Shown piece by piece: positions 1 through 35,892 of a DNA stretch of 35,892 nt. The position numbers were made by a program, and so were the translations under genes. Source of the DNA: a virus (Duplodnaviria; Caudoviricetes); the IMG/VR virus record IMGVR_UViG_3300049926_000027, positions 1 through 35,892 of that record; one strand, 5' to 3'. The notes below the pieces were generated by a model. The model was not told the origin of the DNA and did not search any database. It saw nothing but the letters and a program-made list of their open reading frames with translations. Positions within the stretch are counted from its first letter, which is position 1. Every line of letters begins with the position of its first letter.

Positions 1-15
1 ACGCTCTTCCGATTT
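1..15 (+). other. Illumina adapter remnant (artifact)
   Basis: ACGCTCTTCCGATtT matches the adapter 3' end ACGCTCTTCCGATCT at 14/15 positions. Confidence 0.85.
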
Positions 16-741
16 GTGGCTACCGGCGTCTTCGACTACATGGGTACCCCCGGTCCCGCCAGTGAAGATGTCCCAAGCCATGTCGCGGTCGAGCGCCGCA
101 AGGATCAGGAGCGCCCCTAGGTCGGTCGCCCCCGTCAGAGAATGTGGTCGGTCGCCCCGACTGATGTTGCACACGAGATGCGCCGACCACACGTTCTCCA
201 AACCCGGAGCACCGCCCCGAGCCAGCGGCACGATGTGGTCGAGCGATAGTGACTTCGGATGCGGGTGTCGCAGGGACGCGTCAATCGGCAGCCGGCACAG
301 CGCACACCGCCAGTGGAACCGCTCAGCAACCCGAACAGCCTTACGACGACCGCGACCAACGTGGCGGAGCCGACGCTGTTCGATCGCCCGTGGCCTTGTC
401 CGCCTCCGAATACGTCGGCACTCCAGAGAGCAGAGCGATACGCCGCTCCGATGACGATCGGCCGAACACGCCAATCCGCAGACAGCGCATGGACGATGTG
501 ACCGTTCGCGGGGTGTCGGCCGCCTCGCCTCGGCACGAGCAGCCCTCACACTCGGGAGCAACCGGCCGCATTTGTGAGGAAGCCTGACCGCACGTTGCCC
601 ACATTCAGGACAGAGCGCCCAATCGGCGCGAACAACGGCGTCGCGGCAAGCCAGCGAATGGAAGCGAGAGTGCTTGGACTGGCTCGTAAACGCCGTTCCA
701 CAATCGGGTGCCTCGCAGACGTGCTGATAGACCATCTTCAT
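1..741 (-). CDS. HNH endonuclease with N-terminal Cys-rich zinc ribbons (3' partial; absent from ORF track)
   Basis: Manual translation from ATG 741: MKMVYQHVCEAPDCG...ERFHWRCALCRLPIDASLRHPHPKSLSLDHIVPLARGGAPGLENVWSAHLVCNISRG; classic CxxC...DHxxP..GG..N...HxxCN; frame open to the window edge. Confidence 0.88.
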   Translation of the reverse strand, partial: MKMVYQHVCEAPDCGTAFTSQSKHSRFHSLACRDAVVRADWALCPECGQRAVRLPHKCGRLLPSVRAARAEARRPTPRERSHRPCAVCGLACSADRHRSGVSLCSLECRRIRRRTRPRAIEQRRLRHVGRGRRKAVRVAERFHWRCALCRLPIDASLRHPHPKSLSLDHIVPLARGGAPGLENVWSAHLVCNISRGDRPHSLTGATDLGALLILAALDRDMAWDIFTGGTGGTHVVEDAGSHKSEER

Positions 742-745
742 GGCG

Positions 746-1099
746 TCAGACCCCTCGTCTCCCGAGGACTGCGTTCCATGAGCGACACATCACCCGGAGC
801 TGGGAGCGGTCGAGCAGCTTCGTCGGGATGCCCGCTTGTGCGCCATGGTCGACGGTGAGGTCGAACGAGGGGTGAGCGTCGTGCTCCGTCCCATCGCCAG
901 GACACCACGGACCGTGCTCGCGGATCCAGTCTCCGATGATCCGCTTGGACAGCTTCCGCCACGCCGCGTCGTACTGCCGGTTGTGCCAGATCTGCTCCAT
1001 CGCAGCGGCGCAGGCCGAGCAACGCGTGCCCTGTAGCACGATCTCCCCTGTCGGGCAGGGTGAATCGGGGCGCCCGAGACAAGGTCGACCGAGAGGCAT
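746..1099 (-). CDS. HNH protein, HK97 gp74-like terminase-associated nuclease (partly degenerate)
   Basis: N-terminal PC..C...RCxxC, then W-CPG...DLTVDH...LRVMCRSWN (CxxCN changed to CxxWN); position near the genome end. Confidence 0.7.
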   Translation of the reverse strand: MPLGRPCLGRPDSPCPTGEIVLQGTRCSACAAAMEQIWHNRQYDAAWRKLSKRIIGDWIREHGPWCPGDGTEHDAHPSFDLTVDHGAQAGIPTKLLDRSQLRVMCRSWNAVLGRRGV

Positions 1100-1102
1100 C
1101 GG

Positions 1103-1195
1103 TCACTGGATCCAGCCGGTCACGCGGAAGAAGGCCACGAGCTGCGCGCCGGCGCTCGTGTGCCACGTGACCATGAAGCGGACGCCGACGGTCAT
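1103..1195 (-). CDS. 30-aa micro-ORF
   Basis: MTVGVRFMVTWHTSAGAQLVAFFRVTGWIQ; ATGA overlap with upstream gene; fills the gap. Confidence 0.5.
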   Translation of the reverse strand: MTVGVRFMVTWHTSAGAQLVAFFRVTGWIQ

Positions 1196-1398
1196 CGGCA
1201 GCGCCGACAGAGTTGAGGCTGCTCAAGGTCACGGGTGAAGGGCGCGACCTCGGAGACCTCGAGCGGGATCGTGAATGCTCCGAGGCTTCCCGGCTCCATC
1301 CGTCGACCACAGCGCGTGATAGCCGCGTCCGCGATGACGGACTCGACGCGATGCCACTTGCCCTTGCGGCGGACCCAGGAGCCGACAGCGAGCGTCAC
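1192..1398 (-). CDS. small hypothetical protein, possible zinc finger
   Basis: KWH...TRCGR...CRRC; GTGA-coupled. Confidence 0.65.
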   Translation of the reverse strand: MTLAVGSWVRRKGKWHRVESVIADAAITRCGRRMEPGSLGAFTIPLEVSEVAPFTRDLEQPQLCRRCR

Positions 1399-1487
1399 CC
1401 GACGTTGACGTGGATGCCGAGCAAGAAGAGCACTGCGAGGATCACCAGCAGCGCGATCAGGAACCAGAGCCAGTTGGGCGCGTTCAT
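1395..1487 (-). CDS. 30-aa single-TM membrane peptide
   Basis: MNAPNWLWFLIALLVILAVLFLLGIHVNVG; strong SD GGAGGT upstream. Confidence 0.7.
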   Translation of the reverse strand: MNAPNWLWFLIALLVILAVLFLLGIHVNVG

Positions 1488-1515
1488 TGTGAGTTACCTC
1501 CGTCTCGTTGCAGCG

Positions 1516-1629
1516 TCATCGCGGGAACAGCCCGTACGTGTCGTCACGCAGGTCCGGGACGAGCGCCAACAGCACCAGTCCGCAGCCGACGATGCCCATG
1601 ACGCAGCAGTCGATGATGAGGGTGGTCAT
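1516..1629 (-). CDS. 37-aa hydrophobic peptide
   Basis: MTTLIIDCCVMGIVGCGLVLLALVPDLRDDTYGLFPR; start abuts the upstream stop (TGAATG). Confidence 0.5.
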   Translation of the reverse strand: MTTLIIDCCVMGIVGCGLVLLALVPDLRDDTYGLFPR

Positions 1630-1701
1630 TCAGACGAAATCCCCGCAACCGGAGTCGTCGTGGACGTGGCGTCGGCGGAACAGGGCGAGCAGGCGCTTCA
1701 T
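1630..1701 (-). CDS. 23-aa micro-ORF
   Basis: MKRLLALFRRRHVHDDSGCGDFV; ATGA overlap with holin stop. Confidence 0.4.
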   Translation of the reverse strand: MKRLLALFRRRHVHDDSGCGDFV

Positions 1702-1973
1702 GGCGGCGTCAGCGTGACGGTCGGGTTGCCCGTGGCCGCTGCCTGGGTAGCGACCTTCTGCACCGTGGCCGGGGAGTACACGGCGAACCGGGTCACGATG
1801 CCGACGATGATCGGGATAGCCCAGCCACCCTGCGTCGGGTCGAGTGCCTGACCGATGGTCGTGCCGATGTCGGGGCTCAGGACGCCCTTGCCGACCAACG
1901 TCTGGATGACGGCCAGCACGACGGCTGCACCGATACCGACGATGACCGCCGGTTCACGTCCGAAGATACTCAT
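1698..1973 (-). CDS. holin
   Basis: MSIFGREPAV... start typical of actinophage holins; two TM segments; in lysis cassette. Confidence 0.75.
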   Translation of the reverse strand: MSIFGREPAVIVGIGAAVVLAVIQTLVGKGVLSPDIGTTIGQALDPTQGGWAIPIIVGIVTRFAVYSPATVQKVATQAAATGNPTVTLTPP

Positions 1974-2179
1974 GCGTGAACCTCCACAGGGACAGCCTTG
2001 ACAAAGGGCAGGACGGTGTCGCGCAGGAGCTTGCCGCTGAGGAAGTGGGACTCGACGATGAGGGTGTGGTTTCCTTTGCGCGCGACTAGGACCACACGGC
2101 CCGGCTCAAGACTCTCGATGCCATAGCCGAGGTCGTCGGCCGCAGCACCTATCTCAGCGAGCCATTCGCTCTGCGTCAT
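1970..2179 (-). CDS. hypothetical protein
   Basis: 69 aa, SD GGAGG, ATGA-coupled. Confidence 0.7.
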   Translation of the reverse strand: MTQSEWLAEIGAAADDLGYGIESLEPGRVVLVARKGNHTLIVESHFLSGKLLRDTVLPFVKAVPVEVHA

Positions 2180-2397
2180 GCGTCCTCCTCTGTCGGGTCA
2201 GCGACCGACGGGTCTGTGGGCTCCTCTACGGACACAACCGACGGGTCCGTGATTGCGTCATCCGCCGAGCCATCGGCCCAGTCGTCGTCGTTCGGTGGTG
2301 TGACGTGGTCGGGGATGGCGCCTTCGGGGATGGTCGGAACCCCGTCCGGCACGTCTGCGCCGTTCGGTGTCTCGGTGGGCTCGAGGTCGTCAGTCAT
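2176..2397 (-). CDS. highly acidic Asp/Pro-rich small protein
   Basis: 73 aa with no K or R; repeated TDPSV; ATGA-coupled to the peptidase. Confidence 0.65.
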   Translation of the reverse strand: MTDDLEPTETPNGADVPDGVPTIPEGAIPDHVTPPNDDDWADGSADDAITDPSVVSVEEPTDPSVADPTEEDA

Positions 2398-3113
2398 AGC
2401 GGCAAGCTCCTGTACGGCACAGCGGCATACGGCGTGTTGCCGAGGACGGTCGTGTAGGCCAGGTACTCGGCCTTGGCCTGCTTGCCGAGGATCACGTCGT
2501 ATGGCGGCTTCTCGGTCCGACTCGGGCTGTTGTGGTTCGGCTCCTTGCGCCAGACGTGGTAGGCGACCATCTTCCCGGTCCGATCATCGAGGACCTGCCG
2601 GTAGCCGAGCATCAGGACGGCGTGGCGGATGCTTTCCGCGCCGGCGAGCTGGGTCTTACCGCCGTGGATGGCGAACGGTGCCTGTGCCCGGTGGCCCTGG
2701 TAGATGTAGCCCTTCCACTCGGGGGCGGTCCCGTAGCGCATCGCGTACATGACCGGCGCCCGGTTCGCGTAGGGCAGAAGATCCTCGAAGCTGAGGCCGA
2801 ACCGGACCACGTAGGGCAGGTCGGTCACGTCGAAGAAGTGCTGGAGCTCGCGGCTGTTCATGCCTCGCGGCTGGCCCTTGGCGTTGCGGGCGAGGACCGG
2901 CATCCCCGCGAGCGAGTTGATCTCGTTGAGGGTGAGCTTCCGGCCGTTCCAGATGAGATACAGACTCTGGCAGATCGTGTGCGTGCAGGCGGTCGCGCCC
3001 TGCCAAACGTACGAGTCGTTGGCCTGTCCGAACTGCTGCACCTCGGGGTGAGCCAGCATCACGCGGATGGCTTTGGACAGTGGCGCTTTGCGTGCGCCGT
3101 AGTGGGTTCCCAT
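2394..3113 (-). CDS. papain-fold (peptidase C39-like) cysteine peptidase, probable endolysin
   Basis: QQF...ACTHT (Q, C), HAVLMLGY (H), KEPNH (acidic third residue); lies upstream of the holin. Confidence 0.65.
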   Translation of the reverse strand: MGTHYGARKAPLSKAIRVMLAHPEVQQFGQANDSYVWQGATACTHTICQSLYLIWNGRKLTLNEINSLAGMPVLARNAKGQPRGMNSRELQHFFDVTDLPYVVRFGLSFEDLLPYANRAPVMYAMRYGTAPEWKGYIYQGHRAQAPFAIHGGKTQLAGAESIRHAVLMLGYRQVLDDRTGKMVAYHVWRKEPNHNSPSRTEKPPYDVILGKQAKAEYLAYTTVLGNTPYAAVPYRSLPL

Positions 3114-3286
3114 CAGCGTGGCCTCCCCGTCATCTCGTTCCGCACATGGCGGGCCAGCTTCGACAGGTCGTCATACGCGGCCTTGTGACCGACGAACCGC
3201 TCGAAGGCGGCCATGCGTCGCAGTCGTGCCCATGCGGGCAGGTACTGGTCCTTGACGGCCTGGGCCTCGGTCTGCGCGGGGGTCAT
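3113..3286 (-). CDS. hypothetical protein (57 aa)
   Basis: MTPAQTEAQAVKDQYL...; SD GGAGG; ATGA overlap. Confidence 0.6.
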   Translation of the reverse strand: MTPAQTEAQAVKDQYLPAWARLRRMAAFERFVGHKAAYDDLSKLARHVRNEMTGRPR

Positions 3287-3480
3287 GCCGCCCTCCGGCG
3301 TTCGCGGTAATGGCTGTTCCACGGGCCAAGGCTGTTCCACTTCAGGCGCTGCGCGGAGTGCGGGAAGGCCAGCGCCTGCAATCGAGCGCACGGCTCGGAC
3401 GCACAGATGCCGCCCTGTCGGACGTGGCAATGCTCGGGAGCGGCACGGCGCAGGGACTCGATGACGGTATCGGGGGTCAC
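3283..3480 (-). CDS. hypothetical protein (65 aa)
   Basis: GTGA-coupled ORF with three Cys. Confidence 0.55.
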   Translation of the reverse strand: MTPDTVIESLRRAAPEHCHVRQGGICASEPCARLQALAFPHSAQRLKWNSLGPWNSHYRERRRAA

Positions 3481-3788
3481 AGCCGGTCACCGGGGATCGT
3501 GAGCCAGCCGATTACCCGAAACGCACCCACGAGGTTGTCAACGCCGAGCTTGCGGTAGATCGAACCCATGTGGTTCTTCTCGGTCTGCTCGCTGATCCCG
3601 AGCCGCGCAGCGACCTCCTTGGACCCGGTCCCTTCGGCACGCAAACGAAGAAGCTGCCACTCGCGGGCCGAGAGTCGAACCAGCCGCGAAAGGTTCCCGC
3701 TCGCCGCATCGGCGCGAGGTCCGTCCGCTGTTCCATGACGGATCGCGGCGGCGGGGATGACAGTCGCGGCTGGTTGGCTCGTCATCAC
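3477..3788 (-). CDS. stand-alone LuxR/GerE-family HTH regulator
   Basis: LSAREWQLLRLRAEGTGSKEVAARLGISEQTEKNHMGSIYRKLGV is the LuxR C-terminal HTH signature. Confidence 0.9.
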   Translation of the reverse strand: MMTSQPAATVIPAAAIRHGTADGPRADAASGNLSRLVRLSAREWQLLRLRAEGTGSKEVAARLGISEQTEKNHMGSIYRKLGVDNLVGAFRVIGWLTIPGDRL

Positions 3789-3792
3789 GGCG

Positions 3793-4287
3793 TCACTTGA
3801 GCCGATCGAGGATGAGCAGGGCCGACGCCACGATGCCGAACACCAAGCCCGCCGTGGCGATGAGATTCCGGCTGTCCGAAAAGACCGACCGCCGCGCGAC
3901 CTGCTCTGTCCGGGTGTCCTTGATATCGGACGTATTGGAGTCGACCCGCAAGTCGAGCGCGTTCACGATACCGGTCAGCGTCGCGACCTCGCCATGCAGC
4001 TTGGCTTCGAGCGCCCGGTGCTCGGACTGGAACTCGGCCTTCGGGATGAACGTCACCCGCAGGTCCGACAGGGTTGCCCGCCACTCGTTGGCGTCGCGCT
4101 TGTAGTCGCGCAGTGATTCCGCGACCGCTTCGTGGACCGCCCGATGGGCCTCCCAACGTTCTTTCGCCAGCTCGGTGTGATCGTCCAGGCGTTGATGGAC
4201 CGTGGCAAGCCGGTCGTCGAGATTGCCCCGCGTCACTACATCGGACAGGGGCGGATGGTCGGTCGCGCGTCGTGCCTGTCGCGGCAT
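3793..4287 (-). CDS. coiled-coil protein with C-terminal TM helix (lysis-associated)
   Basis: Helical charged body ending in NLIATAGLVFGIVASALLILDRLK. Confidence 0.7.
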   Translation of the reverse strand: MPRQARRATDHPPLSDVVTRGNLDDRLATVHQRLDDHTELAKERWEAHRAVHEAVAESLRDYKRDANEWRATLSDLRVTFIPKAEFQSEHRALEAKLHGEVATLTGIVNALDLRVDSNTSDIKDTRTEQVARRSVFSDSRNLIATAGLVFGIVASALLILDRLK

Positions 4288-4363
4288 TCATGCAGACCTG
4301 CAACGGCACGGCGTCATGGGCGCGTGCTCTGGGTCCGGGGCTGCGGCGGCAGGTGGGGATCGG

Positions 4364-4612
4364 TCACGAGGAAGCCGGACACGACCGCGATGCCTGGGTC
4401 TGGGAGATGAACGGAACGCGCCGTCCAGCGGCTAGGTCTGCCCGACCAGCGGCTACGCCAGCAACGAACTCGGGGTCCGCATCCAGCGTTGCCCAGACCT
4501 TGGCGGCCTCACGCTCGCGAACGCGATCGACTCTGCCCGTGTAACCCCGATCAACGCCGTAGATGTGTTTCCACGGCTTGTTGCCCTTGCGGCGGCCGCG
4601 AGGTTCGCTCAT
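4364..4612 (-). CDS. hypothetical protein, first main gene after attP
   Basis: 82 aa; DPEFVAGVAAGRADLAAGR resembles antitoxin-like C-termini (weak). Confidence 0.55.
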   Translation of the reverse strand: MSEPRGRRKGNKPWKHIYGVDRGYTGRVDRVREREAAKVWATLDADPEFVAGVAAGRADLAAGRRVPFISQTQASRSCPASS

Positions 4613-4671
4613 GGGGTCGGCGTCACGACGGGCATAGACGGACCGGCGGCGCTGGAACGAACCACGACGGA

Positions 4672-4700
4672 ATCGTAGCTGCGAGCGAGCGCCGTAGCAA
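4672..4700 (-). promoter_or_regulatory. sigma70-type promoter for the lysis/late cassette
   Basis: TTGCTA-17 nt-TACGAT; GTG at 4665 lies at the predicted TSS and opens an 18-aa ORF that is ATGA-coupled to the 4612 gene. Confidence 0.65.
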
Positions 4701-4893
4701 CCGTTCTAGCAACTATCTCAACTCACCAAGACTCACGTAGACGACGAGGACTCACGTCAACTCACGCTCAGTAACGGGTCCGTGAGGGGATCGGGTCTGT
4801 CCGCGTGCCGAATCCGGTATGCGGTACCAAGTTGCGAATCTGAGCACGAATCGAACAGAATCGCGGTTCGTAGCAACTATCGTAGCAACTATC
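4693..4893. repeat. attP-like site with integrase arm-type repeats and phased accessory-factor repeats
   Basis: TAGCAAC(TATC) at 4695, 4707, 4871 and 4883 (two pairs flanking a ~150 bp centre); ACTCAC at 4721, 4731, 4750 and 4760; non-coding and downstream of a tyrosine integrase. Confidence 0.7.
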
Positions 4894-4929
4894 CGCCTAG
4901 AGAATGGACCGGACGAAGTTGACAGCTCG

Positions 4930-5382
4930 TCAGTCTCCTGATCCCAGCATCAACGGCGGCATAGCACCCTCTCGGTAGGCCCCAGGCAACTGCGCCTCGG
5001 CCCAAGAACCCATGGTTTTCCCACCCGGCAGGACGAGGTATGCAAGAAGCGCCTCGGACACCGCGTCGGGGCCTTCGTCGGCCGCGAACTCTAGGGTGGC
5101 CTTGAGCCACAGAAGTCGGGCGCGCCATCGACGACGCCACTCCTTTTCGATCCGGTTGGTCCAGTCAACGTTGGTGCGGAACCGGGACCGGAGGTCTTCG
5201 ATAGTCGGACGCAACACCTCGAACCTGTACGGCAGCCCGTGCAACGAGAACTGGATGGCGGCCCGGTCGGGGTCCTCGCCATAGGCAAAGTGCCGAACGC
5301 CATGCTTCGACAGGAGCGTCCGGATCTCGGCCTGAGATTGCTCGACACGCACCGACGTGCCCTCAGCGTATCGCGTGCTCAC
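4930..5382 (-). CDS. conserved phage hypothetical protein
   Basis: GTG start overlapping upstream stop; YAEGTSVRVEQSQAEI...WRARLLWLKA..E pattern recognisable from other phages. Confidence 0.7.
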   Translation of the reverse strand: MSTRYAEGTSVRVEQSQAEIRTLLSKHGVRHFAYGEDPDRAAIQFSLHGLPYRFEVLRPTIEDLRSRFRTNVDWTNRIEKEWRRRWRARLLWLKATLEFAADEGPDAVSEALLAYLVLPGGKTMGSWAEAQLPGAYREGAMPPLMLGSGD

Positions 5383-5825
5383 TAGCCCATCGCCTCCCCA
5401 AGCTTCTCTGCTGCCGATGCCATCGCAGCGATCCGAGTGTCTATCTCCGTTGGTTTGGCCTCCCGCCATACCTTCCGTCGCCTGTGGACGCCCATCACAA
5501 CGGCGGCATCGCGTGCTAGCTCCAGCGACTCCGGCGACTCCGGCAGATAGGCCCAGCCTCCATTGAGCGGGACGTAGACCTGCACCGTTGCTTGGTCAAC
5601 GCTACGAGTCGGTCCCTCGGAGGCGACTTCCCACTCAGACACCGACGCAGCGCCGTCCCAATCAAGGTCGTTGGTCCACGACACGCCCTGTGTGCCGTCC
5701 CCATCCGTGTAGGTGCTGCGAGTCCATTTGCCCTTGGCGGCTGCCATGGCGCGCTTGGGTGCATCAAAGATGCCCGACACTCCCCGATTTTCGTAGACGC
5801 CCGTTTCGAGGACGTACACCTTCAT
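5382..5825 (-). CDS. hypothetical protein
   Basis: MKVYVLETGVYE...; ATGA-coupled to int. Confidence 0.7.
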   Translation of the reverse strand: MKVYVLETGVYENRGVSGIFDAPKRAMAAAKGKWTRSTYTDGDGTQGVSWTNDLDWDGAASVSEWEVASEGPTRSVDQATVQVYVPLNGGWAYLPESPESLELARDAAVVMGVHRRRKVWREAKPTEIDTRIAAMASAAEKLGEAMG

Positions 5826-7021
5826 CCCATGGCCTCATCTAGCCCAGCCGCGGCCTTGTTCATCGCAGCCGGTGTCTTCCCGACATACCTCTGCGTGGTC
5901 GCCAAGTCCTTGTGCCCAACAATCCTTTGGATCGTCAGCAGGTCCACGCCCATGTCCAGGAGCACGGTGATGGTGCTCGCTCGGAGGTCGTGCCAGCGCA
6001 TGTCCGGCAGCCCTGCCCGGTCGAGGGCCACCTTGAACCAGCGGTACAGCGTCTCAAGCGGCACCGAGTTACCGAGCGGGTCGCAGAACACGAAGCCGTT
6101 GGGCGCGTACACCTTGGCGGCTCGTTGCTCGGCGTCACGGATGTTTAGCCTTTCGACTAAGGCTTCCTTAACAAAGCCGGGCAAGGGCACGACGCGCGTC
6201 TCGCCGGTCTTGGTGCCGGTCAGGCGGTACGGCCCTTCCGCATTGTCTCGTAAAGCCGGAGCGATGTACCGCAGGCTCTTGGCGATAGTGACAAAGCCTT
6301 GGTCAATGTCCATGTCCTGCGTCCGCAGCCCCAACGCCTCGCCGCGACGGACGCCGAGGCCCAGCGAGACGACCAGGATCGGGGCGAACCGCTCGCCCTT
6401 GACGACCGCCATGAGCCGCCGCGCCTGCGCTCCGGTCAGGGTCACGGGTTCCCGGCGGGTGGCTTTCGGGTACGGGATGCCCGCTGTGGGGTCGTGCTCG
6501 ATGCGCCGGTCCGCGACGGCTTGGCGCATGGCCGCCCTGAGCAACCGCAAGGCACCGCCACGGGTCGCCGCTGCGCCTTGCCAGCCGAGCATCCCGGAGC
6601 GGACCATCTGGGGCGTCAGGCGGTCCAGGGGCACGTTGCCGAAGGCAGGCTCGATGCGCTCGGTCAGGTGGGAGCGGTAGCGGGGCCACGTTCCGGGGCC
6701 GACCTCGACGGTCTCGAGCCAGGCGCTCACGTAGTCGCCCACGGTCTGGTCGGTCGGCACGAGGCCCCGAGCTCGCTTGGCGACTTCGCGGCGGCGGAGG
6801 TCATCGGCGGCCTGTCTTGACGACGCGGACAACCACGTCTCCCGGCGACGCCCCGACCCGTCGACGTAGGGCACCACCGCTACCCACGGGTTCTCCCGGT
6901 ACCGTCGTTGGCCCGCCAGCCGATGACCCGCGGGGTACACGTCCTTGCGCTGGAACACGGAGCCCTCGCCGTGGCGGTGACGCTTCGGACGGTGCTTGCC
7001 GGTCGGGTTCATCGCGGACAT
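5822..7021 (-). CDS. int: tyrosine integrase
   Basis: Catalytic R (GVRRGEALGL), K (TKTG), HxxR (HDLR), H (GHKD), Y (TQRY); N-terminal arm-binding domain; SD GGAGGG. Confidence 0.95.
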   Translation of the reverse strand: MSAMNPTGKHRPKRHRHGEGSVFQRKDVYPAGHRLAGQRRYRENPWVAVVPYVDGSGRRRETWLSASSRQAADDLRRREVAKRARGLVPTDQTVGDYVSAWLETVEVGPGTWPRYRSHLTERIEPAFGNVPLDRLTPQMVRSGMLGWQGAAATRGGALRLLRAAMRQAVADRRIEHDPTAGIPYPKATRREPVTLTGAQARRLMAVVKGERFAPILVVSLGLGVRRGEALGLRTQDMDIDQGFVTIAKSLRYIAPALRDNAEGPYRLTGTKTGETRVVPLPGFVKEALVERLNIRDAEQRAAKVYAPNGFVFCDPLGNSVPLETLYRWFKVALDRAGLPDMRWHDLRASTITVLLDMGVDLLTIQRIVGHKDLATTQRYVGKTPAAMNKAAAGLDEAMG

Positions 7022-7187
7022 CGTAGCCCTCCATGAGCGCGTAGACCGCTCCAGCGGGGATCCGGATGAGCCGCAGCCCCGTCACCCGCGGCAACCGGCC
7101 ATCGCGCGCCATCGCGGCCACGGTGCTCACCGGGACACGGAGGAGTACGGCGACCTCCTGGCAGGTCAGGACGGAGGGCGAGGTCAT
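6801..7187 (-). CDS. xis: excisionase / HTH_17 DNA-binding protein
   Basis: LTCQEVAVLLRVPVSTVAAMARDGRLP...IRIP; directly upstream of int; the frame runs ~220 nt into int. Confidence 0.8.
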   Translation of the reverse strand: MTSPSVLTCQEVAVLLRVPVSTVAAMARDGRLPRVTGLRLIRIPAGAVYALMEGYDVRDEPDRQAPSEASPPRRGLRVPAQGRVPRGSSAGGPTTVPGEPVGSGGALRRRVGASPGDVVVRVVKTGRR

Positions 7188-7582
7188 CGGGGGACGCCCG
7201 ATGTCGGGGTGAGAGCCCAGTCACGGAAGCCCATCGGATTACGGCGGTTCGCTCCGGGGAACTGCTCATTCGCCTCGGTCTGCCGCTGCACTTGAAAGTC
7301 GATGGGCAGCCCAGTTTCCTTCTGACCCCAGATCGAAATGGCTCGGTTGACGTACCGGACCTTGAGCCGGTCCTTCCACCAGCGGTCGAATACGGCGTCC
7401 GGGAGGATGCAGCGCAGGTCAACGTCCCGGAAGTCAGGCTTGGTCAGGACGGAGCCGACGAGGTACGTGGTGTGGTGGTCGAACACGACATCGACGAGCC
7501 GACACCATTCCTCCAGCCGCTCGAAGTCGGACACGAGTAGGTAGGACGACGATCGCAGCCCAGCCGCCTTCCTCGTCGTCAT
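7184..7582 (-). CDS. minimal nucleotidyltransferase (Pol beta superfamily)
   Basis: YLVGSV...RDVDLR (GS + DxD motif) and third Asp in PIDFQ. Confidence 0.75.
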   Translation of the reverse strand: MTTRKAAGLRSSSYLLVSDFERLEEWCRLVDVVFDHHTTYLVGSVLTKPDFRDVDLRCILPDAVFDRWWKDRLKVRYVNRAISIWGQKETGLPIDFQVQRQTEANEQFPGANRRNPMGFRDWALTPTSGVPR

Positions 7583-7710
7583 CCCCGTCCCGCCTCGAGC
7601 AAGACCCACGCCACGATGGACGCCACCGCCAGGAAGCCGAGACCGAGCAACGCCTTGGTGTACGGGTCGCCCTCGAGGGAGGCCGCCAGCAGGGGAAGGA
7701 GGTACGTCAT
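7579..7710 (-). CDS. small TM protein (43 aa)
   Basis: MTYLLPLLAAS...LLGLGFLAVASIVAWVLL; ATGA-coupled. Confidence 0.6.
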   Translation of the reverse strand: MTYLLPLLAASLEGDPYTKALLGLGFLAVASIVAWVLLEAGRG

Positions 7711-8051
7711 GGCGCGGTGTCGGTCGGGGGCAAGGTCGGCGCGGGTCCGCCCGTCACAGTGACCCGCACGACGCCCTGCGACAACGGAGCCAGCCGGCCG
7801 AACACGCTCGGGGCCAGGTCGATGACCGTCGGCTCGCCGTGGCGCGGTCCGCAGGCGCAGAAGTCGGACACCACGGCCGTCGTGCAGGTGGTCGCGCAGA
7901 CCCGGACACGGACCGGCGTGTCGCCCCAGCGATACCACGGAGCTGCCGCGTAGTCGCCCGTCTTGTGGGGATCGCGATACCACGACGCCCAGCCGTGGGC
8001 AGGGCTGGTCACGAGCGAGATGCTGAGTAGCCAGGAGGCGAGGATGGTCAC
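7707..8051 (-). CDS. secreted RlpA-like double-psi beta-barrel protein
   Basis: Signal peptide, GWASWY, AAA, VSDFC, IDLAPSVFGRL..LSQGVVRV match DPBB/RlpA motifs. Confidence 0.75.
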   Translation of the reverse strand: MTILASWLLSISLVTSPAHGWASWYRDPHKTGDYAAAPWYRWGDTPVRVRVCATTCTTAVVSDFCACGPRHGEPTVIDLAPSVFGRLAPLSQGVVRVTVTGGPAPTLPPTDTAP

Positions 8052-8731
8052 GCCGTCTCCGGATGCCTATCCCGCCACGCTTGGGCGTGACGCTCACCGG
8101 CCACCCGTTGGCGGCGCTCCTCAAAGGTCTCAGGAATCTCGGTAGCTGCTCGTGGCACGGTCTGTCCGAGCGGGTCGGCGGGGGACGACCTCCACGGATG
8201 AGTCCGACCAGGACCGAGCTTCGTTCCCTTGGCTACGCCACGCGCTTTGCTCCGCGCCTCGCGCCACTCCTTGATGTCCGCCGGGAGCGTCCCGTAACGG
8301 TCAAGCAGCTTGATGCGCTGCGTCGCTCGGCTCTGGGCAAGACCGACCGCACGCTCCGCATCCGCCACGGAGATGGTCGGGTCCGCTCGGATGACCGCAA
8401 AGAGGGCTTCGTCCTCCGGGGAGGGCTGAACCGGCTCAATGGTTGACGGGCTATCCTCGTCTACTTTTGGATCCTCAACCTGAACGGAATGCTTGACCGG
8501 ACTTGACGCCACTGTGACCGGAGCGTCCGTAACTAGACGGCCGGTGGCCTCTATGTCGGTCTGTTTTACATCGATTAATGGAGCGGCGGCGCGGTCCGCA
8601 GCACGGAGAGTCCGCACGCGCGCCTTGACGACGTAGCCGAGTGCCGTCCAGAGCGTGTCTACTTGGTAGCCTTCCAAGAGCGCGAGGTCGCCATATGTGA
8701 TGACGAACAGGACATCGCCTCGCTCCGTCAT
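8048..8731 (-). CDS. hypothetical protein with possible HTH
   Basis: ISVADAERAVGLAQSRATQRI segment; coupled start and stop. Confidence 0.6.
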   Translation of the reverse strand: MTERGDVLFVITYGDLALLEGYQVDTLWTALGYVVKARVRTLRAADRAAAPLIDVKQTDIEATGRLVTDAPVTVASSPVKHSVQVEDPKVDEDSPSTIEPVQPSPEDEALFAVIRADPTISVADAERAVGLAQSRATQRIKLLDRYGTLPADIKEWREARSKARGVAKGTKLGPGRTHPWRSSPADPLGQTVPRAATEIPETFEERRQRVAGERHAQAWRDRHPETA

Positions 8732-8922
8732 CCCGTCACCAGCCACACGTCAGCGGGCGGAAGGCCGTCATCGCCTTCGGGTGGGTATGGCCGTGTCTGT
8801 CGTTCCGGCCAGAGAGCATCCACAGCCAGGAGGACGGCTGCGACGAGCCCTGCCACGGCGACGAGGATGAGACCGGTCACGAGCCAGGCGATGGCGTCGG
8901 GATGACGGCGCGCGCGGGTCAT
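8728..8922 (-). CDS. small TM protein
   Basis: Hydrophobic stretch AIAWLVTGLILVAVAGLVAAVLLAV. Confidence 0.6.
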   Translation of the reverse strand: MTRARRHPDAIAWLVTGLILVAVAGLVAAVLLAVDALWPERQTRPYPPEGDDGLPPADVWLVTG

Positions 8923-9110
8923 CGCGCCTGCTCCGGGTCACGCCGATCCTTGCCGCTACGACGGTCATGCGGAACGAAGTCGTGGTTCGGTTCAGCACGA
9001 GTCCATCGTCCGCGGTGAACGTCGTGGTCCGCTTTGGCTCCGCACGGCAACCCGCTATCGAAGACGAACGCGCACGGCGCAGCCCGAAGCAACTCGACAG
9101 GCGCGCTCAC
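8919..9110 (-). CDS. small Cys/His protein
   Basis: GTG start; C...CG..HxxH...H. Confidence 0.55.
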   Translation of the reverse strand: MSAPVELLRAAPCAFVFDSGLPCGAKADHDVHRGRWTRAEPNHDFVPHDRRSGKDRRDPEQAR

Positions 9111-9601
9111 GATCCCGCCTCCCCGTCCGGCTCCGGTGTCGGGGACTCGGCGGCGCGGATACTCACTCGTTCGTTCCACGTGAAAAACGCCACATGAAGG
9201 TAGCCCGTCTCCCCGCAGAGGCGGCACACATTGCGAAACTCGTGGTTAGCATCCGGGTGCGGTGCCACGTCCAGCCCAGAGGTCGCGTCTCGGATGGCGG
9301 AGAGCAGCTTCCCGACATCGGAGTGCCAGATGAGTCGGTCCGTAGTCGGTTCGTCCCCGTCAGCCCTGACTTCGGCTATCTCGTCACCTTCGAGCCGCCA
9401 CCGCTCGCGAATGTCCTCTAGGTCCGCCGCATCCACGGTGTCCGCTGTCGGTCGTGGGGCGAGGGCGGACATCAGCTTGCGATTGATAGCGACTTGCAAG
9501 ACGCGGTCCGCATTGAGACGACCCATGCCGAGGTCTTGGAACATGTCGCGCCATGCCTCGATGTCGTGGTCGCCGGTTGTCAGCGGGTCGGAGGCGGTCA
9601 T
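9107..9601 (-). CDS. hypothetical protein
   Basis: ATGA-coupled; C-terminal H..H...CxxC. Confidence 0.65.
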   Translation of the reverse strand: MTASDPLTTGDHDIEAWRDMFQDLGMGRLNADRVLQVAINRKLMSALAPRPTADTVDAADLEDIRERWRLEGDEIAEVRADGDEPTTDRLIWHSDVGKLLSAIRDATSGLDVAPHPDANHEFRNVCRLCGETGYLHVAFFTWNERVSIRAAESPTPEPDGEAGS

Positions 9602-9978
9602 GGCTTCGTCTCGGAGAGGGCGGCGACAAGACCGCGCGTCATGTTCGGGGCCCAGACAAGGCACATTCCGCCGAACCGATGCTTTACCCCGCCACAGACG
9701 ACTCGATGCAACTCAGCCTGCACGATCGGCACGTTCAGCAGCGCCGCCTCACGTCGCGCGGTCCCTGCGGCGGCTTCCTGCTCGATGGCGAGGGCTTCCA
9801 GCGCCGTCCTGATCGCATCGACGGCCGCTCGGACCGTCGAGACTTTCAGCCCGCCCGGACCGTCCCGCCCTTGGTAATACGAGTCCTCCAAGTGCTCTAG
9901 TGCGGCCAGCCCGTTCGCGGCCCATTCCTCGCGGGTCGGCGCCTCTGTCGTGGGTTCAGCGGCTACGTCGTCAGTCAT
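9598..9978 (-). CDS. hypothetical protein
   Basis: MTDDVAAEP...; SD GAGGTG. Confidence 0.6.
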   Translation of the reverse strand: MTDDVAAEPTTEAPTREEWAANGLAALEHLEDSYYQGRDGPGGLKVSTVRAAVDAIRTALEALAIEQEAAAGTARREAALLNVPIVQAELHRVVCGGVKHRFGGMCLVWAPNMTRGLVAALSETKP

Positions 9979-10591
9979 GGGGATCACCTCGTTCCAGCAA
10001 CGGCCATTCCTCGCCGCGGGCTTCGATCCGAGCTCGCTCACGTGCTCGACCAGCGCCCTTTCGGTAGCTCGGCTTGACCGGCGGAACGTCCGTCACGTGC
10101 GCCCATGTCCGGCCCACAGCGGCGTTGTAGATGACGGCTCGGTCAACCCCGAACACGCCTGCCAGGAGGGTCAGTGACTCAGCCGGGTATCGACGGCGGA
10201 TCGCCCGCACGGCATCGTCGGTCAGCTTCGAGAGGCTGTGCCTCGCGCCTCTTTGGACCGTTTCGGGATGGATGCGCGTGCCGTGGCGGTCGCCTCGGGC
10301 AACGCGCTCGGGATGCAGGATCGAGCCGTTGCGGCCGCGGACCCGCATGTCTCGCATGTTGTCTTGATGGGTTCCGGCGTAGAGGTGACTCGGCCGAACA
10401 CAAGGTGGGTTGTCGCAGCGATGAAGGACGAACAGACCGTCCGGGATCGGCTCGACGTAGAGCCTGTATGCCGTCCTATGGGCGTACAGCCCGTTGCCAT
10501 GTCGCCCATAGCCGTTCGTGGAGAGCGCGCCCGTCCAGACCCAACACCCATCGCTGACCGCGACGTGGCTCATAAACTCAGCGGGATCCAT
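9971..10591 (-). CDS. HNH_3 homing endonuclease with C-terminal HTH
   Basis: CWVWTG..NGYG..AHR..VLHRCDNPPCVRPSHL..GT..DN; SKLT..V..IR..LA..FGV. Confidence 0.92.
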   Translation of the reverse strand: MDPAEFMSHVAVSDGCWVWTGALSTNGYGRHGNGLYAHRTAYRLYVEPIPDGLFVLHRCDNPPCVRPSHLYAGTHQDNMRDMRVRGRNGSILHPERVARGDRHGTRIHPETVQRGARHSLSKLTDDAVRAIRRRYPAESLTLLAGVFGVDRAVIYNAAVGRTWAHVTDVPPVKPSYRKGAGRARERARIEARGEEWPLLERGDPHD

Positions 10592-10778
10592 CGGTGGTCC
10601 CCTTCTCGATAAGCGGCCACTCGTCGCCCCGCTCCACGACGCGAGCCTTGCAAGCGTCGGAGTCGACGCAGCGGTCCACGTTCCCGAAGGGCAGCACGAC
10701 CGACTTCCAGGCGACGAGGGCGGGGCGGACTCGGGTGTGTTCACCGCACAGCTCGCAGGTGCCGATGACGATTGTCAC
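10578..10778 (-). CDS. small zinc-binding protein (66 aa)
   Basis: GTCELCG...RCVDSDAC; GTGA-coupled. Confidence 0.65.
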   Translation of the reverse strand: MTIVIGTCELCGEHTRVRPALVAWKSVVLPFGNVDRCVDSDACKARVVERGDEWPLIEKGTTDGSR

Positions 10779-11032
10779 GCGGAACGCCCACATCGAGGAC
10801 ACGGCTCGGCGGCCCGAATAGCGATCAGGGTTCCGGCGGCCCCATAGACAGCGTCCAGTCGCGCGACAAGGTCATCGCTCGCTCTCTGGCGGCCATGCTC
10901 CAAGTGCGACAGGTAGGTGAAAGCGACGCCGACTTCACCGGCGACATCTCGCAGGGTTCGGTCCGCTCTGACACGCGCCTCCCGGAGGGCAGCGGGCAAG
11001 CCCGGAGGCAGGTCGCGGACTCGGGTCGTCAC
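10775..11032 (-). CDS. XRE-family HTH protein
   Basis: LREARVRADRTLRDVAGEVGVAFTYLSHLEHG. Confidence 0.85.
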   Translation of the reverse strand: MTTRVRDLPPGLPAALREARVRADRTLRDVAGEVGVAFTYLSHLEHGRQRASDDLVARLDAVYGAAGTLIAIRAAEPCPRCGRSA

Positions 11033-11634
11033 GACGCTAGGTCCTTCCGCTGACGCTGGTAGTCGATCTCGGACAGACGGCCCGCCCGGAACTCCTCGCT
11101 CAGATGCTCAAGCGCGCGTCGTCGTTCTTCGTCCTTTCGCTCTTGAGCCGTGAGCTTCGCGCGCCCGCTTGGAGGAACGGACGGACGGACGGTAGGAACG
11201 GAAGGAGCGGACGGTGGCCGCGGTACATCGCGCAGACCGCGCGGTGACCGCGCGGTTACATCGGAGTCTCCGCGCGGTTCGGAACGCCGATTCTCGTTCG
11301 CCCGACGCCATCGTTCTCGGGACTGCTCCCGGCGCTCGTACGCGGGCGTCCACCACCCGTCCCATGCACGCCGGGGCGGAAGGCCATTACGGTCGATCAA
11401 TCGCACCTGAATCATCGACGTGACGACATCAGCATCGAACGGGATCAGTGTCGGCCACGCTTCGGTGACGCTGACCCGGCGACCGGCCTTCCACGATTCG
11501 CCCAACATGGCGACGTAGGCCAGGAATGCAGCGGGCACGTGCTCCGGGTGCTCCCGGTGCAACAGTCGGAACTTCGGATCGTGGACGATGCTGGTGGATA
11601 CGTCCATGACCGGGAATCCATCGTCTCGGCTCAT
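11029..11634 (-). CDS. probable replication initiator
   Basis: N-terminal F..D..I.HDPKF motif, charged helix, Pro/Ser/Arg linker encoded by internal repeats. Confidence 0.65.
   Translation of the reverse strand: MSRDDGFPVMDVSTSIVHDPKFRLLHREHPEHVPAAFLAYVAMLGESWKAGRRVSVTEAWPTLIPFDADVVTSMIQVRLIDRNGLPPRRAWDGWWTPAYERREQSRERWRRANENRRSEPRGDSDVTARSPRGLRDVPRPPSAPSVPTVRPSVPPSGRAKLTAQERKDEERRRALEHLSEEFRAGRLSEIDYQRQRKDLAS
11172..11280. repeat. probable origin iterons inside the initiator gene
   Basis: CCGCGCGGT at 11237, 11248 and 11270; TACATCG twice; strand-biased GGAC/GGAA run at 11172-11214. Confidence 0.55.
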
Positions 11635-11750
11635 CGAGCTACTACCTCGTGAGATGCAACGACGCTCGCACCTCGGGTAGTAGCCGAGACACGAGCGTCG
11701 TTCGGAATGCTATTCGATTGGACGCTACTACCGTCTCGTTCATTATCGCA
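11623..11750 (-). promoter_or_regulatory. structured bistable RNA leader over the rep RBS, with candidate extended -10 promoter
   Basis: Perfect 9-bp and 11-bp complementary segments in interleaved order; TGcGATAAT at 11750-11742. Confidence 0.65.
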
Positions 11751-11786
11751 GGTCGCGCGCGCGCGCGCGAGGCTGACGGGCGTCAT
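11631..11786 (-). CDS. putative leader ORF (51 aa) spanning the RNA structure
   Basis: ATGA overlaps at both ends; low-complexity product. Confidence 0.4.
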   Translation of the reverse strand: MTPVSLARARATCDNERDGSSVQSNSIPNDARVSATTRGASVVASHEVVAR

Positions 11787-12181
11787 GCCGCGATCCTTGG
11801 CCGGCCGATACCGTCGCGGACGGGCCGGTCGAGATTGGCGGCGTAGCGGGATCGCGTCCGCTCCAGACACACGAGCCGGTTGCGTTCGTAGTACCGCTTC
11901 TGTGCCTCGCGCTGGCGGGCGCGGAGCTTGTCACCGAGGACGGGGTCGCGACGCAGCGCGGCCTTTCGCTCCCGGTCTCGTCTCCGTTTGGTCGCCGTGT
12001 CCACAGTCGAGCCGTGAGTCGTCGGCCGGGTCGGAATGGGCCGTCCGTTCTCTCGATCGGCCCGACAGGCGCGGCACGTCACGTACCGGCCACCTTCGTA
12101 GAACTCGGTCACATCCGGCCACCACTCGCAGCACACCCGACAGCGCCGCACGGGTCCGAGGATCGCGTCTGTCCGGGTCAT
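11783..12181 (-). CDS. zinc-finger, Arg-rich protein
   Basis: CRVC..W....EFY....CRAC followed by basic helices. Confidence 0.7.
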   Translation of the reverse strand: MTRTDAILGPVRRCRVCCEWWPDVTEFYEGGRYVTCRACRADRENGRPIPTRPTTHGSTVDTATKRRRDRERKAALRRDPVLGDKLRARQREAQKRYYERNRLVCLERTRSRYAANLDRPVRDGIGRPRIAA

Positions 12182-12540
12182 CCGAACGCGACCATCTGCA
12201 CGGCTTCCGGGATCAGGACGTACTTCGCGAAATGCTTGCCCGATGGGGTGGAGACCGTCTCGGTGTCTATCGGATAGCCCGCGTCTCGGAGTTCCCAGAT
12301 GCGTGCGCCGAGCCGGTAGCAGCCGAGCTCGTTCAGTGCTTGCATCGGCGTGATGGAGCCGTGTCGCTGGAGGTAGGTGAGCACGTCGCGGGTGGCCGGC
12401 TTCATGCCGCTCGCCATCCGACCGTATCCTTGGTGGTTACGTGAGCCGGTCCACACCCAGCATTCGCCGGTCTTGTCGACCTTGGCCCAGAACCGTTCCG
12501 CCAGAGCCTTAGGATGACGCGGGTAGACGCCTATCGGCAT
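12178..12540 (-). CDS. winged-HTH protein fused to an N-terminal HNH-endonuclease fragment
   Basis: ERFWAKVDKTGECWVWTGSRNHQGYG followed by VLTYLQRHGSITPMQAL..GCYRLGARIWELRDAGY.I. Confidence 0.8.
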   Translation of the reverse strand: MPIGVYPRHPKALAERFWAKVDKTGECWVWTGSRNHQGYGRMASGMKPATRDVLTYLQRHGSITPMQALNELGCYRLGARIWELRDAGYPIDTETVSTPSGKHFAKYVLIPEAVQMVAFG

Positions 12541-12826
12541 CGTTGACCTCCCGGAGATAGTCCCGCATGGCTTGACGGTTCGTCTTGTGAGTCGCCCACA
12601 CGTACCCGCCCCTCATGCCTTCCTCGGTATGTCCGGAGCAGAGGGTCACGAGATGGGCAGGATCGGACTTCGCCCGCCGACCCATCCGACCGCCGCCGTC
12701 CTGGACGTGCTCCAGCCTGTTACGGCCAGAGCAATCCATGAACGACCCACCGAGCCGGGGCGCGACGCAACCGCCGTCCCTGTTGAGGACGAACACGGCG
12801 ACGGCGGTGGTCACCTTGTCGCGCAT
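12509..12826 (-). CDS. HNH-like protein
   Basis: RDGGCV...C.G...EHV...HLVTLCSGH. Confidence 0.65.
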   Translation of the reverse strand: MRDKVTTAVAVFVLNRDGGCVAPRLGGSFMDCSGRNRLEHVQDGGGRMGRRAKSDPAHLVTLCSGHTEEGMRGGYVWATHKTNRQAMRDYLREVNDADRRLPASS

Positions 12827-13986
12827 CAGAAGTCGAGGTCCGAGAGGTCGTCGTCCTTAGGCCACAGGGCCTCGGCCGCTGCCTCATCAGCGGGCAGGAT
12901 CCAGTCCGGTGTGACGAGCCGGGTCAGGGTCAGCCGCTGGAACCCCACGTCGTGCTTCTTGGCCCCGGACCCGACCGTCATGGTTTCGTTGCTCACCGCG
13001 CCGAAACACTGGACGCGCTGGCCGATGATGTCGGGGATGAGCGGGGCGAGAACATCGGCCAGCGCATTCCACGCGACCACCTGCACGCGCTGACGGCCCT
13101 CGCCGATGACGAACCCCACCGCCGGACCCTCAGCGCCTTCCCGATACTCACCGTCGACCGGGGCCATCGAACCGAGCGAGGCGATCCCGAACAGCCCCCC
13201 ATCGAACCGCTCGATAGCCGGTGGGGCGGGCGGAGCCTCGTCACGGGGCTGGTCTTCCACGTCCTGCGTGAACAGGCCCGACGCCGCGGTGGCCCGGAGA
13301 GTCGCGTCTACGAACGCGCGTTTCTCCGCCATCTTGAGCAGCGTCGTGTCGAGGTCCCAGGGGTCGGGGTTCTCCACGTCCCCGACCGCCTGAGCCTCGA
13401 TCTCGGCCGTGCCGTCCGGCCACTTGGCGTCACACCCGTCCTTCTTCTTCCAGCAGACCCAGCCGCCGCCGTACTCGGCCTTGCCCTTGATGATGGTCCC
13501 GACCTTCCCGCAGGCCGGACAGGTCCGCTCACCACGGCGGTAGCGATGCTTGCGCTCCCATGAGTTGGCCGAGCCGTATCCGACCGCGACCACCAGCCCC
13601 GACAGCGAGCCGAGGTACAGGTCGCAGCGGGTCTGATAGGACAGGGCGGGCGCGGCGATGCCGTCGCCTACGATGCGCTCGGGCATGAAGTCGGCCGCGA
13701 GTCCGTACGCTTGGCACAGTTTCTCGGCGCCCGGCTTGAGCAGCGTCGGCTTGGGGGTTCCCGGGATCGTCCCGTAGTCCACGTCGAGGACCATGAGCGC
13801 CTTCTGCATCCGGGCGACCCGAGTCCGCATCGTGTCGAGGGCGGTCAGTCGTCGCTCGAACTCCTCATCCGAGAGACCCGCGAGGGCGAGCGGCCCGGTG
13901 GCCGTCATCCCGGGATCGGGAACGACCGCGAGCGCACGCTGCGGTTCGACTTCGACCGCCTCGCCTTCGATGATCTCGGTCGTCAT
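12826..13986 (-). CDS. single-strand annealing protein-like with C-terminal SSB-like domain
   Basis: DYGTIPG..KPTLLKPGAEKL...KMAEKRAFVDA...FTQD; C-terminal VQVVAWNALA...GQRV and acidic tail DDDLSDLDF; ATG 13986 in ATGA overlap. Confidence 0.65.
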   Translation of the reverse strand: MTTEIIEGEAVEVEPQRALAVVPDPGMTATGPLALAGLSDEEFERRLTALDTMRTRVARMQKALMVLDVDYGTIPGTPKPTLLKPGAEKLCQAYGLAADFMPERIVGDGIAAPALSYQTRCDLYLGSLSGLVVAVGYGSANSWERKHRYRRGERTCPACGKVGTIIKGKAEYGGGWVCWKKKDGCDAKWPDGTAEIEAQAVGDVENPDPWDLDTTLLKMAEKRAFVDATLRATAASGLFTQDVEDQPRDEAPPAPPAIERFDGGLFGIASLGSMAPVDGEYREGAEGPAVGFVIGEGRQRVQVVAWNALADVLAPLIPDIIGQRVQCFGAVSNETMTVGSGAKKHDVGFQRLTLTRLVTPDWILPADEAAAEALWPKDDDLSDLDF

Positions 13987-14159
13987 TTCGTCACCACCAA
14001 CGTCTTGCACGAGAGGTTCCGGCAGATGAGGTACGGGCCGACGGGGTAGGCAACGTGAGTGCACGGCGGGTCCGGCCTCACTTGCAGCCGTGCCACGCGG
14101 CCCATGAGTCGGACCACATCCATCGTCGTGAACATGGGCACCAACCCGGAGCGCGGCAT
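13983..14159 (-). CDS. hypothetical protein (58 aa)
   Basis: MPRSGLVPMF...CTH...C....C; overlaps both neighbours. Confidence 0.5.
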   Translation of the reverse strand: MPRSGLVPMFTTMDVVRLMGRVARLQVRPDPPCTHVAYPVGPYLICRNLSCKTLVVTK

Positions 14160-14587
14160 CACGACGCCACCGCCTGAGTGCTCAGCCAGTCCAGCGCGAA
14201 CCGGACAGCGGCGATGCCGTCCCGGCCCCGGCGGTCCTCACGCATGAGCAGGTCGCCGCCGCGGTTCACCCAGACGATGACCGCGGAACGATTCGCCTTG
14301 ACCGACACGCCGATCGTGTAGCCGACGGGGATCTCGTCCTCGAGAGTCGCGATCTCAGCGGGTCCGAACAGCCCCCGCGCCCACGGGGACGACAGGCCGA
14401 GGATGCCGTGAGGCGCGGCAGTGCGCTCGGGCATCGTCTCAGGGTAGCGTCGGAGCAGTCCGCCCCGGTGTCGAGGGCAGCCCGCGTGCTCGGTGCCGGT
14501 GTGGTCGGTCCAGGTGGACAGCCCGACGGTCTGTGAACAGCGGCGCATCTCGCCTTGGTGCCAGAACCGGCCTTCGCAACTGGTCAT
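14159..14587 (-). CDS. hypothetical protein
   Basis: SD AGGAG; Cys/His-rich N-terminus. Confidence 0.7.
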   Translation of the reverse strand: MTSCEGRFWHQGEMRRCSQTVGLSTWTDHTGTEHAGCPRHRGGLLRRYPETMPERTAAPHGILGLSSPWARGLFGPAEIATLEDEIPVGYTIGVSVKANRSAVIVWVNRGGDLLMREDRRGRDGIAAVRFALDWLSTQAVAS

Positions 14588-14593
14588 CTGTGT

Positions 14594-14648
14594 CTCCTAG
14601 TGCCTAGTGCCTAGACCGGGGCGACGGCTAGGCATCCGCCGCCCCGGT
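14594..14648 (-). promoter_or_regulatory. H-type pseudoknot candidate adjacent to RBS
   Basis: 13-bp stem whose loop UGCCUAG is complementary to downstream CUAGGCA repeats. Confidence 0.6.
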
Positions 14649-14660
14649 ATTTGGTCTGGG

Positions 14661-15002
14661 CTAAAACAGCCCGAGGGTGTCGGAGTGGACGCCCGCCGCC
14701 GGGGGGACAGCGGCGGGCATCACGAGGGGAGGTGGGGTGCCACTCGCTGCGTCTTCCGAGCCGACGAACGGCGCCCCGCGAAGAGTCCCGGCCGAAGCCA
14801 CCGGCACATCAGTCCGGCTGGTGGCGTCCCTCTCGGCAGGGGACACCGACTGTCGGGGCTCTTCGCGCGGAGTCGCGGCGGCGTACGCACCAGCGGCGCG
14901 CGGCGTCTCATGGATGGGTCCGATGTAGTGGCGGTCGATGCCGGTCTCGGTGGCGTAGACCCGGTAGCCGGTACCGACGTGCGCGACCATGTACTGGGTC
15001 AT
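14661..15002 (-). CDS. hypothetical protein
   Basis: ATGA-coupled; low-complexity C-terminal half. Confidence 0.55.
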   Translation of the reverse strand: MTQYMVAHVGTGYRVYATETGIDRHYIGPIHETPRAAGAYAAATPREEPRQSVSPAERDATSRTDVPVASAGTLRGAPFVGSEDAASGTPPPLVMPAAVPPAAGVHSDTLGLF

Positions 15003-15103
15003 CGGATGCTCGCGATCAGTGCGACGACCACGATCCCGGCGAACGCAAGGGCTGCCTGCACCCGCTCACGGCGTCGGCGGTGGGCCCAGCCGGAGGGGTT
15101 CAT
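14999..15103 (-). CDS. 34-aa TM peptide
   Basis: MNPSGWAHRRRRERVQAALAFAGIVVVALIASIR; ATGA at both ends. Confidence 0.55.
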   Translation of the reverse strand: MNPSGWAHRRRRERVQAALAFAGIVVVALIASIR

Positions 15104-15369
15104 GCGTCCGGGCCTTCGAGATAGAAGATGGCCGGGGCGTTCCAGCCAACGTCGTGACCGGCGTCGAACGCTTCAACGAAGGCGCGCGCGCCAGCGCTCA
15201 GCGGATAGCCGCAGATTTGATCGGTGGGATACCACCGAGAGTCCCAGACCTCAGCGTGCGGAAGTCCACGGCGATGCAGGGCAAGGGCTAGAGGGCAGGC
15301 CGCGACCTCGCCGCGCCGGCCTTCCGCGATGTCCTCGGCCGTCACCACGACCCGGATGCGCCGCGTCAT
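15100..15369 (-). CDS. hypothetical protein
   Basis: I.V.VTAEDI..G....CPLALAL...FD pattern; coupled. Confidence 0.7.
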   Translation of the reverse strand: MTRRIRVVVTAEDIAEGRRGEVAACPLALALHRRGLPHAEVWDSRWYPTDQICGYPLSAGARAFVEAFDAGHDVGWNAPAIFYLEGPDA

Positions 15370-15464
15370 CGCTCAGGACCGGCGATGAACTCCCAGACGG
15401 CGGTGATGCCGAGGGCGAGCAGGACGAAGCCGAGGCACAGCAGGGCGAGCAGGGTGGGGGTCAC
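15366..15464 (-). CDS. 32-aa TM peptide
   Basis: MTPTLLALLCLGFVLLALGITAVWEF; GTGA-coupled; SD GAGG. Confidence 0.55.
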   Translation of the reverse strand: MTPTLLALLCLGFVLLALGITAVWEFIAGPER

Positions 15465-15670
15465 GACGCTTCCTCGACATGGACCGGCCAGATGCCGGGA
15501 CCGGGGTGGGTCATCGTTGCCGGGTCGTCTCGAACGAAGATCCCGGAACAGGTCGGCTTGCCGCAGTAGCAGCACGCTTGCGGGTCGCCTGTGCCCTTTT
15601 GGGGGGAGGGCGACTCGGGCCGCTGTTCGTCCCAGCAGTCGTCACAGATCGCGTGCGTCCAGTTGCTCAC
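15461..15670 (-). CDS. small zinc-finger protein
   Basis: CDDCW...CCYCG. Confidence 0.7.
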   Translation of the reverse strand: MSNWTHAICDDCWDEQRPESPSPQKGTGDPQACCYCGKPTCSGIFVRDDPATMTHPGPGIWPVHVEEAS

Positions 15671-15867
15671 GACGCCCTCGCCCAGCGCAGCCCGTGACGG
15701 GGCAGGACGGTGATGACGTAGCAGTCGTCGTGGTCGACGAACCGCGGGCCGCCTTCGAGGACAGCCACGGCGAGCCGGTCATTGCGAGCACGGGCTAGCC
15801 GCTGGAGGCGGGCTGGGCGTTCGGCGTGACGACGCAGGGCGGCGATGGATTCGGGCTTGGTGTTCAT
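15667..15867 (-). CDS. hypothetical protein
   Basis: Coupled ORF in early operon. Confidence 0.6.
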   Translation of the reverse strand: MNTKPESIAALRRHAERPARLQRLARARNDRLAVAVLEGGPRFVDHDDCYVITVLPRHGLRWARAS

Positions 15868-16097
15868 GATGGGTCCCCCTGCCGGATCAACCGGCCGCTC
15901 AGATGGTCGAGACGGCCTGACGCTTCGATGGCCAGGTCGTCGCGCTCGTGGAGGACCGCTCGGTACACGAGCCGGCCCAGATGGCGCAGCTCGAGGCCGA
16001 GCTGGTGGCGTTCGGCGTGGAACGCGACGAGCTCCATGCGGAGGTCGTCGGCCTCGGTCCGGCGATCGGGCTTGCGAGGAGACACGATCGCCATCAC
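15864..16097 (-). CDS. hypothetical helical protein
   Basis: SD AGGAGG; coupled to cro. Confidence 0.65.
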   Translation of the reverse strand: MMAIVSPRKPDRRTEADDLRMELVAFHAERHQLGLELRHLGRLVYRAVLHERDDLAIEASGRLDHLSGRLIRQGDPS

Positions 16098-16324
16098 GCG
16101 ACCTCCTGCCCGTCAGCGGGCTGGCCCGTCGTGACGGTCACGGTTGGGATGGTGCCGAAGGTTGCCAACGCTGCGAGGTAGCGCTTCTCGGCCTTGGCGG
16201 GCACCCGGAGGGCGGTCTCCCAGCGGCTGACCGATGAAGCCGGAACGTCGATCCGTGTGGCGAGGTCGCCCACGGAGACGTTCATCGCGGTGCGTCGGAG
16301 GCGAAGATCGGTGCCAGTACTCAT
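16094..16324 (-). CDS. Cro-like XRE HTH protein (probably leaderless)
   Basis: LRLRRTAMNVSVGDLATRIDVPASSVSRWE; divergent from the repressor; ATG 9 nt below the -10 box. Confidence 0.8.
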   Translation of the reverse strand: MSTGTDLRLRRTAMNVSVGDLATRIDVPASSVSRWETALRVPAKAEKRYLAALATFGTIPTVTVTTGQPADGQEVA

Positions 16325-16333
16325 CAGGTGGCG

Positions 16334-16363
16334 AAGGTACGGCACGTTGCGGCAGTTTGTCAA
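16334..16363 (-). promoter_or_regulatory. early lytic promoter
   Basis: TTGACA-18 nt-TACCTT. Confidence 0.75.
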
Positions 16364-16420
16364 GCGTTTCCGCACAAAGTTGCCGAAAGTTACACGGCTT
16401 GTAGTACGTTCCGCGGCGAG

Positions 16421-16924
16421 ATGCCGACTCCGCTCAACCAAAAACCGCCGATGGCAGCGTGGATCGTTCGGGAGCGCAAGCGCCTGAAGCTGAAGCCGCG
16501 CGACCTGGTCGAGCGCCTGGCCGCTCAGGGGCTGGTCGTCACCGAGGCAACGGTCAAGGTCTGGGAGGCGAATGGCGACCGGCGACCGGCCCCGGAGAAC
16601 ATCGAGGGGCTGGAGCGTATCTTCGAATCCGGCGCGCCCTCAGCGGAGTCGGCCTCAACGTTCGGCCAGAGCGATATGGTCGCCGCGATGGATCGCCAGA
16701 CCGCGGCCATCGATCGGCAGACCGATATGCTGGAGCGGGTGCTGACAGCCCTCGGCGTCAGCCCGCCCGACCCTCGAGTAGCTGAGGCTCAGGCTGACTG
16801 GACGGGAGCTGAACGGCGACTGGCCGAGGAGAAAGCTGGAACCAGCTCGCTACCCCGATCACCCGGCCACGAGCGTCGAACCGGGGCCCCAGGATCAGAG
16901 TCCCGAGAGGTCGATCGAGCGTAA
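16421..16924 (+). CDS. immunity repressor (CI-like XRE HTH)
   Basis: IVRERKRLKLKPRDLVERL....VTEATVKVWEANGDRRP; only early plus-strand regulator, divergent from cro; no S24 peptidase domain visible. Confidence 0.8.
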   Translation: MPTPLNQKPPMAAWIVRERKRLKLKPRDLVERLAAQGLVVTEATVKVWEANGDRRPAPENIEGLERIFESGAPSAESASTFGQSDMVAAMDRQTAAIDRQTDMLERVLTALGVSPPDPRVAEAQADWTGAERRLAEEKAGTSSLPRSPGHERRTGAPGSESREVDRA

Positions 16925-17102
16925 CGATGGCGCCCGAGCGGAACGCCTCGTCCATCGCTACCTGGACCGGCATCCAGCGGTCCTCAGGGAAGGTCTCCCT
17001 GACCGGCACACCGCGGCCGTCACGTCCCGCGAACGCGATCGCCTCCTCGTTGGCGTACTCCATGACGTGGTACGGCCCACGGAACAGGACCACAGCGGGC
17101 AT
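16758..17102 (-). CDS. stand-alone PAS-domain protein
   Basis: AVVLFRGPYHVMEYANEEA..FAGR...G.PVRETFPE......MDEAFRSG...P.FDARGRVIGV matches the PAS_4 pattern; SD GGAGGG. Confidence 0.75.
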   Translation of the reverse strand: MPAVVLFRGPYHVMEYANEEAIAFAGRDGRGVPVRETFPEDRWMPVQVAMDEAFRSGAIVTLDRPLGTLILGPRFDARGRVIGVASWFQLSPRPVAVQLPSSQPEPQLLEGRAG

Positions 17103-17118
17103 TGGGCAGCCCTCCGGT

Positions 17119-17227
17119 CGTCTCGTCGCTGAGCCGGCCGCGAGACGCTCGGCCGGGGTGCTCGATGATGAGCACCAGATGATGGCGGCCCGTCGCGTCA
17201 GCTCTATGTCACGCCGAACGCGGCGGG
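17119..17227 (-). promoter_or_regulatory. structured 5' leader (two hairpins plus H-type pseudoknot) of the PAS gene
   Basis: Stems at 17189-17227, 17157-17176 and 17134-17156; loop pairs with 17119-17125. Confidence 0.65.
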
Positions 17228-17239
17228 AGATGAGACGCG

Positions 17240-17270
17240 AGCCTACGCCGATTGTTGCGACTGGCGCAAC
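17240..17270 (-). promoter_or_regulatory. promoter with overlapping palindromic operator
   Basis: TTGCGC-18 nt-TAGGCT; palindrome GTTGCG-N5-CGCAAC at 17254-17270. Confidence 0.6.
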
Positions 17271-17282
17271 CGACAAAGTTAG

Positions 17283-18668
17283 ATGGACTTGATGGCGCCG
17301 CCGGAGGTCATCACCACGGACCGGGACGTCGCGTTCGTGACACATGCCGCGCTCTCGCGGTCCGGCTACGCAGCCATCGAAGGAGCCGCCGCCGGTCGCC
17401 CTGGTCGTCTCCTATTCGCGCTGGCCTGCCTGGTTCCGGCGCTGTTCTTGGGTGTTCCCGGAACGGGCGACATGGGGATCTGGGCGCAGTGGATGGCCGA
17501 CGTCGACCGACTCGGGTTCGTCGGTGGTTACGCGGCGATCGCCGATGTGCAGCCACCGCTCAACAGCGTCTTCCTCGGCGTCGTTTCGTGGCTGAGCCAC
17601 GGGCTCGGGTTCGACCCGCTGCTCGGGGTCAAGGTGTCGACCCTGCTCGCCCTCTATCTCACCGGCGCTCTCGTCGCCTACGGCTTCCGGAGCTGGCTTG
17701 CCGGCGCGGTGGTGGTCCTCGTGTTCACCGTGAATGTCGGGCTCGGGTACCTCGACATCTGGTACGCGCCGTTCCTCGTGCTCGCCCTGCTGTCCCTCCG
17801 GAGCGGACGTGTCGCGTGGTTCGCGTTCTGGTTCGCGATCGCGGCGATGGTCAAGGCGCAGCCGCTCATCCTCGCGCCGTTCCTCGTCGTGTGCGCCCTG
17901 CAACAGCCGGTGATGAGACCTGACGGTCGTCTTTCATGGCGCCGGATCCTGTCGCAGCTCGTCGCGCCCGGCGGGGTGGTCCTCGTGCCGCTCGCCGTGC
18001 TCTATGCGCCCTCGATGGTGGCGGCGATGGGCTACGCGGCCAGCGGCCACTATCTCAACGGTCACGCCTTCAACCTGGCGATGCTGCTCAACTACGTCGC
18101 CAACGTGGCGGCGCCAGACGGGATCGGAGCGCCCGGGCTGACCGATGGGATGCTGACCCTCATCCCTCCCGAGCCGCTCGGTGGACTGTTGCGGATCCTG
18201 TTCGCCGCCGTCTATGGGCTGGTCCTCGTGACCTACATCCGCCGGCGCGATCCATCGTTCCGGACCCTGCTCGAGTTCTCGGCGCTCGGCTTCCTGTGCT
18301 ACTTCGCCCTCAACTCGGGCGTGCACGAGAACCACCTGTTCGTCTTCGTGCTGCTGCTCGGGCTGCTGGCTGTCGAAGGACCGGCCTACCGCCCGTGGTT
18401 CGTCGTGTTCGCGATCCTGTCAATCGTCAACCTGCTGCTGTTCTACGGGCTGACCGGGACCGGGCCGGGCTTCGTTCGGACGGTCGGCGGGCTGGACGTG
18501 GCGGTCCCGCTGGCCGCGGTCATGCTGGGGTGCGCCGCGGGCTTCTTCGTCCGGGTCCTACACCGACCAGACTTCCATGATGCCAGGTCCCCAGTAGGCC
18601 GACGTGTTCGCGTTGTCCTTGATGAGGATGCGGCCGTTCTGTCCGCCCGTCCCGTCGGTCCCGTGTGA
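17283..18668 (+). CDS. polytopic membrane GT-C-type glycosyltransferase (lysogenic conversion)
   Basis: About 10-12 TM segments; GDM..W..W, DVQPP, GYLD, KAQP and HENH motifs of GT87/PIG-like mannosyltransferases. Confidence 0.75.
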   Translation: MDLMAPPEVITTDRDVAFVTHAALSRSGYAAIEGAAAGRPGRLLFALACLVPALFLGVPGTGDMGIWAQWMADVDRLGFVGGYAAIADVQPPLNSVFLGVVSWLSHGLGFDPLLGVKVSTLLALYLTGALVAYGFRSWLAGAVVVLVFTVNVGLGYLDIWYAPFLVLALLSLRSGRVAWFAFWFAIAAMVKAQPLILAPFLVVCALQQPVMRPDGRLSWRRILSQLVAPGGVVLVPLAVLYAPSMVAAMGYAASGHYLNGHAFNLAMLLNYVANVAAPDGIGAPGLTDGMLTLIPPEPLGGLLRILFAAVYGLVLVTYIRRRDPSFRTLLEFSALGFLCYFALNSGVHENHLFVFVLLLGLLAVEGPAYRPWFVVFAILSIVNLLLFYGLTGTGPGFVRTVGGLDVAVPLAAVMLGCAAGFFVRVLHRPDFHDARSPVGRRVRVVLDEDAAVLSARPVGPV

Positions 18669-19286
18669 CCACTTGTACGTGTGACTCCCGGCGCTGATCC
18701 CGGTCAGGTAGATGGGGACGTAGATGTAGCCCTGACCGCCACCGCGGACGACCGTCACCACGGCGAGGTTCGTCGTCGACTCACGCAGGCCCCAGTGGTA
18801 GAAGTCCGCCGTGGCGAGGTCCCCCCACGCTGAGAGCACGACGCGGACGTTGCCGGACGCGGGGGCGGTGAACGTCACCGCCATGTTGGTCGCATCGACG
18901 TCGGCCATCGTCGAGCTCGAGGTCGAGTAGACGGTCTGGGTGGACGGCGCGTAGACGTGAGACGCGAGCATGCCGCTGGCACCGGCGGGTGTCTGCCACG
19001 AGATGTCCGTGCCGTCGCTCGACAGCACCTTGCCGCTCGAGCCGATGGCCAGCCGCGCAGTCACGTTCGAGGCGTTGCGCACAATGATGTCGCCGCGCGT
19101 CGTCATCGGGTCGGCGAGGCCAGAGCTGATCGTCGCGAACGTCGCCCACGACGAACCGTCGGACTGTGTGATGGCGCCCGTGTCGGTCGCCGAGTAGATC
19201 GTCCCGCCGGCGACGGCGTTGGCCGCGGGCCGTGACGCTGCAACACCGTGGAGGAGCGTGCCGAGGAGGGTCGCGCTGACCGTCAT
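18558..19286 (-). CDS. tail fibre / minor tail protein
   Basis: PMTTRGDIIV...RLAIGSSGKVLSSDG...W fibre repeat; beta-rich C-terminal head. Confidence 0.7.
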   Translation of the reverse strand: MTVSATLLGTLLHGVAASRPAANAVAGGTIYSATDTGAITQSDGSSWATFATISSGLADPMTTRGDIIVRNASNVTARLAIGSSGKVLSSDGTDISWQTPAGASGMLASHVYAPSTQTVYSTSSSTMADVDATNMAVTFTAPASGNVRVVLSAWGDLATADFYHWGLRESTTNLAVVTVVRGGGQGYIYVPIYLTGISAGSHTYKWSHGTDGTGGQNGRILIKDNANTSAYWGPGIMEVWSV

Positions 19287-19432
19287 CGCTTGCTCCCCTT
19301 CGGGACGAAGCCCTGACAGCGGCTATCGGGATGGGCCTTAGGATCGAGGCTCACCGTCTGCCGGCACTTCGAGCAGGGGTTGTGCCACTTGAGCGCGTGG
19401 CCGCAGTTGCCGCACGGGCTATCGGGGGTCAT
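19283..19432 (-). CDS. 49-aa Cys/His zinc-binding peptide
   Basis: MTPDSPCGNCGHALKWHNPCSKC...RCQGF; fills the gap between two tail genes; ATGA overlap. Confidence 0.6.
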   Translation of the reverse strand: MTPDSPCGNCGHALKWHNPCSKCRQTVSLDPKAHPDSRCQGFVPKGSKR

Positions 19433-19434
19433 CA

Positions 19435-22400
19435 CTACACCTCAGCCATGATCGGGTTGCCGCTCGTGTCGGTCAGCACGAGGTAGTTGCCGGTGCCGGG
19501 ATCGAGGACCATGACCGGAGCCCAGATCAGGGCCGAGTTCCGCCAGACCGACCCGTCGAAACGGAGTCGGTCGCCCGCAGCGGGCGTCGTCAGGGTCACA
19601 TCCGTCAGGTCGTCGAGGGCGGCTGCGACGCTGGCCCACTTCAAGCCGAGCGTCTGCGCCGAGTCGGCGGTGAGGACCTGCCCGTTGGTCCCGATCGGGA
19701 CGCGCGCGTCCACCGTGGAGTGGCCCAGCAGGTCGCCCTTCGTCGTGAGCGGGGTACTCGCCGCCCCAGCCTGGTGCGCGTGGTCGGCTCGCGCCCAGTA
19801 GTGGGAGGTCCCGGCCACGTTCGAGCCGCCAACGCTCGACGGCGTCACGCTGACAGACGGGTCCACGATGACCGCGGCCGTGGGCAGGTTCACCGTGCCG
19901 TTGTTGCGGTTCCGGTTGTTCTCATAGAGGACGCGGGTGAAGCCCGAGTCCACATCCACGCAGTCGTCGGACATGAACTCGTTGTCGGCGATCGTCAACC
20001 CGTCGCCGTTCGTCGCGACGATGTGATAACCCGTTCCCGTGTAGCTCGACTTGACGAACGTGTTCGATTGGATCCGGGTCGCGAAGACGTCCTGCGTCGG
20101 GCCGAGCTCGATGTCCGTCGCACCGTCGACCTGCTCGAAGTACATGCCGAGGATGAGCGTGCCGGCGGTCTTCTGACCCGTGCCGCTCAGGCCATCGACC
20201 GAGATCCCGATGTCGTTGTCCTCAGAGGACCCACCGATGAACCGGAGCGACATCGGACCGCCGGTCGCGAGGATGCCGTAGCTGTTCGAGGCCGCTCGGC
20301 AGTCGCGCCAGGTGAAGTTGTTGACGTCGCCGCCAAGCAAGACGCCCGCTCGCTGGGCGCTGTCAAAGAAGCTGTCCTGAACGCTGCTGTAGTACACGGC
20401 CTCGCCCGGAGTGCCATCGGTGACCAGCCACAGGCCGTCGTAGAAGCCCTGGATCAGGCAGTTGCGGATGCGCACGCTCTGGATCGACTGGATGGCGGCG
20501 CTCGAGGTCTCACCCGCGCCGATGGCACCCGTGATCTGGAGACCATCGAGCACGAGCCCGCCGACGGAGTTGACGATCGCGGTCGTGTTGGCCGTGTCCA
20601 TCACGATCTTCGTGTACTGCCCGATGAACGAGCCGCCGCCCTTGAGCACCATCTGGTGGGGAATGACCAGCGAGTCCGTGATCTTGTAGTAGCCGCCGGG
20701 GGGCAGTGGCAGGTAGCAGACCCCTCCGACAGGCGTGGCATCCAAGGCCGCCTGGATCGCGACCGTGTCGTCCGTCGTGCCGTCGCCAGTGGCGCCGTAG
20801 GTCGGGTCGGTGACGAACACCCAGTCGAGCGCGGGGATATAGGGGTGCAGCTCCGGCTGCCACGTGCCGTCGTCGTGGAGGATGTTGTCGCCCGAGAGGT
20901 CCGCGCCCGACCCGAGCTGCTGCGGATCGATGTGCCGCCAGACCTCGTCGGGATCGGCGATCGGATCGTTCGTGGCCCCTGTGGCCGGACCGGCGGCCAC
21001 GAGGTAGGTGATGATCGCCCGTTCGCCGAGGGCCAGCGGTGGGAGCGTGAACGTTCCCGCGTCCGCGTCGACTTGACCGACGATGACGCTCGGTCCTGTG
21101 ACATCCGCCTGAAGCGTGCCCGCGACGTACGGCTGGTTGGTCGTCCAGGCGGTCGTCGTGCCGTCGCCGATGATGACTTCGGTGACGCGCTGGCCCGGGT
21201 TCGGTTCGTTGAGGACGACCCCGGTCTCGGTCGTGCCGGTGACCTCGAGGCACTCGGGGCCGCCGACACCGCCGACACCGTACGGGACCGTCGGGTCGGC
21301 GCCGCCCGTCGTGTCGGTATGGATCTGGATCAGTTGGCCGGCGTAGACCGGGATGTCGGTCGCGGTCGCCTCGAGCGTGCCTGTGAAAGCGCCGGAGCCG
21401 ACGAACGTCGCGGTGGATTCGTCGAAGGCGATCGTGATGCCGCTCTTGACGATGGTCATCCGGACCGTGACGGTGGTGTCGGTGTAGACCCCGATGAACG
21501 ATTCCTTGGCATGGATCGTCAGGACGCCGCGCTTCAGGACCTGGATCGCGGTCTGGCGTGTGCCGTGGGCGTTGGTCAGGGCGACGTACTGGAGCCCGCC
21601 GACGAGAGGGTCCGTCGGGTGGCCTGCGTCTGGCACATCGCCGGTCGCGCGAAACACGTTGAGGTTCGGGAACCCGAAGTCCGTATTGCTCTCGGGCGTG
21701 TACAGGATCGCGTGGGCCGCCTCCGTCTCCATGTCGGGGACGAACGGCGCGACGGGTGGCGGTCGCGTGGTGACCGGCGGCTTGCGTCGTGTCCGGATCG
21801 GGTAGCCCATCTCGAGGTCAGCGAAGAACTGGTCGGGGTGGCGGTAGCGCACCGTCATGGCCGCAATGCGCTGCGTCGAGCTACTGAGGCCCCAGACGTG
21901 GTCGGTCACGTTCATCAGCGACCCGACGGGCATGTCCTCGAGCTGCTCAGCGGTCAGTGGACCGATGGTGCCTTCGTACGTGATCCGCTCGGCCTTGTGC
22001 TCGGCCAATGTCGTATTCGCGATGATCTGGAGCTGCGCTACCGTCGCGTCCGGTTCGTCGACGATGCCCTCGTGGCGCATCCCATCGGCGTCATGGCGAG
22101 ACGCAGCGGTGGCGTCGGTCGCATCCCGCGTCTGACCCCGCCCGTTGCGGGCGATGACCTTGACTCGCAGATCCATCGGGTCCTTGCTGCGCCTGGGCGG
22201 TGAGGCCGACAGCAGCGGGAACGAGGCGATGTAGTCCTCGCCTGTCGTGACGACCGCGATGCCTGCGATGATCCCTTCGGTGTAGAGGTGCCAGTGGATG
22301 CGGCGGTGCTCGATGAACAGCGTTTTGCCAGTGAGCTTGCCGAGGTCGTCCTGGAGTTCGCTGAACAGGGTCTCGGTCACGTACTGCTTGGCCGGGACCG

Positions 22401-22818
22401 TGACGACGTTGGTGTTCAGGATCCACGTCGTATCGAGCGACAGATGCCCGAGGAAGGTGGACACGAAGGCGAGCATCCGGGCGCGGTCGGTCTCCGCGGG
22501 TCGGTTCCAGACCGCCGCGTAGCCGTCAAGCAGGGCGTTGTCGTCGCCGATGTGGTGCCAGTGGACCAGCCGGTCGCTCGGGATGCCGTCGCGGTCCCTG
22601 TCGACCCCACCCACGAAGCCATCGAACACCGTGGACGCGCCGACTTCGGCGAGGAACTGCTGACCGGAATACGGCTCCTGTGTCCCGGCGTCGTCGGGGA
22701 TGGGGACGGAGCCGATGCCGACTTCGCCCTTGTCAGCGACGAAGCGGAAGCTGAGCTGGTCGAGTTCCTCGGGCGTGTAGCTGGCTGAGCGATCGACACC
22801 CGCGATCGTGATGTCCAC
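19435..22818 (-). CDS. tail hub/spike protein with pectin-lyase-like beta-helix (putative depolymerase)
   Basis: Directly after TMP; VTDPTYGATGDGTTDDTVAIQAALDA signature followed by beta-helix repeats; C-terminal fibre repeat. Confidence 0.85.
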   Translation of the reverse strand: MDITIAGVDRSASYTPEELDQLSFRFVADKGEVGIGSVPIPDDAGTQEPYSGQQFLAEVGASTVFDGFVGGVDRDRDGIPSDRLVHWHHIGDDNALLDGYAAVWNRPAETDRARMLAFVSTFLGHLSLDTTWILNTNVVTVPAKQYVTETLFSELQDDLGKLTGKTLFIEHRRIHWHLYTEGIIAGIAVVTTGEDYIASFPLLSASPPRRSKDPMDLRVKVIARNGRGQTRDATDATAASRHDADGMRHEGIVDEPDATVAQLQIIANTTLAEHKAERITYEGTIGPLTAEQLEDMPVGSLMNVTDHVWGLSSSTQRIAAMTVRYRHPDQFFADLEMGYPIRTRRKPPVTTRPPPVAPFVPDMETEAAHAILYTPESNTDFGFPNLNVFRATGDVPDAGHPTDPLVGGLQYVALTNAHGTRQTAIQVLKRGVLTIHAKESFIGVYTDTTVTVRMTIVKSGITIAFDESTATFVGSGAFTGTLEATATDIPVYAGQLIQIHTDTTGGADPTVPYGVGGVGGPECLEVTGTTETGVVLNEPNPGQRVTEVIIGDGTTTAWTTNQPYVAGTLQADVTGPSVIVGQVDADAGTFTLPPLALGERAIITYLVAAGPATGATNDPIADPDEVWRHIDPQQLGSGADLSGDNILHDDGTWQPELHPYIPALDWVFVTDPTYGATGDGTTDDTVAIQAALDATPVGGVCYLPLPPGGYYKITDSLVIPHQMVLKGGGSFIGQYTKIVMDTANTTAIVNSVGGLVLDGLQITGAIGAGETSSAAIQSIQSVRIRNCLIQGFYDGLWLVTDGTPGEAVYYSSVQDSFFDSAQRAGVLLGGDVNNFTWRDCRAASNSYGILATGGPMSLRFIGGSSEDNDIGISVDGLSGTGQKTAGTLILGMYFEQVDGATDIELGPTQDVFATRIQSNTFVKSSYTGTGYHIVATNGDGLTIADNEFMSDDCVDVDSGFTRVLYENNRNRNNGTVNLPTAAVIVDPSVSVTPSSVGGSNVAGTSHYWARADHAHQAGAASTPLTTKGDLLGHSTVDARVPIGTNGQVLTADSAQTLGLKWASVAAALDDLTDVTLTTPAAGDRLRFDGSVWRNSALIWAPVMVLDPGTGNYLVLTDTSGNPIMAEV

Positions 22819-24629
22819 TAGATGATCCGGCCCGGCACGTACCTGAGCCCACCAGCGGCGACACGCTGACCGTTCAGCAGGACCGTGAAGGGCACCGGCT
22901 GAGGCGCGATCAGGGTCCAGTGGGTCTTCTGGGAACGGATCGCCGCGATGATGCCGGCCTTCTCCGAACGTGTATCGCCGGACAGGATCGCCAACTTGGT
23001 GTTCGTAGCCGCCGAGTGGCGACTACCGGCCGCCTCGGACCGGCGCACTGCTAGCGCGGTGGCGTTGGCCGCGTTGCGGATGGCGTCGGCCTTGTGCGAC
23101 GCGATGCTCTCCGCACGCTCGGTGACGTGGACGTTCGATGCCGCCAACTGGCCCTCGGCGCGCTGGATGGCGTTCTTGAGCGTCTGCTCCTGGGCTCGGA
23201 CCGAATCCCGGACACCGTCGATGTTGAACTGGAAGGCCGCACCCTCGGCGGAGAAAGAGTTTGTGAGCTCCTTGTCATAGGCGAGGATGCCCGCGAGGCT
23301 GGTCTTCATCTGTTCGAGCGTTGCGGAACCGGCAAAGCCGGTCGTCTGCCCGGTGAGTCCCGCCTCCTGTTGCTTATTGGCCGCGGACTGTTCGTCGAGG
23401 ATGCCCTTGAGCTCCGCGAACACCCCGATCGCGGCACCGACGAGGAAGACCTTGCCGACGGCGCCGACGACCTTCCCGAGCTTGCTGCCGCCACCGGTCG
23501 ACGCGCCGCCGCCGAGTCCACCCGAGACATCGGCCACATACAACGGATTGGCCGGTGTCTCGCCCTTCTGGAAGGCGATCTTGAGCAGCCCACCCGCGCC
23601 CTTGGCGATGTCCAGGGGGCCGATGCCCGTGATCTTCTTGAGTGCGATGGCCCCGACCGCGAGCGCTTGCACCTCGGGCGGCAGGCTCGCGAACAGCTTG
23701 ACCGCAGTGGACACGGCTCCGGCCGCAGTCGTCATCAAGTTCGCCGCGGTCCGCAGGTTGCTCTCGGTGAAGATCGACGCGATCGCGTTGCCGAGCGCCT
23801 CGGCCTGGCCGAGCGTGGCCGGGTCGTTCAGGAAGTGGGTGAGCTGGCCCCTGACCGCCGTGATCGTCGGCAGGAGACCCTTGGCGATGGACTGGTCGAT
23901 GCCTTCGATAGCGTCCTGGAACTTGGCCGCCTGACCGGCATCGCTGGCCGCGAACGCCGCACCCGACCCGCCGAACTCCTTATTGAGCTCGCGCAGGATG
24001 ATCTTCTGTGCCTCGGCGACCTTGCCCTCTTTGACGAACTGCTCGATCCGCTTCTTCTGCTGGGCGTCGAATGTGACGCCGACTCGGGTCAGAGCCGTGA
24101 TGCCCTTCACCGGGTCGTTGAGGGCCTTGCCGAGCTGGATGGCTCCGGACTTCGCGTCGGTGCCCATCGCCGTCGACATATCGGCGAGAACGCCGACAGC
24201 CTGGGTGAAGATATCGTTGCCCTTGCCGGCCTCGTTCCGGACATTCGTGAACGTCAGGAGCATGTTGGCTGCCGACTGGATCTGCTTATCGTCGATGGCC
24301 GTCTTGTCTTCGATGGCGTTCGACAGGTCGCGGATCTGGGCGCTCGTGACGTGCGCCGCTGAGCCGGTCGACTTGATGACGGCGTTTGTCTGGGCGACTA
24401 CCACGCCCTGAGCACGGAGCGAGGTCAGCCCTGCCCCGATCGCTCCGGTGACGCTCTTGACGATGACCGCGGCCCCGATGCCAAGTGCGAGCCCACCGCC
24501 GACCTTGAGCGCCTTGCCCCACTTCGACGGAGCGGCCGCGACCGTTTGATCGGCGTGCTTCATCCCCGCGTCGAAGCCCTTGGTATCGGCTCCGACCTCG
24601 GCTTGGAGCTTCGCCGCAGTGATGCTCAC
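22818..24629 (-). CDS. tape measure protein
   Basis: Ala/Gly-rich helical protein; QLGKALNDPVKGITAL.RVGV.F motif; follows the chaperones. Confidence 0.92.
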   Translation of the reverse strand: MSITAAKLQAEVGADTKGFDAGMKHADQTVAAAPSKWGKALKVGGGLALGIGAAVIVKSVTGAIGAGLTSLRAQGVVVAQTNAVIKSTGSAAHVTSAQIRDLSNAIEDKTAIDDKQIQSAANMLLTFTNVRNEAGKGNDIFTQAVGVLADMSTAMGTDAKSGAIQLGKALNDPVKGITALTRVGVTFDAQQKKRIEQFVKEGKVAEAQKIILRELNKEFGGSGAAFAASDAGQAAKFQDAIEGIDQSIAKGLLPTITAVRGQLTHFLNDPATLGQAEALGNAIASIFTESNLRTAANLMTTAAGAVSTAVKLFASLPPEVQALAVGAIALKKITGIGPLDIAKGAGGLLKIAFQKGETPANPLYVADVSGGLGGGASTGGGSKLGKVVGAVGKVFLVGAAIGVFAELKGILDEQSAANKQQEAGLTGQTTGFAGSATLEQMKTSLAGILAYDKELTNSFSAEGAAFQFNIDGVRDSVRAQEQTLKNAIQRAEGQLAASNVHVTERAESIASHKADAIRNAANATALAVRRSEAAGSRHSAATNTKLAILSGDTRSEKAGIIAAIRSQKTHWTLIAPQPVPFTVLLNGQRVAAGGLRYVPGRII

Positions 24630-25113
24630 TCTGAAACGACCTCAGCCATGCCGGCCTCGGCCTCCGCGACGCGCGCGGTCTCATAGACGTCCTGCCACCA
24701 GACGGGCAGGCGCAGGAACTCATGGGCCGGGATGCCCGCGTAGCGAGCAGTCACGATGACCCTGTACCAGTCAGGCATCTCGCCGAACTTCCCCGCGCTC
24801 GCTAGGAAGCGTCTGAGGTTTCGGCCGTCGTAGGGTCCAGTCCGGCGTCCTGGTAGATCGCCTTCGCGATCGTCCGCATGATCGGCACCGGGAGGTAGGA
24901 CCTGAGCGAATCGGCGTCAGTCGCGATCGGCTTGCCCTTGCCGTTGGTGATGTCGATCGACACGAGCGTCTCGGCGAGCGCCACGTGGACGTCCTGCTCA
25001 TCCCAGGCGATCGTGAGAACGCCTGGGCGATAGGTGATCGGGACCTCTTCCCCGAGGTAGTGCCAGGTGAACGAACGGGTCTCGGCTGCGAGCCGGGCGA
25101 TGGTCAGGCCCAT
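24626..25113 (-). CDS. tail assembly chaperone G (24802-25113) and -1 frameshifted GT form ending at 24626
   Basis: G ends LDPTTAETSDAS*; the -1 frame from GAC CCT ACG reads YDGRNLRRFLAS...MPDWYRV...WWQD.. to a stop overlapping the TMP start. Confidence 0.75.
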
Positions 25114-25115
25114 CT

Positions 25116-26105
25116 CTAGAGGCCCGTCGGGATGAGGTTGGTGACGTTGAACTCGTAGGGCTTGCCCCACGTCGCGTCGTTCACGATGTCGAGGGTCGGC
25201 TCCCAGCCGTACACGCCTTCCCGGTCTGTGTGCTTGGCGATGGTCTTGACCTTGACCGCGATGTCGAGCTGCCAGACCCGTGCGATCGGGGGAGTACCAG
25301 CCTCGAAGGTGTCGCCCGTGGCCTTGAGGCGCAAGAACCGGGTATCACCGGAGCGGAGCAGGTCGAGGAACGCCGCGCCGGCCGCGTCGTGCTCGACGAA
25401 CATCGAGACCGAGGCGTTCGGCACGACTTCGACATGGGTGTCGAACGAGGGGTTGGCCGAGTTGATCGGCCAGATCGGCGCGACGATGTTGCCGAGGTTG
25501 ATCCGGCCCGTGAACGCTCGAAGAAGCTTCGTTCCGCCAAGACCAGCGGCTGTGGTGTCGAGGTAGATGTCGAAGAGCCGGGGCAGGACCGGGTCGAGCA
25601 CCACTGCGGTCGGTGTGGTGGTCAGGGTGATGGCGTCGGTGATCCGCTGGCCGAACCCGGTCCCCGAGATGTCGCAGGAATCGCGGCTGATGTCGATGAC
25701 CAGCGAATCGAAGATGCCGTAGGCGAACTTGTGAGCCCGGACCGAGCCGCCCTTCTCGATGGTGTACGTCGAGTGGGTGTCTTCGGCCGCGTTCTGGGGC
25801 GCGACCGTCCAGAGCTTACCGGTCGAGCCAGCCGCTGACGGCGTGACCTTGCGGATCAGCGAGGACAGGAGGTACACGAAGCCCGAGTAGGTCAGCTTGC
25901 CCGTGTAGTCGAAGGTCGACCATTCCTTGCCGGGGATCGTCAGGGCCGGGTACTTGTGGCCGTCCGGCCGGAACGTGTCGTTGCTGCCCTCGGGGCCGTC
26001 GGTGATCGAGAGATCGTCCAGCACGCGGTTGGCCGCGACTGCGGTCCCCGGTGTGGTCTCGAGCCCGAGTTGTGCTCCCTGCGCGACCGATGCGACGTCT
26101 GTCAT
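25116..26105 (-). CDS. major tail (tube) protein
   Basis: QLGLETTPGTAVAA N-terminal motif; strong SD AGGAG; synteny. Confidence 0.85.
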   Translation of the reverse strand: MTDVASVAQGAQLGLETTPGTAVAANRVLDDLSITDGPEGSNDTFRPDGHKYPALTIPGKEWSTFDYTGKLTYSGFVYLLSSLIRKVTPSAAGSTGKLWTVAPQNAAEDTHSTYTIEKGGSVRAHKFAYGIFDSLVIDISRDSCDISGTGFGQRITDAITLTTTPTAVVLDPVLPRLFDIYLDTTAAGLGGTKLLRAFTGRINLGNIVAPIWPINSANPSFDTHVEVVPNASVSMFVEHDAAGAAFLDLLRSGDTRFLRLKATGDTFEAGTPPIARVWQLDIAVKVKTIAKHTDREGVYGWEPTLDIVNDATWGKPYEFNVTNLIPTGL

Positions 26106-26158
26106 CTGGGTTCTCCTAGTGAGGCGGGGTGGTTTGGTGCTATTCGGTTAGGGCTGGG

Positions 26159-26596
26159 TCATGGCGCCTGGACGAACGCGCGCCAAATAGCGCCGAGCTG
26201 GACATAGCGGACGCCGTTCACCGTTGCCGGTGGCAGGGCCGGTTGGAACTCGCGGTTGACCATGAGGACGCGGATGGATGCGGTGACACCGCCCGCGGCT
26301 TGGAGGAGGAAGTCGATCCGGTCGGCGATCGCCTGGATGGCCTTTTTGCTCGCGCCCTTTCCGACGACCCGGATCCAGTAGAGCGTGTTCACCATCACCC
26401 GATGCGGGCCAACCGCGACGACATCCGCTGCGTCCGCCTGCGCGGAAATGAGGACGAACGGGTAGGTGATCGTCACGCCTTGCGGGGCCTCGTCGACGTA
26501 GATCCGGCCCGCTACCAGCGTGTTCACCCCACCCGCCCCGGTATCGCCGGCCAGCGTGTCGAAGTAGAAATCCTCGAGGCCAATAACTTCGCTCAT
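26159..26596 (-). CDS. tail terminator/completion protein
   Basis: GRIYVDEAPQG..YPFV...IADRIDFLL; synteny. Confidence 0.8.
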   Translation of the reverse strand: MSEVIGLEDFYFDTLAGDTGAGGVNTLVAGRIYVDEAPQGVTITYPFVLISAQADAADVVAVGPHRVMVNTLYWIRVVGKGASKKAIQAIADRIDFLLQAAGGVTASIRVLMVNREFQPALPPATVNGVRYVQLGAIWRAFVQAP

Positions 26597-27054
26597 CGGC
26601 GCCGGTTCCGAGGACGACGGTTGGCGCCTGTTGGCGCAGCCTCACGGGCCGAGTAGCTGATGTTCGGGTTGGCGCTGTTGCCGATCGAACCGGCGATATT
26701 GACGCGCAGCTTCGGCTCGATGGACCGCATCGCCGAATCGAAGCGACCGCGCAGATGCTCCGCGGCGGGGGTCAGGAATGGCTCAGGTCGGGTTGGCTCA
26801 GGTGCGCCGGTTCCGTACTCGGTCCAGACAGCCTTGAAGTCGTCGTACCCGACGATGCCGGTCAGCCCGTCGTCGCTGTATTGTGTCTTGCCCGATTCCT
26901 GGAGAGCGCCGGTCCGGTAGGAGTTGTCGCGCACGGTTTTATCGGATAGGTCGAGGATGCCCTCGGTCGTCTCGAATACGACCTCGCCTACCGAGACGCG
27001 CATCGCCCCGGCAAGCTGCGGGAAGTGGTTGAACACGACGCGTGCCCCGGCCAT
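26593..27054 (-). CDS. HK97 gp10-like neck protein
   Basis: RTGALQES...EYGTG...PEPFLTPA. Confidence 0.8.
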   Translation of the reverse strand: MAGARVVFNHFPQLAGAMRVSVGEVVFETTEGILDLSDKTVRDNSYRTGALQESGKTQYSDDGLTGIVGYDDFKAVWTEYGTGAPEPTRPEPFLTPAAEHLRGRFDSAMRSIEPKLRVNIAGSIGNSANPNISYSAREAAPTGANRRPRNRRR

Positions 27055-27410
27055 CAGAGCGTCTCCGAGCAGAGAACGCGCCTGCTCAGTTCCCACGACC
27101 GCGGACGGAGGGGCAGGGTGACGTCGAAGGTCCGTGAGCCGACCTTGATCCGGTCATTCGCGCCTACATCGGTCCCGGCGGGCAGGGTGATCGTCCACGT
27201 CCCAACGGCGTCGAGCTTGCCGGCGATGACCTGTTCCTTGCCCGATGGAACCGCTACCCGGCAGGCGAACGGCCCGGTCGTGGCCGTCGTGACGGTGTAG
27301 CCGCCGGAGCCATCGGACACCTGCGTATCCCGCTCGATCGTGGCGATGTCGGGCAGCGTTCGGTTGAGGACGGCTCGCATCCTCGTCAGGTCGGCCGTAC
27401 GGAGGAGCAT
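27054..27410 (-). CDS. head closure (head-tail joining) protein
   Basis: DGSGGY...LPAGTDV...DRI.V..RTFDV. Confidence 0.8.
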   Translation of the reverse strand: MLLRTADLTRMRAVLNRTLPDIATIERDTQVSDGSGGYTVTTATTGPFACRVAVPSGKEQVIAGKLDAVGTWTITLPAGTDVGANDRIKVGSRTFDVTLPLRPRSWELSRRVLCSETL

Positions 27411-27412
27411 CG

Positions 27413-27586
27413 TCACCACGTCCCAGCCAATGGCGCATCCCAGACTGTGTCCTCGCCTTCGATGATCCAGAGGCCATCCCGGCGGACATCGGCCGGCTTC
27501 GGAGGCTCCTCCGGGCCTTCGGGTTTCTCTGGCGCGTCGATCCACCAGTGCTGGCGGGGTGCGGGCGGCAGTTGCCAGTCGATCAC
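27413..27586 (-). CDS. 57-aa Trp/Pro-rich protein
   Basis: MIDWQLPPAPRQHWWIDAPEKPEGPEEPPKP...W; GTGA overlap; fills the gap. Confidence 0.55.
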   Translation of the reverse strand: MIDWQLPPAPRQHWWIDAPEKPEGPEEPPKPADVRRDGLWIIEGEDTVWDAPLAGTW

Positions 27587-28155
27587 GGCCCGGTCCCCAC
27601 GTCGCGCGGATCAGACAGGATGCCCGCGATCCGCGGCCCACCCGGCAGAGCCTTGCGGCGGTACTCGGCGGCCTGTGATGCGAGCCCTCTACCGCGCTGG
27701 GAGAGGCTGAACGACTGGCCGTCCTCGGAGAAATCGAAGTCGCCCGAGACCATGCCCTGCCACGCTTCGAGGATCTCCACCGCTGCGCCGTACAGGTCGT
27801 ATGCCTTGCCGGTGATGTAGAGGTTGGGAAGGGTCGACGTGGTGAACGTCCAGTGGCCGGTCATCTCGTCGGAGGTCGCAGGGGTGACGGTGGCGAACGT
27901 CGGGCCGACGATCACGGCGTCGTCTTCCCAGAACCCGTAGGGAGCCTGGTAGTCGAGCCATTGAGCGCCCGTCGTCGAGAGGGTCGCTCGGGGGATGAGT
28001 CGGAGCTGGATTGCGTCCGTCCGGTGATGGTCGAGGGCGTCCTGGAGCTGGTCGTCCGTGAACGTCGACGTCGGAGGCGTGCCCGCGATCTGCGGGTCGC
28101 CGACCATGAACCGGAGACGCGTGATGAGGACGCCCATCGAAGTCCGAGCGGTCAT
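27583..28155 (-). CDS. head-tail adaptor
   Basis: LRFMVGDP...FTDDQLQDAL...YDLYGAAVEILEAW...FDFSEDGQSF. Confidence 0.75.
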   Translation of the reverse strand: MTARTSMGVLITRLRFMVGDPQIAGTPPTSTFTDDQLQDALDHHRTDAIQLRLIPRATLSTTGAQWLDYQAPYGFWEDDAVIVGPTFATVTPATSDEMTGHWTFTTSTLPNLYITGKAYDLYGAAVEILEAWQGMVSGDFDFSEDGQSFSLSQRGRGLASQAAEYRRKALPGGPRIAGILSDPRDVGTGP

Positions 28156-28799
28156 ACGAGCGTCTCCCGCTGGATCTCGGTCAGGACGTCGATCCGGTGA
28201 GCGCCGTGGTTGGTCTTGGCAGGGCCGAGCGCACGGAGGCGGGCATGGCCCGCGACACCGGGAAGCTGCGCGATGGTGAAACCGGCGACGAGGGCTCGGC
28301 GGAAGAAGTAGATGTCCTGCCCGCCGTACTCCGACGGGATGCCCGGCTCGATGAGAACGCCGTCCCGGATGGCGTAAGTCAGGGCTCGGAACCACGGCCG
28401 CTCGAGGGCCTCGAATACGTCGCGGCGGATGAGCGTCGCCCCGAACCCGCACCACTGGATGCTGCCGGCCTTGTTCCGAGCGACACATGCCCAAGACGGG
28501 TCTTCTCCGACCGGGTAGTCGAGCGCCACGATCGGATCCACCGCAAGGGCAGCCATCGACCGAGCCAGTGTGTCCGCGGGCGGGACCGTGTCCTCTTCGA
28601 CGAACCAGACCGCATCGGCTCCGGTCGCCAGCGCCCGCTCCGTGGCCGTCTCGTGGCAGTCAGGGATGGGCAGGTCATGGGTCAGCACCCAGCCACGGAA
28701 GTCGCGGTTGGGTGCCGCTGCCATGTTCGCCATCACGGCCTCGACGGTCCGGCTATGCACCAGACCGCGCGAGGGCGTGACGACAGCGTAGCTAACCAC
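28152..28799 (-). CDS. GT-A fold (GT2-like) glycosyltransferase
   Basis: VVTPSRG, ADAVWFVEED (DxD-like), GFGATLIRRDVF, GQDIYF. Confidence 0.75.
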   Translation of the reverse strand: MVSYAVVTPSRGLVHSRTVEAVMANMAAAPNRDFRGWVLTHDLPIPDCHETATERALATGADAVWFVEEDTVPPADTLARSMAALAVDPIVALDYPVGEDPSWACVARNKAGSIQWCGFGATLIRRDVFEALERPWFRALTYAIRDGVLIEPGIPSEYGGQDIYFFRRALVAGFTIAQLPGVAGHARLRALGPAKTNHGAHRIDVLTEIQRETLV

Positions 28800-28809
28800 T
28801 GGGGACTGG

Positions 28810-29727
28810 TTAGCTCTTGACCAGGACGAGCTTCTCTTCCCGGAGCTTCTTCCAGCCGTACAGGGCTTCGAGCGTGACCCGGACGCCGCCATACGTGGCG
28901 TCATAGGCCAGGACCGACCGGAGCACGACGCCCGACGGGACATCGCGCACGTTGGCCCCGACGGCACCGGAACCGGCTGGCGGCTCGGGCAGCCCACGGA
29001 AGGCGCAGATCAGGCCGTCACGCCGCCAAGCGAAGTTCTTGGTGGAGATCGGGGTCCCGGCCGTGGCCGTGATGAGCTGGGAGACGAGCAGCTCATCGAA
29101 CCCGGCAACGGCGCCGAGGTTCTCCGGGCTCGTGGTGATCTGACCACCGCGGCTGAACGCAGCCCAGTTCTGGATCGCGGTGTCGCCGACGATCGAGACG
29201 ATGTCCTTCGAGGACACCGCCATGAAGCGGTCTCCCGTCGGGGCCTTGTTGTCGGTCAGCTTCTTCCACGCCGAGAGCAGCGTGGCGAATGTCAGGTCGG
29301 TGCCGTAGGTCCCGACCGTATTCGTCGCGGCCTCGGCGACAGCGATGCCGTCGAGCTCGATCTGCTCGGCGAGCGCGATCGCGGCGGCCTCGGAGTAGTT
29401 CCGGATCAGATCCTGGTTGGCCTGCGCCCGGACGATGTCCTCGACGATGAACGACACCGCGTAGTACTTGTCGAGGGTGACCTGGACTTCGGTCTCGCCG
29501 GTCGGCTGGGCGAGGGTGTAGGCGGTGCCGGCACTCTTGGCGCTGGCCGCGAGCGTCCCCGGATAGGGGATGTGGAGGACGTCGCCGACGCTGAACGCGG
29601 CCACGTCCGAGTCCGAGTAGACGCGGGGCGTCAGGACGATGCGGGAACGGAGGATCTCGAGGGCGCTGTTGGCCCAGATCTCCGGGATGAAGTACTGCGC
29701 CTGGGTGACATCGATCGTATTGACCAT
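28810..29727 (-). CDS. major capsid protein (HK97 fold, P22 coat-like)
   Basis: FIPEIWA...GDVLHIP...VTLDKY...ALYGWKKLR; follows scaffold. Confidence 0.9.
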   Translation of the reverse strand: MVNTIDVTQAQYFIPEIWANSALEILRSRIVLTPRVYSDSDVAAFSVGDVLHIPYPGTLAASAKSAGTAYTLAQPTGETEVQVTLDKYYAVSFIVEDIVRAQANQDLIRNYSEAAAIALAEQIELDGIAVAEAATNTVGTYGTDLTFATLLSAWKKLTDNKAPTGDRFMAVSSKDIVSIVGDTAIQNWAAFSRGGQITTSPENLGAVAGFDELLVSQLITATAGTPISTKNFAWRRDGLICAFRGLPEPPAGSGAVGANVRDVPSGVVLRSVLAYDATYGGVRVTLEALYGWKKLREEKLVLVKS

Positions 29728-29734
29728 GAAGGTG

Positions 29735-29804
29735 CTCCCGCGAGTAGGGAGATCCGGATCCGGCGGTCACTCGCACTCCTGCCGGTCGGTGTGGCCTCTC
29801 GGCC
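29735..29804 (-). promoter_or_regulatory. structured leader of the capsid gene (pseudoknot versus anti-SD hairpin)
   Basis: GGCC-GAGA-GGCC tetraloop hairpin; CUCCC/GGGAG; GCGAGUG/UACUCGC. Confidence 0.5.
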
Positions 29805-29808
29805 TGTT

Positions 29809-30462
29809 CTAGTTCGTGATGCGGCCCTCACGTGCGGCCAACTCGATGTCAGCCTTGTTCGCCTGGTAGAAGATCGGGTCTCTGAGCTGCTCTCGGCTGA
29901 ACGTCTTACCAGCGGTGGTCCGACTCGCGGAGCCGGTGCCGAGGTCCGCTGTCCCGCCCGCCGTTGCCGGCTTGAACAGGTCGCCTCGTGAGCCCTTGAA
30001 CTGCGCCACGGCCTCGGTGAGCCCTTCGACCGTGCCGTCGTCCGTGACCCTAAGGGCCGCAAACTCGGACGCCTTGGACGCCAGGTCGAGGACCGAGGGG
30101 TTGATCCCCGCTGCGGCCAGAGCCGATTCGACCTTGGCCTGACGGAGTAGACCGTGAAGGACGGTCCGGACCTCGTTGGCCCCTTCGTCCTTCGCGGCTT
30201 TGAGGGCCTTGTCGGCATCGGAGGCTGTCGCGTTCTGGAGGTCAGACAGCGCCTTCTCGGCCTTGTCAGCTCGGGCCTTCTCGTTGCGGGCGGCTTGCCG
30301 CTCCTCAGCGATGGCTCGCTTGCCGGGATCTCCCAGACCGTCATCGCCCGTCGCGGGCGGCGGTGTCGTCGGGAGATCGGCTGCCGGACTGACCGGCGTG
30401 GTCTGGGCTGGCGTCGCGCCAGCCGCGGCGGGCGTCGCGCCCGTGGATGCGTTGTCAGACAT
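29809..30462 (-). CDS. capsid scaffolding protein
   Basis: LGDPGKRAIAEER motif, coiled coil, ADLG, terminal GRI. Confidence 0.85.
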   Translation of the reverse strand: MSDNASTGATPAAAGATPAQTTPVSPAADLPTTPPPATGDDGLGDPGKRAIAEERQAARNEKARADKAEKALSDLQNATASDADKALKAAKDEGANEVRTVLHGLLRQAKVESALAAAGINPSVLDLASKASEFAALRVTDDGTVEGLTEAVAQFKGSRGDLFKPATAGGTADLGTGSASRTTAGKTFSREQLRDPIFYQANKADIELAAREGRITN

Positions 30463-31405
30463 GGTACGCCTCTTCTCCTATCTGTCTAGGGGTATTTCGC
30501 GCTGGTTCGTGATCTGCCGTCCGGGTGTAGATGTCCGTCAGGGCTGTGACCGTTCGTCGCTCGTCATGGAACATCGCAACGAACGCCTGACCGAGTTCCG
30601 CTTGCGTGCGCTGGAATGCGGGATCGAAGGCAAGCCTTCGGATGGCGTCGCGGATCTCATCCGCGGTCCCGGCCTCGACGAACGGGAACGGTCGGAGTCG
30701 CTCGCTGAGTTCGGGGGCGGCGAACGCACCGATGACCGGGATGCCCATCGCCATGCACTCGATCCCGGACAGCCCATAGCCGTACAGGTTCTGGTCGAAG
30801 TACGCGTCGCAGCGGGCTTTGTCAGCGAGGCTCGCGCCCCACGGCCGACGTTCGGCGATGTAGGACTCGATACCCGGAAGTCCATCCATCGCCTCGATGA
30901 ACTCGGCGGTGCCTTTCATGTGTCGCTGGGTCGGCGTGTGTCCGACCGTGAACGCCCTCCCGACGGTCGGTGCGTACTGCGACCGGAAGCCGCGCAACCA
31001 GTCCACGTTGACCGGATTGGGCAACCAGGCGACCGCCGGGTCCCATCGGAGTAGGTCGACAGTGCTCGCGAACTGAGGAACGCCGTGCTCAGCGGCCCAT
31101 GCCGCGATCGCCTCGTGGTCGTCGCGGTAGATGGTCCCGTGGTGATGCAGGATCGTCGGTTTCGCTCGTCGGTTGACGAGGAAGTGGACGCGCTCCATCG
31201 CGTGGATGACGTCGGCCCATTCGTACCAGTAGTCGAACTCCACGCTCTGCCAGGACACGGTGAGGTCGGTCGGGTAGTCGATGTAGTTGTCATCGGCCCG
31301 GACAGCCCGGACCTCGATGCCGGGACCGTGCCGGTCGAACGCCCGCTTGATCGCGATGGCGACCCCGCCCGTGTCCTCGCCTTCGGAGACGATGAGCACC
31401 TTCAT
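30455..31405 (-). CDS. GT-B fold (GT4-like) glycosyltransferase
   Basis: MKVLIV...DTGG, WADVIH, HHHG, PNPV, KGT, YGLSGIECMAMGIPVI. Confidence 0.8.
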   Translation of the reverse strand: MKVLIVSEGEDTGGVAIAIKRAFDRHGPGIEVRAVRADDNYIDYPTDLTVSWQSVEFDYWYEWADVIHAMERVHFLVNRRAKPTILHHHGTIYRDDHEAIAAWAAEHGVPQFASTVDLLRWDPAVAWLPNPVNVDWLRGFRSQYAPTVGRAFTVGHTPTQRHMKGTAEFIEAMDGLPGIESYIAERRPWGASLADKARCDAYFDQNLYGYGLSGIECMAMGIPVIGAFAAPELSERLRPFPFVEAGTADEIRDAIRRLAFDPAFQRTQAELGQAFVAMFHDERRTVTALTDIYTRTADHEPARNTPRQIGEEAYHV

Positions 31406-32028
31406 GCGCTGATCGCGTAGGCGGTGGATGGCCAGTACCGGAAGACGGTCTGGGGGATCCAGTCGAACGTGAACCCAGCCGCGTAGAGGCGCTGCCAGAA
31501 GTCCCGATCGGCCGGCAGCGTGCGACGCCACGTATCGGCTTCCAGGCGCATCTCGCCGAGCCGCTCGAGGTCGATGAGCGCCGCCCCGCACGGGAACGCG
31601 TAGAACTCGCCCAGCGGTGGGAGCCATGACAGCCACTCGCCGTCACGTTGGCGGACCGACGACACACCGTAGACAACGTCGGCCACGGGTCCGCCCAGCA
31701 ATGCGGGAAGAGCACCCTCGGCGAGCTCGTCGTCGTCGCCCATGATGAGGAGCCGGTCACCAGCCGCCGCGTCGATGCCCCGGTTGATCGCCCGGACTCC
31801 CTGCGTGTGCCATCGGAAGAGCGGTTCGGTCGGATAGCGCGGGCGCGGGATGGCGAAGAACCGGATACGCGGGTCCATCGCGCGGAGATCACGAGCAAAG
31901 GCGGCGGTCTCCGGACCGTCCGAGACGACCACGACTTCGAGGTCCGCATCCTGCGAGAGCACAGACGGCAAGGCGCGCTCGGTGAGCAGCTCGTGGCGCT
32001 GCCAGGTCGGGATGACGACGGAGATCAC
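31402..32028 (-). CDS. GT2-family glycosyltransferase
   Basis: ISVVIPT..R, VVVVSDG, N.G..AA.G..L.IMGDDD, AD.DFW. Confidence 0.9.
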   Translation of the reverse strand: MISVVIPTWQRHELLTERALPSVLSQDADLEVVVVSDGPETAAFARDLRAMDPRIRFFAIPRPRYPTEPLFRWHTQGVRAINRGIDAAAGDRLLIMGDDDELAEGALPALLGGPVADVVYGVSSVRQRDGEWLSWLPPLGEFYAFPCGAALIDLERLGEMRLEADTWRRTLPADRDFWQRLYAAGFTFDWIPQTVFRYWPSTAYAISA

Positions 32029-32282
32029 TTGAGCGTCCGCCGACTGATGATCTGGGCCGCCGGAATGACGTGAGCCCCGACCACGTTGCCGCCCTGACTC
32101 AACGCGGCGGCGAGAACGATGCCCTTCTTGTTGTCGCGGAGGACGTAGCCGACCGACCGCTGGTTGATATCCCGCACCTGACCCATGACGGCCGAGTGCG
32201 CCTCCCAGCCGCCAGTGAACAGGAGGCAGTCCGCCCAGATGACCTCGACTAGCGGCAACCGCTTACGGAATCGCTTGCTCAC
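32025..32282 (-). CDS. small conserved phage protein
   Basis: LVEVIWADC...W...SVGY...IP..I pattern. Confidence 0.7.
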   Translation of the reverse strand: MSKRFRKRLPLVEVIWADCLLFTGGWEAHSAVMGQVRDINQRSVGYVLRDNKKGIVLAAALSQGGNVVGAHVIPAAQIISRRTLK

Positions 32283-32857
32283 GCGTACACCACGACGCGC
32301 TCACAGTTGCAGCCGGGGTGACGGTAGATGTCTTCGTCGAAGGTGTGAAACCCGGCGTTGCCAGCGCAGGCGTCCGACGGGGCGGACGTAATCCCTTCCC
32401 AGCCAGTCGCCCGCGACCTCTGAGCATCGATCTCGCGGTCCACGACACGGGTGATCTCGTTGTCGGCCATCCGGTCCACGAAGTAGGCGCCGGTCACGTT
32501 GACCGCGTCGACCGGGTCTGCACCCTTGGCGATCGCCCCGAGGATGAACGGCGCGATCCCGGTCAGGGCCTCAGTGATCGTGCCCGCCTTCGATGTGCCG
32601 GCGAGGTTCGCCACGGGCAGCGGATCGAAGCCAGCGACCCCCCGCAGGTAGCCACGGGTCAGGGTCTGAGCGGCGCCCTGACCGGCTGAGATGTGCCGAG
32701 CGGCCAGCGGGACGAACGCGGCGAAGCTCGCCTCGATGTCAGCCTCGGTCATCGTCCGACCGTAGCTCGCGGCAAGTCGGCGCTGAGTCTCTTCCCGGAC
32801 GCCACGAAGCCGCGCTCGGTAATTCTGGGTGATGAGGTCAGGCCGCGGGCTTGGCAC
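32279..32857 (-). CDS. minor head / MuF-like morphogenesis protein
   Basis: After portal; C-terminal AC...RHPGCNC; GTG 32857. Confidence 0.65.
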   Translation of the reverse strand: MPSPRPDLITQNYRARLRGVREETQRRLAASYGRTMTEADIEASFAAFVPLAARHISAGQGAAQTLTRGYLRGVAGFDPLPVANLAGTSKAGTITEALTGIAPFILGAIAKGADPVDAVNVTGAYFVDRMADNEITRVVDREIDAQRSRATGWEGITSAPSDACAGNAGFHTFDEDIYRHPGCNCERVVVYA

Positions 32858-34295
32858 TGACCACCGTCGCTTCGTTGGCCGTTGGCGTCCCGACCGTGAC
32901 CGCTGCCAGCGGCTTGAGCGAAGGCGACGGCTCGGGGCGGAGCAACGCATCCTCGGCCTGGATCGTCTTCCACCGGGCGATCTCGGTCGGCGTGGCGCCC
33001 CAGCGCTCCCACAGGACTTCGTCGGGGACGCCGAGCGACGCCATCTTGACCAGCGCGTCGACGTGCTCGGCCTCGGTCCGGCTCTCGGGGTCGGCCCAGA
33101 TGGTCTCCGAGTCGATGATGAGCCCACGCGGGTCGTCGAGCGCCCGGAACGCGAGCCGGACCGCCTCTTCCCAGGCCTCACCGAAGTGCCGTTGCTTACG
33201 TCGGGCCTTGGCAACGAGCCCGGTCTCCGTGGCCTTGAGCGATTCGCCAGACGGGAACGAGCCGGACTGACCGAGCAGGTAATGCGGCGGGGTATGCGAC
33301 CGGGACGCCATGTGCTGGATGAACGTCTCGATCGCCGCCACGAACGGCTTGAGGTCCGTCGCCTCGAAGCTGCCGAACCGGGCATCGGGGACCGCCGTCG
33401 AGATGAACCGGGTGATCTCGGACTCGTAGCTGCCGATGGGCTTGTGGGTGACCGGATCCTCGGGGATCTCGATACCGCTCGCCCATTTCTGACGGAACGC
33501 TGCGTACTCGGCGGCGACGAGCATGTCCATCAAGGTCTTGTTGAGCGCGTTCTGGATCGGGATCAGGTCGATGATCTCGGATTCGCCATTGCCGCGGAGG
33601 CGCGGCCGATTCACGAGCGGGATGATGGGCACGATGCCGAGCGGATTCGGGAGCGGCCACGCCTCGCCCGCGATCTGGCGCGGCTCCCAGCCACCGAGGA
33701 CGTAGTCGCGGCTGTACTGGTTCGCGAAACGGAGGATGCGCGACTGCTGGAACTTGACGACCTCGCCGGGTAGATACAGGGTCGCCAGCCAGCGCCCGTC
33801 GTCGTCCTTCCACTTCTTGAGCGCTGCCAGCCGCTTGCCGCGCTGCATCGACGAGCCGCGGACGATGACCTCGCAGGCATCCTCGATGGTGATGAGCGGG
33901 CTGTCGTCGGCCGGCCAGTCGTCCCGGAACGGCGAGACACCGATGTAGCTGGTCGCCTTGACGAGCGCCTCGGTGTGGGCGACCTGCGACCAGGCGTCGA
34001 GCTGGTTAACCTGCCAGATCCGCCAAGCATCCTCGTCGGCCTTCGTGTCCTTGTCGATGCCCATCCGGAAGCCCTGAACGGTCAGCCGCTCTTCGACCGC
34101 ATCCACGACGAGGGCGAGGAAGTTATCGCTGAACCCAGCGAAGAGCCGCCCGAACAGCCCGCGCCATTTGTCGGTGGCGAGCAACAGCGGCTGGCGGCCC
34201 TGATAGTAGGCATCGAGCATCGCGAGCTCGGTCTGGCGACCGTCGAGGCTCTTCTCCAGAGACGCGACGAGGGCGAGGTAGTCGGCCAGGGTCAC
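32838..34295 (-). CDS. portal protein (SPP1 gp6-like)
   Basis: YY.G.Q, NF..LVVDAVEERL, N.LG.VP, SGESLKA.E.GL; GTGA overlap with terL. Confidence 0.92.
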   Translation of the reverse strand: MTLADYLALVASLEKSLDGRQTELAMLDAYYQGRQPLLLATDKWRGLFGRLFAGFSDNFLALVVDAVEERLTVQGFRMGIDKDTKADEDAWRIWQVNQLDAWSQVAHTEALVKATSYIGVSPFRDDWPADDSPLITIEDACEVIVRGSSMQRGKRLAALKKWKDDDGRWLATLYLPGEVVKFQQSRILRFANQYSRDYVLGGWEPRQIAGEAWPLPNPLGIVPIIPLVNRPRLRGNGESEIIDLIPIQNALNKTLMDMLVAAEYAAFRQKWASGIEIPEDPVTHKPIGSYESEITRFISTAVPDARFGSFEATDLKPFVAAIETFIQHMASRSHTPPHYLLGQSGSFPSGESLKATETGLVAKARRKQRHFGEAWEEAVRLAFRALDDPRGLIIDSETIWADPESRTEAEHVDALVKMASLGVPDEVLWERWGATPTEIARWKTIQAEDALLRPEPSPSLKPLAAVTVGTPTANEATVVSAKPAA

Positions 34296-35863
34296 GACAT
34301 CACCACCATGCGGCTCTTCGGGGGCTCGGCGGGCTTGTCGAACTCCACGGCAGCGAGTCCGTGGACCATCGATGCGGCGGTCAAAGCATCGACGACCCGG
34401 CGGTTCTGCTCGGCGCTGATCCGAGTCTGCGATGGTCGGTCGAACCGATGGTCGCCGTAGGGAAGCTGGCGGGCGATCGCGTTGAGGACGTGCGTCGTGA
34501 ACTCGGTATCGCCGGCGTGCTTGAGCCAGCCGTTGCGGAGCGCGTCCATGAACCGTTCGTAGTCCTGCGCGGCCCACGCGTTCGTCTGGGAACGGTCGAG
34601 CACGACGGCACCGATCTCCGAACTCAGCCACTGGGCGAGCTGCTCGGCCTTGCTCATATCCATGACGACGGTGTGGATCGGGTTCCGCTTGTGGATCTCG
34701 ATGACCGCGGCCTCGATCTTCCGGCCGTCAAGCATCGTGCCGTCACGGGGCGGAGTCAGGATCGTGGCGGGGCCGAAGAGCCGGTACTCTCTGTCGCGTG
34801 TCCAGAGCGGGACCATCGCCGTCGTGTCGTACTTCCACGCGACGTCGAGCCCAAGCCAGACCGGCTGGCCCTTCGGGATCTGGTCCGTCGTCTCGGCGTT
34901 AGCCCATTCGATCTCAGTGATCGCCACGTCCTGCTCGCGGGTCGGCCGGTTGCAGACGTAACGCAGCCAGTGCTGCATCGTCATCGTCGGGCTGTTGAAC
35001 TTCTCTTCGAGCATCTCGACCGTGATGCCCGAGAACGGGTTGGCGGCCTTGACCGCTACGAAATCATCGGGCTGGGCATCCGGCGCGAGCGCCCATTCGT
35101 GCAGCACCACCCGGGGCGAGCGCGCTCGGATGAACGAGCCTCGCCGGGTGATCTCGGTCGCGCCCTTGCGGATCGCCTCGCGGGTGACCTCGAAATCCGA
35201 CCCTGGCTCGCCCGATGTCGAGATAGCCGCGATCTGTCCGCCGCGCTTGGTGATCTTGCCCGCCCACGTCCGGTACAGCGAGAGGTCCCGCTGGCGATGC
35301 GGCTCATCGATCATCCCGAGCGTCGGAATGATGCCGTCGCCGGTCCGGTCGTCCGCGGCGAACACCTGGATGCGCCCGCCGGCGAAGTGATTGATCCGCC
35401 GGTACCCCTCGAGACACAGGAACCGCGGTACGTCGGTCTTGCGCTTGCCCTTGGCCGCCTGGATCGGCGAGTGAACCGAGGCATACAACCGTTCGGACCG
35501 GAGAACGAAGCCCTCAGCTTGGCGGTACAGGATCTCGGCCTGCTCGCGAGACGCGGCGGCGACGGGGACCGAGGCGTGGGCACGATGGTCGCAGTGGTAG
35601 AGCGCGACACCCGCGAGCGACGTCGTCTTGGTATTGCCCTCGGGGATGATGAGCCAGCACTCGGGACACCCTGAGAACAAGTCCTCAACGAACTCCTCGA
35701 TGAAGTCCTCGGGGTGCCACGACTCGCCCGTGTCGAGGATCAGGTCAGCAGCCCACGACCGGAAGTGCGGGAGCGTGAACGGCCCGTACGTCACGTGAGC
35801 GGGCTCAACCGCTCCTCGTGGCTTGGCGAGGCGCGTAGGGGCAACTGGCAGGGCTAGGACCAC
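34292..35863 (-). CDS. terL: terminase large subunit
   Basis: Walker A variant PEGNTKTT, AASREQA, Walker B MIDEPH, ISTSG, RuvC-like GLDVA...D. Confidence 0.93.
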   Translation of the reverse strand: MVLALPVAPTRLAKPRGAVEPAHVTYGPFTLPHFRSWAADLILDTGESWHPEDFIEEFVEDLFSGCPECWLIIPEGNTKTTSLAGVALYHCDHRAHASVPVAAASREQAEILYRQAEGFVLRSERLYASVHSPIQAAKGKRKTDVPRFLCLEGYRRINHFAGGRIQVFAADDRTGDGIIPTLGMIDEPHRQRDLSLYRTWAGKITKRGGQIAAISTSGEPGSDFEVTREAIRKGATEITRRGSFIRARSPRVVLHEWALAPDAQPDDFVAVKAANPFSGITVEMLEEKFNSPTMTMQHWLRYVCNRPTREQDVAITEIEWANAETTDQIPKGQPVWLGLDVAWKYDTTAMVPLWTRDREYRLFGPATILTPPRDGTMLDGRKIEAAVIEIHKRNPIHTVVMDMSKAEQLAQWLSSEIGAVVLDRSQTNAWAAQDYERFMDALRNGWLKHAGDTEFTTHVLNAIARQLPYGDHRFDRPSQTRISAEQNRRVVDALTAASMVHGLAAVEFDKPAEPPKSRMVVMS

Positions 35864-35892
35864 AGGGTGCCCGAATATCTCTCGCGAAAAAC

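Follow-up and report, generated by a model that had tools for sequence, protein, structure and literature searches.

The window analysed here, a whole virus record of 35.9 kb that originates from a soil metagenome, carries terminase, portal, capsid, tape measure and integrase genes. Its minus-strand early operon includes a gene for a 201-aa protein (11029..11634, AUG at 11634), and the RNA cassette that is the subject of this analysis lies inside this operon, immediately 5' of that gene. Near 16.3-16.5 kb two genes diverge: a Cro-like HTH gene (minus strand) and a repressor-like ORF (plus strand), the latter recognised by eye and without a Pfam match. This CI/Cro-like pair spans 16094-16785, and a promoter-like site, TTGACA-17-TACCTT, was read by eye near 16363-16335 (minus). 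The RNA cassette is thus an addition to a protein switch, and with an ordinary CI/Cro-like region in the same phage RNA immunity is not required. Between the tail and the immunity genes, on the opposite strand, an ORF at 17283-18668 (plus) is membrane-protein-like with a weak ALG6/ALG8 glycosyltransferase match and, judged from its sequence, may be a lysogenic conversion gene. A strict sigma-70 scan of 10500-15500 returned no promoter, because it needs a -35 box, and ARAGORN found no tRNA in five sources. The host of the phages that carry the cassette is probably a member of the Chloroflexota; one cassette copy lies in a Chloroflexi record, strong homologues of the initiator occur in 3 of 401 genomes of that class, and one contig with several copies (L242) is labelled Gammaproteobacteria and may be mis-binned.

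The product of the 201-aa gene is likely a replication initiator with a replisome-organiser or Lin1244-like N-terminal domain, as judged from sequence features and modelled structure. An Atlas feature match to Lin1244_N was obtained at 0.94 with 161 shared features, and Foldseek gave weak matches to replisome organisers, the best at E 0.02, and a DnaD N-domain at E 2.7. The protein has no PHROGs family, Pfam gave a sub-threshold C-terminal match only, and a fold search of the PDB returned nothing significant. DnaB is encoded directly upstream of the homologous gene in L010, and the gene occupies an early-operon position in the window.

The cassette is read from the minus strand and comprises two -10-like boxes and three hairpins. 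The outer box, P1, is an extended -10-like element (TG-n-GATAAT, 11742..11750); transcripts from it are predicted to start at the foot of SL1, near 11736-11735. SL1 (11721..11735) is a 4-bp hairpin whose 7-nt loop (11731-11725) forms target A. It is followed by a second -10-like box, TAGCAT (11707..11712, P2), which the initial annotation had missed; its predicted start near 11702-11701 would coincide with the first bases of segment B, and no -35 box is evident for it. SL2 (11658..11702) is a hairpin of 19 bp in which B plus 8 nt pair with 8 nt plus B' (arms 11702-11684 and 11676-11658), and its 7-nt antisense loop (11683-11677) is the core of A'. The folding energy of SL2, the candidate small RNA, is -29.6 kcal/mol. 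SL3 (11635..11649), a 4-bp hairpin, covers the SD (GAGGU, 11648-11644), and its 7-nt loop (11645-11639) is target A2. Neither a U-rich terminator 3' of SL2, which could account for the 3' end of the putative small RNA, nor any terminator-like site within the element was found on the minus strand. A 51-aa ORF (11631..11786, minus strand, leader AUG at 11786) crosses the cassette with ATGA overlaps at both ends and matches PHROG 38030 (E 5e-6); it starts upstream of P1 and so is carried by read-through transcripts only. Directly upstream of P1, at the place expected for a -35 box, an alternating CG palindromic run was observed (11770-11753, minus), as also in L003, L008, L014, L029 and L178; it is possibly a protein-binding site. 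The element as a whole has a folding z-score of -2.3 (3 of 200 shuffles were equally good). The combination of a 9-mer direct repeat with its complement between the copies and an 11-bp inverted repeat was found in 15 of 3577 overlapping 130-nt segments of the genome, all of which fall on the cassette and none elsewhere.

Much of this had been read correctly before. The segments that the initial annotation called A, B, A', B' and A2, and the two AUG codons (11634 and, in the leader, 11786) lie exactly where it placed them, A/A' and B/B' are perfect reverse complements, and the pairing it described with codons 2-4 as well as the 51-aa ORF with its two overlaps are present in the sequence. It was also right that an RNA element covers the ribosome site of the likely initiator gene, and Rfam holds no such element: no match reached the gathering score in the window, so that the element is not catalogued there, and a search at E up to 10 over 11000-12500 returned one chance miRNA fragment only (E 8.8). 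Its mechanism fared differently. B:B' had been taken for the helix of a pseudoknot, but it runs on for eight more pairs into the single stem of SL2 with the core of A' in the loop; and the pairing said to free the SD would cover it instead, since the target overlaps the end of the SD and the spacer.

Further members of the family were sought mainly through the downstream protein, for which 123 homologues were collected. Alignment-based scans returned 8 viral and 28 metagenome loci, and the element was present in 10 of these 36 (L006, L007, L008, L010, L014-L017, L023 and L029); many of the remaining loci were short or had other leaders. L003 was added through a seed pattern, and L006 contains a second copy with a different seed. 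A covariance model built from 12 sequences then yielded five new copies (L178, from a stem-only pattern, L250, and three in L242), so that five members were found after the model had been built, two of them with a seed absent from the training set. L015 and L016 were left out as near-duplicates of L014, which gives a family of 16 elements with 56-88% identity, forming 8 clusters at 80% identity. The seed-only pattern hit true elements at 3 of 73 viral loci, the others being chance matches, and the stem-only patterns gave 19 and 106 loci, of which 95 were searched with the model and yielded one new member. In the protein-based scan of genome contigs, none of 51 stretches was confirmed. Among 151 genomes of the class of G011, the RNA model gave a strong match in G011 only; two weak matches (one in G103) were left out of all counts. 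The cassette was absent from four further virus records with an L003-type initiator, from five of five further genomes (apart from an already known weak match) and from four of five of another record set, all three sets consisting partly of fragments. In a collection of 50,697 cultured-phage records no match was found with either DNA or protein.

In every member the same order is kept: a -10-like box, SL1, a second -10-like box, SL2, SL3 over the SD, and the start codon. SL1 has 3-5 bp and a 7-nt loop, SL2 17-23 bp and a 7-nt loop (-29 to -40 kcal/mol), and SL3 4-8 bp. The SL2 loop pairs at 7 of 7 positions with both the SL1 loop and the SL3 loop in all 16 members, a count that is anchored on the loop, with the targets chosen as the best match within a stretch of 17-22 nt. 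Seven distinct seeds occur among the 16 members, and each is altered in all three places; compensatory changes were found at all seven loop positions (one pair is G-U), and the pairing between the SL3 and SL2 loops is Watson-Crick throughout (7/7 in 16/16). The stems change as well. At the anchored positions of SL1, 63 of 64 pair, six of them as G-U; three of its four pairs are changed on both sides, with 100% of the cells paired, and the same is true of 15 of the 17 modelled SL2 pairs for change on both sides. A stem of 4-8 bp surrounds the SL3 target in all members (eight with a 7-nt and eight with a 9-nt loop), position 1 of this target is always G or A, and the first one or two loop bases are purine-rich SD bases. 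Both -10-like boxes show a TATAAT-like profile in 16 of 16 members: in each, the P1 hexamer is 15-17 nt upstream of the SL1 loop (the scan required A2 and T6), and a P2 hexamer of the form YAnnnT occurs 24-29 nt upstream of the SL2 loop, compared with a background rate of 5.5%. The inner box might instead be an AU-rich nuclease site.

On an alignment fitted to the model, both partners have changed in 26 of 31 pairs, and covariation scores 0.534, compared with 0.201 for shuffles (0 of 500 as high); slid controls reach 0.122 at most. Such counts are tilted in favour of the model. The loop pairing between SL2 and SL3 scores lower there (64% paired, with 5 of 500 shuffles equally high), because the subclass with 9-nt loops sits one column out of register. 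Model scores are strongly asymmetric between the strands (118 versus 18 bits), and this much weaker score of the opposite strand, together with the G-U pairs in the stems, points to RNA. The covariation that the initial annotation had proposed to look for in homologous leaders is thus strong for SL1-SL2-SL3, while the hairpins I and II of its own scheme are incomplete in the other 15 members. Predicted cognate seed duplexes have energies of -7.1 to -9.3 kcal/mol and non-cognate ones -5.3 kcal/mol or weaker, except for one near-cognate pair at -6.8, so by these energy models the seeds are largely orthogonal. L242 holds three cassettes with two seeds, and another contig two cassettes with two seeds. 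In L242 (8052-13373, minus), the cassettes of an initiator-like gene and of an HNH gene share a seed, and that of a NUMOD4-HNH gene has another. The leader is a real, uncatalogued and strongly covarying three-hairpin RNA cassette.

The genes 3' of the cassette are initiator-like in 9 of 16 members, HNH or GIY-YIG endonuclease genes in 5 (two of these five assignments being below the Pfam cut-off) and short ORFs leading into the replication module in 2, where the ORF overlaps the next replication gene. The initiator-like genes belong to several unrelated families and were assigned by position and N-terminal resemblance; one of them is followed by an IstB-like ATPase gene. In L008 an HNH gene stands between the cassette and the initiator, an arrangement that suggests capture of the cassette by insertion. 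The copy in L006 (11230-11816) precedes a GIY-YIG-like gene and adjoins, as read by eye, a partial tRNA-like (attP-like) sequence; ARAGORN found no full tRNA in that region.

C4 controls an antirepressor operon, and the cassette stands before initiator or endonuclease genes. Its logic is nevertheless close to that of C4 and of the P4 CI RNA, as the initial annotation had supposed: a central antisense sequence, a target upstream, and a target over the SD. The CI RNA, according to excerpts of PMC4825925, pairs with seqA upstream and seqC downstream and silences the replication genes, so that there, as here, the antisense RNA lies inside the leader that it controls, on the same strand and with targets on both sides; in the cassette this same-strand arrangement, with an upstream target and a downstream target that covers the RBS, was found in 16 of 16 members. 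Unlike CI, the antisense part of the cassette is one long hairpin whose only seed is a 7-nt loop, and both targets are hairpin loops; CI is processed from the primary transcript, whereas the cassette probably has an internal promoter of its own, at the -10-like box. In P1 and P7, phage specificity resides in variable C4 loops, and pairing at one of the targets occludes the ribosome site (PMC5320573, in excerpt; compare also PMC12197685); and the specificity regions of the cassette likewise covary between phages, with seven seeds. C4 has three stem-loops, two seeds (a' and b') and RNase P processing in the excerpted text of PMC5320573, in contrast to the one stem and one seed of the cassette. 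A three-stem fold with two seed loops was not found, the antisense part being a single hairpin of 17-23 bp, and the conserved internal -10-like box suggests, from sequence, an own promoter rather than release by RNase P. With another fold, a single seed and no Rfam match, membership in the C4 family was rejected.

Other systems share single traits. For Gifsy-1 IsrK, excerpts of PMC4825925 describe a short leader isoform that acts in trans on its own long mRNA, as we infer for the cassette, and an upstream ORF, coupled to the next gene, with an AUGA overlap like that of the 51-aa ORF; IsrK activates and ends at its own terminator, whereas the cassette has no terminator after SL2 and its geometry predicts repression. 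Hairpins that hide the RBS, with an internal promoter that gives a shorter transcript, are also found at the T-even nuclease genes I-TevI, segB and mobE; those hairpins are single, act in cis and are freed by the internal promoter (PMC2988022, in excerpt). In the cassette, unlike there, SL3 is present on either predicted transcript, and loop-loop pairing would exert the control. The repY-repZ system of plasmids works through a pseudoknot. As with IncI-alpha/IncB repY-repZ, a loop pairs near the ribosome site of an initiator and a small ORF lies upstream (repY, excerpts of PMC4288162), but the cassette differs in that no counter-transcript -10 box is conserved, the pairing would cover the SD and the upstream ORF is perhaps not a conserved feature. 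The repY/repZ part of the earlier comparison was accordingly dropped, and membership rejected, on the missing conserved counter-transcript box and the covered SD. A description of the three-hairpin cassette was not found in the literature; the tables of PMC10690425, a set of 10,006 candidate viral RNAs, contain no match for two core motifs or two contig names, and the cassette may be among those candidates.

On balance we favour, by a small lead over doubt, a mechanism in which a small RNA made of SL2 kisses the SL3 loop of other transcripts and thereby shuts off translation of the downstream gene. P2 would start an RNA at SL2 without SL1, and trimming at the 3' end would leave a stable RNA of ~45 nt with its loop free. 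This RNA would bind the SL3 loop in trans, clamp the weak hairpin and mask the spacer as well as the 3' portion of the SD; since the SL3 target overlaps the end of the SD, binding should block ribosomes. On transcripts from P1, SL1 would capture the SL2 loop of the same molecule while it emerges, so that these serve as message and not as repressor, and SL1 may also be a second target or decoy that titrates the small RNA. The predicted outcome is a burst of initiator (or endonuclease) on entry into a naive cell, followed by seed-specific shut-off as the RNA accumulates, and in a lysogen silence together with cross-repression of incoming phages of the same seed. During lytic growth the lock might be bypassed: transcripts begun at the early promoter near 16340 would read through it, and the crossing ORF may then be translated. 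A bypass through translation from upstream is known for P4 orf199.

The geometry of the leader bears on this mechanism. Linkers measure 12-18 nt between SL1 and SL2 and 0-8 nt between SL2 and SL3. A head-to-head kiss of SL2 and SL3 in cis with intact stems would need ~84 A, with at most ~59 A available (estimated from general rise and reach values), so the shorter linker is too short for it; the longer one is just long enough for a cis kiss of SL1 and SL2. In 15 of 16 nascent P1 RNAs, A:A' is predicted at a probability of at least 0.96 before SL2 closes. The short SL2-SL3 linker, the early A:A' pairing and the overlap with the SD together favour trans-repression by a P2 RNA free of SL1. In models restricted to nested pairs, outside which kissing falls, the accessibility of the ribosome site is the same for P1 and P2 RNAs. 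The fold, the covariation and the two boxes are observations; promoter use, the small RNA, the sign of its effect and immunity are predictions of the proposed mechanism.

The same covariation data fit a purely cis-acting switch by promoter choice, in which A holds the SL2 loop on P1 transcripts and leaves the ribosome site usable, whereas P2 transcripts, lacking A, form an H-type pseudoknot with A2 after SL3 opens and are off. The early formation of A:A' during transcription agrees with it, as do the promoter-dependent RBS hairpins known for T4 homing endonucleases (PMC2988022, in excerpt). We consider such a switch unlikely, because all 16 members retain SL3 as a hairpin whose loop holds the target, the linker to SL2 has only 0-8 nt, a promoter that gave nothing except self-silenced RNA would be useless without a product acting in trans, and specificity in trans accounts better for the presence of seven seeds that are divergent and largely orthogonal. 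A reversed sign, with kissing by the SL2 RNA opening the weak SL3 (or SL1) so that ribosomes load in a positive feedback like that of IsrK, seems less likely again: Gifsy-1 IsrK activates its own mRNA in trans ~140-fold (excerpts of PMC4825925) and SL3 by itself hides part of the SD, but the target starts with purine-rich SD bases, so that the spacer and the end of the SD lie within the duplex, and some of the genes controlled are for endonucleases, whose expression is usually kept low.

We give little credit to the switch proposed in the initial annotation, a bistable alternation of hairpins I and II with a pseudoknot, opened by translation of the leader ORF as in repY/repZ. The stems of both hairpins exist in the window, where the four helices, anchored on the seed, have 6/6, 6/6, 7/7 and 9/9 pairs; in the other 15 members only 3-5, 3-5, 3-6 and 3-7 pairs form, even with a slide of 2 nt, and the hairpins are complete nowhere else in the family, on which ground this bistability was rejected. 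SL2 is part of the minimum-energy fold in 14 of 16 members. The exceptions are the window and L003, where the nested A':A2 fold wins by 2.7 and 3.5 kcal/mol, respectively, when kissing is ignored; in these two the A':A2 fold speaks against the SL2 model, and local bistability in the window phage is compatible with the energy models. The crossing frame is open in 9 of the 9 members that have an ATGA/GTGA overlap, compared with a base rate of 33 open frames out of 48, and its start positions vary widely among members; on the opposite strand no -10 box downstream of the element is conserved (best shared position, 4/16). Least credible of all is that the three boxes are DNA sites, either operators or hairpins of a single-stranded DNA origin, that match through repeat homogenisation. 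The site adjoins a likely initiator gene, and several members have the CG run directly 5' of P1, but only the loop bases match, the stems covary independently with G-U pairs, the model scores are strand-asymmetric and the cassette also stands before endonuclease genes; a DNA operator was rejected on the loop-only matching, the covarying G-U stems and the strand asymmetry.

Loop-to-RBS control appears to be recurrent in this phage group. A general scan for it gave 30 matches in 480 kb, compared with 9 in 285 kb of shuffled DNA, and these nine make any single match weak. A second loop-seed element lies in the window at 14648-14587 (minus), where a 13-bp hairpin (14648-14594) has an 8-nt loop with complementarity to a tandem pair of 7-nt repeats; these immediately precede the SD of ORF 14587-14159. 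The seeds of this element and of the main cassette are unrelated. Just upstream, 14980-14660 (minus) is densely structured and has no Rfam match; its fold is multibranched, a long hairpin there carries a C6 loop, and a terminator-like site is present (14980-14575 has a z-score of -3.35). Other leader designs occur within the same initiator family. In L021, L022, L028 and L038, just upstream of the initiator homologue, a long hairpin is followed by a small one with a complementary loop; the SD is on the 3' side, there is no upstream target and the seeds differ. In L009, L025 and L037 the loop of a long hairpin matches sequence immediately preceding the SD; an additional inner hairpin separates the two, and the seeds again differ. 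Upstream of initiator-like genes in L020, L285 and L288, a -10-like box precedes a long hairpin; within its large loop, an anti-SD stretch corresponds to the RBS region, and the two change in step.

To our knowledge, leader-encoded antisense RNAs with both upstream and downstream targets have been known mainly from C4/CI, in phages of proteobacteria. The cassette achieves the same logic with a smaller and structurally unrelated design, in soil phages that are uncultured, and its natural covariation already names the compensatory mutants. It may be, as a tentative extension that we regard as rather doubtful, that it constitutes a portable and programmable 120-nt RNA lock of temperate soil phages, with two promoters, its own hairpin repressor and a swappable 7-letter address, the addresses forming orthogonal immunity groups on top of CI/Cro, several to a genome, and that homing endonucleases have captured the cassette so as to fire once in a naive cell and then stay silent. 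If the cassette acts in trans, it would be a second, RNA-coded layer of immunity or copy control at the replication gene, it would suggest a route to one-shot expression for homing endonucleases, and its seven natural seeds would provide, ready-made, a series of 7-nt translational repressors with little cross-talk between most of them.
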